64,000 bases of DNA from Entomortierella parvispora E1425 (lineage: Eukaryota; Fungi; Mortierellomycota), in NCBI GenBank assembly GCA_020891255.1, contig BQFW01000011.1:1426001-1490000 (forward strand). Direction: 5' to 3'. Within the stretch, counting starts at the first letter, position 1. Every line of letters begins with the position of its first letter. A model generated the notes under the pieces. It was not told the DNA's origin, did not search any database, and was given only the letters and a program-made list of their open reading frames with translations. Below are positions 1 to 64,000 of this stretch, one piece after another. Both the position numbers and the translations under genes were made by a program.

Positions 1-4
1 GTAG

Positions 5-1016
5 ATTCGAAGCAGGGCAGGAGTCCATTTGAGAACGAATACACGGACCGTGACATGTTGGAGATCCTGAGGGACATCAGTCTTTTCATCTGTGCGCGAG
101 GCATGGACCGACATAACGAGAATGGTAAGAATAATGAAAGAGGTAGCGTCTCGCTTGACATCAACAAAACGAAAGGGTGTTGACCATCTGCCCTTCATTT
201 TTCTTCTTCTCTCTCTTCCCTTTGGGGCTGTCCCTTGCTCCTTAGAAAACGCGCTCGCGGAGCTGCCACCTGGTGCATCGTCATGGGTCTCTGCTGGCAA
301 GAATCTCATAAGTAAATGAAACGAAATTGGCAATTGGCATCCTAGTGTCATCAAGGACGATCGATGCAAGAAAAGGTCAAAACTAATCCAGACAACAAAA
401 AACCATGCATGTGAAAATAGCACCAACCACGGCTCAAAACTTTCAGCGATTGAATTACGCCCGTTCTGTCCGAGAAAAGTTCCCTGTTGCGAACGGCACA
501 GAACGTAAGTACAATCGAATATCTCTTGAACTAGAATGGAGAGGCATACCCTCATTTTCTCATTTCTTGTCTGAACAATATCATACTTCCTTCGCTCACT
601 AATAGTTCTGACGGGCTTGGATGAACACGTATACCGATGGACGGTGGAGACCACCGGACAATGGCTCGCCAACAATGGCTACGAGGATAGCGTCCAGTCC
701 TTCAAAGGTAAGGAGAACATGCATGGCGACAAACTCCATCATGTCTGCCTTTGTGCTTTCATGGGTAGGTACTCTCCTGGATACTAACTGTCGCGATCAT
801 CGTCACTGTCGTAACTTCCCCTTAGAAAACGACATCACGGGCGACGTCCTTTTGGATCTCACCCATGACACACTCAAGGACATGGGCATGACCTCGACCG
901 GTCGAAGGATCCGTCTTCTAAAGTTGATTGCCGAACTCCGATTGCTCGTCGCCGACATCGCCCTCCAAGAAGCCACGGATGAAGCCACGGCCTTTGAAAA
1001 CATGGCCATTCCCTAA
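5..1016 (+). CDS. 3' part of a multi-exon gene ending in a SAM (sterile alpha motif) domain; gene starts upstream of window
   Basis: Splicing exon ~606-707 (…WTVETTGQWLANNGYEDSVQSFK, donor GTAAGG) to exon ~826-1016 (ENDITGDVLLDLTHDTLKDMGMTSTGRRIRLLKLIAEL) gives a canonical SAM domain. Further upstream exons with GTAAG donors end near 124 and 503. Confidence 0.65.
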
Positions 1017-1397
1017 AAGATACCCTTCACTTCTAAAACTCCTTCCCTTTTCTGATTCCTTTCTCTCCATCCCTCTTTTTTCACTCTTTTTTCACTCTTT
1101 TGAACTCCTCATCTTCTCCCTGCTCTTCCTTTTACGAAATGATATGAACAAAAAGAACAAAGGCCCCTGGACATGAAATGAAAAAATCTCATAGGCACTT
1201 CTCAATAAATGCAATACGACAGCAAGAAATGAGTTATTTTATATACGTTTTGTTTTGTTTTGTTTTCATGTCTTTTGGTTCTCGGTTTCTGAAAACTCTT
1301 ACAGTCACGGAATACACAATGAAAGAAAGAGACAAGATAGGGAAGGAGGAGGGAGGGAAGGTAGAAGATAAACACAGAAAAGTAGGAAAAGGCGAAA

Positions 1398-4300
1398 TCA
1401 GACCGATTTACGTCTTGCCAGACAATAGTCTCCCCAGATCTTAGCCTGACCTCTCGTCAATGCGACCGTAATCTTGTCCGGGATCCAGAAAGCGCGCACC
1501 CACCGATTCTTGCCTGCGCCTACAGTCGTATCCAAAAACTTTTTGCAATACAATTTCTCCCAATGCTCCTTGTCCTGAAGGTAACGTGGCTCCAGATCAA
1601 CTTCTTTTGGCGCTGATGATGACGCTGTAGTTGCGGAAATTTTGGATTCCTCGTCCGACGAAGAGGACGAAGAAGGTCGACCGCTGTAATCCAAGTCAAC
1701 TAAGTACTGGCACTCATCCAAAGGGGTCTAATGAGAAACAGTAAAAGAAAAAAAAAATTAGCCCTCATTTGCCCTTCTTATCTTGGTGTCTTGCACAAAG
1801 CGAACGATACTTACATAATGGTCCCAGACCTCTTTGTTCTGGTTGTTCATTTGTGTGGGCACAAACGACGTGCCCGGGCGCCTCTCTGCGCTCCACCGCC
1901 AATCGATTCTCATCATGGGTCGATGATGCTTTCCTTCGGCGGCAGAAGGCTTCAATACTGGAATTTCTTCCTCACCAGCCTCCACATGTGTTCCGTCCTG
2001 GGAAGAGGGATCCCTTTCATAAAACTCGCCTGGCAATAAACCATCGAAATGACTCTTGATCAAGCCCAATCGCGCTCCTTCAGGCAAGAAATAATGGGAT
2101 GGGAAGCGATACCATTCCTTGCCAACACATACACGAACCGGGCCTTGCTTCTGAACTTTGGTCGTCAAAGATTCTTCCGGTGTAGTTGACTCAACTTGAA
2201 GCATAGGATCCAAGGATGGCCCGCCTGCAATCATTGCTGGCACTTGGACCAAGTCAAACGCCTTCCTGTAGACATCGATCGGCGCCGAGTAATGGTCATA
2301 GAGCGCCAAAATTCTAGAAAGAGAGATGACCGCCGATGCAAAGAGGGCCACCCACACCAATCCTTTGGAGTATTTGTGAATCGCAGCCGTCTAAAATGGG
2401 TGAGTTTTGTCGTTAGTTTTCATTTAATTGAAACGCTGACTGGCATGCTCTTTGGGGACGTGCTGAGGCATGTCTGATTTCTCACCTTAGAACGGGTCAC
2501 ATAATTGTCGAGGAACTTTTGAATCAACTTCTGAGCCATGAAAAGAGTCATGGCAGCATTGAAACAAAGCAAAGGGTAGACGACAAATAAGAACCGCTCC
2601 TCCTTATGAGGCTGTGCTGTGAAGATTGCAAACCACAAGTAAAAAGGAGAGAGCTTGAGAGTAAACAAGAGCAAAGGGTCCTTCAATGGGCCAGTGCTTG
2701 TGGGTGAGTTTGGCAGGATTCCCGGGACCAAAAAGTAGGTCAGCAACTATATTTGACATGAAAAATCAAGTCGGTTAGAAGTGTCATCGATATCGCTTGG
2801 AGGGGGGGGGGGATTCAACATCTGCAATTGCATTAGCGAACATACCAGAACAGGGAAGGATGCCAAAGCTGCGAGGAAGAGCACGTTAAAGTTCAAAAGT
2901 CCGTTGAGTATATAGAACCACCAAGGCTCTGTACCAAAAATATCAGGTCCAACATCGCCTCCGAAAACATTGTAAAGGACAATGTTGAGAGGGACAACGA
3001 CTAATCTCTTGTAGTAGTACCGATCAATGAGGACCATAGGAACCTGTATTACCAACACAAATAAAAACAGTAAGAAATCGGACTTGCATCACATTCAATA
3101 CGGATCAAATTCATAGCGACACTCACCAAAACGAGGGCCAGAACAACAATGGCATATGTCACCAATCGGAGAAATCGCATCCTGCGCCAGTCCCGGAACC
3201 GGACCGTCTTTTTCTTGCTTTGATTCCTGTTGTGGATCAAGAGTTCCTCCAGAGCAAACGGCAAGCCCACGGCAGCCGAAAATGGCCAGCCCAAAAGCGC
3301 ACCCAGTCCGACCCAAAAGATGGCCCAAAAAGTGCGTTTTCCAGAGTGTTGACGAGGAGGCTGAAGCATTTGACTGAAGAAGAGCATGGTCGTATACATG
3401 GCAAAAGTCGATGGCAAAAATGCTAAACAAGAGTGGCACGAGAACAAGACCTCGTTAGGCAATTGTCTTGGCAGTAAGGTGTACCCCCTGTTGTCGATCT
3501 GGCGACCCTTACCGTTGGAGGCAATCCACGTGCCAGCGCTGGTGACCAAAGCCATTAGCAGATAACGACCTATCCTGGGATCGACCTCATCTACGACTGC
3601 CCTGTAAAGCGTTGCCTCGCAGTGAGCCGACATGGCCCCCAAGATGATCCTGATAATAAAAAACACCTGCAACTGATGACATGATACAGAGAAGGAGAAG
3701 GAGAGCTATGTTAGCATTGAGCACCAATAGCAATCCTTGCATCATCCTGGGTGCTGTCTTCTCTGCACAACAAACAAGGCCTCCATCGACCATCCAACGG
3801 GACGAGGAGGCGTGACAGTCAGCCTCAATTGCCATATCCAGAAAGTAAGTAAAAAATGAAACTCACGCGATTCGCACTCATGGCCAGTCGGGTGATCTCT
3901 GCTGCAATGGTGTGGGCGAGAATGTAGGCCCAGCTCCTGATAGCATAAAGTGGCGAGTATTCCCAGGTCTCCAGCCCTGTCCCGTACTGGAGGTAATGCA
4001 TTGGCTCCCAAAAGTTGAAGACCTCATCACAATCCGAGATGTTGGAGTACGTCGCACCCAGGGTACGGATCAGGAACAGTGCTTTGAATGCGACAGAGTA
4101 CGACGGACAGTACGGACCGACGGTATTACTACATGAGGGAGGGGAAGAAGGGTTCAGTACTGCAAGCATGAAATGATTCCATCGCACGGCGAACAATGGG
4201 AGGAATGGCATTTCATTACCGCCAACGCGAGATTTCATCCATCGCCTCGAAGCGATCGCTGTTGGAGTCGCTGTTGCTGTCTGCATTATCGTTCTGGTCC

Positions 4301-4527
4301 CCATCGAGAATCTTTTTCCCGCTCAGGATCCCATTCAGGCTGCTGTGGCTGCTATGGCTGCTATGGCTGCTATGTCCGTTGCTGTGACCATTGGAGACCT
4401 TGCGATGCCTGAGGGTTTGCGAGGTAGTCGAACCAGGGCTTTTTGAGGCTGTGGAAGGCGTAGATTCGAACTTTTCAGCGCCATTCTTGCGCTCCGGCAG
4501 ATCAAACGCAGGACTGGGCATGGTCAT
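1398..4527 (-). CDS. ALG9: Alpha-1,2-mannosyltransferase (GT22), multi-exon
   Basis: Motifs SNISDCDEVFNFWEPMHYL…TWEYSPLYAIRSWAY, AFLPSTFAMY, QPHKEERFLFVVYP and VCVGKEWYRFPSHYFLP are spread over the minus-strand ORFs 1398-4527. Confidence 0.95.
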
Positions 4528-5277
4528 TGAGAGGCAGCGAGCTGGACTATTTGCTCTCGTGGACTGCGATTAGGTCAGTGTCCAAGGGAAAAGGATGAAG
4601 GGACGAGAAGTGAAGAGAGAGGGGACGAATTGCCTTTTGCAATTGTCGCACAGCCAAAATTGCAATGTTCTTTCGCCAGGTGGATCCGAGGACAATTGGG
4701 GAATAAAAGCGTAGAAAGATAAAGAAAGCAGATCAACCTGAAAGGAGGACGGGCGATGGGGTGTCAGAGAGAGAAGTAAAGAAAGAAGAAAGAGAGAGTA
4801 GCAAAAAAGTAATGAATGGGAAAGAATGAATGGGAAAGAGAAGGGAAGGGGTCGTTTCTGGTTGGAAAAAAGGGCGGACGACGAATATTGGCGGCGTCGG
4901 CGGCGTCAGAGAAAGAGAAAGAGGAAGAAAAAAAAGTTGTCGTTCATCGAAGGGAGGAAGGAGAAGTGGGAGAGAGAGAAAGAGGAGAGGGGTGAGAGAG
5001 GGATGAAGGATGAAGAATAAAAAAGAGAGATGTTCATTGACATGTCCTTTTCCTCCAAGAGGGAAGAACGATGAGAGCACTTTCTCGCTGTGTCTGCGTG
5101 CAGATGCGTCTCTCGTCCCCTGGACACATTCATTCGCTCATTCATCTCATTCTGTCTTCCTCTCTTTAATTTGGTTTATTATTGCTATTATTGCTATTAT
5201 TGCTGTTCCTCTTCTTGCGCAATGTAGAACGGGTATGGGTATGGATGTGGACGGGTGTGGACGGGCGGAGAGGCAAC

Positions 5278-5848
5278 TCAGACAATGCCAAAGTAGATCA
5301 GCACCAGGTTCTCGGGACCTGTGTTCCTGTGGACATGAATCTACGTTAGTTTTTTGTAAATGTGTGCTTGCATGCAGTCATTCATTCATCCTTACCTGAT
5401 CTCATGGTACTCTCCCGGAAATACAGTAACAGTCATACCGGCTTTGATCGCAAAGATCCTGTCATCAACCTCCATCTCACCAGTACCAGCCTGGAAATGG
5501 AAGGCTGTTCGTTGAATGGTTGAATGTTCGCAAAAGAATGAAAAAAAGGGTTGGTCAGTCAGTCAGTAACACGAAGAGTCTTCTCTTTTTGGTCATGCAT
5601 CCGCCCTGCATGCACAGCACGGTCTTTCTCATCCTCTCTCTCTCAGTGCTGTTTTGGATAGTCAGGTCTTTACTCTCAGTCATGTCCTTGTGCTTGTGCT
5701 TGGTGGCCTGCTCGCCTGGCTTGAGGGTTGCAACGGCAAGCTGGGCTACATTGGGGACTTCGCCCATCTTGAGCAGGACCTTCTTCTCCACGTTTGAGTC
5801 GTGGGAGATGTATGCAACAGGTAGGGTATCAAGAGAAGTGACTTTCAT
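5278..5848 (-). CDS. Small single-domain cupin (110 aa, 3 exons: 5848-5674, 5504-5396, 5326-5278)
   Basis: Spliced product MKVTSLDTLPVAYISHDSNVEKKVLLKMGEVPNVAQLAVATLKPGEQATKHKHKDMTETFHFQAGTGEMEVDDRIFAIKAGMTVTVFPGEYHEIRNTGPENLVLIYFGIV. HxHxxxxE and the second-motif His are intact; exons sum to 333 nt. Confidence 0.85.
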
Positions 5849-6322
5849 TTTGGTACGTTGTAAGATAGGTAGGTACGTTGTGTGGAGAGGGAAGTAGAGA
5901 AGCAGAGTGGAATAGTGAAGAGAGAAGAAGAAAGAGACAGGGTCTGTCTTTCTGCTCAAAGCCTCTCATCTCATCCAATCCGTCCGTGAGCTGCGGAGAC
6001 GGAAATGTCGGCAGAACTCCGAGATTCGACGTGCGGACCTTCTGTTGCCACCAATTCACCGTTTGACAACCATGAACATCTGTGTCAAGGAGGAATGCAA
6101 AACGCAGACACGGCACTAAAATCGCACCCCTCGTGGCAACCATCTTGACCTACCCACTTGGCACTGAGGCAGATATGAGTGAACTCGCGATTGTGCCAAA
6201 GGTGAATGTGGCACTGTCGTCCTGCATAGTAGATGACCTATGTTCGGCCTGCCCTTAACTTGCTTTGTACCGAGCGACCCTTCCGGTATGTTCTCGTATA
6301 TCCTCTCAATCTGCCGACTACT

Positions 6323-6729
6323 TCACAGACCCCTACCATCGCAAGGCTGATGTGGATCTTGTTGTTGCTGTTGATCCAGTTGTTGTTGGTGATTGAGATA
6401 GTGGTGCTGCTGCTGTTGCTGTGCCAGTTGCTGTGCCTGTTGTCGATACCTCTCTCGGAGATCATGGAGATCCAGAGCATTATGTAGGAGATGGATCCCT
6501 CCTGCCTGGGCATCCCTTTGCAGCCGCTGTGGGTGTAGCAGCAACGAGTAGTTTAGCTGCTGCTGGAGCAGCAGATATTGCTCCTCGGCCGCTTGTTGCT
6601 GTTGGTGGGGGTGGTTCCCCCTCACTGGCCCTTGGGACGCCAGGGTCTTGGGCGGTTACGCCGACGACGAGGTCTTCCCTCATGGGGCCGTTGATCCTGG
6701 TGGGGTGGCGGTGGTTGTGGTGCTTCCAT
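6323..6729 (-). pseudogene. Degenerate Q-rich ORF, paralogue A (MEAPQPPP…PRRRR…QLQRDAQAGGIHLLHNALDLHDLRER)
   Basis: DNA at ~6470-6830 aligns by eye with ~8750-9200. The frame is broken between the MEAPQ start segment and the Q-rich segment. Confidence 0.45.
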
Positions 6730-8324
6730 TTTTTTATTTCTGTTGAATGCCACTGGGAGGTGGTTGACCTCTCACAAGTCTCGCAATTGTCTGAATCTTG
6801 TTCATACATTTTAATAGACGTACCTCCTCCTGGTCGCTCCCAGTTTATGATGCCTCCTGCTTGCTGCTTCCTTGACTTTCTCCATGCTCTGATGGTCATC
6901 CATGCCCCCACTTCCCCTTCCATCGTTCTCTCCTTCCTTCTCCAGTCGCATAACGCCACCAACTCAAAATCACGCTCCGCCAGTCCCCGGCTCCAAGTGG
7001 ACTTGCAAGAAGCAACCTCAAAATCCATCCGCTTATTATAAGCGGCGTGAAGCATCAACAACCGTCAGAGCTGCCGAGTTGAACAAGCGACTGGATATCA
7101 ACATGGACCCTTCGGCCGATGTCTTCTTGCGGATCAGTCCCTGAAGAGAGCAATTCTCCTTATTCTGATCCAAAGAACATGAGGATGGAAATATGAAGAT
7201 GCGAAACACAGGACGATTTGTAGCAACCGGACACTTTGAGGGAGGCACTGATGCAGACGCTATTTGGAAGGGCAACAGATGACTCGGTTCAAGGGCATTT
7301 CCCACTGCAGGAACTGGATGGGGTTCGCCGTTTGATTCTCGTTTAGAATGGAAGACGGCCTGCAAGGTAGAGTACAGATAGGCCTTCAAATAGGTCCCTA
7401 CCATCAACACTGACCTGTATTGTGGGCGAATAGAGGTGAACATAAAAGACCTTTTGCGCATGTCCCGCTACTCGATGCTCTTTCTCCCAACACTGAATTC
7501 CTACAGGACCCACTGATCGTGGGTGCTCTGCCCGATGCTATTCGCGTCACCCTCCTTCTTGTGGCCTTTCCTTTTGAAATTATACAATAACTGAATTGGG
7601 TGACTTTGATAATTGACCTTCCCAGTCCACCGTAGCCTTTCGCATTGGCCATGCCCCCAATAGCATCGTGGTTGCAGCTACCGCCAGCACCTCTATCCGT
7701 ATAAATAACTTCAACACAACTAAAATCGCATCCAGCTGCTGCCCTAAAAGAAATCCACTTTGGTTCCCTTTTTTTAATTTAAAAAAAAAAAAAAAAAAAA
7801 ATGAAAAAAAGGGTAGAGTATTATCGTGTGAGTGAGTAGGGTGAGTGAGTAGGCCAAGTGCTTGGTTAATTAGAAAACCTTGACAGGAATATGAATAGGA
7901 TATTGAGATGGAGGTAAGCTATGGAGGGGTGGAGGGAATGGGAAGGAATGTGTCATCTGGACATGTGCAACGAGATGGGTTCTGAGCCAAGCAGATCAGC
8001 GAGGTGCACGTACTAACTCACTGTCTCCAAGGATCTCGACGATAACGAAAAAATTGCATCAACTCGAGGGTATGCACAGTCAAATGGTAGTGGTTACATT
8101 CTCACATCCCGTCTGCTGGAAGCAGTTCTTTTTGGTAGCCGTGAGACAATCATGTTAACAACAACATTGTCCACTTTAAGATAAAACATTGGTCTTCACG
8201 TTTGTAGCTTTGCCAAACAGATCGTGCCCTCACTCGACAAACAGTGCTTGCGAGCAGGGAATGATGGAGCATGTCCTTGGATAAGGTACTTGTCGCCTCC
8301 ATTCATTTCTTATTACTATGGACG

Positions 8325-8993
8325 TTATCTGTTGTTCGAGATTACATTAGAGGTAAGCGGATAAATTTGGCACGAAAGGGGGTTTTGTTCCATATGATTG
8401 AGGAAGGTGTGGGCATCAATTTGCTTCCTGAGTGAGGTAGCTTCCTCCGTCAAGGCCTGCCTGTCTGCCTCAGAAAGGCGGCCCCGTAGTTGAGAGAATA
8501 TCCACTGGAGGCGGCCCAAAAGGACCGCCTCGACAGTGACAGCGGAAGCGGCGGGGGCAGGGGGGGGGGGGGGGGTGGAGAGTCCCACAAGAGTCCAGGC
8601 CGTTTCTAGCAACAGATCATGGAACGTAGAAAAGGTGCGAGGGAGGATCTCTTGCTGTGTCTTTACTTATGGTAACAATAAACTGGACATACCCAGATCT
8701 TGTTGTTGTTGTTGCTGGTGCTGGTGCTGCTGGTGGCGCTGCCGAAGATCGTGTAGATCTAGAGCATTTTGCAGGAGATGAATCTCTCCTTCCTGAGTAT
8801 CCCTTTGCAGCTGCTGTTGTTGCTGCGGCAGCGAGCAGTTCAGCTGCTGTTGCTCCTCAGCCGCTGTTGTTGCAGGTAGGGGTGGTTACCCCCTCATTTC
8901 TCCTTCCCTATGCCGGGGTCTAGCTCGCCGACGAGGACGGCGGGGTCCCTTCTGTGGCTTGTCGTAGTATGGAGGTGGTTGTGCAGCTTCCAT
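8325..8993 (-). pseudogene. Degenerate Q-rich ORF, paralogue B (MEAAQPPP…PRRRAR…LQRDTQEGEIHLLQNALDLHDLRQR)
   Basis: Same start motif and Q-rich core as paralogue A. In-frame TAA after …EGEMRG; GTATGT donor near 8690 and a possible downstream exon at 8325-8612. Confidence 0.45.
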
Positions 8994-9523
8994 CTTTCGT
9001 TTTGAATGGGGGCATGAGAAGAAGGAGATGTGAATGCTAATGGGAAGAGAAGGAAAGGGCGGAAACAATGATCAATTTTGACTTTTTTTATGATCCCTTG
9101 GTGGTTGACATCTCACAAGTCTCGCAGTCGTCTGAATCCTGTTCATAGGCATGAATGAGGATGTTCTCCTTTCGACATTTTAATAGACGTACCTCCTCCT
9201 GCCCCTCTACCACCGTTAACTATGGCTGAGGGATGCCCTGTGGGATCGCCTATTTACAGGCTGCTGATGAGGATACTGAATCTATTCTATGAGGTTGAAG
9301 AAAGAGGGGGAAGTGAAGGCTGCTTTTATATCATCAAAAAAAGGGCACTAGCGGCGTGGACCTTAGACCGTTGGGAACGATCACCTTGCGTGATCGATCG
9401 TCACTCGGCGACGACAATACCATATATCAGACTCTATTTCGCGAACTGAACCAGAGTCTTGTCCTCAGCAAACGAGAGGCATGATCGACCTGCTCGATCG
9501 ATCTTGGACCATGATCACCAAGC

Positions 9524-9541
9524 GGCCTTTGGCCTGGTCAT
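9524..9541. repeat. Target-site duplication, left copy (3' side of LINE)
   Basis: GGCCTTTGGCCTGGTCAT, identical to 18117-18134. Confidence 0.93.
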
Positions 9542-9681
9542 TTTTTTATTATTGACAAGGGGCCTATAGAAATGTGACCTAAGCCACTGTTTCAATCGCA
9601 TGCTTCTGCATCCAGAGCCGTACGCGACCGTTGCGTCGCTCTCCTCTTTTAAAAAGAGAAGAACCCGAGGTCTAGGTCGCC

Positions 9682-9930
9682 TCACGACAATAAAAATTTA
9701 CAACTTCCCATCCTTTCCATCACTGCTGGTCGTCGCCGACCTAGATATGTGTCCAGCAGAATTATATCCGCTTCGATGGCTTCGCCCGTAAAACCGGGGC
9801 AAGTGTTGTTCGTGTGGTTGTCTAGTAATTGTCCGCATTCGCACTCATCCTCCGCGGGTGGTGCTCCGACCCAGGATCGCCATGGGTTGACTTGCGCTCC
9901 TTGTTGTCTCGGTGGCAGTGTTCTCTTCAT
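9682..9930 (-). CDS. 82-aa ORF at LINE 3' end (frameshifted ORF2 C-terminus or ATGA-coupled ORF3) with a C-x-C-x6-H-x4-C motif
   Basis: MKRTLPPRQQ…CECGQLLDNHTNNTC…; its ATG (9930-9928) overlaps the ORF2 TGA (9929-9927). Confidence 0.65.
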   Translation of the reverse strand: MKRTLPPRQQGAQVNPWRSWVGAPPAEDECECGQLLDNHTNNTCPGFTGEAIEADIILLDTYLGRRRPAVMERMGSCKFLLS

Positions 9931-12900
9931 CTTCTTGGTGATTGCTTGTTCTTTTCCATTGCAATCTGTCTATTGCAACGGTCCAGCCAGACTGCCTCTC
10001 GAATCCCTTCCTCGAGAGCGCGGCAGAAACGGTGGACGAGGTTTTGGGCCGTGGTGATGTTGGTCTTAAAGAGCTTGCTCCACACTTGGGTAAGGCTATG
10101 AGGTGAGATCCCGCTGTACAGGTCAGCCACCTTCCATTGCTGGAGTGCCCTCTCCGCCACCGTCTGAGCTGCTTTCCGGACATCCCATGGAGCACGCTCC
10201 ACTGTTCCCGTTATGTGTTGTAATGTGGTCCAGACGGCGCGGTCGCTTGGTACTGATATTTTGGGGGCTGCCTTAGTGAAAGGTAGATGGTTCTGTATGT
10301 GACGATCTCGCTCTTTTGCCCATGCTCTCCGTAAGCGTGCCTCTTCCAGATGTGCCCATTCTGCAATGGCCTCTATTGTCTTGGTCCAGACCTTTCGTTC
10401 TGCTGCAATGTGTGCATCGCAGTTCCACAAGTGTTCATTGCTCTCGTCCTGGTCCTCGCAACAAGGGCAAAGAGCGTTGAGGTAGATGTCTGGGCGACGG
10501 GTGTGTTGGAGATCTTGGGTTGGGAGCACTCCGCACAGCTTCTTGACGCGATGACTGCGTAGCGACGAATCTCTTGGTGAGGTATAAAAGGATCCTGTGT
10601 TGTTATTGTTGTGTACAATGTCGAGGGTCGACTGCCAGTGTATGTCGCTGCTGTCCAGGTTCATTTTTTTGGTTTGCTTCAGTGCCATCCATGAACAATG
10701 GTCCCTGATGCACGATTGATGGCGAACTAGGCGGCGGACGTCTGTGTCAATATTTGTCTGTAAGAATTGTGCCCCAAACTGAAAGTCCTGTTGGTGTGAC
10801 TGATTGATTGTCCACGGCATTGAGTCTGATGTTTGCGCATTAACAGCAGTCCTATCTGCCTCCTCGTTTCCTGGGTCGCCACTATGTCCCTTTACCCAGC
10901 AGACCTCAACCGCGCCCTGTCGTATGTTGCATGCCTGGGCAATGACAGCCCATTGGATTGCATGGTTGCATCTCATCTTCTCTCTGGTAGTTGCCCTATC
11001 TCTGTGTTTGACCAATTTGTTGAAGTTGTTGACGACGGAGAGGTTGTCCAAGTGGAGAATAATATGTTCTGCTGCTGGTGCCGCGACTATGACTGCATGT
11101 AGCCCCATGAGTTCCGCCGCTGTTGAGGATGAGAAGCCTTGAAGACGTCCACTTATTCGAAGGGGCGTGTCTGGGGCAACTGTGGCAACTCCAAACGCCA
11201 TACTGCTATACACAGTGCCTGCTCGGATGAGTGATCCATCCGAGTATATATGTCTTGGTGCGGGTGCGGGTGGGCGGATCTGAGCCTCAGTGATCGCGTT
11301 GGCTGTTGCTTGGTCTACCAGTAAGGATCCTATTGCCACTCTTTCACTGCCTGCTGTGGGGATGGTTGCTTGGACAAGGGCGCGTTCTGGTGCTCTCTGT
11401 TGTCGGAGGAAGGCCGTAGTAGCCTTTCTGCGTTCTCCTGGGGTTGTAGCTCCGAACAGATAGGAAGCATGGTCTCGGTTAGGGGCTGGTGCTCGTTCAG
11501 GCTGCTGTGGTGACTGTGCTCCGTCTGGCTCTGGCTCGGAGTCCTGGTCCTGTGCCGACTCAGGGTCTTGATCTGACGAAAACGAGAATGAAATGGGGGA
11601 ACTGGAACGGCTATCTATTAAGGATGGGGGTGTTGAGGAAGAATGCTGGTCGTGTGTGAAAGGTAAGGGGGGAAAGTGTTCGTGCGGTGAAAGTAAGGGT
11701 GATGAAGAAGGGGGGGAAGGAGAAGGAGTGGAGCAGGATGAAGAAGTGGAGGAAGAAGAAGAAGAGTAGAAAAAAGTGGTGTAGGGGTTTGTTGTGCTCG
11801 AGGCACCCCCTTGCTCATTTATGGTGAGCATCTGATATTGTCGCTGGGCTCTTTTTTTCTTTTTTGTTTCTTTTGGACCGTTGTTCTTTTTTTCTTTGCC
11901 CTTTTCTCTCTTTTTTTGTTCTTTTTGCGATCTTGTTGTGTGGTCACTGTCACTGTCACTGTCACCTTCATACTCACCTGGCGACTGAGGGTCGGTTGCA
12001 ACGTTGCCATCCTTGGCCTGTTGTGTTTGTCCCAGACACTCTGTTGAGAGCAGTCGCGAGTCTAAATTGCTGCAGTTCGGTTGGGAAGCGTCGTCGACCG
12101 AGCGTTGCTCAGGAGACAGCTGTCCGTCAAGGCCCACTACATTGCGTTGAGATATAGAAGAAAAAACCTCCCCAAAGGAATAAACATCCTCCTCCGAATC
12201 CCAAGTGGGTTCGGATTCATCGGCTTCGTGAAGATAGTCTACGTACCAAAGTGATTCCGCTGTGTTTTCTTTTTCCAATCTTCTTATCATGTCCTCTCTT
12301 GTTCGTGCCAAATCTGTCCCGTTGGCTGTGTTTTTTGTGGGATCTTTTGCTCTGTGCTGCATCTGCAGTCTTTCTCTTTCCAAGTCTATATTAATGTTGT
12401 GGGTCGCTATGAGGCCTGCTGTTGTCAGTTTGGCGGTGATGTGCTCATACCATGTTTGAGGTGTTCGAGTTCGAATTGAATGCTGCTGTCTGACTTCTGC
12501 CCATGTGAGGATGGCGTTCCTGTCATCCGTTAACACCTGGTCCAGATAGAGGAGGCCTGCTTTTTTCAGTTGCTTTCGAGCCTTAGCGAACTCCTGTACT
12601 GTGAATAGAGTTGTTATTGGCTGTCGCCTGTTGTTCGTTTGCGTAGTGGGGTAGAGGCTTAGGTGTCTCTGGTTCATGAGTCCACATATTCGTCCTATAA
12701 TATTGTGTTTGTCTCCTGTCGCTCCTATATCTGGTCTCTCCACTGGGTGTTGCGCGATGCCTAATTGTCTTTGTAGCGCTCGCGACCTTGATCTGGTGAG
12801 TTGACCAATTAGGCCTCGATCGTTAAGACGCGAGTGTAGTGGGCCAATGTGCTCCTCTGCCTGTGTGTCCACCAGTCGTCGTACTCCATAGAACCGGCGG

Positions 12901-13320
12901 TGATGGAGGAGAGCGTACGGTGTGCCCTTCGCAAGGCCTGCCTTTTTCCGTACGGCCTCCGTGTATTTTCCTGTAAGTCGTTTTGCTTCCGATGGCGACA
13001 ATACTGTAAGTGATAGGCGGTAGCTCATCCTCGGGAGAAGTACGTTGTTCACGATATACAAGGCCTGGCGGTCGGTGACAGCTTTCCTATTCAGGATGGC
13101 ATCGACGGTGTTGATTTCCTCCATGACAAGTTCTTTCGTCTTTTTACTGTTGCCGTCTGCGGCGACCCAGGCTCCCAGGATCCTTATTGCGACGCTTTTG
13201 TGAATTGGTTTGATACTCTCAGGTGGCTGTCCGAACTGTAATGTTGGTGTTTCTACTTCTGTGTTGTTGAGCGCCATCACGACTGTCTTTGTCGCGTTGA
13301 CTTGGATGTCGTGCAGTGAG
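9927..13320 (-). CDS. LINE ORF2, 3' part: RT thumb, long low-complexity linker, RNase H, CCHC finger
   Basis: IRILGAWV thumb-region motif. RNase H residues YSDGS / AEL / HLDN / VKGHSG / NEEAD. Finger CPCCEDQDESNEHLWNC. The frame reads …SLHDIQVNATKTVVMALN upstream of the annotated start. Confidence 0.93.
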
Positions 13321-15840
13321 AAAAAATGACATGGATCTGTCTAGGATCCTCTGCATGTTGTCTTTGTTGTCTGAGATCCAGTGCGTGTCATCCACGAATG
13401 CGAGCCCTGATACCATTGGAGGCGACAAGTCCGGTTCTGATTCCGTTGGTTGTGGTGTCATTGTATATCCTGCTTGCAGTTTGTCTACTGCACAGAGAAG
13501 GGGGTCATATGCAATGCGCCACATCAACGGGCATTCAATCCCTCCTTGGTCCAGTCCGCCTTCAACGCGGTACGCCTCTGTCAGTCCGAAGTCAGTGATG
13601 ATTCTGTTTTGTTTTGTTTCCGTAATGTCACCCAGGAGGGCAATGAATGTTTCCGGTACTTTGATCCGTCTGAGACCCATTTCCATCATCCGTTCTGGTG
13701 CGCAATCCACTGAGTCAAAGCATTTCTGGATGTCCTGACATACGACCCATACCTCTCTCCTTTCTTGTCTCGCATCCTCCAGGACACAATTGAGTGCGTG
13801 GATTGGGTCCTTTGTTGTTGTTCCTTTGAGCACCGAAAAGTTGTTTCCTTTGAGTACATTATGCTTGGATACAATTTCCGATAGTCTGGATGTCAGGATA
13901 CTGAACAGGATCTTCCGAGCGTGTTCCAGTAGGGTTAATGGTCTGATGTTGTTGAGATCCCCGTTCCAATCATAGACTTTGGGGATACAATATATGATCC
14001 CTTCTTTCCACTGCGTTGGGAGTCGCCTTTGTGCTATGCATGCCTGTATCAGTTCTGTGAAGGCCGCCAAAGTATCCTCATCTAAGTGCTGGAACATGTC
14101 GTTTGTGATTCCTGATCCTCCTGCCGCTTTGACCTTGGGTGCCGTCCTGATCGCCTCCGCCACTGTCTTCGCATCTGGTACCTCCATGAGTCCTCCATAC
14201 CACTCCTCGTCCACTGCCGTCAATGGTTGGTATTCGTTCTCCCATGCCTCTAGTTGTGATACGTCCTGGGTTCTCTTTCGATGCGTCTTGTCTTTGAAAT
14301 GCGTCCGTATTCCATCCTTGACTTCAACTGGGCGGTCCTCTATACTCACTCCATTGGCTGTTGTTGTACGTAGCTTGTCCAATGTGATTCGAGGCCGTTG
14401 TGTATCCAGTATGTTGTGGAGGGCGCGCCCAGTGTTGCTGGCGAAAAGGGCGCAGCGTGCCTCTATTGCCTCGTCGATCTTTTTTCGAACTCCAAGTTTC
14501 TTCTCTACTTGTCGTGCAGTCAATCGATCAGCCCATACTGTCCGTACCTTGCCTCTCCAATCTGTCCAGGTCTGCACTGTGGCTGATGGGGGTGGTACCT
14601 TGGACAGTCGTATTCCTTGTTGCGTTAGGGCGAAATGATGGTGTTTGATGCGGTCGTAGGATGCCTGTTGCTTGTTTGCACCATTGTTGTTGTCTATGAA
14701 ATGTTTGGAGGTCATATACAGTATACTTCCGAGGGCACGGCACTGACTCGCCAGCTCCTGTTCTCTGCAGGGTGTGCGACTTACACCGCCAACTTTTTGG
14801 ATTGGTAGGGTTGCTTTGGCTGTTGTCATCAGTAGGTCGCGTATCCTGGTCCACTGTTCATCGGTATTGATGTCTGTGAGTTCTAAAGCTGTTGCTTCTA
14901 CCCTTCCTAGCCCTTTCAACGCTTCTGTGAAGTTCGACCAGTCTGTTGCTGTGGCTTTACGATAATTGATTCTCGTGCTGCGTATGCGGTGTCGCCTGAG
15001 CATTGCTTTTGTTACTGGTCTGGTAGCAGTGCTCATGTTATACGACGCCATAGCAGCTTTGTGGTCAGTGCCGACAGATTCCGGTACCGCACCAATCCAT
15101 GCTTCCATTAGTCGGGGTTGAAGTGTAGTCGAGTTGAACACTAGGTCTATTCTGCTAATCTCTTTGAAAGTGTAGTCTAAAACGTGTGGGTGAAGGAATC
15201 GAAATGTGTCCACCAGGCCAGCACTAGTAGAGTGTCGCAGGAATGTAGTTTCTGGCGTGGTAGACGTGTGAGCTGGGTTGATGCGGTCGATGAGGGGCGA
15301 CATGACGCCATTGAAGTCGCCCAGGAGTATAAGCGCCATGTCATTTGCACGAGCCTCTTCAACTTCCGCTTGAACCCATTTTTGTAGTTGTGTACTGATA
15401 TTGGCAGCTGTGTTGCTGCCGCGAGGAGGAAAGTAACTATTTACAATTCGTAAGCGTAGGCCACCTCTGAACGCGAGGTCGATTGATATCCCTCGCGCCA
15501 GATGTCTTTTAATTCGCTGTATATATTTTGCCCAATTTGTTCGAACTAGTAGAGCAACCCCACTGCCGTTTTGCTGCTCTTCATCACTCGCCCAGTATCC
15601 CACAAAGTTGCATTTCTGCGTTTGGACTGGGGGCAGCGTGAATTTTTCTTTTTCTTTTCTTGTATTTGTCTCTTGACACCCGATTATGTCCAGGGCCTGT
15701 TCACCGTCACCCCAATCACAAACGGTTTGAAAGACAACGTTGCCGTTGCCACCTCGCACGTTAATGGTTGCCACTCTTAATTCATCTCCGAATACTCTCA
15801 CCTCGTTGTCCGTTTTTTCAGTAATGTGTGTGTCAGACAT
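13219..15840 (-). CDS. LINE ORF2, 5' part: AP endonuclease + reverse transcriptase core (frameshifted at ~13321-13326)
   Basis: APE motifs ATINVRG, GCQET, GSGVALL, LLGDFN, SRIDLVF, TDH. RT motifs RPLTLLE, QDIQKCFDSV, GLDQGGIECP, AFVDD. Confidence 0.95.
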   Translation of the reverse strand: MSDTHITEKTDNEVRVFGDELRVATINVRGGNGNVVFQTVCDWGDGEQALDIIGCQETNTRKEKEKFTLPPVQTQKCNFVGYWASDEEQQNGSGVALLVRTNWAKYIQRIKRHLARGISIDLAFRGGLRLRIVNSYFPPRGSNTAANISTQLQKWVQAEVEEARANDMALILLGDFNGVMSPLIDRINPAHTSTTPETTFLRHSTSAGLVDTFRFLHPHVLDYTFKEISRIDLVFNSTTLQPRLMEAWIGAVPESVGTDHKAAMASYNMSTATRPVTKAMLRRHRIRSTRINYRKATATDWSNFTEALKGLGRVEATALELTDINTDEQWTRIRDLLMTTAKATLPIQKVGGVSRTPCREQELASQCRALGSILYMTSKHFIDNNNGANKQQASYDRIKHHHFALTQQGIRLSKVPPPSATVQTWTDWRGKVRTVWADRLTARQVEKKLGVRKKIDEAIEARCALFASNTGRALHNILDTQRPRITLDKLRTTTANGVSIEDRPVEVKDGIRTHFKDKTHRKRTQDVSQLEAWENEYQPLTAVDEEWYGGLMEVPDAKTVAEAIRTAPKVKAAGGSGITNDMFQHLDEDTLAAFTELIQACIAQRRLPTQWKEGIIYCIPKVYDWNGDLNNIRPLTLLEHARKILFSILTSRLSEIVSKHNVLKGNNFSVLKGTTTKDPIHALNCVLEDARQERREVWVVCQDIQKCFDSVDCAPERMMEMGLRRIKVPETFIALLGDITETKQNRIITDFGLTEAYRVEGGLDQGGIECPLMWRIAYDPLLCAVDKLQAGYTMTPQPTESEPDLSPPMVSGLAFVDDTHWISDNKDNMQRILDRSMSFFLTARHPSQRDKDSRDGAQQHRSRNTNITVRTAT

Positions 15841-17783
15841 TAAAGGTCCGAGTCTTCGTTTTGTTCATCACTGTTCTCCTCTTGGGAGGCCAGGAATTGT
15901 GCAAAGAGAGGGGAGTTTTGGAATTGGTCATAAGAGTCCAGCTTTAGCTGGGACTCTTGCAATTGTGCTATGGCTACAGACAGCCGTTGTTCCATCTCCA
16001 GAAACTCTCTCTCAGTCTGCAACCCTTTCACGAAGTCCGCGTCCGTTTTTCTCTTTCTCTGCATGATCTTCCCTATGCCGGCCATTGACTGTTGGGATGA
16101 AGATAATGGGAAGGAGCCGAAGTTGATACCCTCCATCGAGTCGAGAGCTGCCTGGGGTGCTGATTGTTTCCAACCATTCACCAACTCATTTGCCTCTTGG
16201 GTATTGAGAATTTGACTCATTTGGGAAGGGGGAACAACTGGGCTAGGGTTTGTGGGTTGGAAGGTGCTGATGTTGGAAGGGATGTTCTGAAACTGTGAGT
16301 CTGGCTGTGATTCTTGTGCAGGGGTAGTTGTGGTAGGGGCGATAACTGGAAGGAGGGTCTTAATCATCGCCTTGAATTCATCTATCATTTTTTTTTCTCT
16401 GTTCACCCACTGGCGCTCTAGCTGTTCCAGTTTTTTGGTCCAAATCTGATCCAACTCTTGTCGGAGTGTGTCAAGTGCGGCTGTCTCCACAGATAGTCCT
16501 GCGGAGATCGTAGCCTGACCCTTGTTGTTCGTGTTGTGCTGTGTTTTGAACGAGACTTGGGAAGGGGTATGGATGATGGGCGAAGGGGTGGCTCTCTTTT
16601 TGGGTGCAGTCACCGCTGCGTAGCTCTTTTGTGTGGGGTTCACGATGGGGGCAAACTCTTCTTTCCAGTGCGCACGGTTCTGATAGAATACATTCTTTGC
16701 TCTGTCATTATGTATCTCTTTGCGCTTCCGGCTGTCCTCACAGTCACCAACCTTATGTTCAATGGATCCACACGAGTAACACGCTTTTTCATTCATTCCC
16801 ACCCATGCTGTCAATTTCTGGTACCCTGCCTCAAATCGCGCACCGCTGACTTTGTCCCATTGCTCCTCATCAGTGAAAGTGACGAAAGCCTCACGGAATC
16901 GTCTTCCAAATCGAACTGTGACGGGCATAGTAATGGTGGCGAACTCGTAGCCGGCGTCCTGGAACATAGTGGCAACAGTGCGTGGAGTGGATCCTTGGGG
17001 GAGGTTGACCAGTTTCTGTCGGATGTTGTGGGTGTGGTCTACTATGTTGTTGCCATATCGCTTGATTTGTCCAGAGTCGTCTCCAATAATGACCATAAAA
17101 GGGTTGCTTTGTTGCATGGTGTCAATCGAGTCTGCGGAGGTGAAGGTGACTGTTGCGGTGCTCATACTGCCTTTAAAGTTTTTGCCCATGATAACTTGGT
17201 CAACCTCTCCCCATTCCTCACAGGCGATTCGGACATCAGTTTCGGTGGCGTGGACACTGAGAGCGACTATGTCGAGGGAGAAGGCGTGGTCGTGGTCTTG
17301 CATGTCCTGTGTGAATCTTTCGAATGCTACAGTGTATGTGTTGCTGTCGACGGAGTCCTGGGTGCTGGAATCTGCGTTCTCTGGGCTGAATGCGCCCTGG
17401 ATCAGTTTTTCGAGGTCGCGCTCGTTGGTCACTTCGACCAAGATATATCTCACACGTGCCATTGGCAGGGGGACGACCGCTTTTCCTTTGGGGTCCAGGC
17501 TGCGCCTGATGGAAATTATCTGGGGTGCTCTCAAAAGGATGACCAACGTTTTCAGCTGGCCTTTCATCCATTGTCGCTTCTGGTTGTTGCTGTTGCCTGT
17601 TGCGTGGTCAGCGGGGAAGATGGCCTGGAAACGTTGGGTGTGCTTCGTTTTGACCGGGGTGAACCCTTGATCTTCGGGTGCTGGTTCCGAAGGTGGGGTC
17701 TCAGGAACATTTTCGTCGCATTCCATGCCTGTGATGACAGGTTTGCGCAGAGAGAATCGCAGCGCAGGGGTTGGCTGAGACAT
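15840..17783 (-). CDS. LINE ORF1 (gag-like nucleic-acid chaperone), 647 aa: two RRM-like domains, one CCHC knuckle, coiled coil
   Basis: RRM-like segments LDIVALSVHATETDVRIACEEWGEV…ATVTF and KLVNLPQG…EAFVTF; knuckle CYSCGSIEHKVGDC; heptad-like LRQELDQIWTKKLEQLERQW. Its stop overlaps the ORF2 ATG (TAATG). Confidence 0.9.
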   Translation of the reverse strand: MSQPTPALRFSLRKPVITGMECDENVPETPPSEPAPEDQGFTPVKTKHTQRFQAIFPADHATGNSNNQKRQWMKGQLKTLVILLRAPQIISIRRSLDPKGKAVVPLPMARVRYILVEVTNERDLEKLIQGAFSPENADSSTQDSVDSNTYTVAFERFTQDMQDHDHAFSLDIVALSVHATETDVRIACEEWGEVDQVIMGKNFKGSMSTATVTFTSADSIDTMQQSNPFMVIIGDDSGQIKRYGNNIVDHTHNIRQKLVNLPQGSTPRTVATMFQDAGYEFATITMPVTVRFGRRFREAFVTFTDEEQWDKVSGARFEAGYQKLTAWVGMNEKACYSCGSIEHKVGDCEDSRKRKEIHNDRAKNVFYQNRAHWKEEFAPIVNPTQKSYAAVTAPKKRATPSPIIHTPSQVSFKTQHNTNNKGQATISAGLSVETAALDTLRQELDQIWTKKLEQLERQWVNREKKMIDEFKAMIKTLLPVIAPTTTTPAQESQPDSQFQNIPSNISTFQPTNPSPVVPPSQMSQILNTQEANELVNGWKQSAPQAALDSMEGINFGSFPLSSSQQSMAGIGKIMQRKRKTDADFVKGLQTEREFLEMEQRLSVAIAQLQESQLKLDSYDQFQNSPLFAQFLASQEENSDEQNEDSDL

Positions 17784-17805
17784 ACTGCTGAGTTGGGTAC
17801 GGGTG

Positions 17806-17830
17806 TTTTTTTTTTTTTTTTTTTTTTTTT
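17806..17830 (-). repeat. A25 tract in the LINE 5' UTR, 22 nt upstream of the ORF1 ATG
   Basis: 25 consecutive T on the plus strand. Confidence 0.9.
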
Positions 17831-18116
17831 CTGTCGTTTTTGTGTGTTTGGGATGTGGAAGGTGTGGGAGGGAGAGGACTTATCAACGGCTCAGGGGTTG
17901 GGAGTGGATGGGGGGTGGGCCGTTTGCAGTTGAAGAGTCGTCTTTGCGAGAATATGGGAGAGTGAATGTGTCGAGAATAGGAAAAAAGTAGGTGAAAATG
18001 ACCGGATCAGGGTCGGCTATTCGATTATCGCACAGGGCACCACGGTAGCCGGGTTGGCAGCTGTGAGCGGTGTTTGTATTGATTCGAACTGTTTGCCCAC
18101 TTTTTTGAGTGGAGGG

Positions 18117-18134
18117 GGCCTTTGGCCTGGTCAT
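18117..18134. repeat. Target-site duplication, right copy (5' side of LINE)
   Basis: GGCCTTTGGCCTGGTCAT, identical to 9524-9541. Confidence 0.93.
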
Positions 18135-19949
18135 GATTGCCTCCTACAGACTTGACCAGCAAGTGGCTGGGGACCTGGTATCGAGTTGAATCACAGTTGA
18201 GGAGGCCCATGTATGGTGAGCATCGACCCTCCGCCGCGGTCCAAGGGACATCCTACTTTATTTTTTTGCTCTTTCTTGATCTTCGCTCTCTTTCTTTCTC
18301 TCTTTTTCTCTCGCGCCCTCTTCCTCTTTCTGATTAGAGTGCCATGTCCATCTCTTCTTCCCCTCCCTCCTTTCCTCCTTTCCTCCATCTTGCTGCCTCC
18401 TGGACTCTTTCCATGCCTTAATGGACCTTCAATGGACCTTTCACCTCCCGTCCTCCTCATGACACTTTCTCGTATTGTCCTACCGTCCTCCATGCGGTCC
18501 TCCATATTGCCTCTTGAATTTCTCGCGAGCAGAGGCGCATGTCCTCGTCCATGCTGGATCGAGCCCCCTATCTTTTGGCCACCGTATCTTTTGGCCACAA
18601 CACCGCCAAGTATCCACGTCAACTTTGTCCTTTTAATCCACGCGTCCGCTTCCACACAGCCTGTGCTCTGGCGTCCCCCAGTACCCAGATTCCCAGTCGC
18701 GTCCGCCACCAACTCCAGTCCTTTTTTTTCAAGATCCGCCCGGACCCACGACTGGAGATATATGTGTAAAGTGAGGGGATTCTCATAGGGAAACTCTGTT
18801 GCTGGGCGGCACTTACTCTTCAGTTCTTGTCAATGGCCTTGATAGTAAAGTGAAACACGATATTCGTCCATGCTCTTCCTCCCACTACAGAAGTCTTGCG
18901 GGACCGCTGATCCTCGGTGCTCTAACCTCGTACTGTGGCAGTTCTGACGGCGCTGCTGATACTTCACATTTGTTGCGAATGGATTTTGGTCGCCTCCTCG
19001 TGTTTGTTTGTCTGCTTGGATGGAATTCACCTTATGTCCTCGTTCAGTTTATTTAAAAAGTTGTACGCGCTCGTGTATTCATACAGGCCAAGTGCTTGGC
19101 TACTTGTATAATCCTTGAGATCATATCATGGCAGGGATGGCCGTTGAAAATAATATGAATAAGACAATGAGGTGAGGCTTCGAGGAAACGCCAGTCCAAG
19201 GCTCGGAGTCCGATGGACGCAAACACAGTTGTAAACGAACATTCAGGGCTCAAATTGTTTCTAAAATCCATGCCCCAGACCCGATGTGGGGCCTTACTTC
19301 AACAACATGTGAGCAGAGGAGGGAGAATTTGCTGTTCTATAGCAATTCAGGGTCGCCAGGGTCTCTGGGTCAACAGGTGTTGCTGTGCTAGAGTCTGGAT
19401 TGCTCTAAAAGAAATGTGACTCAAGAGCGGCGCCTCCAGTGCACACAATAATGGCTGGTCTGTTTTCTCGTGTCGAACTTTGCTGACAGGATGGCTGGAT
19501 GCAGCTACTGCTCAGCCCCTGCTTGCCAGATCGGTGATGATGACAAGGATGACTGTGCACTGCTGCCCCTCCAGCTCAGTGATAAAGGCAGTCTTGTTCC
19601 CGTCTGCTACCCAACCCACGCACTCACTCGCGTGTGCAGATCCAGTCCAACCAGGCCAGTCTGCAATGCCTCTTTTCTTTGCGCAAGGTGGCTGCGCCTC
19701 CTCTTCGGAATCACCACGTTAGTCTAGGAACTCCAACATAAAAACGGCCCTTCGTTCTTTCATTGCCTCTGCTGACCTGCCTTGATATCATACTCAACCA
19801 GAACCACTGTTTCTTTTTCCTACCTCTTTGTCCCACCCTACATTCATTCGTTCATTCTTTCATTCCATTCTTCTTTCCCCCCACACAACACAGACACAAA
19901 CAAATTCACCCATCTCGACATTCGCCAACAACCCGGTCCCAGTTCTGCC

Positions 19950-22671
19950 ATGCTAAAGAAGGACGACCTCAAGGACGGTAACAGATCCGCTGAAAGCTCA
20001 ATACCATCCAGCTCCGCCGCCCATGGCGTCATGGACTCGGCTGCCCACCTGCAGGACAAGCTCACTGCATTGAGCTTGGGCCAGGACTCGCCTGTCGCGT
20101 TGCTATCCCCCGCCTTGGGCAAGGAGACTGCCCCTCCTGTGGCCTTGGACGCTTTTGATATGAATGACGTGGATGATCCGCTCGCTGGCTTCGAAGCCCA
20201 GCGAAGTGGCATCAAGGATATTTCTCTCAAGGTATACCGCTATCAGCAAACTGTCTCCGCTTTCATCTTCAAACAACGTTGTATCCCCCTGCTCACGCCC
20301 AAAGTCGCACCTACTTTATTCACCTCAATCATCTAGGAACAATTCTTGGACCCTTCCGAGTCCAATGTGGAGTCATTACAGACGTTGCTTGCTCGACGGA
20401 TACGAGAGGGTTCTGGAGAGACTCTCTTCGAGATTGGCATTGAAGGTAGTCTACCATTCTTATTCCCGCGATATCCAAGAACGGCGCCAGTGATTGAGCC
20501 TTTGATTGATCACGTTGGCTAATTAGTCGTTTTTTTTATTTTGTCTTTCCTCTTCGTCAATCATTCGCAGAGGACGGCGCGCCCATGAACTTGACCGAGA
20601 CTGAATATCAAACAGCACTGGCCACTGTCCGGACAGCAGCCGCTGCTGTCGGCGCTGAGGTCGCCATCATGTTTGAAAAGAATCTGGGACCTACTGAAAA
20701 GACTTCTTCGACCTCGACAGAGACCGCCACTGTCGCCCTTACCCCTGCTGCCCCGGCCGTAGAGGGCGAGACCTTCAAGACGGCCTATCTCATGATCAGA
20801 AAGACCCCAAAATCGGTCGAGGAGCTGCTTGAGCTTCGTGTGGCAGTCGTTGGAAACGTGGTATGGAATTCATGACTGTGATTTTATTTCAACTGCTAGT
20901 TTTTTTGTACCCTGCTGGAATGTGTCGTGCATGGCAATATTGAACCTAATCGATTATCTGTCTTTGTTGTACCTGGTATGAATAGGACGCTGGAAAGGTG
21001 AGTCAAGGTTGAGAAAAGACGACCCCCTTTCGCCCGGTTGAACTCGTCTAACCATTGCCGTCCTGTTTATTAGTCCACTTTACTCGGTGTGCTCACTAAA
21101 GGCGTCTTGGATGATGGTCGTGGAAAGGCTCGCGTGAATCTCTTCCGGTATGAGAGGTTGCAAATGAATCTGAAAATGGATCTATATTCCATGATACTTA
21201 ACTTCGACTTGTGCATGGATCATAGTCACAAGCACGAAATTGACTCTGGACGCACGTCGTCCGTTGGCATGGAGATTTTGGGCTTTGACGCAAAGTCTGT
21301 CCCTGTCCCAACCATGACCCATGGCAGGAATGCTCCTTGGGATGAGATCTGCGGAAAGGCGGCCAAAGTGTTGTCCTTCATTGATCTTGCTGGACACGAG
21401 CGTTATCTCAAGGTATTTTTTTATGGCCAAAGCATTGTCGTTTAGCAAAGGACATTGCTGGAGGACTAAACCAGATCCTTTTTTTATATTTCCGTAGACT
21501 ACCGTGTTCGGAATGACTGGATGCGCCCCTGATTTTGTCATGCTCATGATTGGCTCTAACGCTGGAATTGTCGGCATGACCAAGGAACATCTTGGATTGT
21601 CACTGGCTTTGGGAGTGCCCGTGCTGGTGGTCATCACTAAGATTGACATGTGCCCGACCAACGTCTTGGAGAACACCGTGAAACAGTTGACAAAGATTTT
21701 GAAGTCTGCTGGTTGTCGAAAAATCCCCATGTTTGTAAAGGTATGTACTTACAGACATACTACAAGAACAAGTCGCATATCATGGTGTTAGAGTTGGTCA
21801 ATGATCGGGATCTCAGAAGGCTACTAACGAATATGTACACCGTTCAATTGATACAGTCTCATGAGGATGTAGTAGTGACCGCTGGTAACTTTGTCAGCGA
21901 TCGCATTTGCCCCATCTTCCAAGTGAGTAACGTCACCGGAGAGGGCCTGGACCTGCTCAAGAACTTCTTGAACGTGTTGCCGATCAGTCAAAAGTATAAC
22001 AAAGATGAACCTGGTAGGTACATTCATTTCATCCGCAAACAAGGTAATCGACATCTACATCTACAACCTGTTAACTGACCGATTATATTTTTATTTTATT
22101 TTTTTAAAAAAAAAAAGTCGAGTACCAGATTACGGACACATTCTCAGTACCCTTTGTCGGCACAGTTGTCAGCGGTGTTGTAATGAACGGTATTGTTCAC
22201 GCCGGCGATCAACTCTATCTTGGACCCGACGGCAATGGAGCGTTCCAGATGGTCACTGTGAAGAGCATTCAGCGCAAACGGTTGAACGTTCCCTTGGCCT
22301 GTGCAGGGCAGAGTGCCTCGTTTGGACTGAAGAAGATTCGTCGATCGACCATCCGTAAGGGTATGGTAATGTTGGACAAGGAGACCACTCCAGTGCCTCG
22401 AGGATGTCGAGAGTTTGAAGCAGAGATCTTGGTTCTCTACCACTCGACCACGATCGGGCACAAATACCAGGCCATGTTGCACTGTGGTGCCGTACGGCAG
22501 ACTGCCAGAGTTTTGGCCATGGACAAGCCCGATCAGATTTTGAGGACAGGAGATCGAGCTACGGTACGGTTTCAGTTCTTGCAGCCCGCGTACTTGAAGG
22601 TGGGAGCGCGCTTGATCTTCCGCGAAGGTCGGACAAAAGGCATTGGAAAGGTGTCTAAGATTGTGGCGTAG
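19950..22671 (+). CDS. GTPBP1: GTP-binding protein 1/2 family translational GTPase, multi-exon
   Basis: Spliced LRVAVVGNV|DAGK|[20 protein letters not shown]…[30 protein letters not shown], and C-terminal EF-Tu-like domains ([10 protein letters not shown]). Confidence 0.93.
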
Positions 22672-22886
22672 AAAACCCACGCACTCCCTTCTCGATGGAC
22701 CTTTTTTATTAAAAAAAAAAAAAACTGAATATGTGACTGCTTCAGACGCGCAACGCTGGGCGTGCGCGTTTCTGGGCAACGTTTGCTCTGCAACGACATC
22801 TCTCCTCCTCTCATTTGAATCGCCATCCATTTCAACCCACCGACGACGATCCAGAACAACTTTCATACACAACCGCAGGAATCAAC

Positions 22887-24270
22887 ATGGTACTTGTCCA
22901 CGACATGCGAGCTCCAATGGATGTTACAGTCGATGCAGAATGTTCTTTCCTCTCGCGTTGTGGTCGTGGAGAAACTCATCGGCCTACTCACACTCAGAAC
23001 ATCCTTTCTACCTCCCCTCAAAATAGGACTCGATTGAAGATCACCACCGATACCAGTCTAGCGATGAAGAAGACTTTCAAGAGTCGATTGAAAAGGCCGT
23101 AACCTTGCCCAAACCCATCCTCTTGTGGCGCAAGACCCCTCCAGAGAACGTCCTCTCGTGTTCGACTTTGATCATTGGCACGGCATTTGGAGCGAGCGCG
23201 CTGTTGCACACGATCCAGAACAAAACTCTGCTGGGAAGCTTGGTCTTGCCTGGAATCGACCTGGTAACTTTTTTGTGGCAGGAACCTTCAGGCGTGGAAC
23301 CAAAAGTTGAATGTGCGTGTTTATTAACTCAGTCTCACTCTTTTTTTTGTCCCCTCCTTTCTAGAAAGACAACACAGCCGATATCAACTCTCCTACCAAC
23401 GCCAACTGCAACATCTATGAGTTGAACTTGGACCCCTCAGTGGTGCTTGTGCCTTGCAACTATGAGATCAAGGATCAGGACAGTTTGAACTTTGCAAAGG
23501 GCATCATGAACCATATCAAGGCAACTAGGTAACATCAATCGGGCTACATTCAGGACTCTGGAGATAACTCAAACGAACAATGAATCTTCCACTGAATCGT
23601 AAGGATGACGAGGAAAACTCTTAACACTCTGTATCAATCTTGTTCCGACTTGACTGACTTTCTCTCACAGGATCGTCATTCTGGATACATTGTCACCGTC
23701 TACATATCTGTCTGGATCTCCCGATATCGAATACAACTACCCATGGTTGCGATTGTTGCAGACTGCTGGATCAACAACGGTAATGAACTGGGCAGGCTGC
23801 CACAAATGGATCATCACGGGTTTCAACAATGCACTCATACAGACGTCTCTATTATCAAAATGTTACAGTCGTCCAAGATCCCAACCCTCGAAGTCCCAAA
23901 CTTGATCCAGAACCTTGGAGCAGCCCTAATGGGTTACGTAAGTCCTCTACTTTGTACACCATCCGCCTCTTTCTTATGTCTATCACAAACAAACACTGTA
24001 ATAACCTCGCCGTCCGTATTAATTCCCGATGACTTTTTCTAGTGTGAAGTGAGAGGACTTAAGGACTCGTACCTTTTGCTCAGCCTTCAAGAACATGTTT
24101 ACGGCAAGGCCCTGACTACGGCAGCGACTTTACGAGGCCTGAAGGATGGATTGAGTCAGCTTGGGTTCTCGAGCATTTCTGAAGGAGTGGATGTGTCATT
24201 GGCCGTGTCAAGGATTCAGGATAAACGTGTGGGATCGAACCGGACGCGAGAGGATCGCCTCTATGCATAA
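22887..24270 (+). CDS. Proteasome assembly chaperone 1 (PSMG1/PAC1)-like protein, multi-exon
   Basis: ATG-only first exon (CAACATG|GTACTT), then DSIEDHHRYQSSDEED…CSTLIIGTAFGASALL…IVILDTLS…IPTLEVPNLIQNLGAALMGY|CEVRG. This resembles PSMG1 motifs (CSKFIIAIG; LEQPNIVHDLPAAVLSYC). Assignment from memory. Confidence 0.65.
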
Positions 24271-24350
24271 AACAGGCAGACAAAACCGCCGCGAGTCCTA
24301 GTTACCTCAGCCTCCCACACTGGATTTCGATTGAATATTCCCAATAAAAG

Positions 24351-24416
24351 AAACGGCACCTTGAACCTGATTCGAAACCACTCAAACGGCACCTTGAACC
24401 TGATTCGAAACCACTC
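24351..24416. repeat. 33-bp perfect tandem duplication
   Basis: AAACGGCACCTTGAACCTGATTCGAAACCACTC x2. Confidence 0.9.
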
Positions 24417-24635
24417 AACCTCCTCAACCTCCCTCGCAAACACAAGTCCACAGACTGCCGCCAGCAATACCTGAAGCCTCTGTTTTCTATGTCAACTTGG
24501 GTAGTACTATCGATGGCATCTCTGCATCGTTTATTCTTTGTTCACTAATAAAGTGCCAAAACGACTATAGATCTTTGGCTTGCTCTCCGTCAACCTGTTT
24601 CTCTTCTCTGGAGAGAACAAGCTATGCAGGGCGCG

Positions 24636-25330
24636 CCAACGAGCAGGCGGCAGGCCATCGCACTCCAATCACAGGACATGGCTGCCAGACATATGTGGCA
24701 TTGCTGCCCAATGAATGACCTGTCAAATATGGACTTTGCTGCCAGTAAACGACCTGTAGTAGATTCATCTGTATTGATGATAACCCCACTTGCTCACAAA
24801 CCTGCGGTGTAGTGGTTCCGAAACAGGGGTCGCTGCATTGGAAGCATCCCTGCCCCAACTCCTCCTTACAATGCCATAAACACCAAGGCAAACTCAAATA
24901 GAGGCCCTGTCCCATTCCGCCATGTCTCCAAGAGATGTACAAGCTGCAATAGTGTCAAGGAATGGAGGGGAACCTCTCCTCTAATGTCCTCACAACCAGC
25001 ACTTCTCTTTTCCAAGTGTCCAGAGGGGCGATAATCCTCACGGGTTCCTACACTGGGAACGTTGTTGAAGCGGTTGAAAAGGCCGTGTCTCTTGCCACCT
25101 GACGGGTGTGGGGGCTCAATGAACAACAACACAACAACAGTCGGTTTGTATCTCCCTGGGGTGGCTTCCTGTCAGCACGAGATACTTACCATACTTACGT
25201 TGGATACCCCCCAGGTTGGACATCCCAATGGCAACGGTGCAATCGCGAAGGCGCGCTCATTTTAACTTGGCACTGGCCACCATTGATCGCCAGAACAAAA
25301 GCCACCGAGACCAGAATCGTCACATGATCA
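24636..25330. repeat. ~700-bp dispersed repeat, copy 1
   Basis: Colinear with 53044-53733, with long identical blocks, e.g. CTGCATTGGAAGCATCCCTGCCCCAACTCCTCCTTACAATGCCA and CACCAAGGCAAACTCAAATAGAGGCCCTGT. Confidence 0.9.
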
Positions 25331-26123
25331 ATATTCTCTTGTCCTTCTTCGCACGGCTTGGTTCCTGAACCGTCTCTTTCTCTCTCCTTCAACACAGGTG
25401 TGTAGTGTGCGATTTGCGACAGGATCGACAATCATCCATCCATCCATCCATCTATCTATCCATCTTTCCCTCCATCTATACATCTGTCTATCTCAGCACC
25501 ATCGACACCATCGTTCCCCTCGACTCCAATTGCCACTTGCTGCCGTACCGTGATGTGATACCCCACCTCACCTTTTGTTGATTTCAGGGCGGTCTTGATC
25601 TTTTGAGTCTTCTTCCTCAAGAGTGATAACTGAATTGACTTTGCCGAAGTGTGTCCTCATCGCCATCTCCCCACCCTCCTCTTTTTACAATCTCGTCAGT
25701 TCCTCCGTGACACTCTGTATCTTTTTTTTCCTTTCTTGTATGACCCATATCTTACAGTCAGAACCGACCTCGGCTCTACAAAGCTAGGTGGCCTCTTCTT
25801 GTCCTCAGTCTCCCAGAGTCTTTGGACCGAGAATGCCATCCAAGCGAAGAGTTTGATACAATGCGGGCTGGCTTTGGGTTCGACTGTCTTCTTTATGAAT
25901 CCCTCTGTTACTGGCGCTCTTACCTACCACCCACTTTCTCTCTTGATCTTTCCAGACCTTCTCTTGAGAAGCTTGAAAGGTGAAAGTCGAAATAAAGTGG
26001 ACTAGGTGAAAGATCCATACAGATGGTGACACTCATATGAGAACTCTGGTATTCATCTCTTTCTCCATTTTGGAATCTTTTTTTTGTTCCTCTTTTGAAT
26101 CATCTACAGAAACATTATCAAAA

Positions 26124-26911
26124 ATGGTCCGCATTTCCGTCTTGAACGACTGCCTCAACAACATCAACAATGCCGAGAAGCGCGGCAAGCGCCAGGTGTT
26201 GATCCGTCCTTCCTCGAAGGTCATTGTCAAGTTCTTGTCCTTGATGCAGAAGCATGGTATGTTATTTTAACTTGACGTTTTTAGAACGGCTTTCTCTTCT
26301 TTTATGTCTTCCATCATTTCAATTGCTCGCTCTCTTTCCTTACCTGTCATATTACCCGAAGTTTTATTATCTTGATGATTGTTGCGCTACCGGCTCTTTT
26401 CATTTTGCTGTCCACGATGCACTCAACCTTTGTCTGTTAAACACCTCGGAAGAACAACTACACTTCTTACAAGCTTTTGGCACTACATCTGTGGCCTCTA
26501 GCCTTTAAATAGTGAAGACACTCCTTCCTCCTTTCTTTTTCCTCTCATGTCCCCATTCCTTTATCTATTTTTTTCTGTGTTCATATTTTCATTTGATGCA
26601 GGAAACTAATATTTTTTTGCTGTTTGCGATACGATAACCCCCTCTTGTTAGGCTACATTGGCGAGTTTGAGGAGATTGATGACCACCGCTCTGGAAAGAT
26701 TGTCGTCCAGCTCATTGGACGCATCAACAAGACTGGTGTTATCTCGCCCCGTTTCAACATCAAGTTGAACGAGATTGAGAAGTGGATCGCTCGTCTTTTG
26801 CCTTCCCGTCAGTTTGGTTACATTATCTTGACCACCTCTGCTGGAATCATGGACCACGAGGAGGCCCGTCGTCGCCACACCGGAGGAAAGGTCTTGGGTT
26901 ACTTTTACTAA
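26124..26911 (+). CDS. RPS22: 40S ribosomal protein uS8 (S22/S15A); exons 26124-26256 and 26652-26911
   Basis: [38 protein letters not shown]…KH|[21 protein letters not shown]…GKVLGYFY. Confidence 0.98.
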
Positions 26912-27165
26912 AGTCTGCAGAATAAACACCTTTGCCTACTCTCTTATGAACAATTCAAAAATAATAAACTATACCTTTGTACATCAGTACACTCTTCAGT
27001 CCCTCCGCTGTCTTTGATATCATGATGCAAGATGAAATGGCATGAACGTTTTCATGTGGGTTTATTCAAAAGAGAAAGTGAGATTATGTATCAGAGGTAA
27101 TAGTTGAGTAAAGGGCATTTCTGCAACGGGTCTATTCAAGTTAAACTTGGCTGGCTGTGGCGTGT

Positions 27166-28710
27166 TCAATCGGTAGTTCCCTCGGGCTTTTGGTTGACGC
27201 CAAAGAGACGGACCTGGTGCATCGCTGGGAGCTTGGCAATCAGGTTGATGACAGTCGCAACCAAGTTGACAAAGAAGGCGAAGGGAGCATAGTGAGTGTA
27301 GTGGGTGCTGAGCAAGAACCTAGGAGTCGGGACAAAAAGGCAAAGGTTGTTAGAGATTCCGTTCGGCTGCTTGCAAAAACTGGGTCTTCATTAAATCCGT
27401 GTGCCCAACTTGACATGTTTCCAGTTTCCTTTGGATATCTGTCAGGCCTCTGGCAGAATAGAAAATTGCCTTCCTGGGATCTCCTGCGCAGTCCATCAAC
27501 CCGCGCCTAACTTCTGGGTCAATCTATTAACAAAGTACTCCATGATACTTACAACACAACAGGGACAGCTGTAAGGTACTTTCTGGTAGCAGTAAATTGG
27601 ACACCACCATCAATCTGCTCCCAGAGGGTAATTCCATCGTATGCTCCCTGAGTAAATTCGAATGGTACACCCGTTACTGCGTGGAACATGATATAAGATC
27701 CCTAGAAGATTCATAAAAAGAAGAACGGGTGTGAGTACATGAACACAATCCAACCTCAGTCTACTCAGCAATTGATGGTCCTGTGCATCAGATCCAGGCA
27801 CCCTAGGTAGCGTTATAATTTTTAAAGTCGATCCAACGCCCAATGTTGCCAAAGCCCCAGTTAAATCCATGTTCCATGAAGCGGGATCCTGGCTCGCCCT
27901 TTATTCCACCTTCCGATCGTGGGTCAGTTGATCCAAAACAAACAAAGAAAAACATGTCCCGGGCTGTGCTCCTGGTGATCCTATGCGTCTTCTCTACGCT
28001 CAGTTTTCTGGAGAGGCGTTCTCCTGGATTATTGCTGCAAAGAGATCCCGACAGATCCAAGGGCTTTTGACCGTTGGGAACCACATGACCAGTTAAGAAA
28101 AAGCGACTTTTTTCTGTTTTTGAAGAGTCCACAAGAGAATAGTGTAAACGTACGATGTTGTAGACAAGGGTGGTCAATGTCCAGCTAAGCTCGGGTGAGA
28201 TGCCGGGGATGATGCCAAAGACAAACTTGAGGAAGACGATGAGGATGATGTTGGTCATCCAGGCACCTAGGTCGATCCATGAGAAATGATTAGACTCTAA
28301 TGGGTCAGGCTACACAAACCCCCCGTTCTCACGTCATTGTCCTCCTCAAACATTATCCATCGTCCAATCTGAAGCTGATCAAGTTCTCTTTCCTGTCGTA
28401 TGAAAGACCATAAAAGTGGAATGTTGCTGGGGTTGTGCAAAGGAGACTGCGCAGACAGGGACCTCCTGAGCCAATGCATCCAGTGCCAAGGCCTTTTTCC
28501 TTTTTTTTCAATGAACGAAGCAAAAGGTCGATGAACTGTCGCTGCTGTCGAATCGGAGAGTGGAGCGACAGAGATGGCGAGAATGAAAGAGGAAGGAGAG
28601 CAGGAAAGCAGCCTACCTTTGTCGTTCACCCAGGACGAGTTGAGGTTGGTCTGGGAGTGTTGATCAAGGGACTGGACATAGTCCGTCTTGTACATGGAGG
28701 CGAGGGTCAT
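27166..28710 (-). CDS. ORM1: ORM/ORMDL serine palmitoyltransferase regulator, 4 exons
   Basis: NLNSSWVNDK|GAWMTNII…SWTLTTLVYNI|GSYIMFHAVTGVPFE…TLWEQIDGGVQFTATRKYLTAVPVVL|FLLSTHYTHY…IAKLPAMHQVRLFGVN. Confidence 0.93.
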
Positions 28711-29218
28711 GATTGTTGAGGAAGAGGAAGACCTGTGATGAAGCGTGCGCGCAATAAAGGCAAGGAAGATGGGGATGGAAGAAGGGAGGAGGGAAGGAAA
28801 GAAAAAGGTGAAGATGTAGTGAGCAGATGAGGGGACGAGAAAGAGGTGAAAGAGAGAGATGATGACACGCAGGAAGGAATGGATGCCAATGCGGGTCTTG
28901 CAGGCAGTGTCTGTCGTGTGCAAACAAGGCAGGAAAGGACACCCCCGCTGTCTGCTGTGCAACCAACCAATCAACCAACCAACGAAGTCCTCGCCCACCC
29001 ACCCTGCCCGCAAAACGGCCCTGTCCGGATCGATCGACCGCACGCTGGCACGGACACACCCTCCACCCTCTTCCCCTTCGTGTGCATCCGTCGCTTCCTT
29101 CCTTCTTTCTTTCCATCGCCTTCTCTCTCCTCTTCTCCTTCTTCTTCTTCTTATTCATCCATTCATTCCCTTCCTCTCTCGCTCGCTTTCACTTCATTCA
29201 GTCACGTTTATACGCAAC

Positions 29219-31814
29219 ATGGTCGCCGTCACCGCAGAGGTCTTCAAGACAACCACCTCGCTTCCATTCACTCCTGCCGAGCTCGGAGATTTCCATCGAT
29301 TTCATGCCTACGACTGGGACAATGACACTGACTTCCAAGCCGGACTCAAGACCATCGCCGAAGCAAAGACCATTGAGCCCTCTTTCTCAGAACTGCTCAA
29401 AATGAAGCAATACTACTTTTCCACGAGGTAGGTATATTTGACCCCCTCTCTGTTCTCATGCAAATCTCGGTCTACATGGAAATCCTGTGCTGCGCTCTCC
29501 TTCGCAATATTAACCTGCTCCGAATTTCATAGACAAGATGTCCGAATCAATCTAGATGACTATCTTTCCTGGAGAAAACACATTGAACAACCTTCCGACG
29601 ACCCCAACGTGCCCATCTTTAAGCGGTTCGACGAATATGACTTTGACAACGACGTCAAATTTCAGCAAGGGCTGCCCAGCTTTATTGGACAGCTCCTGAA
29701 GGACGGAAAGAATACCATGGACAAGGCCACACTCCAGAAGGAGATTACAAAGGCAAAGGCCTTTTATTACGCGAGGTAATCAGAGCTTGTATAACACGCA
29801 CCTTCTTCTTTTTCACTCCCCACAGCAGTCGCGCAAAGTCAACAAGCTAACTTCTTTCCATCCGGACCTTTCGCATAGATTTGTCGAACTGTTTGACTTT
29901 CCCGCATATGTGATTTGGAAAGAAATGGAAAAGTCACTGGCTGCCCCTGCTTGCCCCTACGCCCATCTCTGGCAGAACAAGGGCAAAGGATCAGGAAGCG
30001 AACTAGCCGAGGACTCTAAAAAGTTCTTGACCTCCACCTACCCAGTGTCGGCAGGCGCAGCTCAGGTTCACATTCATTCTCCAGCCACCAGGAACAAACT
30101 CACGGGCGTCCGCTTGGCAAAGATAAGCGAGGCCATTACGGGGGCTTCTGAGAAAGAGGCCATCACCTCCATTTACTGGACTGTCAACACTGGAAAGTCT
30201 ACTCAGACTGAACGCGATCCTGAATCACAGATTGTTACAAAGGACGAAAAGTGGTTCAGTGGTGGACTTGTTGTTAAGGATCCGAAGGACTTGGAATCAA
30301 CCACCACGATGGGCTCTGCAGCATCGACAGAACTTTTGCAACAATACTACTCACTGGTGAAACAAGTGACCGATTTCTCGACTGAGCCACAGAGACCTGT
30401 TGTCGTGGTTGTAGATGGAATTGTATCTTTGTCCTCTGCCTACTTGGCCTTTGGCACTGGAGCTCAACGCGTGATCACAGAAAATGCCACCCTTTCCTTC
30501 ACGCCTTTGCAGGAATTGGACGATACCCCTAATCAACTCAAAAATCCTTTTGCTGGACTTTATTTGCTCTCCAAGGTGCAGTCCAGGGCCCTCTCCGATA
30601 CTAGCCCCCGGTCATTGCCACGTGGAGTCGGTCATTACCTCGCTTTTTGCCCAGACTATATTCTGCGTGGCCCAGACTTGCGCAAATTGGGCCTAGCCGA
30701 CTTTTTTGTCTCGTCTGCAAAACTGAAGGATATCGAGGAATCTGTTCTTTCCATTGCCGGATGTCCTCCTCCTCACACAGTGAAGGCTATCCGAATGGCT
30801 TTGAATGCAGAGATTGTGTACCCTGGACCAGCCAAGATTGACGTTTGGCGGATGGAGATCCAGGCGTGCTTCGGGGTATGTTGATACGACATACCATTTT
30901 GATTCTATCCCACAAACTGGTCTAACAACCCGACAACTATTTTTTCCCCGTGTACTCTAGGACGCTAAATCGGTCGACGAAATTGTCACTAATTTGGAAA
31001 AGTACAACAACAACTGGTCAAAGTCAATTCGTGGATACATTGCCAACCTTGAACCGCTCCTGGCGAAGGTGAGAACAAACTGTCAACTCACTACGATGGA
31101 TACATGTTCTGGAGGTTTATTGAGAGGACACTAACAAACCTATCAACTCCATATTAGCTTCTGTTTGAGGGCATCAAGAGGGCTTCCGAAGCATCAACTT
31201 TTGAAGATGTTGTGCGCATCGAATCTAGACTGACACGGAGATACCATGACTACATGTCGCAGTCGCAGGAAAACAAAGAAGCACTTGAATCCATGGATGA
31301 TTTGAGCAAGTTCTTTGAGCCATTAGAGGATGAGAAGGATTTGCTCCGCTTCCCTTTTGCAGAATGGATCAAGGAACATGGCGAAGACGATGAAGCTGAA
31401 GAACTCGCCTCTGCCACTGGCGCGCAAGAGCCTGCCCAGGACCCTGCCCAAGCGTGCCCATACCTTGCTGGAAAGCAAGGCCAGAGTGCTGTACCAACCG
31501 ATCACCCCAACATTCCAGGAGTGGACTTTTCTGATCCTGAGGCTATCAAATCGTGCCCTTTCCTTTCGTCCAAGGCAGAGGCGGACGCTCAAGAAACGTT
31601 AGCGGTCCCCGCGGATCATCCAGTTATCCCTGGGGTGGACTTCAATGACCCGGAGGCAGTCAAGGCATGTCCCTTCCTGTCAGCCAAGAGGGAGGAAACA
31701 CCTGCAGTGCCTGCAGATCATCCCGCTATCCCTGGAGTGGACTTCTCGAATCCAGAGGCCATGAAGGCATGCCCGTTCTTGTCATCCCAAGCTCCCCAAA
31801 GCGAGGCACAATAA
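29219..31814 (+). CDS. Unusual fusion: 2x PEX39/C6orf226-like N-terminal domain + degenerate HIBCH-like crotonase domain + Cys-Pro repeats (5 exons)
   Basis: Exons ~29219-29427, 29533-29775, 29879-30875, 30961-~31068 and 31159-31814 join in frame. Repeated YD[WF]DNDxxFQxGL…K.[YF]Y…Y..W units; crotonase-like RPVVVVVDGIV…QRVITENATL…GLADFFVSSAKL; C-terminal VPxDHPxIPGVDFxxPEAxKxCPFLS x3. Confidence 0.75.
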
Positions 31815-31992
31815 GCAGGTAGATTGGGGCAATAAAAGCAACTTGATATCGCTTTTCCACCTTGGTCTTCATTTCTTTATGATGAATATGATTGATTACT
31901 TTATAGGTATTCCTACAAAAAAGAATCTTCTCTTGCCCTCAGGACAGGGAAGTAATGGCATGATTGTGCATCGCTACGTTTCTTCTATGACT

Positions 31993-32541
31993 CTAGAAAG
32001 AGAATCCGCAGTCGCAAGGGGAGCCGGAAGAGAAATCGAATCCGCAATCACGATGGTGATGACCAAAGCCGCCATCACAAAAGCCGCCACCCAAGAATCC
32101 ATCGCCAAAGCCGCCATCGCACCCATCGTCACAGCTGTCGTTACAGCTGTCGTCACAGCATCCGTCACAGCATCCGTCACAGCATTCGTCACAGCAGTCG
32201 CCACCGTCCCAGCGCTTAAAGACAGAAGGCACCGGGAAAGGGTATCCGGACGCAACGGGAACAGGGACTCCATAATAAGAAGGGTAAGGGATTGGGATCG
32301 TCGGTGCCACATTCACTTGAGGTGCAATATCAGTGTTTGCAATCACGTTGGAAACAGTTGTCGCTTGTGAGACTGGGTTGATGGCCATAGAAGAGCCGAG
32401 TCCTGCAGCAGGTGCGCTAGAGATGGCGGCTATATCGGGGCCGCCAATGCCTGAACCGGGAACGAGAGGAGAGGCCATAGAGTTCGCACAGAAAGAGAGC
32501 AAGCCCCCGAGGCAGATCGTGATTTTGAAGTTGGTCAACAT
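31993..32541 (-). CDS. Small secreted protein (182 aa) with signal peptide, KR site and Cys/Asp/Gly-rich C-terminal peptide
   Basis: Hydrophobic N-terminus …LGGLLSFCANSMASPL; FKR|WDGGDCCDECCDGCCDGCCDDSCNDSCDDGC…; single intronless ORF. Confidence 0.75.
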   Translation of the reverse strand: MLTNFKITICLGGLLSFCANSMASPLVPGSGIGGPDIAAISSAPAAGLGSSMAINPVSQATTVSNVIANTDIAPQVNVAPTIPIPYPSYYGVPVPVASGYPFPVPSVFKRWDGGDCCDECCDGCCDGCCDDSCNDSCDDGCDGGFGDGFLGGGFCDGGFGHHHRDCGFDFSSGSPCDCGFSF

Positions 32542-32864
32542 GGAGTATAAGATTCTTGCCTATGAGAATAAGTGAAGTCTGGATGGCTCGGTTGCTCTTG
32601 CGCTGCTTGAGAGGGCCTTTCATCAAACCTGGCCGATTATTTATACACTTTTTCACCGCACCACCCCCAACCGCCTCAGGATCCATAGTCTGTTCACTTA
32701 ATCACTCCTCCTCGCATAGACAACGTCCAGGTCGTTAATCAATCAGTCGATCAACACTCTTTGTTTGAACTTGACCGATAGAATATAGTGCTAGAGATGA
32801 TGATCCATAAAAGGCGCCGCAGCAGTCTGCTCAAAATACTGTACAATGGGTTATCCTTGCGGGT

Positions 32865-33812
32865 TTATTCACTATCAGAGCCCTTGGAAAAGCCCTTCTT
32901 CTTCTTCTTTGCCATTTTTTCAGCTCGCTGATCCAAATATGTCGAAAGGAAATCTGTGGGTCTTTTCTTGTTGATACTGCTGGAGCTGGAGTTGGAGCCT
33001 TTAGATGAGGCCGAACTTGACGCCTGATGCCCCTCTGAAGCGGCTGCCTTGAGAATAGAAGGGTGAACAGCTGCCACATATGCCTTGGCCGACTTTTGTT
33101 TCTTTTGACTTGTAGATTGGGCACTTGAAGAGTGTGAAGGAGCTGTGGCTGGACTGGATTTTTTGGACGAGGACGCAGAAGTAGCCCCAATATTCCTTGT
33201 CCGACTATCCTCTTCATCCTCTGCTTGCTGCTGGAGCTCTTTCCGTTTGGCGGCCATCATCAATTTGTGCTCCATGTATTTGTCAGGGAGCGCTTTCCTG
33301 TCAGCCTCTTCCTGCCGTTGAATCTCGCCTCCGATCACGCCTCCTGTCAATTGTCGCCTCAATTTGGACTCGAATGCATTCAAAGGAACGTGTCGCATCG
33401 CGTCCTTGTGTGAGATAAACTTTGCTCCAAGTCCCAATCTATGTTTTGATTCAATGCAACACAGAGAACGATGGGTCATTAGAAAGCCATATTCCATTGA
33501 TATCCCTCCCAAAAAAAAAAAAAGAATACAGAACTTTGCCAGAATCAAATTCCATGCTCCTTACCCTGCCTGTCGTGGTTTAACAGCTGCTGAAGCAGAG
33601 ACAAAGCTTCCGGGACTACTGGATCCAGAGTCTTCATCATCCGAAAAGGCGTCCGCAGAGAGCCAAGAGGAGACTGTGGACCTTGCTAACGAGACCGAGA
33701 CATCCAGTTGAGTCTTCAAGGCGTCCAAAGCTTCAAACTGCTCCTTGCGCTGCTTCTTTGTCAAGTGTCCTCCGACCGTCGCTCCTGTTACAGACGTTGC
33801 TTGCTCTGACAT
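32865..33812 (-). CDS. Conserved fungal hypothetical protein (DUF3245-like) with a basic C-terminal NLS, 2 exons
   Basis: …ARSTVSSWL…KPRQAG|LGLGAKF…LRRQL…; GTAAGG donor at ~33570; ends KMAKKKKKGFSKGSDSE. Confidence 0.55.
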
Positions 33813-34975
33813 TCTCTGTACGGCTGGCGTTGCTCTGTTTGGGAATGCCTGTCCGTGAATGGGGCGTGTTTATGAATGTCTCATGCACATGGTGCATGGT
33901 CCTGGCTCGTTTTGGTGGCCATTGAATTCAGTGGCTTAGTATTGACCAAAAAGTGACTGCTCTTTGTCCAGCTGGCTGCCACGGCGGCCAAGACCTAGTG
34001 GACGCGCGTGCTGTCATCACCATCCAGAGTAATGGTCCGACGATCCATGACTGAGCAATGAGCTAACGTCGTCTCCGACGGAAACCCCGCGCAGGCTCCT
34101 TCTCCCATTTCGCCGTATGGGCAACAATGTACTTTTGCTTTTTTTTTTTCTTTTTTTTTTTGTGCAGTGTGCCCCATCTCTGGGGCTAGGGGGCTGAGAT
34201 CAGCTCTGGGAATTGGTCCGTCTCCAGTAGCGGAGCACAAGGGGGGCTAGTCATCAAGCAGTGGTTGTGCATGAAAAGAGATATTTTTGGCGCATGATTG
34301 TGACCCTACTCTCGGAGCACACCTTCTCAATGTTCCGTTGGAAACAGGAACAAATCTCGGTAACACCTTTCATTCTCAACTTTATTTGGAACTAGCAAGT
34401 CTTTGCGCGCTGTGGTCGAAACCGTCAACGAGGTCACCTTGGTTTGTAGCCACTGTAACTAACTCACGCGAGTGGAACGAAGGCTCTCATCTCGCTTCTT
34501 TTTTTTTTTTTTTTTTTTGTATTGAGACTCGAAGTGTGCTCTCTACCCTCCCCTGCTCGGAAGTTGGAACGACACACAATCCTGGTCCGCGATGATGAAT
34601 GGAGGGGGAAGGTTCCCATCGATTAGCAAAAAGGGACAGTGGACAAAAGGGCGGAGTGGGTCAAGAGAGCCCTCACTGCGAGAACTACAACGCGACTTTT
34701 CTTTCTGGAAAGAATGTCTGGAATGGCAAGCCAACACTTCTATTTTAACCACACCTTTGATACAGGGAGCGGACACACAGGTGGGTTCGGCATGCTGTCA
34801 TGTTTTACGGGACTATAAAGAGGAAGCTGTCCCCAGCTCAGGGATGAACTCTTTGAACACTACCATCAAAGGATTCCCCCTACCCACTCAGTTTCAGCCT
34901 GACGTTATACCACGAACGAACATCTACTCTCCCCCACTCAACACCTCCCCTTCTTCTCCATCTAAACTCTACACA

Positions 34976-35557
34976 ATGAAGTACTCTGCCATCCTCGCCC
35001 TTGCCTCTATCGCCGTCGTCGCTGCCCAGTCTGAAGGTGCTGATGAGGGCCGTCTCTACTACTCCGAGCCCATCACCAGCACTGTGTGGACTGCTGGCAA
35101 GAACCACACCGTCTCTTGGACAAATGTCTGCAAATCCGAGAACACTGGTGATCTCAACATCGTCCTCTACAAGGGCACCGGCGGCATCAACGACACTGAA
35201 CAGGTCCGTGTCCCCGGAATCTCAGCCATTGGCAAACTCAACTGCTTGAAGAGTAAGTCGGCCACCGTCACTCTCCCCGCCAACTTGACCACCAGCAACG
35301 TCTACGCGATCCATGTCGACACTGAGCCCCTCCAGTCGTACTCTTCCCACTTCACCATCCAGGGCATTGACCCCGTGACTACCGCTCCTGTCACCGCCCC
35401 CGCCACTGCCTCTTCCGCTGCCGCCACCTCGGGAGGTGCTAGCGCAACCACCTCGGGCTCCTCCAACCCCACTGACAAGCCTAACGGTGCTGGTTCCCTT
35501 AAGGTCGTTGGTTCTTCTGCCATGGTTGTCCTTGCTGCGATCGCCATGATGTTCTAG
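34976..35557 (+). CDS. Secreted, probably GPI-anchored Ser/Thr-rich protein with a Kre9/Knh1-like Ig domain
   Basis: Signal peptide MKYSAILALASIAVVAAQ; EPITSTVWTAGKNHTVSW…YAIHV…SYSSHFTI; S/T/A-rich stalk; NGAGSLK plus hydrophobic tail. Confidence 0.85.
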   Translation: MKYSAILALASIAVVAAQSEGADEGRLYYSEPITSTVWTAGKNHTVSWTNVCKSENTGDLNIVLYKGTGGINDTEQVRVPGISAIGKLNCLKSKSATVTLPANLTTSNVYAIHVDTEPLQSYSSHFTIQGIDPVTTAPVTAPATASSAAATSGGASATTSGSSNPTDKPNGAGSLKVVGSSAMVVLAAIAMMF

Positions 35558-36024
35558 AGATAGAAAGAACAGAACAACGCAAAAAAAAACATACATACCA
35601 TCGCATCTGAGATCTGGTTTGTACCCTTAATTACCCTATGTAGAATAAAAAAAGTCCCAATAATCAAATCAAATCGATCTGATCTTTGTAAAAGGCAATA
35701 TCCGATGTGACACTGAGTGAATTTTGGGTTTGATGTTGATATGATACGATATGAGATGATCCGTGCCTGATTTGAAGGTGATCATGGAGGGAAGGCGTCG
35801 TCCGTGACGGGTGCCATGGCTTGCCTTCCCCACTGCGCAGGGCCAATTGGCTGCCCTATAAAAGAGGAAGCTTACTCCTCTTTCTCTTCTCTCCCTATCT
35901 TCACCCATTCACTCACATCACCCTCAAACGCACGCACACCGATCTTTTCTGTCGCAGAAACATAACTTCCCCTTGCGCTCTCTTTTTCCCACGCACTTCA
36001 TACCCACACATATATACAACAACA

Positions 36025-37387
36025 ATGGTTTACCTTTGGCTTAGAGCAGAGACCAAGGCTATGGAGCACCGCGCTGCCTTGACCCCTTCCACCTGCAAGA
36101 CTCTTCTCGACCGCGGATTCAGGATCACAGTAGAACGCTCGCGCGAGCGCATCTTTGATGACGAAGAATACGAAAAGTAAGGGTCCTTTCTTTTTTTTTT
36201 TTCATCTTTCATCCTCCGATCGTCCTCCTTTACTAATCTTTTCTTTTTTCTCCCCTACCTTCTTGCACCTAGGGTCGGATGTCATATGGTCCCTATCGGA
36301 GAATGGCGCAAGGCCCCTGAAGACGCCTATATTGTCGGCTTGAAGGAACTTCCCGAGGGCGAGACGGATCCTTTGCGTCACACCCACATCTTCTTTGCTC
36401 ATTGTTTCAAGAACCAGGGAGGCTGGACTGATATCCTGGGACGTTTTCATGAGGGCAAGGGCACCATCTTGGATCTCGAATTCTTGAACGATGGCAATGG
36501 ACGTCGTGTCGCCGCTTTTGGATACCACGCTGGATTTGCTGGCGCCGCCATCGGTGTCGACGACTGGTGCCATCAGAAGCTCAACCCCGGTCAGCCCCTG
36601 CCCCCTTACAAGCCCTTCCCCAACGAGGCTACATTGATCTCTCATATCAAGGAGCGTCTCGGAAGAGCAGGTAAATTCATCGTCCTCGGGACGAGGACAA
36701 AGAGATCTGATCTGGGAGAAAGCGAACAAAAAAAAAAAAAAAAAAAATGTGGGGGATCAGAAGATTATCGAATCGAATCGAATGGCTCACTTTTTTTTAA
36801 CATTTTGAAACTTTTTTTTTTTTTTAGTTGCTTTGAACAACAACCAAGTTCCCGAAGTCATGGTCATGGGAGCTTTGGGACGTTGTGGAAAGGGCGCTTG
36901 CGATTTCGCCAAGGCCGTGGGCATTCCTGAGGAGAAGATTATCCGTTGGGATATGGCCGAGACCAAGGAGGGAGGACCCTTCCCCCGCATCTTGCAGTCC
37001 GAGATCTTTGTCAACTGCATCTACCTGAACCAGCCCATCCCTCCCTTCTTTACCCCTGCCATGTTGGATGGAGAAAGAAAGCTGTCGGTAATCGTCGATG
37101 TCTCCTGCGATACCACCAACCCACACAACCCCATCCCCGTCTACTCTGTCAACACCACCTTTGACAAGGCCGTGGTTGAGGTCGTGACAAAGAACAAGGA
37201 TCTGCCCCTTGACGTCTGCTCCATTGATCACTTGCCCACCTTGCTGCCAAGAGAGTCCAGCGAAGCCTTCTCAAGAGATTTGCTTCCTACCATCATTGAC
37301 TTGGAGCGCCGTGATCAGAGCCCCGTCTGGGGAGGCGCCGAGGCCCTCTTCCATGAGAAGGTCAAGTCAATGAAGGCACTCCATTAA
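36025..37387 (+). CDS. LYS1: Saccharopine dehydrogenase (NAD+, L-lysine-forming), 3 exons
   Basis: LWLRAETKAMEHRAALTP, IVGLKELPE, HIFFAHCFKNQGGW, VAAFGYHAGFAGAA, VMGALGRCGKGA, DVSCDTTNPHNPIP, SIDHLPTLLPRESS. Confidence 0.97.
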
Positions 37388-37465
37388 AACACCTGCATAT
37401 AACAATAAACCAACCCACCTTGTATTTTTTCATCTCAATTGGTTTTTTATTTGTACCCTTTCCGA

Positions 37466-39106
37466 CTATTTCGCGCCAGGTCGTTTCAACTGAAACCCGC
37501 CAATCTTCATCTTGATCGGCTGGAATCCCATCTTTGGCACTCCAGTCTCGGATGGTTGCGCTGAGGAAGGTGCCGTAGACGACCCTGCAAGGGCGAATGC
37601 ACTTGCATCCTCGGGTTCGTCGTCATCGACAGGTTGGAATCCACCGAGCTTGACAGCCTTGAACCCTCCTCCGCCCAATTTCACGGGTTGGAAACCTCCT
37701 AGTTTGACCGGCTGAAACCCATTGGTGCCTTGGGTGGTAGGAGTGGGTGTCGAAATTCCTGTGCTTGCTGGGGTTGTGTTTCGTGAAGAGTCCGAGACGC
37801 CGATCTGGGGTGAGGCAACAGACTGAAATCCAGATAGTTTTATGGGCTGGAATCCTGATGATGGTGCTGACCCTGATGGCGTCACGGTGGGTGGAGCAGG
37901 GGAAGATGCAGGAGGAGCTTGGGTTGTGGGGGTAGATGATACACCTGCTCTTTTAAGTGCTGCCTCTTGCATCCTGGCGAGCTCTCTCTCTTCTCTTTTA
38001 CGTTCCTTGTCCTTGATCTTATTGTTGGCACTAGCAGCGCCTGCACGGCTTGTCTCCTTCATATCTTTGAAACGCTATTAGAAAGATCGCGTTATTGGGT
38101 CGTCCAGGAACATGGGTTAGGGTTTCACAAGTCTTCGATCTACAACTCCAACATCACACTCAGAAGCAAAGGCATGCGCTGACCTTCTTGTGATTGTGGT
38201 CATATGAACTAAGATGAACTTCGAAATCAGAGATGCGCTCATACTGCTTATCGCATAGTGCACAATAAAACGCAGACTTGACAGCCTCCAGCTCTGCCTG
38301 AATGGCCTTTTGCTGCTCGACTTGGGCCTGAAAAATAAATGAGACGAGGGTGAGTACAGTGAATTCTGCTCTGGGTCATCATCCGCAGCCAGGCCCACGC
38401 CCAGCGAGAATTTACGCCAAATATTTTTACCTCTCGTTTAATTCTTTCGTGCTCTGTCTCCGCGGCCTGTCGTTCAACCTCAAGCGCTTTCCTCTGGGCG
38501 GTACTGTTTTCTGTGTACCATCTGTCAACCTCTTGCTTTCCGATTCCCAAGGCGTCATTCTTGCGTTCAATAGGGATCGGTGCAGTCCGACCTAATGGGT
38601 GAGCAAGTGTAAATGACAGTCAGCTTTTAGAAACCTTGGAGAACCAAAGATGCTCCTTATTGAAATAACCTTACCCGATGCGTTTTGTCCAAGCCCTGTT
38701 CCTGCTTTCCATCCCATCTTAAGAAGCAGTCGATATCCAATATTGCTCTCTGGAATATGGGTCTCCATGCTGGCGGCCTCTGTTTGATATCTGGACGCAT
38801 GTTCATCATCGTCACTGTAGCTTAGATCTGAGTCGGACTCGGAAGATCCTGTGGGCCGATGTTTAGCTCGAATAGCATCTCTGGTCTGTGGAGGAGTGAA
38901 GGAAGAGAAGGTTGTTCCCGAAGGAAGACAAAAGATGGATAAGATCTGGCGTTTCTCTTGTGTCCCTAGCGATTCTAGAAAGAATACTGTCGAGGAAGGA
39001 GGGTAATAGGCGGGTACATCAACCTTACTTGTGCCAGCTGTTCTAGTTCTTGACGGTAAAAGCGTTGGACTTGTTGTTGTTGCTGTTGCGGGGGGAATTG
39101 TTGCAT
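37466..39106 (-). CDS. G-patch + C2H2 (U1-type) zinc-finger protein (GPATCH8/ZNF804-like architecture), multi-exon
   Basis: G-patch ESNIGYRLLLKMGWKAGTGLGQNASG|RTAPI; LGIGKQE; finger FYCALCDKQY…FEVHLSSYDHNHKK|RFKDMKE; C-terminal GFQP[IV]K repeats. Confidence 0.85.
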
Positions 39107-39379
39107 GGTGGAATGCCGAGGTGTAATGAAGAAAACAAACAGATGCAACATGCGAAAGACCCTGAAAAACGCAAGTAATTTTAAAATATCTCTAATAAAA
39201 TAAACCGACAATTGAACTATCCCAGGTCTGAACAAACGCGCCTTTTCATTTTTTCCTTTTTCATTCATTCGCCCTTCACTGCCCCTCTTGCCTCCACTCC
39301 CTTGACCACTTACACTCACAGGAACATCCAATATTACAAGGTACGGCTACTGTGTGCTTACGTTTTGGTCTACCTTCTT

Positions 39380-39860
39380 TCGCCTGCCCTCTCTGTATCC
39401 TGGCTTCTGTTGGGGCAATGAACATTACCTCAATGGACTGATTTCAGGACTCCAGGAGGCACGGGTTAGCTTCGTGATCTTTGCCCGTCATGCGGCACGC
39501 TTTCATTCATTGCAAGCCTCCTGCATTGTCCGCCACTGTTCTCGTCCCGAACAAAGGGACGTCTGCGACTGGCCGAGAGAAAGCAACTGAGCGCAAAACC
39601 CAGTCTGCGAAACTGTTGTAGCACTTTGTTGCTATGGAACCCCTTCCTCCAAGTCAGGTTTGCCTGCCCTGCTTTTTAACCTGGCTTCTGTTGGATGCGG
39701 ATCCTCGCCTCCAACGGACTGATTTCAGGTCCCAAGAGATGTGGGTTAGATTTCGTGGTCACTGCACGTATTGCTGCACGCGCTTCGGAGTACTTTCAGA
39801 AACGCCTCCCGCATGTCCTCCTTTGATCTTGCCCCTGTCATAAATTTTTATGGCTGGAGC
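39380..39860. repeat. Diverged tandem duplication (~280-bp period), probable gene relic
   Basis: Shared blocks GCCTGCCCT…CCTGGCTTCTGTTGG and GGACTGATTTCAGG…GGGTTAG occur at ~39382-39470 and ~39662-39750. Confidence 0.6.
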
Positions 39861-39965
39861 GTTGCGACTGGCAAACGACATAAAACACCAACGATAAGTC
39901 CTATTGCAAAGGTTGGTCAAGACATCTCTAACACATTCTTTTTATATACTATTGGAGCCAACTAG

Positions 39966-40358
39966 TTGTATGAGAAAATGGCAAGCTCCGGATGTCCCGC
40001 TGAAACTGGGTGGCGTGCAGAAATCAATGCAAAACGGCCAGGTGCAACGTACTTTTTAGCGCAAGGAGGCCGACTACGATTTGACCCTGCAGAATATATC
40101 GAATATCGATCATTGGAACGGGAATCGTCTGTCACTTTGCGTCGTGAATGGGCGAAATGGCTACGGGACCTCAATAACAGCTCCTTTGAACACGTTCGCA
40201 GAACGGCGGCGGCGGCACGGAGAATGACACAAGACCACCTGGACAATTATTATATCGACAGAATCGTCAAGAAACGAAAACTGGATGTTTTGGAGTCTGC
40301 TGCAGAACAACTCGCATATGCCGACCGAGAACTTACAGCACTTCTAGCTGGTTTGTAA
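39966..40358 (+). CDS. Orphan 130-aa ORF, possibly the 3' remnant of a lineage-specific gene
   Basis: Protein-like composition (…REWAKWLRDLNNSSFEHVRR…), but no recognisable domain, and the upstream region is stop-ridden. Confidence 0.35.
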   Translation: MYEKMASSGCPAETGWRAEINAKRPGATYFLAQGGRLRFDPAEYIEYRSLERESSVTLRREWAKWLRDLNNSSFEHVRRTAAAARRMTQDHLDNYYIDRIVKKRKLDVLESAAEQLAYADRELTALLAGL

Positions 40359-40828
40359 AATCATATGAATGAAAGGAGGTACAAAGGAACGTGTGATGAT
40401 GTCTGTCTAAACTCTTCACTGTCAATACGATAGTGAGGTCAGCAAAAATACCACCAGCAACAGTGGTGGCGGTGTCAAAATCGACAAACACAGAGATGCC
40501 GAACGCTGTGGAGGAAGGGGTGGAGAGGCAAAATGACTAACAAGCACGAAAAAACGATGGGGAATTGGACGACTTGGTTGCCTCCACCCCTGATGCGGCT
40601 CTCGGAAAGGTTTGTGCTGTATGCTGTTCCAAGGATGATTTTATGAATAATAGCCTATCATCTTTACTACACCGGAAATTTTTATTCAATAAACATATTA
40701 TCCCAGGTGGCGCTCCTGTTCCAACAACTGCTCTTTGTCTCTCTTTTCGCGTCCGGCCCCTTTGAGGATCAACCGACAATCCAACCCCAATCCCTCCTTT
40801 CAACAAACCAGGACAACAAAGCGGAACG

Positions 40829-42998
40829 ATGACTATTCAGATTGTCCCTCTTGGAGCAGGCCAGGATGTCGGTCGCAGTTGTATTCTCATCACAATCGGC
40901 GGCAAGAACATTATGCTCGACTGTGGCATGCACATGGGCTTTAATGGTACCCAACTCCTTTGCACAATGTCACTCGGAAAACCCAGAGAAGAAGCAAAAG
41001 ATCAATAACATGTGTATGGCCACCTGTAACTTACCTGTCCATCTTTCCTATACACTAGACGAACGCCGGTTCCCCGACTTTTCCTACATTTCAAAAACGG
41101 GCGACTTTACAGAGATGCTCGACTGTGTAATCATTAGTCACTTTCACTTGGACCACTGTGGCGCCTTACCCTTCTTCACGGAAATGTGCGGCTACGACGG
41201 CAATATCTATATGACCCACCCGACCAAGGCTATCTGCCCGATTCTGTTGGAGGACTACCGCAAGATTTCAGTGGATCGCAAGGGAGAAAGGAATTTCTTT
41301 ACCAGTCAAAACATCAAGGATTGTATGAAGAAGGTCATTGCCGTCAACCTCCACCAGACCATCATGGTCGATGACGACCTTGAGATCTGCGCCTATTATG
41401 CAGGACATGTTCTTGGAGCCGCCATGTTTTATATCCGAGTCGGCGAGGAATCTCTGGTTTATACGGGCGACTACAACATGACACCAGATCGACACTTGGG
41501 CAGTGCCTGGATCGACAAAGTCCGACCTGATGTCCTGATCACGGAATCCACCTATGCTACCACGATCCGAGACTCGAAGCGATCCCGAGAACGTGATTTC
41601 TTGAAGAAGGTCCACGACTGTGTGGCCGATGGAGGCAATGTGATCATCCCCGTGTTCGCGTTAGGACGTGCTCAGGAACTATGCATCTTGATCGAGACTT
41701 ACTGGGAACGCATGGATCTCAAGGTGCCCATCTATTTTTCGGCCGGTCTGACAGAGAAGGCAAACCATTTCTATCGACTGTTTATCAACTGGACCAACGA
41801 AAAGATCAAGAGCACGTTCGTGCACAGGAACATGTTTGATTTTAAACATATCAAGGCATGGGATCGGTCTTATTTGGATTCTCCGGGACCCATGGTCGTC
41901 TTTGCGACCCCAGGCATGTTGCACAGTGGTACCTCTTTGGAGCTGTTCAAGAAATGGGCGCCGGATCCCAAGAATATGGTCATTATGCCCGGCTACTGTG
42001 TGGCAGGCACGGTTGGATCCAAGGTCTTGGCAGGAGAGAAGAGGATTCAGATCGACTCTTTTACATCTGTGGATGTAAACTTGCAGGTCAAGAACTTGTC
42101 GTTCAGTGCACACGCGGACGCTAAGGGTATCATGCAGTTGATTCGACAGTGTGAAGCCAAGAACGTGGTCTTGGTCCACGGTGAAAAGTCTTCGATGGGG
42201 TTCCTGAAATCGAGAATCATGACAGAGTTTGGTATCCCTTGCTTTGACCCAGCGAACGGAGAGACGATCAGTGTGGAAACCAGCCATGTGATCCCCATCG
42301 AGATGTCGGCCAGCCTACTCAAACAGCATTTGATCCGACAGGCAGAGGCTCAACAGGAGCCTGGATTGGCCTCGTCCAGCAGTCCGTCGGACAGTTCGGA
42401 TGACAATGTAGAGCCAGGGTCAGTCCATCACAAACCTCCCAAGGCCGCCTCATCTATTCGACCTAAGGATAAGGTTCTTATTCAGGGAATGCTGGTCATG
42501 GATGACGGCAAGCCCATTAGACTGGAGGACGCTGACGAGGTCTTGGATCGGGTGGGAATGGCGAGACACAAAGTCCGGTTCGAGGTCAGGAAACCCTACA
42601 ACGCCACTGCCCTCCGACTCTCGGTCGAAGAAGCCGCAAGTAAAATGAAGTCTTCATTAGAGGAAGGACCGACCGCCATGGAAACGGACGACAACGAATT
42701 AGCTACAGCATCTGCTCCCCCCACTGCCTCCGTTTCGTTTGATTCCTTCAAGGATTGGGATTCTGATAGCTACGCTTTGGATTTGGTGTTTGTGGCTCTG
42801 CAAAAGTCGATTGGAAGTCACATCAAGTTGTCCAGGGAAGGCAGTTCAATCGTGGTGAGGAGTGTCAAGATCAGGGCGCCCACGGCACTGGATGATTTTG
42901 AACAGGGTGGACTGTTGGTGGGCTGGGATTATGAGGACGAGGATCTTGCCACCAGAGTGCTCCTAGTTGTCACCCTGGCTTTGAACGTGAGCCGATAA
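40829..42998 (+). CDS. INTS11: Integrator complex subunit 11 (CPSF3-like beta-CASP endonuclease); exons 40829-40946 and 41059-42998
   Basis: [14 protein letters not shown]…[15 protein letters not shown]|[11 protein letters not shown]…[13 protein letters not shown]…[11 protein letters not shown]…DRHLG…FSAHAD. These are INTS11-type rather than CPSF73/Ysh1-type signatures. Confidence 0.92.
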
Positions 42999-43180
42999 GT
43001 CCTCACGATCCCTACTCCTTTTCTCTATCCACCTCTCTTTCCCTCATTCATCTGAATGCATACCATTGTTCACTCTTTTGTAAATACATTTAAAAATCGC
43101 CTTCTATTGACCTTGACACAAAATTCTGGACTGAACATCAATGACATGCAATTCATTAGATCAAATGTACGATGCAGTGT

Positions 43181-45634
43181 TTATTCTTCTGTGATTCCTG
43201 CTACCGCTGTAGTTTCTGGTCTGTTAAGATTCACTCCATAGCGTGTCAGTCCTTGATCCAGAGCATCTAAATTTACAGAGAATTTTAACAATTAGTTTCT
43301 CTATGGTAAGGTACAGGAATGTAACTCGACTTTGACGGACAACATCACGTTAATTCTCTTTTCTTTTTCTTTTTTCTTTTTTTTTTACCTGAATAGTTCG
43401 CCATGTCTGCAAGGGCGACAGCCAATCGGCTTTGTGAGAGATCGCCATTCAATTTCTCCATCTGTAAAAAGACACAGGTAGCCTCAGGGACACCGGTGGT
43501 CGCCATCAAAAGATCCAACTCCGACCTTGAACTCCATATCATGACCAGAATATCCATGATGTATTTCATGGCAGGAAGGAGTTCGCTTGCGGCCTTGAGT
43601 GGCTTCCTGGAAACGCTTGAAAGCCCAATATTGATTACTTGCCCAAAAGCCCCTGATTCAATAAACTGTTGCCGCCATTGCCGGTGCAGAACAAATTCAT
43701 GGGCGAGACTCAGTGCCCAATATTTGACATCGTCGTCTTTGGAAGCCAGGCACTTTGGCAACCGCATCCCAACGCCTGCACTCAAAGCCTGTAATTGAAA
43801 TGAGACTAACAACGATCATGGGGGTATTATTTCTTGTTAGTATCAGGATTATGGACTTTCTCTTCCATTGTAAACAAAATACAAGTAGGATATATTACCG
43901 TCCTGCAACATCATGAACTTCAGTGTTCTGAGCAACACTCGGGAAATGTACGCCTCATCCGCTGCCAGCAGCACGTTGATAGAACGACACAATCCTCGTG
44001 TCTCCTTGAATTCATCGAGCGCAACGCCTATGAACGTCGCAATCATTAAAACCTTTAGTTTACATCAGAGCTCGTAGACAAACGGGGTGAATGTAAGGAA
44101 GCAGAGAGACCCATACCTTTGATTGCAAACTCGTGCATTAGTCCGATAGCCCAATATACGAGCTCAAAGTCATCTGAAACATATCAAGACAGTAAAATGA
44201 ACGTTAGTTCACAGAAAAAAGAGACGAGAAAAAGGGAGTGTTGGCCGATCACCTTACGTACCGCTGCGGATATAACTGGCAATGAGAGGCACTATATCGA
44301 ATTCCAAGAGCTCACACAGATAATATCGTACGTCGTCGTCATCATCCATAGTCACGATTAGTCGAACCAGCGACTGCAAGCAAATCTTTGGCATGGTGGC
44401 GTTCCCAAAAGACAATCGAGACATTTCCGCCAAAGTCCTGATTATCCCCACACTGATCAGGTCGGTATGCAGAGTCTCTATAGCATGTGAAGTCCGTCGT
44501 GAGTAAGAAAAGCTGATCAAGTTTGACATTATCCATTTCTTCTCGAGCTGCACATATTCCACACCTGTTAGAGCCAATTGATGGATGACCATTAACGACC
44601 AATATTGAAGTTCATTTGCTGGCTCAACATTGACCAAAAATTTAGAGAGTGGCTCCAAAATCCCGTATTGTACTACTTGCTTCCGTCGAGGCTCTAGAGC
44701 ATGTGCGGCAATGTTAGCGCCAGGCACCCGAAATGGTTTTGTAACTACTATAGTATACAGCACAACCCTTACCTGATGCTGTAATCAGCTCGCATACTGA
44801 TACAGCCGCGTACCTATGCGACTTTTCTCTGTTTTCCGGATCCTTTAGCACATTGACGAGGATCTCTAATGCTCCTGCTTCTACAAGTATGCTGCGATTG
44901 CTCTCTAGACGGTTCAAAAAGAGAGTAACGACGAGTCAGAAGTCAACTCGTACTAGTTTGGTGGAGTTCAAGATAAAGTAATCTCACTGTCCTGTACCAT
45001 TGCGGGTCAGTAGCTGTAGAGTTGTCACGCCTTTCCACCGTTCCTCTTCGTCATCTGATTCGGCTATGGTATCCAAGATGTAACGGAGATTGGGTTCTAT
45101 TGCCACAGTTGTTGAGAGACAACCAGTAAGAAAATGATTCGACGAGCTTCGGCTCTATTCCCACAAAATCGCCAGCATTTCCAGTTTACCCTTCATGGCC
45201 CTGCTGAGAAGTATCCGGACAGAACTATCAGGAAACAGAGTCGGGTGAGTAGAGAGAACGAAAAGGCCTGAGTAAAAAGTAGAGAGACAATTTTACATAT
45301 GGTTATACCTGCCCTGCAACACGATGCTATCAGATCGTGCAAGCTTTGCCAGTGCATCCATGCTAATCTCTGTTGTAAGAAAGAGCGAAATGTTAAAACA
45401 GGAGCCAGTGCTATTCTTCCTTGAGTAAGTAGTATGAAGTGCGGATCAAACTCTCGATATGAATGGGGCTAAGAAAAACGTACTGTCTTCAACCATGCCG
45501 AGGATGTTTCGAGTCTCCTCAGGCTCACTTGCGAACAGGGTTGTAGCATGGCGCACGACCGAGTACATCATGAGCACGAGGGAGACCCCTGCAGTGAAGT
45601 AAATGAGCCTGTCGCCATTCAGACCTGGAGACAT
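43181..45634 (-). CDS. Armadillo-repeat protein with an N-terminal transmembrane anchor, multi-exon
   Basis: MSPGLNGDRLIYFTAGVSLVLMMYSVVRH (TM); ARM-like units LVEAGALEILVNVL, VVQYGILEPLSKFL…LQYWSLMVIHQL, and LASKDDDVKYWALSLAHEF. Exon structure approximate. Confidence 0.7.
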
Positions 45635-46029
45635 GAGAAATGCTACTGAGCAATGCAGACTAGTTCCTTTAGTCGTTGTGTTCTTGCTTTTATCCGTGTC
45701 CGTGTGTGAGTGAGTGAGTATGTGCGTGTGTTGACAGATAGAGAGGAAAAAAGAGATATGAGGCACCATGCGGCCTTTGACCTCGAAGAAAATTTAAAAT
45801 GGAAAGCGGTGACCCAAAAGCCACACCAACGCGCACAAAATTTATTTTGATCAAACTGCTCGTTCTTGCATTCATTCATTCATTCATTCGTCCGTTTCTC
45901 AATCAACCGCCTCCCTGTCTCTTTCTTTCGTCCTTGCTCTCTCTCCCACGGAACACGGACACAGGAGACCCAGCGTCTGGACATCGAAACACCCACTTTT
46001 CCCATTCGCCTGCAAGGAGACATCTCAGC

Positions 46030-48590
46030 ATGCTGTCCACATTGTCTTCATTAGGAATCATGTCCAAAAGGCGCGATCAGCGCCGACTTCTGCATCAGCT
46101 CACCTACAGACTTGGATCTCGCAAGGTCCTGGAGGAGCGGAGTAAAGCAAGCATGATCTTCATCGTGGGATTCGCTTACCTGTCTTCCCTGATATCACAA
46201 CGTGCTGACGGCGGATTGTTTGGCGTGTTTAGTAAGAACCTTCATATTTCCACGATCAGTCTGTCGAGTATGATGTGTCAGCGCATAGCATTTCTGACGC
46301 GTTCTTTTACTTTCAATAGGATTCTACAATTATCTATTCACAGGACGTACATTTGTGTTGACAGTTGCATACGCAGTGGCAGGATTGGCTCTCGTGGGAC
46401 TGAGGAACCGGAATGTGCAATGTAAGCCGGCAGTGATAATCGGATCAGGAGAATATTGGTACCTGAAATGGACCGCTGACGGACTGGATCATGTACTTTT
46501 TCACCATTGAACCAACATTAGTGAACCCTCGATTGTCAGCAACGTATTTGCATGACCTCCTCTCTATCTTCTCGGATCGATGGTCTTGGGCGGTTATTGG
46601 ATTTTACATTTTCGCGTTCAGCACTCTTCACAATTTGATCATGACCGGCGCTTCTTCACCCGTCACCAACTACAATGAGCTGGTTGTCTATATCACGTAT
46701 GGATAAGACTTGACAACACCTGTTTTTAAGGATCTGCCTCTGCTTGTAGAGAAATATCGGCATACTCATTGCCCAGCTTTTCCTCTTTGATAGCGTCAAG
46801 GGAATTACCCAAATCAACGAACGATACATTTTGGTACGAGCCTTCTCCCTCGCCCTTGGATTGGCCTACGGTATGGGTCACCTTATTCAGCAAAAGGACT
46901 GGCTCATGTTCTCTGACGTACAGGTATGGTCTATATCTTGTACTCAAAAGCAATATTTTTACGTCATGCTAGCAAGGCTAACCATCAATTTGATTACAGC
47001 TTAATATGGTTGACTACGTTTTTACCCACTACCGTAAGAAAGTGGTCAAGAGATCATTATTGTTCTCTGCCCGTTTCGCTACGGCGTTCTGGATCATTTA
47101 CAACTTCTTCTTTGGTCGACTCTTGGTCAGCATGGCCATGCGATTTGTTGCAGAAGATATTCAGTACCATGCTCCTCAATACGGCCCTCGGTGGTATAGC
47201 TTCGGACTCGCCTTTCGTCTTTTCCTCACTTCCCTGCCAATCACCATGTTCATGGAGTCGGTTCATCTCGTGTGCCAACATTTCTTGACGATGGTATGTT
47301 GTATTTGGACGTCATATATGTACTTTTCGATCTCGTTGTGACCCAGGATTCGCTCTAAACGAATCTATTTCCTTGTCTCATTAGAGAATGAATGTCACTT
47401 CATCCTCCGTCGATCCCAACGCGTGCCTGGTTTCGGGGGTAAAGTCGAGCGCATCCAACGATGTTCAAGAGAAACTGTTGAAGTACCATGCATTCCAGGA
47501 GCTAGACCAACTTGCAGGACATAATGCGGATCGACGGACAGAAATTTTCTCGGATGCTACCTGTGTACCCTCTGCTTGGAAGCAAATTTCAGACAGCTGT
47601 GTGGATGCTTTGAAGGCGGCTACTGTGCGTCTTGAGCGGGTGCCTATCAGTACAGTGACCCAAGCAGGAGCCAACAAAGGATCTGCAGAAACATTGAACA
47701 CCACCGCCAGAAGAAGACTGCCGCCGGGTCATGGCGGCGCTTTTGAAGAGAACATCTTCCGGCCCAGCAAACACGACCACTTTTTTGATAGCCTGAAGGG
47801 ACCAAGCACAGAGGAGCTCTTGGCTCAGTCGAGAGTGGAGCAGGACAAGACCCTAGCCAACAAGGACTCGGACAAGAGACCCAACTTGAGTGGATCAAGA
47901 GATCGTTTGGAGATTCTTGCTTTCCGATGGATCAGCAAGACTGCTCGCGATCTGGTATTCAAGCATCCCGAGCTTCACAAGCAGATGGACAGCATCCCTG
48001 ATGCCGACTACCTTCATACTACAGACGACTTTCAGCTGTCAGTCTGGGCTTCTCAGAGTAAGTTGCATTCTCCTCCCTTCCCCATTTTTCGTATTTGTGG
48101 ATGATGCAGCGAGTCGGTCAATGTTTCAATCTAACCTTTTCAACTTGTTGTCGCTTCCTCTGCAGTCTTGGCACGTCTGGTTTCTGCTTCTTATTCAGAG
48201 GATCAATTCGGAGTTGTGCAACAGGATATCTCTAAAGTGCTCGAGACCATGCTCAAGTTGCTGGTGACGTTAGAATCCTTCTTGCTTAAAAAGTCTCGCT
48301 CCAAGGAATCGGCCTCCATTGCCGCTCACATCAACGCGCAAGACCTGGTCACACTCCGCAACTATTCTCTTCAACAAGGTAAGCACTCCTTTTTTTCTGC
48401 GTATTTTCGCTGATTTGGGTCTGTTGTTTACTAATAATATCGTAATAACCCCTACCTTCTAAAACGCTCTTCAGTGCTCAAGACATCCATCTATCAGATC
48501 GTAGTGGTATTCAGAGACCAGCTTTCAGACTTCAAGCTGGCACCCGCCTATGCCGATCGCCTGAGTCATTTTATTCAAATGGAGGATTAA
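46030..48590 (+). CDS. NDC1: Transmembrane nucleoporin NDC1, multi-exon
   Basis: N-terminal TM segments; SVDPNACLVSGVKS…AFQELDQLA…RRTEIFS; SYSEDQFGVVQQDI…LLVTLESF; LKTSIYQIVVVF…RL. Start codon uncertain. Confidence 0.85.
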
Positions 48591-48789
48591 ATACACCTCT
48601 GACCCTCTCAAAAAAACAACTCCTTCGAGGGCAACCTCTGCCAAATACAAAACCCCTCCTCCAGAACTCTATAAAACACCTACACTTCTACAAATATAAA
48701 GGAGATTTTCTTTTTCAATTGCTTTGGTAAATGTTTTTTTATTCCCATACACAGAAGATACATAGCTAGTCTGGCAAAATTGGATATCC

Positions 48790-50401
48790 CTATTGTGCGC
48801 TTGGAGGGGCAGGTTCTGCCTTTCCAGAAGCAGCAGCCTCCTTCTCCTGTTGTTGTTGCTGCTCCAAAAGCTGTTGCTTGGCCTGAGCCTCTACTTCCTG
48901 AATCTGAAGTCTCTGGATCTCATCACCCTTCATACGGGTCCAGACATAGTCCTGAGCAATCACACCAACAGCCAGGCGGATACAATCCACCATCCTGTCC
49001 TCGACCCACTCGTTCTCCTCATAAGGGATCATGAGCCAATGTGCGGGCAAACTCTGGGAAACTGACTCGAATTCTAGCTTGTGCGTGGGGTCGTGCAAGA
49101 CAATGACATATGACAAGAACATGTCCTTCTCCATGATCTTTGCTGCGGAGGCACTGTCGTCAGCGGCCTTGGAGGCGTTGTATCCGTGGCGGGGAGCGCG
49201 ACATGGCTGAATGGCCATGAAGACGGGGCAGGTTGACGCATGGGTGTTGGGGTTCTTTGCAGTCGCTTGATGGTTCTCGGGGTCGTAGTGAGACTTCAGC
49301 AAGTGCTCAATATTGGCCTGGTTGAATGAGATGACAGAAAAGGTATTTAAGTCCTCAAGTTCACGCACACACCGATCCAATGGTGATCAATCTGCTCCTT
49401 GCTACATTACCTTGGCAAGCTTGACGGCCTGCTCGAATCCTTCGCAGGCATTCAGCTGTCTGTCTTCAGGAGCAACATCCTCGTTTTGGGTTCCAGCGCC
49501 CTGGTGAACGACCACGTCGCCACCTTCCGTTTGCTCCATGACCTTGGAGAAGGCTCTGTAGACCAAGGACTCAACGCCAACATATCCGACCATGTCATGA
49601 GCCAGCCAGATCTCGACCACCTCATGCTCTGCTATTGGGGGTGCAATCACATCCAACACTGTCGTCATCGAGCTCAAGGTCAGCGACTTCAAGTCGTTAC
49701 CTACAAGAACCAGAAAACGCGTTAGTACCATGACGAGCAGCACGCGTCAAGTCCCCCTTTTTGCCATTTGTCCCTCTGTTTTTTTTTTCTCCTTGAAGGT
49801 GTGGTTTCCTGTGATGGGTCCCGACAAACTAGATCCGTATGTCCTCAAACGTACCAATTTTGCCAATGTTTTCGGCGTTGACGAATCCTTTGACGCGCTC
49901 CTCGAGACTCTTGCCCGCCTGACTTTCCATGGTGGCTTTGACAGAACTCTGCACGGCAGTCTGGGTGGTCTTGACAGCCTCGGAGGCCGACGACCAGAGA
50001 CTTCCCAACCATGACGATCTAGAGTCGCCTTGGGGGGCATGCTGTTGTTGCTGTTGTTGCTGTTGTTGTTGTTGCTGCTGAAGGTACCGCGAAGGCAATG
50101 CAGACGAGTCATAGATGGACGACTGGGCATTGTTCGAGGATGGAGGGGTGGCCTTGTTGTCAGATGAAGAGGAGGCCGACTGGGTGATCTCATCCAGAAA
50201 GTCGAGGACAGACTGCTCGTCCTGTGCACCGGCTCCGGCAGCATGAGCAGGGCCGGAGGAGGAGGCGGCGGAGGTGGACGAAGCGGTGCGGTCGCGTGCG
50301 GAGGCGGAGACAGAGGACTGACCGGTCGCGTCGTTGGCGGGGGAGTCGTTGCTGTCGAGCGAGTCCAGGAACTGGAGGACGTCGTCTTTGGAGGAAGACA
50401 T
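48790..50401 (-). CDS. MTC1: Maintenance of telomere capping protein 1 (DUF5427) family, multi-exon
   Basis: DDVLQFLDSL…VLDFLDE…SWLGSLWSSAS; TTVLDVIAPPIAEHEV…HDMVGYVGVESLVYRAFSKVMEQ; SQSLPAHW…EWVED…VIAQDYVWTRM. Confidence 0.8.
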
Positions 50402-50801
50402 TGCTTTTAAAGAGGGAAGAGTGGGGATGATGAAAGAAGAAAGACGGGAGATGATGAAGAACAGGTCAGGTCACTTTCCCACTCTCCACAAGACATGCAT
50501 GTCGGCCAAAAGTCCATTGACCCTCTTGACTGTGTGGCTTTGCTGTGGGTGAATGTGCGAGAGAGAGAACGGGCTGTTGCTTGATTGCACGATGTCATTC
50601 TTCCCGTTCCTTTGTGCCAAGAGCTCTCTTTGTTCTCTCTTTGCTCTTCTCTCTTCTCTCTCTCTTCCTCTCCTCTCCTTTCCCTCTCTCCTCTTCCCTT
50701 CTCCTCCTCCTTCCCCTCCTCCTTCCGTCTACTCCCTTCGCTAACCACCTTCGCAGCCGCTACCACCTCCGTTGCCTTCTCTCCTTTCAGGAACAGGTAT
50801 C

Positions 50802-52804
50802 ATGGGCTACCCAGATGACAAGAAGCAGCGCCAAGATCCTTACCCGGACCAGAACGGCGGGAGCTCAAGCAGCAACTACAACAACAACGGTTCCTCCTTC
50901 CAGGAATACTATCAACACGAAGACGAGAAGCGAACCTCCAGTGGTGTATACGGAGACCTGCCACGGACCTCCACCTCGACCCTCCTGATCGGTGGGGCTC
51001 CTTCGCCCCCTGCCTTACCCTCTCGCCAGCCCTCAATTGCTCAGCACCAAAACGGCAGAGCTGGTGTCCAGCACTCCGTGTCCAACCCTAATACCAGCCT
51101 CGGCAGCCATGGCTCAGTAAGCCGTCGACCCTTGTTGGTCCCCATCCAGGACGACTTCAAAGAAGTCTACAGGGACCTCACACAAATCTATAAACGAAAA
51201 ATCAAACCCCTGGAAACAACTTACAACTTCGAAGGGTTCCACTCTGCACCTCTTACCGACAGTGACATCGTTGCCAAGCCAATGGTTCTCCTTCTTGGAC
51301 AATACTCTACTGGAAAGACCACCTTCATCAAGCACCTTATCGAGAGCGACTATCCAGGATCCCACATTGGCGTCGAACCCACCGTATGAATATTCATCTT
51401 TGACTTTGGTCGCTGTTCTTTTTTTATGCGCGATTGGTCCGTTTTAATTAACTTTACTGTTTTTCCATCCTCCACTCTATGATCTTTATCGAACAGACGG
51501 ATAGATTTGTGGCTGTGATGGGAGGAAACGAGTCTCGGGTAATTCCAGGAAACGCAGCCGCAGTATCGTCCGACCTACCCTTCCGAGGACTCGATCGATT
51601 TGGACAGGCTTTTCTATCTCGTTTCCAGGTCTCGCAATGCCAAGCGCCGTTATTGCAGAACATGACTCTTATCGATACCCCTGGCATTCTGGCCGGCAAC
51701 AAGCAACGGATCGAACGTGGCTACGACTTTACAAAGACGATTGAATGGTTTGCGGAACGGTCCGATCTGATCCTCCTCTTTTTTGACTCGCACAAGCTCG
51801 ACATTTCGGACGAATTCAAGAGCTCCATCTTTGCCTTGAAGGGTCAGGAAGAAAAAGTACGGGTGATCCTCAACAAAAGTGACATGGTGGACCAACAGCA
51901 ACTCATGAGAGTCTATGGTGCGTTGATGTGGTCGCTCGGCAAGGTGATTCAGACCCCAGAGGTAATGCGAGTTTATTTGGGCTCGTTCTGGTTGCACAAG
52001 CCGTTGAACGTCTTTGAGGACTGTCGAGCGCTCTTGGATAAGGAACAGGCTGATCTGCTGAACGACTTGCGTGATCTCCCCCGCAATGCTGCGATCAGGA
52101 AGGTGAACGAGATTGTAAAACGAGCTCGACTGGCCAGAGTCCACGCCTACATCATTGGTCATTTGCGCAAGGAGATGCCAGCGGTCTTTGGCAAGAAATC
52201 AAAACAACGTGAGCTGATCAACGACCTTCAGGGCGAGTTTCTCAAGGTCCAACAAGTTTATTCTGTCCCCGCTGGTGATTTCCCTAATGTCGCTGCCTTC
52301 CGCACGACCTTGGAAGCCTACAAGTTTGAAAACTTTGCCAAGATAAGTCAACCCATCTTGTCTGTTGCTGAAGAGGCGCTTTCGGTGGATTTGCCAAAGA
52401 TTATGAGACGCTTCCCCTCCAACAACCCGTTGCTGGAACTCTCTCAGAAGAACCCGTTCCTGGGACCACCAGAAACCTTCAACGCGCTGAACACAAACCA
52501 GAGAGAAGATATTCCACCGGGCTACTGGCACTTCTCATCCGTGGACAAGAGTAGTGCATTGCCCATTTTTTTGTCATTGAACCCAATTGAGGGCAAGGTG
52601 AATGGATCAACGGCGAGACCCTACTTGATGGAGACTGGCCTGTCGGTCGAAATTTTGGCTCGGATCTGGACCTTGGCGGACTGGACCAGCGACGGATACC
52701 TGAGTGAGGACGAGTTTGCGGTCGCTTTGCATTTGATCCGCGCAGTACAAAGTGGCGGTGAGAGTGTCCTGCCTGTGTCCCTGCCACATACCATGCTGCC
52801 CTGA
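50802..52804 (+). CDS. EHD1: EH-domain-containing dynamin-like ATPase (EHD/RME-1 family), 2 exons
   Basis: KPMVLLLGQYSTGKTTFI, IGVEPT|TDRFVAV, IDTPGIL, RGYDF…WFAERSD, LNKSD, RVYGALMWSLGK, RVYLGSFW, and a C-terminal EH domain (LARIWTLAD…DEFAVALHLI). Confidence 0.95.
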
Positions 52805-53043
52805 ATCTGAAAATGCGCCCATCCCCACGATCCACTTCTTTTCACGTAATAAAATAATAAGGGCAGGTCGGCCTCTTTGGCTCTAGATGATTGTTACGCA
52901 AGACTGGATGGTGTGTTCGTCGTGTGAATAACAAGCACTGCCATAGTCGTTGTTCGTCTATGCAAAATCATTCTTGGTCAAGTTCTTGGTCTTGTTAACG
53001 TACGGGGGCATCGTTATGGTCTTTTGATTGGGTCTTTTGCTCT

Positions 53044-53733
53044 CCAACGAGCAGGCGGCACGCATCCCAATAATAGTTCATGTCCACAGGACATGTTTGC
53101 CAAACATATGTGACATTGCTGCCCAATGATTGACCTGTCAAGTACGGACATTGCTGCTAGTAAAGGACCGACCTGTAGTAGATTCAGCTGTATTGACAAT
53201 AATCCCACTTGCTCACGAACCTGCGGTGGATAGGTTTCGCAACAGGAGCTACTGCATTGGAAGCATCCCTGCCCCAACTCCTCCTTACAATGCCACAAAC
53301 ACCAAGGCAAACTCAAATAGAGGCCCTGTGTCTCCAAGAGATGTACAAGCTGCGGTAGTGTCAGGGAATGGAGGGGAACCACTCCTCTAATGTCCCCACG
53401 ACCGGTACTTTTTTTTCCAAGTATCCAGAGGGGCGGAAATCCCCACGGGTTCCTACACTGGGGGAAAGTTGTTGAAGCGGTTAAAAAGGCCGTGTCTCCT
53501 GCCACATGACGGGTATAGGGGCTCAATGAACAACAACACAACAACACAACAACAGTCGGTTTGTATCCCCCTGGGGTGGCTGCCTCTCAGCACGGGATAA
53601 CCCCCCGGTTGGGTATCCCAATGGCAAGGGTGGAAGAAAGAAGAGGAACAACTGCCATCGCGAGCGGTCATTTTAGCACTGGCCACCACGCCCATCCAGA
53701 ACACAAGCCACCGAATATGGGTCACGTGTGACC
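53044..53733. repeat. ~700-bp dispersed repeat, copy 2
   Basis: Same orientation as and colinear with 24636-25330, with substitutions and small indels. Confidence 0.9.
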
Positions 53734-54298
53734 TTCTGAGTTTTCAAGCCGAACAGGACGAAAGAAGTGTTCAAGAATATGTTTTTCAACTCCATCACGA
53801 CCTCGACAGTGACTTCAGTTAAGACTGGAAAGATGAGTCTTGTTGCCTGTGGGTTCTAGAAACTATCTGGAGATCAAGGCTGTAAATCGGCTCTGCAAGC
53901 TGACTCCATGCACACGGTGTGCGGTAACACTTCCTGAGGCACAAGTGTCGATGCTCACTGCCTCCTTCGCAACAGGATCGGCAAGAGTCATGCTCCATCG
54001 CCTTCTATTCCAGGATCTTGGCGATGTTAGTTCACAAGTAGTCGCAGCAGTCTTGCACCACGCTTTTTTTTTTTTTTTTTTTAGGCACAAGTCGAAAACT
54101 TTAACTCTGATTACACTTGTGCGACACAAGCGCGGCTGTTCTGCTGGTCTTTCTTTTTTCTTTTCCAATTGTTAGTCCACGATGCATGACAGCCTTTCAA
54201 GCTATTGGTAACAAAGGCAAAGGATCTGCTCGGCAGCAACCACAGTGTTGCTTTAGGATTACAGTAGGATTATTATTATTCTTGTTTCTTTTAGTTTT

Positions 54299-55580
54299 CT
54301 AACTGGATGCAGACAGCAATGAATCGCCACGCTGACATCCTCCTGGCAACAAATAGCGGAACCGATCCCGGTTTTCCAGAACCCAGAGGGGCAGACCAAC
54401 GGCGGTAGTGGATTTGGGGATACCACCCAATCGGGTCAGGAGCTCCTTGAAGGTGAAAGCCTCGGGGAACATGCCCCACAGATCCGTTCCGTCACAGATG
54501 GCCTTTTGGATGCTCTCCGTTTCGAGCAACTTCTTGGTTCGGACTCTGTCTGCATGTGAATAGGCCAGCATCTTAAAACGGAACTCGTCAATCGTACGGA
54601 AACAGAATGAACAGTGCCAGCCTAAAGACAAGGAGAAAAGAAGAAGCGGCGGTCGTTAGAGGACAATGAAGCGAAAATGCCATTTGAAAGGTCGACAGAT
54701 TACAGACGGCGGGGGTTTGTTCCTGTGAGCATGAGGCGAGGTGGGACTAGGTTTTACCTGCATCGGAAAGGATGAATTTCGAGTTCTGGCCGTGGTTGTA
54801 TCTTGACTCGCCTCTCTTCCACCTGTTCACACTGCTTCTCCAGCTCCTGTCCCTGTTTGGGTACTCGTAACTGTATATATAGTTATTCAGATGCATGTGA
54901 ACGGAATCCGGGGTGCCTTCACAGTACTTGAACAGCTCCAACGTCTTCTTTGAGATGACCTCGTCCACGTCCGAGAAAGTGACCACATCTCCATCCTGGA
55001 CCCCTGAATCCATGATGTGATCTTGCATAGCCCATCGCATCCTTCCTTCGTTATCCCAAGCGGTGTCCTTTCCGGTCAGAGGGTACAAGGGAACAAACTT
55101 GTACACGATCTTGGACTCTGCAAACGCAAACCGCTTGCGGTTATCGGCAAAGGTCGTATCCTTGGGCAGCCCAGTAAAAGTGCCGTTGGATTCGACAATC
55201 AAGAACTTGTCCACCACATCCCAGGTTTCGCGCATGCGGATCTCGAGCATGTCTAGCTCCACGCTAAAAATGACGGCATCGTAAACGAGGGGTGTCCGTG
55301 TGGCAGGTGTTCCTGCCTCGGTCAAGGTTGCATTTCGTGCCTTCCAACCGTGCGCCTCACAGCGAGCCTCCATCGACATGCCTTCGGCATAATAGTGAAC
55401 AATCTCCTCTGGAAAGATGATCGTCTCCTTATCCCAGATCGGTCGAGCGAGGTATCCGATATCGACGATGATGTATGGAAAGAGGGCGAAAATACTTCCA
55501 AAAAAGACGACGGCACAAAACAAGAAGGGCACCACATATGATCCCCTCCGGAAGATTCGGTACGGCAACACTTTTCGCAT
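54299..55580 (-). CDS. Glycosyltransferase family 17 (beta-1,4-N-acetylglucosaminyltransferase III-like), 2 exons
   Basis: Type II TM anchor; RPIWD…HYYAE…RCEAHGWK; VYDAVIFSVELDMLEIR; FLIVESNGTFTGLPK; SDVDE; GWHCSFCFRTIDEFRFKMLAYSHADR. Confidence 0.9.
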
Positions 55581-57290
55581 CTTTCCTGGTAGTGTGTGTT
55601 AGTGTGTGTCTCTTGTCTGAAGACAAGAGAAGGTTGAAAAGAGGATGAAGAAAGCTTTAAAGAGGCAAGGATGACGTTGCGGAAAGAGTTGGAGAGATAA
55701 CCAGACTTGGGGAAGAGGAAAGAGAGTCTGCAAAAGATTAGAGGGAAGAAGAGCAAGAGGAAAAGGGTATGTGAGGATGAGAATAAGAGAGGTGGAAGGG
55801 AAGGTGGAGGAGCGGGAGGAATGAAAAAGAAGAGAGGAAAGAAGCGAGAGAGAAAGAGAGAGAATGAGAGAGCAAAAACCTCGCCAAGGCATTTTTTCTG
55901 ATCGTGGACATACTCTGAGTTCAAAAACGGTCGGTGCAGAAGACTTCTCGCCTCCTTTGACCGCTCAGAATCATTTGGGAGAGAGATTTTCTGTTCGCAA
56001 CAGGCACAAAGCCCCTTCCCCTGTGCACAATCTAATTCAACTTTAGAACAACAAACATCCTTCACAGCAGACACCAATACCAACCGTGATTGTTGCTTTT
56101 GGCTGTTGTTTGTGTTCTTGTCCCCACAGTGCGTTCACCTGTATCCGATTTTTTTGTGTCGTGGCGGAGGTGACGATGCTTCTCTTTTTTTTTTTTTTTT
56201 TTTTTTTTCGACTTCGGCAAAGGCGCCTGGGAGTGTTTTTTCATTGCCTCATATTTGAACGTCAGACACCCAATTGGATATGACTTCACTACAGCGCTTC
56301 CGGCCCCTGCGTACCTGAAACACATCCATTCTCTGCTGTCTTCACTCTTTTCCTTTTTTTTTTTTTGCCTTACCCTCGCAGATCAATTGCTCTCTTCTAC
56401 TTCTCATCCATCTTGACTGAAGACAACGGATCGACTTGCCTTACTTACTCAAGGTCCTGACAATGCGAAAAGAAAACAACAGGGGAAAGAGGATACATGT
56501 GACTATTGAGGGTTTTTTTTTTTTTTAGATTATGACCGTTATTGATTTTCAGGAACCAATCTATCCTGTCGAAACTTGATCCAAGGGTTCTCTGCCCTAT
56601 TTCAACTTACAGAGCCTTGTGTTTCCATGCCGCATACAAACTCAACTGCTACCATCCAACAGCTCACTCCTGGGTCGCTTGGACTTGTTTTCTTAAGTGG
56701 CTTGCGCCAAGGAATCAGGCGGATTCGATCCCTAGATTAGCAACAGAACAAGTCCTCTGTCAACAGCTGAGGCAAGGACAACCTACGAATGGGGGCAGAG
56801 AGAATGAACGGATTATCATTTTTTTTTCTCTTTTTCTTTTTTTCTTTTTGGGAATGAGTTCACCTATCAAAGTGAGTGAGCAAGGGTGGATGGCACCAGA
56901 TGCTCATGTGTCAATATGGAGAATGGAACCGAAGCGGGAATAGGGAAAACAAGAGACCCTATCCATGGATCCAATAATCCAGACTCCATGGGCGAAGCTC
57001 ATGGCCACGATCCCAGCCCGTTCACGATCTCCAGTGTTCCTGTCCTGTTTGCTATCCACGCTATATTTTTTCTTTCAATCAGCGGCTTCAAAGCCCTTTT
57101 ATTCATATTGTTATTTTTGATGTTCTCTGGTATGTCAAAGGACCAGATGTTAGGTATTAGCGAAAGTAATGATACATGTGGAGAACTAAAGAGAGCTGGA
57201 AGAGGGAATAATGCAAATCTTCGGAAGCTCCAACTGGAAAAGGGGGGGGGGGACAAAGCAATAAAAAGAACAGGTCAAAACTGATATCCT

Positions 57291-58476
57291 CTAGATGAAA
57301 TCGTCGTCGTCCTCGTTACGAAGCACAGTATGCTTTCCGCGGTCCTGACCAACTCTAGGAAGGAACATCATGGGTGTCGAATCTGATCCAGAGTTCATGG
57401 CGCCACCGACCATGTTTGTTGGAAGGTCGTAGCGATGAATCAGTGAGTAGGAATAAGACCACACCACGAGGGCAAAGTAGAGCTATTTGGAGAGAGGGCC
57501 AAAGCGCTGTTAGAGGCATGACAACTGGCTCACTTCCGGTAATCAAATCTAGGGTAGGGTGTACATACGTGCAGGCACCAGAGACTGAGGAGAATAAGGA
57601 TCGAGATCCCACCCTCGAATTCAAACCCCTGTCGCACTTCGTCACTAATAGGGGTCGAATCGCCTCCTTGGTCTGGCTGAGGCTCGCCCAAAAGGTGGTT
57701 CCTTGAAATGAACCAGGTTACTGCCAGGGCAATTGTCTGGATGGCGTTGATAATCAAGTCCACAACATATGCAATAGCATAGCGTCCAACAATCCGTGTG
57801 TTGTCCTGATAAAGAGTCGAAGTTGACGAGCGTGCAAGGATAAAGAAGGTTGATATTAGTCGAGATATTTGAGACCAGCCAAAAACTTCATCAATTGAAG
57901 CTCCTTTCCCCTCCTTGGTTTTGCACAAAGAGAACATGAGAAAAAAACTTACAATCAAGACACCGTAGAGTCCCCAGGAGAAAGCGAATACGGCAAAGAC
58001 AGAGTACAGGTACATGAGGATCTTGGCTACTCCACCACTTGCGAATATTCCAAAGAATCCTGAGACTTTGTTCAGCTGGTTGCGTCAGATGGGTGAAAAA
58101 AAAGTCGTTAGAGACTCGTCGAGCAGTAATTACTTGCTTGTTCTTAACATTGTTCCTTTTTTCCAATGACAGTTTCGGCCTCAATCAGACCATTCGGCTT
58201 ACAATGGCAAAGATGGTGATTATCGTCACGCCTGTTCGAATGCATGTCAATGTGTAATTAAAAAGTAGTTTCAATGATCCCGTTAGAGGTGCAGTTGCAG
58301 GTTATAGTAGTGGTAGATACGAAAAGGGTAAACTGTTAGTCCATGTTCTTGCTTTCAATGTTCAGGGAAAGAGGGGCAATGGGCAGTCTGTCGGCATGCA
58401 CAGGTTTGTCAAGGACTTGAAAGAACTTGCCTGTCTTCAGCTCCATGATTCCAAGGCATTTGCGAAGACGAATCAT
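57291..58476 (-). CDS. KEI1: IPC synthase regulatory subunit Kei1 (DUF1753), with a GC-AG first intron and a 29-nt second exon
   Basis: MIRLRKCLGIMELKTG|VTIITIFAI|LNKVSGFFGIFA…MYLYSVFA…YAIAYVVDLII…LYFALVVWSYS matches the Kei1 pattern (FLG..L.TG…NK.SG.YG…SMYLYS). Confidence 0.8.
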
Positions 58477-60364
58477 TGTGAGAGCGGTGAGAGTGAGGAA
58501 ACTGGAGAGGTGTGGGGAGTGGTGGAGAGCACAGAAGAGGCGGACGATGTGAGGGGGTGCGGAATAGAATGGACTGCAGTGAAAGGAACAAACGGATGGA
58601 TGGATGAACGAACGAATGAACGAATGAATGAATGAACAATTGGGAAAGAGAGGACGGAAGGGGTAAAGTGAAGTGATGAAGTCCTTGTTCCAGCAAAAAG
58701 GAAAAAAAAAAAAAAAAAAAAAAAAAAAAACAATTTTTCCCTTCCCTTTGCCCGGGATATGCTTTTCCCGCAGTGCGATCGAATTTCTGCTCTCGTTTCC
58801 TCATTGTTCGCGTGGGGTGCGTCTGCGCAAGCAACCGAAAAAAACGAGTTTGCACCGTTGTCAATGGTCGTCATACTTTCTTCTCTTTCGCTCCCTCGAC
58901 CTGCATGCGCACTATGTGTCAAAATAGACTGCAAACAAGCTGGCCGAGTCATTGGGCAACCACAACCAGGATTCGAGCACTAAGTCTCCTGGATCCAACC
59001 GTCAACACAAAATAGCACTCTCAAAGCGCTTCAGATATTGCCGGAAGCGGAGGCCCGGTCTTCCTCACTTTCGTTTTGCCTCTCTCTCTTCCCAGCTTCG
59101 TCTTTCCATATCGGGGCGGCAATTGACCCTCAACTGCGTGATTTTTTCTGTCCCGCTGCCTCCGCAGGTCCGCTGTCCCGGTCGACAGGTGTGCCGTGGG
59201 ATTGAGTTAAGTAAAGCAAGTGTTTGTAAATGGGGTCGCGGCGTCATTTCTCATTCAACCGGCAGGTGCCAACCTTTCTTCAGGATCGAATCTCTCGTTC
59301 ATTGGGCCGCGGCCGGTCAGAGTAGAGGATAACAAAACAACACCAACAGACAAACACACCATGTTGGCACGCGCCCTCATCACCCTATTTTCTCTATCGC
59401 GCTTTCTTGTGACGCGTTCTGGACGTTCTTCTTGCTAATGTGCAGGCTGTTCTTTGGATTCCTGCACTTTCTTCCGCAAGGTGCTCCCCTTCCTCCTTTT
59501 ACTTGTTTTACGTGCTTTCTTCCCGCAACCACCTTGTTGAGACTGGTTCGAAAAGGGTCATCTCAAGGGGAGACCGACCAGGATCATATCCTCCAGATCT
59601 CCACAGCAAGTGAAATCGACCATTGGAAATCAGGGGCAATGAAGCATCAATTTGAACAGTGCGTCGCTTGTGGCACCTCACATCCTTGAAAGAAGGTCAG
59701 TTGGTTCGGTGCTGGTCACCTTATCGCTCAGTCAGGCAGTCGACACCTGCCAAAGCCGATGATCTTGGACGGCAAGAACAGAAATAAATTCGTACCTCCA
59801 CCCCTTGACTTGTCTTTGCTTTTCCCCCTACTCCTCCTGTTCTCCTGCACCAATCTTCACTCCCCTTTTCCAACTTTCCCGAATGACTCCCTCGCACGTC
59901 CTTCCGTGTTCCCTTTTTTTTTTCTTTCTTTGGTTCCCACTTGAATCTTTCGCATTAATCAGAAGAGCTCCCTGGCACATTCCTCCTTGAACACGAGATA
60001 AATAAAAACACTTGCAAGGTCACTTTTCTACGTTTCTTGCTTTTCCCTTCTCTTCGATCAGTCACCTCGATCACCTCTTGTACCCTTTCTCCATTTGATC
60101 CTCCACCTCGTTTCGCTCATCTGGTGTTCTAAAACACATTAGCGCTGCACACACACCCTGTCTTTTCACCAATTGAAATCCTCCGCTCTTCACATTGCGC
60201 AATAATACCCCGCTCCTTGTTTTTTTTGTTTCCTCCCTCTGGCAATTGTTACACGTCCCTCCCCGTTTCGATTAGAGAAAGACTTGACCTCTTCTCAGTT
60301 GATCGGAGCATTCTTTTCAACTCTTTAACTTTCTTGCATAATCTTGTCTGTCGACAGTGTTTCC

Positions 60365-63202
60365 ATGATGTCCTTGGGCCAAGTTCGAAAGACTTTTCAT
60401 CGTCATCTTCTTCTTGACACGTATCTCCCTTCTTCCTTCCATTCCGATTTTTGCCTTAACCTCCCTCAACACCCTTCTTCCTCCTACTCCTCTTCTCCCT
60501 CCTCTTCTACTTCCCCCTTCAATTCCGCAACAGACACAGTCTGCAATTATTACAACAGTAGCAAACATAGCTACAGCGACGACAGTGGCGGCGAAAAAGA
60601 CGAGAACGGCTTCATCACCGGCAGCACTGGAATTCGTAGCCAACAGAAGGCTGGCTTTATTGGTACCCCAATGGACACCATGGATTATACCCGTCATCAC
60701 TGCAAAATCCTCAAAGCGACGCTAGAGGTGAACAAGCGTCAGTCAAAGCTCAAGGGCAAATCCCCCGTGGTGGACTCTCTCAAGTACAAGACCACGGCTG
60801 CAGCATTGTCAACACCTTCCTCTTCGACCACATCCCTGGTATCTCCCTCTGCAGCCACAACCACCATGACTACTGCGAGCCCTTCCCGTCCACTTTTCCC
60901 CAAATCGAAAATACCGATCGCAGCACATCCCTCCTCGTCCTGCAATGCCTCCTTCCTCTCGAAATCCAAAGTGCCCTATTACGCCTCCTGTTTCTCCCCT
61001 TTGGACCTCCCTTCGGAAATTTTTCTCTATTTGCTTCAATTCCTCCAGCCAGCCGATCTTTGGCGGCTCTGTCAGGTCTCCCGGACCATGCAAGCCAAGA
61101 CGCTAGGGTACATGTCCAAGCTCCAAAAGTTCAACTATGCCGCCGTGCGGATCTTGCATCAGGAGCACTCGGACGCGCTATCGGAACCCAGCATGCGACG
61201 GGGGGAGACATTTTACGATCGAATGACGGCAACAACATGCTCAACCAGGATTGCCCAATTGTCGAGGGTGGCAAGTCAGAACCAGGGTCAAGTTCACAGT
61301 CGGAGCTCCTACTGGCTGGCCCAGGCTCGATTCTTGGTGGCCTCGATCATGGAGCGGACAGCGTACGAACCCAGACAGGAGGTCGTGCGTCGACGGGGCG
61401 GCAAAGAGTCGACAAGGGCGACTTTAGAGTCTGGAAACAATGGCGGGAGCAGCAGTAATCATGGTGGCAGTGACCATTCTGATGGCACGGGCAGCAGCAT
61501 TGTTCGATTTGACAACCACACGGACGTAACACCAGCGTCAACAACAACAGCACCCCTGATGCATGATGATGCGGCCGAAGAGGAGGAAGAAGTGCAAAGC
61601 CCTGAAGAGGGGGCCAATCAAGATGAAACCGAGATCGCGACAATGACGAACACAGAGACCCATGAAATCACTAGTGCTGGTTCTTTTTGGTCCTCAACAG
61701 CAGGGCCTGCGCAGCCACCATCACCATCCGCGGTTGCACCAACTCTTTCTTTTCTTGCAGGACAAGGGCGTACGAGTGGATTGAATGCAAAAGGGAAGTT
61801 CAGAGGCCCACCCCCTGGATCTCTTCCACAGGACCGTCTCCTGGCTATGGTCGACCTTCTGTTTGATCCCAACATGGTCCATTTGAATCATCGAAGGGCC
61901 ATCATCAACTGTGCGCGCTATGTCTCTGCCAGCATCGACGAGACCTTCATGACTGCCTTTTCGACAAAGGATCCATTCAACCCTGACTTTCACGCGACTT
62001 TCCAGGATCGATGTGTCGTCCATACGGGTCCCTACTTGACCATGTACTCTCCCATACTATACGATGACGATGGACTGGAATTAACAGAACAGGAGCAGGC
62101 TTTGATCGGCCGTGCGAGCACCAAAGTGATCTATCCACCTCAGAAACTGCAAAATTTCCAAATTTTGCTCTGGCATCGTTGTCTCTCAGACCTTATTGCC
62201 CTGTACAACAAGATCCAAGATCGTCATTTACCCGAAGCCCATCCAATTGCCCCTTCTTCATCCAAGCGAAAGCACAAGAAAGAGATCTCTACCGCTGCTT
62301 CTTCCTTGACTTCTCTGTCCTCGCCCGTTTGCTGTCAGGACCCTCCAAGATCCGCTTCTCGCTTTTACAGCCAATCTCGCAGCAGTGATGAGACGATGAG
62401 CCAAGCCTGTCAAGAGTCTTATCCAATGTGCTGCCATGCGCACTCCTTGGTCTTTTCGGCAGAGTATGCATCATCCCACCTGGTCCCTTACCCAGTCCGC
62501 GTCCACTTCCGAAGGATGGTGCAAAAAGTGCAAGCTGCGACCCATAGAGCATTCTGGTCCGCCACATCAGGGATTCGCTCCTCTTCTTCCTTCTCGGGTC
62601 CGAGTGGACTCTGGACACGACGCATGGTGGAATACACGGGACCCAGGGATCGATTGCGTTTCTGTTCTGGATCCGTGCATCCGCCCAATTACGCCAGGGT
62701 TTCGTCTTCGCTGGATCTGTCCAACAAGGACGGAAAGAAGCAGCAAGTGGAGACGGAGGCTCTGATGCAGCAACGCTTGAGAATCGAAGAAGGTCTGCGA
62801 CAGGATACGCTCATGAAACAGGAGCTCCTGGCGCTCTGTCATATGGCCTGTGGTCTCTTCTTGGTCGAGGAAAGGGCCGCAATGGATACTCCCCCGACTA
62901 TCATGTCCCTTTTGCGTCAAGGCGGCCCCTGGAACAAGGGTGTCTGGCGAGAGGGCGAATGGCGCCGATTGGCCATTGATCCGTCTTCTTCCCCAAAGTC
63001 TGGCAAGACAGCGTCAAGGGCCGCCCCTAACAACAGCAGCAGTAATTCAGTCATGGATCAAGGTCGATGGCAAAAGATTTGTGTGGCCACTATCCAGTTC
63101 TTGGCTCATGAGGATCTTTCTTGGGGTGGCAATCGAGCCAACGCAGAACTCAGTCGACTTCGGACCACCAGCAACGCCAGCTCTTGGATCTACCACGAGT
63201 AA
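60365..63202 (+). CDS. Large intronless F-box protein with low-complexity regions (start codon uncertain)
   Basis: F-box LDLPSEIFLYLLQFLQPADLWRLCQVSRTMQ in a ~945-aa ORF; no LRR or WD40 repeats recognised. Confidence 0.75.
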   Translation: MMSLGQVRKTFHRHLLLDTYLPSSFHSDFCLNLPQHPSSSYSSSPSSSTSPFNSATDTVCNYYNSSKHSYSDDSGGEKDENGFITGSTGIRSQQKAGFIGTPMDTMDYTRHHCKILKATLEVNKRQSKLKGKSPVVDSLKYKTTAAALSTPSSSTTSLVSPSAATTTMTTASPSRPLFPKSKIPIAAHPSSSCNASFLSKSKVPYYASCFSPLDLPSEIFLYLLQFLQPADLWRLCQVSRTMQAKTLGYMSKLQKFNYAAVRILHQEHSDALSEPSMRRGETFYDRMTATTCSTRIAQLSRVASQNQGQVHSRSSYWLAQARFLVASIMERTAYEPRQEVVRRRGGKESTRATLESGNNGGSSSNHGGSDHSDGTGSSIVRFDNHTDVTPASTTTAPLMHDDAAEEEEEVQSPEEGANQDETEIATMTNTETHEITSAGSFWSSTAGPAQPPSPSAVAPTLSFLAGQGRTSGLNAKGKFRGPPPGSLPQDRLLAMVDLLFDPNMVHLNHRRAIINCARYVSASIDETFMTAFSTKDPFNPDFHATFQDRCVVHTGPYLTMYSPILYDDDGLELTEQEQALIGRASTKVIYPPQKLQNFQILLWHRCLSDLIALYNKIQDRHLPEAHPIAPSSSKRKHKKEISTAASSLTSLSSPVCCQDPPRSASRFYSQSRSSDETMSQACQESYPMCCHAHSLVFSAEYASSHLVPYPVRVHFRRMVQKVQAATHRAFWSATSGIRSSSSFSGPSGLWTRRMVEYTGPRDRLRFCSGSVHPPNYARVSSSLDLSNKDGKKQQVETEALMQQRLRIEEGLRQDTLMKQELLALCHMACGLFLVEERAAMDTPPTIMSLLRQGGPWNKGVWREGEWRRLAIDPSSSPKSGKTASRAAPNNSSSNSVMDQGRWQKICVATIQFLAHEDLSWGGNRANAELSRLRTTSNASSWIYHE

Positions 63203-63378
63203 ACCTCTCCACTTGTAACATGCACACTTTTACGAATATACCAAAACTGGCCTTCATGACAGCAATAAAAAAAAAAAAACTCGCACCCGACCTTTCCTTG
63301 TTTCCATTCAGGGTGAGGCAAATTGGTTCCTTGTGAACTTGAGAGTTTCATTATCGAAAAAATGAAAAAAAATATGTG

Positions 63379-63450
63379 TGCTAACACCTGGAATCGAACC
63401 AGGATCGTCTCGGCCACAACGAGATATACTAACCATTATACTATGTTAGC
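63379..63450 (-). tRNA. tRNA-His (GUG)
   Basis: GCTAACATAGTATAATGGTTAGTATATCTCGTTGTGGCCGAGACGATCCTGGTTCGATTCCAGGTGTTAGCA: 7-bp acceptor stem, anticodon arm TCTCG-TTGTGGC-CGAGA, GTTCGATTC T-loop, discriminator A, and a downstream T-run terminator. Confidence 0.97.
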
Positions 63451-64000
63451 CTTGATCACATGATTTGTGAGTTTTTCTGATATCTATGTATGATCCACTG
63501 CTCAATCAATCACGTGACAAAGTCACGTGTACAATTACCAGCCTGGCCCAGGTGGCGCCAAAAAAGCAGTGCTGTGCGTTTTTTTTTTTTTTTTTTTTTT
63601 CCTCCAAACTTCGAGTTTCGGGGCTGCACTCCTCTTCACCAAAGAAACGCGACTTTGTTCTGCTCTGCGCTACCAAACTAGCTTTGCCTATGTAGTTTAC
63701 AAGTTGAGGGCGAGGCTAATTAAAAGGAGAGCGCCTGGTGTGAATATTACGGTGGTTATTTTTGTTTGCCAGGAAAAAACTCTGGAAAGAAAACACCCGG
63801 ATGAAGGCCAATCAATGAAGTACTGAATGGTGATTTTTCTTCTATGCACCAATCTTTTGAGCAGTGTAGGTATTCATATATCAGGATGAATTCTGAGGGG
63901 AGAGCGCGATGGTCCTAGATTTGTAGGGATACATTTCATCCAACTCTTTTTTTTTTCTTTTTTTCTGAACCCCCTTCACCCACCCCACCGAAACCACCAC

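What the first reader, a model, noticed from the sequence alone, without database searches (positions are those of the whole stretch)
29219..31814. Unfamiliar fusion protein: tandem PEX39-like domains + dead crotonase/HIBCH fold + heme-motif-like Cys-Pro repeats
Seen: one spliced ORF with two copies of a YD[WF]DNDxxFQxGL…K.[YF]Y..R…Y..W unit, a HIBCH-like (ECH_2) body, and five Cys-Pro-aromatic motifs (ACPYAHL, ACPYLAG, SCPFLSS, ACPFLSA, ACPFLSS). Established: this unit resembles the N-terminal domain of fungal PEX39/C6orf226 (DUF5572-family) proteins, which normally end in a KPWE PEX7-binding motif; CP motifs bind heme in HO-2, HCCS and ALAS. Here no KPWE is visible. The crotonase lacks the usual FCAGGD oxyanion loop (reads WFSGGL), the GGG motif and the MPE…PD catalytic residues, and there is no mitochondrial presequence. 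Inference: a pseudoenzyme scaffold that may bind acyl-CoA and sense heme/redox state, an architecture I do not recognise as described.
Basis: partly seen in the sequence, partly recalled or inferred. Interest (0 to 1): 0.8.

Follow-up and report, generated by a model that had tools for sequence, protein, structure and literature searches.

The report
Dead HIBCH enzyme with PEX39 domains, Cys-Pro tail
This is a real, conserved but unstudied gene of "zygomycete" fungi: two copies of the unexplained N-terminal domain of the peroxisome-import factor PEX39, an enzyme-like body that has lost its catalytic residues, and a floppy tail of Cys-Pro motifs like those other proteins use to sense heme.

Summary
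A five-exon gene (29219-31814, +) encodes 737 aa. It is identical to the annotated hypothetical protein EMPS_08184 of Entomortierella parvispora.

- **N-terminus:** two tandem ~75-aa helical units, homologous to each other (hhalign E 4.6e-18). They carry Pfam HTH_76 ("PEX14-like helix-turn-helix"). Their nearest structural neighbours are the N-terminal domains of small fungal KPWE-domain proteins, that is PEX39 orthologues. No (R/K)PWE motif, PTS1 or PTS2 occurs in any of the family sequences in hand.
- **Body:** an HIBCH-type crotonase (ECH_2, 58 bits; Foldseek TM 0.73-0.77 to HIBCH structures). In the profile alignment the GGG loop, the second oxyanion-loop Gly with the following Asp, and the catalytic Glu/Asp are all replaced.
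- **Cysteines:** seven of eight are Cys-Pro (0.55 expected). One CP[YF]A[HN]LW hinge motif is invariant. Four sit in the poorly ordered tail as ACP[YF]L, like ALAS, IRP2 and HO-2 heme-regulatory motifs.
- **Range:** the architecture is kept across Mortierellomycota, Mucoromycota and Zoopagomycota and was found nowhere else.

Most likely it is a non-catalytic, heme- or redox-responsive scaffold. This function is inferred, not shown. No RNA data could be obtained. The family is uncharacterised.

The parts
29219..31814 (+). Whole gene: 5 exons (29219-29427, 29533-29775, 29879-30875, 30961-31068, 31158-31814) and 4 GT-AG introns. It encodes 737 aa, identical to EMPS_08184 of Entomortierella parvispora.
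29261..29593 (+). HTH_76 / PEX39 'region X'-like unit 1 (residues ~15-90; four helices; spans intron 1)
   Evidence: Unit 1 vs unit 2 hhalign E 4.6e-18. pLDDT ~90. AFDB KPWE-protein hits align to query residues 11-89.
29600..29942 (+). HTH_76 / PEX39 'region X'-like unit 2 (residues ~93-172; spans intron 2)
   Evidence: The top Atlas structural hit is a KPWE_dom + HTH_76 cluster.
29952..29984 (+). Hinge motif CPYAHLWQNKG (C176-G186). C176, P177 and W182 are invariant in the 26-sequence N-terminal alignment. C176 and P177 stay invariant, and W182 is >=90% conserved, in the 46-sequence full-length alignment.
30015..31280 (+). HIBCH-type crotonase body with C-terminal helical domain (residues ~197-560; spans introns 3 and 4)
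   Evidence: ECH_2 58.4 bits. Family profile vs human HIBCH 3bpt E 5.7e-15. Foldseek 4hdt/3bpt TM 0.73-0.77.
30252..30269 (+). WFSGGL (W276-L281), the degenerate counterpart of the HIBCH FCAGGD oxyanion loop
   Evidence: Profile alignment ('vfspgLal' vs 'AFCAGGDI'); sequence
30414..30560 (+). D330-L378, the former active-site segment. HIBCH GITMGGGVGL aligns with GIVSLSSAYL. The HIBCH MPE Glu and FPD Asp are replaced by non-acidic residues (about P360/L361 and F375). E352 of 'ITE' is kept.
30762..30776 (+). CPPPH (C446-H450), a conserved Cys-Pro motif inside the C-terminal helical domain (P447 is at least 90% conserved)
31281..31454 (+). Acidic, lower-confidence linker (residues 561-618)
   Evidence: pLDDT profile; sequence
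31455..31466 (+). Tail Cys-Pro motif 1, CPYL (C619)
31491..31811 (+). Three diverged 34-38-aa repeats, VP.DHP.IPGVDF..PEA.K.CPFLS. They carry CPFL motifs at C652 (31554), C690 (31668) and C724 (31770).
   Evidence: No DNA-level tandem repeat was found.

Best explanation
SHOWN. This is one conserved gene of zygomycete fungi (Mortierellomycota, Mucoromycota, Zoopagomycota). Its product has four parts:
- two tandem copies of the helical HTH_76 domain, which otherwise forms the N-terminus of fungal PEX39 (KPWE-domain) proteins;
- an invariant Cys-Pro-aromatic hinge motif;
- an HIBCH-type crotonase fold in which the GGG loop, the second oxyanion-loop Gly with the following Asp, and the catalytic Glu and Asp are all replaced;
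- an acidic, poorly ordered tail that ends in one to eight Cys-Pro-hydrophobic motifs.
It has no PEX7-binding (R/K)PWE motif and no PTS1 or PTS2.

INFERRED. It is not a 3-hydroxyisobutyryl-CoA hydrolase. It most likely works as a non-catalytic scaffold. The crotonase core would supply a stable, probably oligomeric, body. Whether it still binds CoA esters was not tested. The Cys-Pro motifs would act as heme-regulatory motifs: the Cys thiolate binds Fe(III)-heme transiently, with a nearby His as a possible sixth ligand, as in ALAS, IRP2, HO-2 and Hap1. Heme or thiol-redox state would then change the protein's conformation, stability or partners. The paired PEX39-type domains would contact whatever partner that domain contacts in PEX39. 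That partner is unknown, so a link to PTS2/peroxisomal import is possible but unproven.
For: One gene, conserved architecture.
- The model is identical to an annotated 737-aa protein.
- 43 full-length proteins of the same domain order turned up across Mortierellaceae and Umbelopsis at 35-100% identity to the search query. Identity to the window's own protein is 48-75% in Mortierellaceae and ~34% in Umbelopsis.
- More distant members at 22-40% come from Jimgerdemannia, Bifiguratus, Basidiobolus, Phycomyces, Pilobolus, Radiomyces, Rhizopus, Sporodiniella, Ramicandelaber, Dimargaris, Dispira, Spiromyces, Mycoemilia, Coemansia, Smittium and Thamnocephalis.
- An exhaustive HMMER scan of 1.84 billion representatives gave only 49 hits. 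Every hit that carries an organism name is a zygomycete.

PEX39-type domains. See, and the 'region X' legend in PMC12339391.

Dead HIBCH.
- ECH_2 matches 43 of 46 members.
- The family profile matches human HIBCH 3bpt at E 5.7e-15. In that alignment GITMGGGVGL pairs with GqvplsaayL, the MPE Glu pairs with a non-acidic column, and FPD pairs with aPi.
- Foldseek gives TM 0.73-0.77.

Cys-Pro motifs.
- 7 of 8 Cys in this protein, and 61% of 697 Cys in 74 family proteins, are followed by Pro.
- The residue after a tail CP is F, V, Y, I or M in 217 of 234 cases.
- Tails from different lineages cannot be aligned, yet a CP sits near the C-terminus in all 16 lineage representatives printed. A few Kickxellomycotina members (Spiromyces, Mycoemilia) instead carry the extra CPF motif at their N-terminus.
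- Motif forms are CPFLSA in Mortierellaceae, CPVTGQ in Mucorales and CPHFAA in Actinomortierella.
- Tail pLDDT is mostly 42-76.

Literature and weak profile support. ALAS heme-regulatory motifs are 'CPV/F' (PMC3136693). The peptides ACPYVM (HRI) and CPFHL (IRP2) bind heme at micromolar Kd (PMC10377097). Preseq_ALAS gives sub-threshold hits in 9 of 46 members.
Against: - No heme, CoA or partner binding has been measured for any member.
- A Cys-Pro motif is short, and other readings fit it: metal binding, a thiol switch, or a docking motif.
- Two of the seven CP motifs (C408, C446) lie inside folded parts and may be purely structural.
- The His of CPYAH is Asn in Mucorales.
- Crotonases are known for moving their catalytic residues. 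Conserved polar residues (E352, Y404, R414, Y465) leave room for a new activity.
- The function of the PEX39 N-terminal domain is itself unknown. The units gave no significant hit to any solved structure or to reviewed-protein models.
- Expression and splicing were not confirmed by reads.
Confidence: 0.45

Rival explanations
1. It is still an enzyme: a crotonase that has acquired a new function and uses a different set of catalytic residues on some acyl-CoA. The Cys-Pro motifs and the N-terminal domains would be regulatory or targeting additions.
For: - The crotonase core is the best conserved part. Near-invariant residues are G331, E352, P374, L378, G400, Y404, R414, Y465, P468 and W474.
- One Gly of the oxyanion loop is kept (F-S-x-G-L).
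- From general knowledge, the crotonase superfamily often relocates its acid/base residues.
Against: All canonical elements are missing together across the family: the GGG loop, the second oxyanion-loop Gly with the following Asp, and the HIBCH Glu and Asp. No replacement acidic pair is evident in the alignment. HIBCH-like folds are already known in non-catalytic roles, for example mitoribosomal mS47, which appeared among the hits.
Confidence: 0.2
2. The Cys-Pro motifs are not heme sites. They could bind a metal (Cu, Zn, Fe-S), form a thiol/disulfide redox switch, be acylated, or be short docking motifs for a partner protein.
For: - There are several single-Cys repeats at regular spacing in an acidic tail.
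- A His-Pro element recurs 13-20 residues after many tail CPs, for example CPVTGM.GK.P..HP and CPFLS...DHP. That would suit metal ligation as well as heme.
- The HO-2 Cys-Pro motifs are reported to form a redox switch (PMC2742820 title and abstract).
- Tail repeats reach pLDDT ~75, which hints that they dock on something.
Against: The conserved core is Cys-Pro plus a hydrophobic or aromatic residue, usually preceded by Ala. That is the published heme-regulatory-motif pattern. It is not a CxxC or CxC metal pattern. The exact strings CPFLS and CPFLA recall the ALAS motifs, but that recollection is from memory; only 'CPV/F' was checked in a paper.
Confidence: 0.2
3. It is an annotation or assembly artefact: two or three neighbouring genes wrongly joined into one model.
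For: No RNA evidence was obtainable. Some database entries are fragments that hold only the N-terminal or only the crotonase part (P0001, P0092-P0108).
Against: The same N-to-C order occurs in more than 60 independently annotated proteins from three phyla. Alignments run unbroken across all four exon junctions. The introns are short with GT-AG borders, and the phases fit. The fragments come from short contigs of 1-8 kb.
Confidence: 0.02
4. It is a divergent mitoribosomal mS47-type HIBCH-like structural protein.
For: mS47 chains from yeast, Neurospora, plant and protist mitoribosomes are among the sequence and fold hits.
Against: These hits score below the true HIBCH enzymes. The N-terminus (MVAVTAEVFKTTTSLPFTPAELGDF...) is not basic or amphipathic like a presequence (read from the sequence, no predictor run). 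The HTH_76 units and the Cys-Pro tail have no counterpart in mS47.
Confidence: 0.03

Closest known systems
3-hydroxyisobutyryl-CoA hydrolase (HIBCH; Pfam ECH_2; human 3BPT, Mycobacterium 4HDT)
   Same: Same fold, including the C-terminal helical domain. The profile match covers the whole domain (E 5.7e-15) with TM 0.73-0.77.
   Different: The GGG loop, the second oxyanion-loop Gly with the following Asp, and the catalytic Glu and Asp are replaced. ~190 aa are added at the N-terminus and ~180 aa at the C-terminus. Only 49 relatives exist among 1.84 billion representative proteins, and canonical HIBCHs fall below E 1e-3 with a single-sequence query.
PEX39 (yeast Yjr012c / human C6ORF226), the PEX7 chaperone of PTS2 import
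   Same: It shares the N-terminal helical domain (Pfam HTH_76). This fits the 'region X' of fungal, invertebrate and fish orthologues. Identity is 21-34% and rmsd 1.9-3 A over ~75 residues.
   Different: The domain is duplicated here. The defining DUF5572/KPWE domain and the (R/K)PWE motif that binds PEX7 are absent. PEX39 proteins are small, 100-280 aa.
Heme-regulatory motifs of ALAS, HO-2, IRP2, HRI, Hap1 and HCCS
   Same: A Cys-Pro followed by F, V or Y, often preceded by Ala, in flexible regions and in multiple copies.
   Different: Here the motifs are attached to a crotonase pseudoenzyme. One motif is an invariant hinge (CP[YF]A[HN]LW) and one is buried in the helical domain (CPPPH). Heme binding is untested.
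mS47, the HIBCH-like protein of mitochondrial ribosomes
   Same: A precedent for an HIBCH fold used as a structural rather than metabolic protein.
   Different: The sequence similarity is weaker. mS47 has no HTH_76 units and no Cys-Pro tail. The protein here has no apparent presequence.

Membership tests
Crotonase superfamily / ECH_2 (HIBCH-like) | Profile match to ECH_2 above the curated cut-off | tested here: met
   58.4 bits against a cut-off of 27.2 for the full protein. 43 of 46 family members match.
Crotonase superfamily / ECH_2 (HIBCH-like) | Crotonase fold with the HIBCH-type C-terminal helical domain | tested here: met
   AlphaFold model with pLDDT 81. Foldseek hits 4hdt and 3bpt at E 1e-13 and 7e-12, TM by target 0.77 and 0.73.
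Functional HIBCH (EC 3.1.2.4) | Oxyanion-hole motifs (FCAGGD loop and GGG loop) | tested here: not met
   AFCAGGDI aligns with vfspgLal (WFSGGL here). GITMGGGVGL aligns with GqvplsaayL (GIVSLSSAYL here).
Functional HIBCH (EC 3.1.2.4) | Catalytic Glu of MPE and Asp of FPD | tested here: not met
   Both columns are non-acidic in the family profile aligned to 3bpt. Assigning the roles of these two residues rests on my own knowledge of HIBCH.
PEX39 | (R/K)PWE motif / DUF5572 (KPWE_dom), the PEX7-binding element | tested here: not met
   No [KR]PWE in any family sequence in hand. The record holds only HTH_76 and ECH_2.
PEX39 | N-terminal HTH_76 domain ('region X'), present in most fungal orthologues but not defining | tested here: met
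   Precomputed PF25871 hit at E<=1e-5. AFDB-cluster and Atlas structural neighbours are KPWE-domain proteins. Two copies are present.
PEX39 | Binds PEX7 and stabilises PTS2 cargo | not testable with these tools
   Needs pull-down or a complex prediction with the organism's PEX7.
Heme-regulatory-motif (HRM) proteins | Cys-Pro dipeptide followed by a hydrophobic or aromatic residue | tested here: met
   7 CP in this protein. In family tails, 217 of 234 CPs are followed by F, V, Y, I or M.
Heme-regulatory-motif (HRM) proteins | Motif lies in a flexible or loop region | tested here: met
   Tail pLDDT is 42-76. The hinge motif lies in blocks with pLDDT 51-55. C408 and C446 are exceptions, inside folded regions.
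Heme-regulatory-motif (HRM) proteins | Cys-dependent transient Fe(III)-heme binding | not testable with these tools
   Needs UV/vis titration with hemin and Cys variants.

The most novel reading that the evidence does not exclude
This would be a heme-gated paralogue of the PEX39 system. The two PEX39-type domains would engage the same partner as the unexplained 'region X' of PEX39, at or near the peroxisomal PTS2 import machinery. Heme occupancy of the Cys-Pro array on a dead acyl-CoA-enzyme scaffold would switch that contact. Heme status would thereby be coupled to peroxisome function in early-diverging fungi. As a by-product, the family would reveal what the PEX39 region X does.
Probability: 0.1. 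Interest if true: 0.85.

Novelty: new variant of a known kind. Interest (0 to 1): 0.6.

Why it matters
- **A handle on PEX39 region X.** PEX39 was recognised as a peroxin only in 2024-25. [quoted passage not shown] Here that domain occurs duplicated and without the PEX7-binding motif, in an otherwise unrelated and ancient protein. That gives an independent way to ask what the domain binds.
- **A clear pseudoenzyme.** This is a family-wide, well-defined loss of catalytic residues in the crotonase/HIBCH lineage, which has few documented non-catalytic members.
- **Possible heme signalling in zygomycetes.** If the Cys-Pro array binds heme, this would be a heme-responsive factor specific to zygomycete fungi. 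These include Mucorales pathogens and oleaginous Mortierella, where heme and iron signalling is poorly known.

If none of this holds, it remains an ordinary lineage-specific hypothetical protein.

Tried and rejected
- **Pfam on single exons**. This gave only a sub-threshold ECH_2 hit and nothing for the N-terminus, because the domains straddle introns. The full-length id P0063 had to be found first.
- **Local Pfam copy.** It lacks PF25871, so the HTH_76 hit is known only from precomputed annotation.
- **Poxv_Bcl-2-like.** It appears below threshold on residues 64-139 in 13 of 46 members. I treat it as a chance match between helical segments.
- **Atlas feature searches** of the N-terminal part scored 0.45-0.52, which is uninformative.
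- **Foldseek of the N-terminal model** against the PDB and Swiss-Prot models found nothing at E<0.6. The list held only EF-hand noise, with no PEX14 N-domain and no Yjr012c. The Atlas shape search of the two-unit model was also empty.
- **Profile of the N-terminus against PDB sequences:** nothing.
- **Two profile searches of the 5.8-billion-protein set** with the N-terminal alignment returned only fragments of this family and no PEX39 sequences (one search was a parameter error). I therefore could not run a sequence-level profile-profile test against PEX39. That link rests on Pfam plus structure.
- **Tandem Repeats Finder** on the tail DNA found nothing. The repeats are visible only at protein level.
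- **RNA evidence.** No RNA run was listed. Four candidate runs gave only ~87%-identical contigs of relatives and no joints.
- **Literature searches** for the domain name, crotonase pseudoenzymes, and HRM plus enoyl-CoA hydratase: no papers.
- **Earlier findings of this scan:** nothing relevant.
Full report
**1. What is in the sequence**

Reading 29100-31950 on the + strand and splicing five exons gives one open frame of 737 codons plus stop. The exons are 29219-29427, 29533-29775, 29879-30875, 30961-31068 and 31158-31814. The four introns are 105, 103, 85 and 89 nt, and all have GT...AG borders. The product is 100% identical over its full length to P0063, 'hypothetical protein EMPS_08184 [Entomortierella parvispora]' (GCA_020891255.1, contig BQFW01000011.1).

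I could not confirm it with RNA. No RNA run was listed. The four runs I laid yielded only ~87%-identical contigs from relatives, with no splice joints. The indirect support is strong, though. Full-length proteins with the same order of parts are annotated in more than 40 other species, and the representative alignment of 46 of them is continuous across every exon junction.

**2. The N-terminal repeats**

Residues ~15-90 and ~93-172 are two copies of one four-helix unit. Profiles of unit 1 and unit 2, built from 26 family members, align with probability 99%, E 4.6e-18, over 77 columns. AlphaFold models them at pLDDT ~90.

The local Pfam copy finds nothing there. The precomputed annotation, made with a newer Pfam, puts PF25871 HTH_76 on this protein and on all 43 close relatives. 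UniRef names members 'PEX14-like helix-turn-helix domain-containing protein'.

Structure searches tie this domain to PEX39 in two ways:
- **AFDB clusters.** Against 2.3 million AlphaFold-DB fold clusters, the hits after the family's own three entries are dominated by 'Peroxisomal membrane protein PEX14-like KPWE domain-containing protein'. These are 130-280-aa proteins. Their first ~75 residues align to unit 1 or unit 2 at 21-34% identity, rmsd 1.9-3 A, Foldseek probability ~1.0 and E 0.002-2.
- **ESM Atlas.** The top structural neighbour of unit 2 is a Mucoromycota cluster in which 62% of members carry KPWE_dom and 59% carry HTH_76.

KPWE_dom/DUF5572 with its (R/K)PWE motif is the signature of PEX39 (Yjr012c/C6ORF226). 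PEX39 is the PEX7 chaperone of PTS2 import (PMC12339391, PMC12173945). [quoted passage not shown] The hit list also holds two non-fungal entries (A0A6P4Y9J8 and A0A401NLK2). By my recollection of those accessions, not by the tool, they are a lancelet and a shark protein, which would match that distribution.

The domain is 'region X', not the PEX7-binding part, and its function is unknown. No [KR]PWE, PTS1 or PTS2-like motif occurs in any family sequence in hand.

I could not retrieve PEX39 sequences for a sequence-level profile comparison. Searches of solved structures and reviewed-protein models gave nothing significant.

**3. The body**

ECH_2 matches the full protein at 58.4 bits against a cut-off of 27.2, and it matches 43 of 46 family members. 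A profile of 46 members hits human HIBCH (3bpt) at E 5.7e-15 over the whole domain. The model superposes on 4hdt and 3bpt with TM 0.77 and 0.73.

In the profile alignment the catalytic machinery is gone:

| HIBCH element | HIBCH sequence | Family consensus | This protein |
|---|---|---|---|
| Oxyanion loop | AFCAGGDI | vfspgLal | WFSGGL, 276-281 |
| GGG loop | GITMGGGVGL | GqvplsaayL | GIVSLSSAYL, 331-340 |
| Catalytic Glu | Glu of MPE | non-acidic column | about P360/L361 |
| Catalytic Asp | Asp of FPD | aPi | P374-F375 |

That these are the hydrolase's oxyanion and catalytic residues is established knowledge of HIBCH, which I did not re-derive. The 'dead enzyme' reading is therefore supported for HIBCH chemistry. 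A new activity cannot be excluded, because E352, Y404, R414 and Y465 are nearly invariant.

With a single-sequence query, an exhaustive HMMER scan of 1.84 billion representatives found only 49 proteins at E<=1e-3. This is a small and very divergent offshoot of the superfamily.

**4. The Cys-Pro motifs**

The protein has eight cysteines, and seven are followed by proline where 0.55 would be expected. Across 74 long family members, 424 of 697 cysteines (61%) are Cys-Pro. They fall into three classes.
- **Hinge motif.** CP[YF]A[HN]LWQNKG follows unit 2 directly. C176 and P177 are invariant in both alignments. W182 is invariant among the 26 N-terminal sequences and at least 90% conserved among the 46 full-length ones.
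- **Buried motif.** CP.P[HST]T lies inside the helical domain (C446).
- **Tail motifs.** One to eight motifs sit in an acidic C-terminal tail of lower model confidence (pLDDT mostly 42-76).

In this protein the tail holds ACPYLAG. It then holds three 34-38-aa repeats of the form VP.DHP.IPGVDF..PEA.K.CPFLS.

The tails of different lineages cannot be aligned. The motif is nevertheless there in all 16 lineage representatives examined:
- Mortierellaceae: CPFLSA.
- Actinomortierella: CPHFAA.
- Mucorales: CPVTGQ, repeated up to eight times.
- Umbelopsis and Endogonales: a single CPVTGM.GK.P..HP.
- Kickxellomycotina and Dimargaritales: CPFA.

Some Kickxellomycotina carry an extra CPF at residues 3-5, and a few of them (Spiromyces, Mycoemilia) have that instead of a tail motif. 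A chance Cys-Pro in a 60-residue tail is expected about 0.04 times, so recurrence across so many lineages cannot be chance.

The residue after the tail CP is F, V, Y, I or M in 217 of 234 cases, and the residue before it is Ala in 114. This is the published pattern of heme-regulatory motifs:
- 'CPV/F' in ALAS (PMC3136693).
- ACPYVM of HRI and CPFHL of IRP2 bind hemin at micromolar Kd. An aliphatic residue before the Cys and aromatic residues after the Pro are typical (PMC10377097).

Preseq_ALAS gives sub-threshold hits in 9 of 46 members, best E 0.0046. That is suggestive only.

**5. Distribution**

Named members come from three groups.
- **Mortierellomycota:** all genera sampled.
- **Mucoromycota:** Umbelopsis, Phycomyces, Pilobolus, Radiomyces, Rhizopus, Sporodiniella, Jimgerdemannia and Bifiguratus.
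- **Zoopagomycota:** Basidiobolus, Coemansia, Ramicandelaber, Spiromyces, Mycoemilia, Dimargaris, Dispira, Smittium and Thamnocephalis.

Nothing from Dikarya, chytrids or non-fungi reached E 1e-3. The family seems old and confined to zygomycetes.

**6. How it most likely works**

Shown: the architecture, its conservation, the loss of HIBCH catalytic residues, and the absence of PEX7-binding and peroxisomal targeting motifs.

Inferred, at about 45%: it is a non-catalytic scaffold whose Cys-Pro array binds heme transiently or acts as a thiol redox switch. That would alter contacts made by the paired PEX39-type domains.

Rivals:
- a crotonase with a new function that is still active (~20%);
- Cys-Pro motifs that serve metal binding, redox sensing or docking rather than heme (~20%);
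- an mS47-like structural role (~3%);
- an annotation artefact (~2%).

**7. Known or new**

The gene is deposited as a hypothetical protein, and some orthologues are auto-named HIBCH or EchA9. HTH_76 + ECH_2 is already auto-annotated. I found no paper on the family, on the domain name, or on any crotonase with heme-regulatory motifs. I rate it a new variant built from known modules. It is of moderate-to-good interest, mainly because it offers a second context for the unexplained PEX39 region X and a candidate heme-responsive factor in early-diverging fungi.

Noticed in passing
window 31993-32541 (-): An unannotated 182-aa ORF runs convergent to the gene, about 180 nt past its stop. It has a signal-peptide-like start and a Cys/Asp/Gly-rich run (CCDECCDGCCDGCCDD...). 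There is no Pfam hit, and it is not among the called genes of the public record. Local GC is 0.556, higher than the surroundings.
   Followed up: partly
window ~26124-28710 and ~32865-37387 (from L001 coordinates + 23218): The neighbouring called genes are unrelated housekeeping types: Ribosomal_S8 (+), ORMDL (-), a weak DUF3245 (-), a weak Kre9_KNH (+) and AlaDh_PNT_N (+). Nothing suggests a functional cluster.
   Followed up: no
P0079 (Gryganskiella cystojenkinii orthologue), residues ~60-70: The annotated orthologue lacks six residues (YYFSTR) exactly at the position of the exon 1/2 junction. This is probably a mis-placed splice site in that genome's annotation.
   Followed up: no
P0025, P0028, P0032, P0035, P0037 (Kickxellomycotina and Dimargaritales members), residues 3-30: These members carry an additional Cys-Pro-Phe motif at the extreme N-terminus, just before unit 1. 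Mortierellaceae have Leu-Pro-Phe at the aligned position and Coemansia has Cys-Thr-Phe.
   Followed up: partly
window 29082-29218: A CT-rich, strongly C-skewed stretch lies directly upstream of the start codon (GC skew -0.385 for 29000-29499). It is probably a pyrimidine-rich fungal core promoter or 5' UTR.
   Followed up: no
cluster of P0035: A 53-aa bacterial DUF2986 protein (Alteromonas) is listed as a member of the 90% cluster of the 812-aa Dimargaris protein. This looks like a clustering artefact in the protein collection.
   Followed up: no
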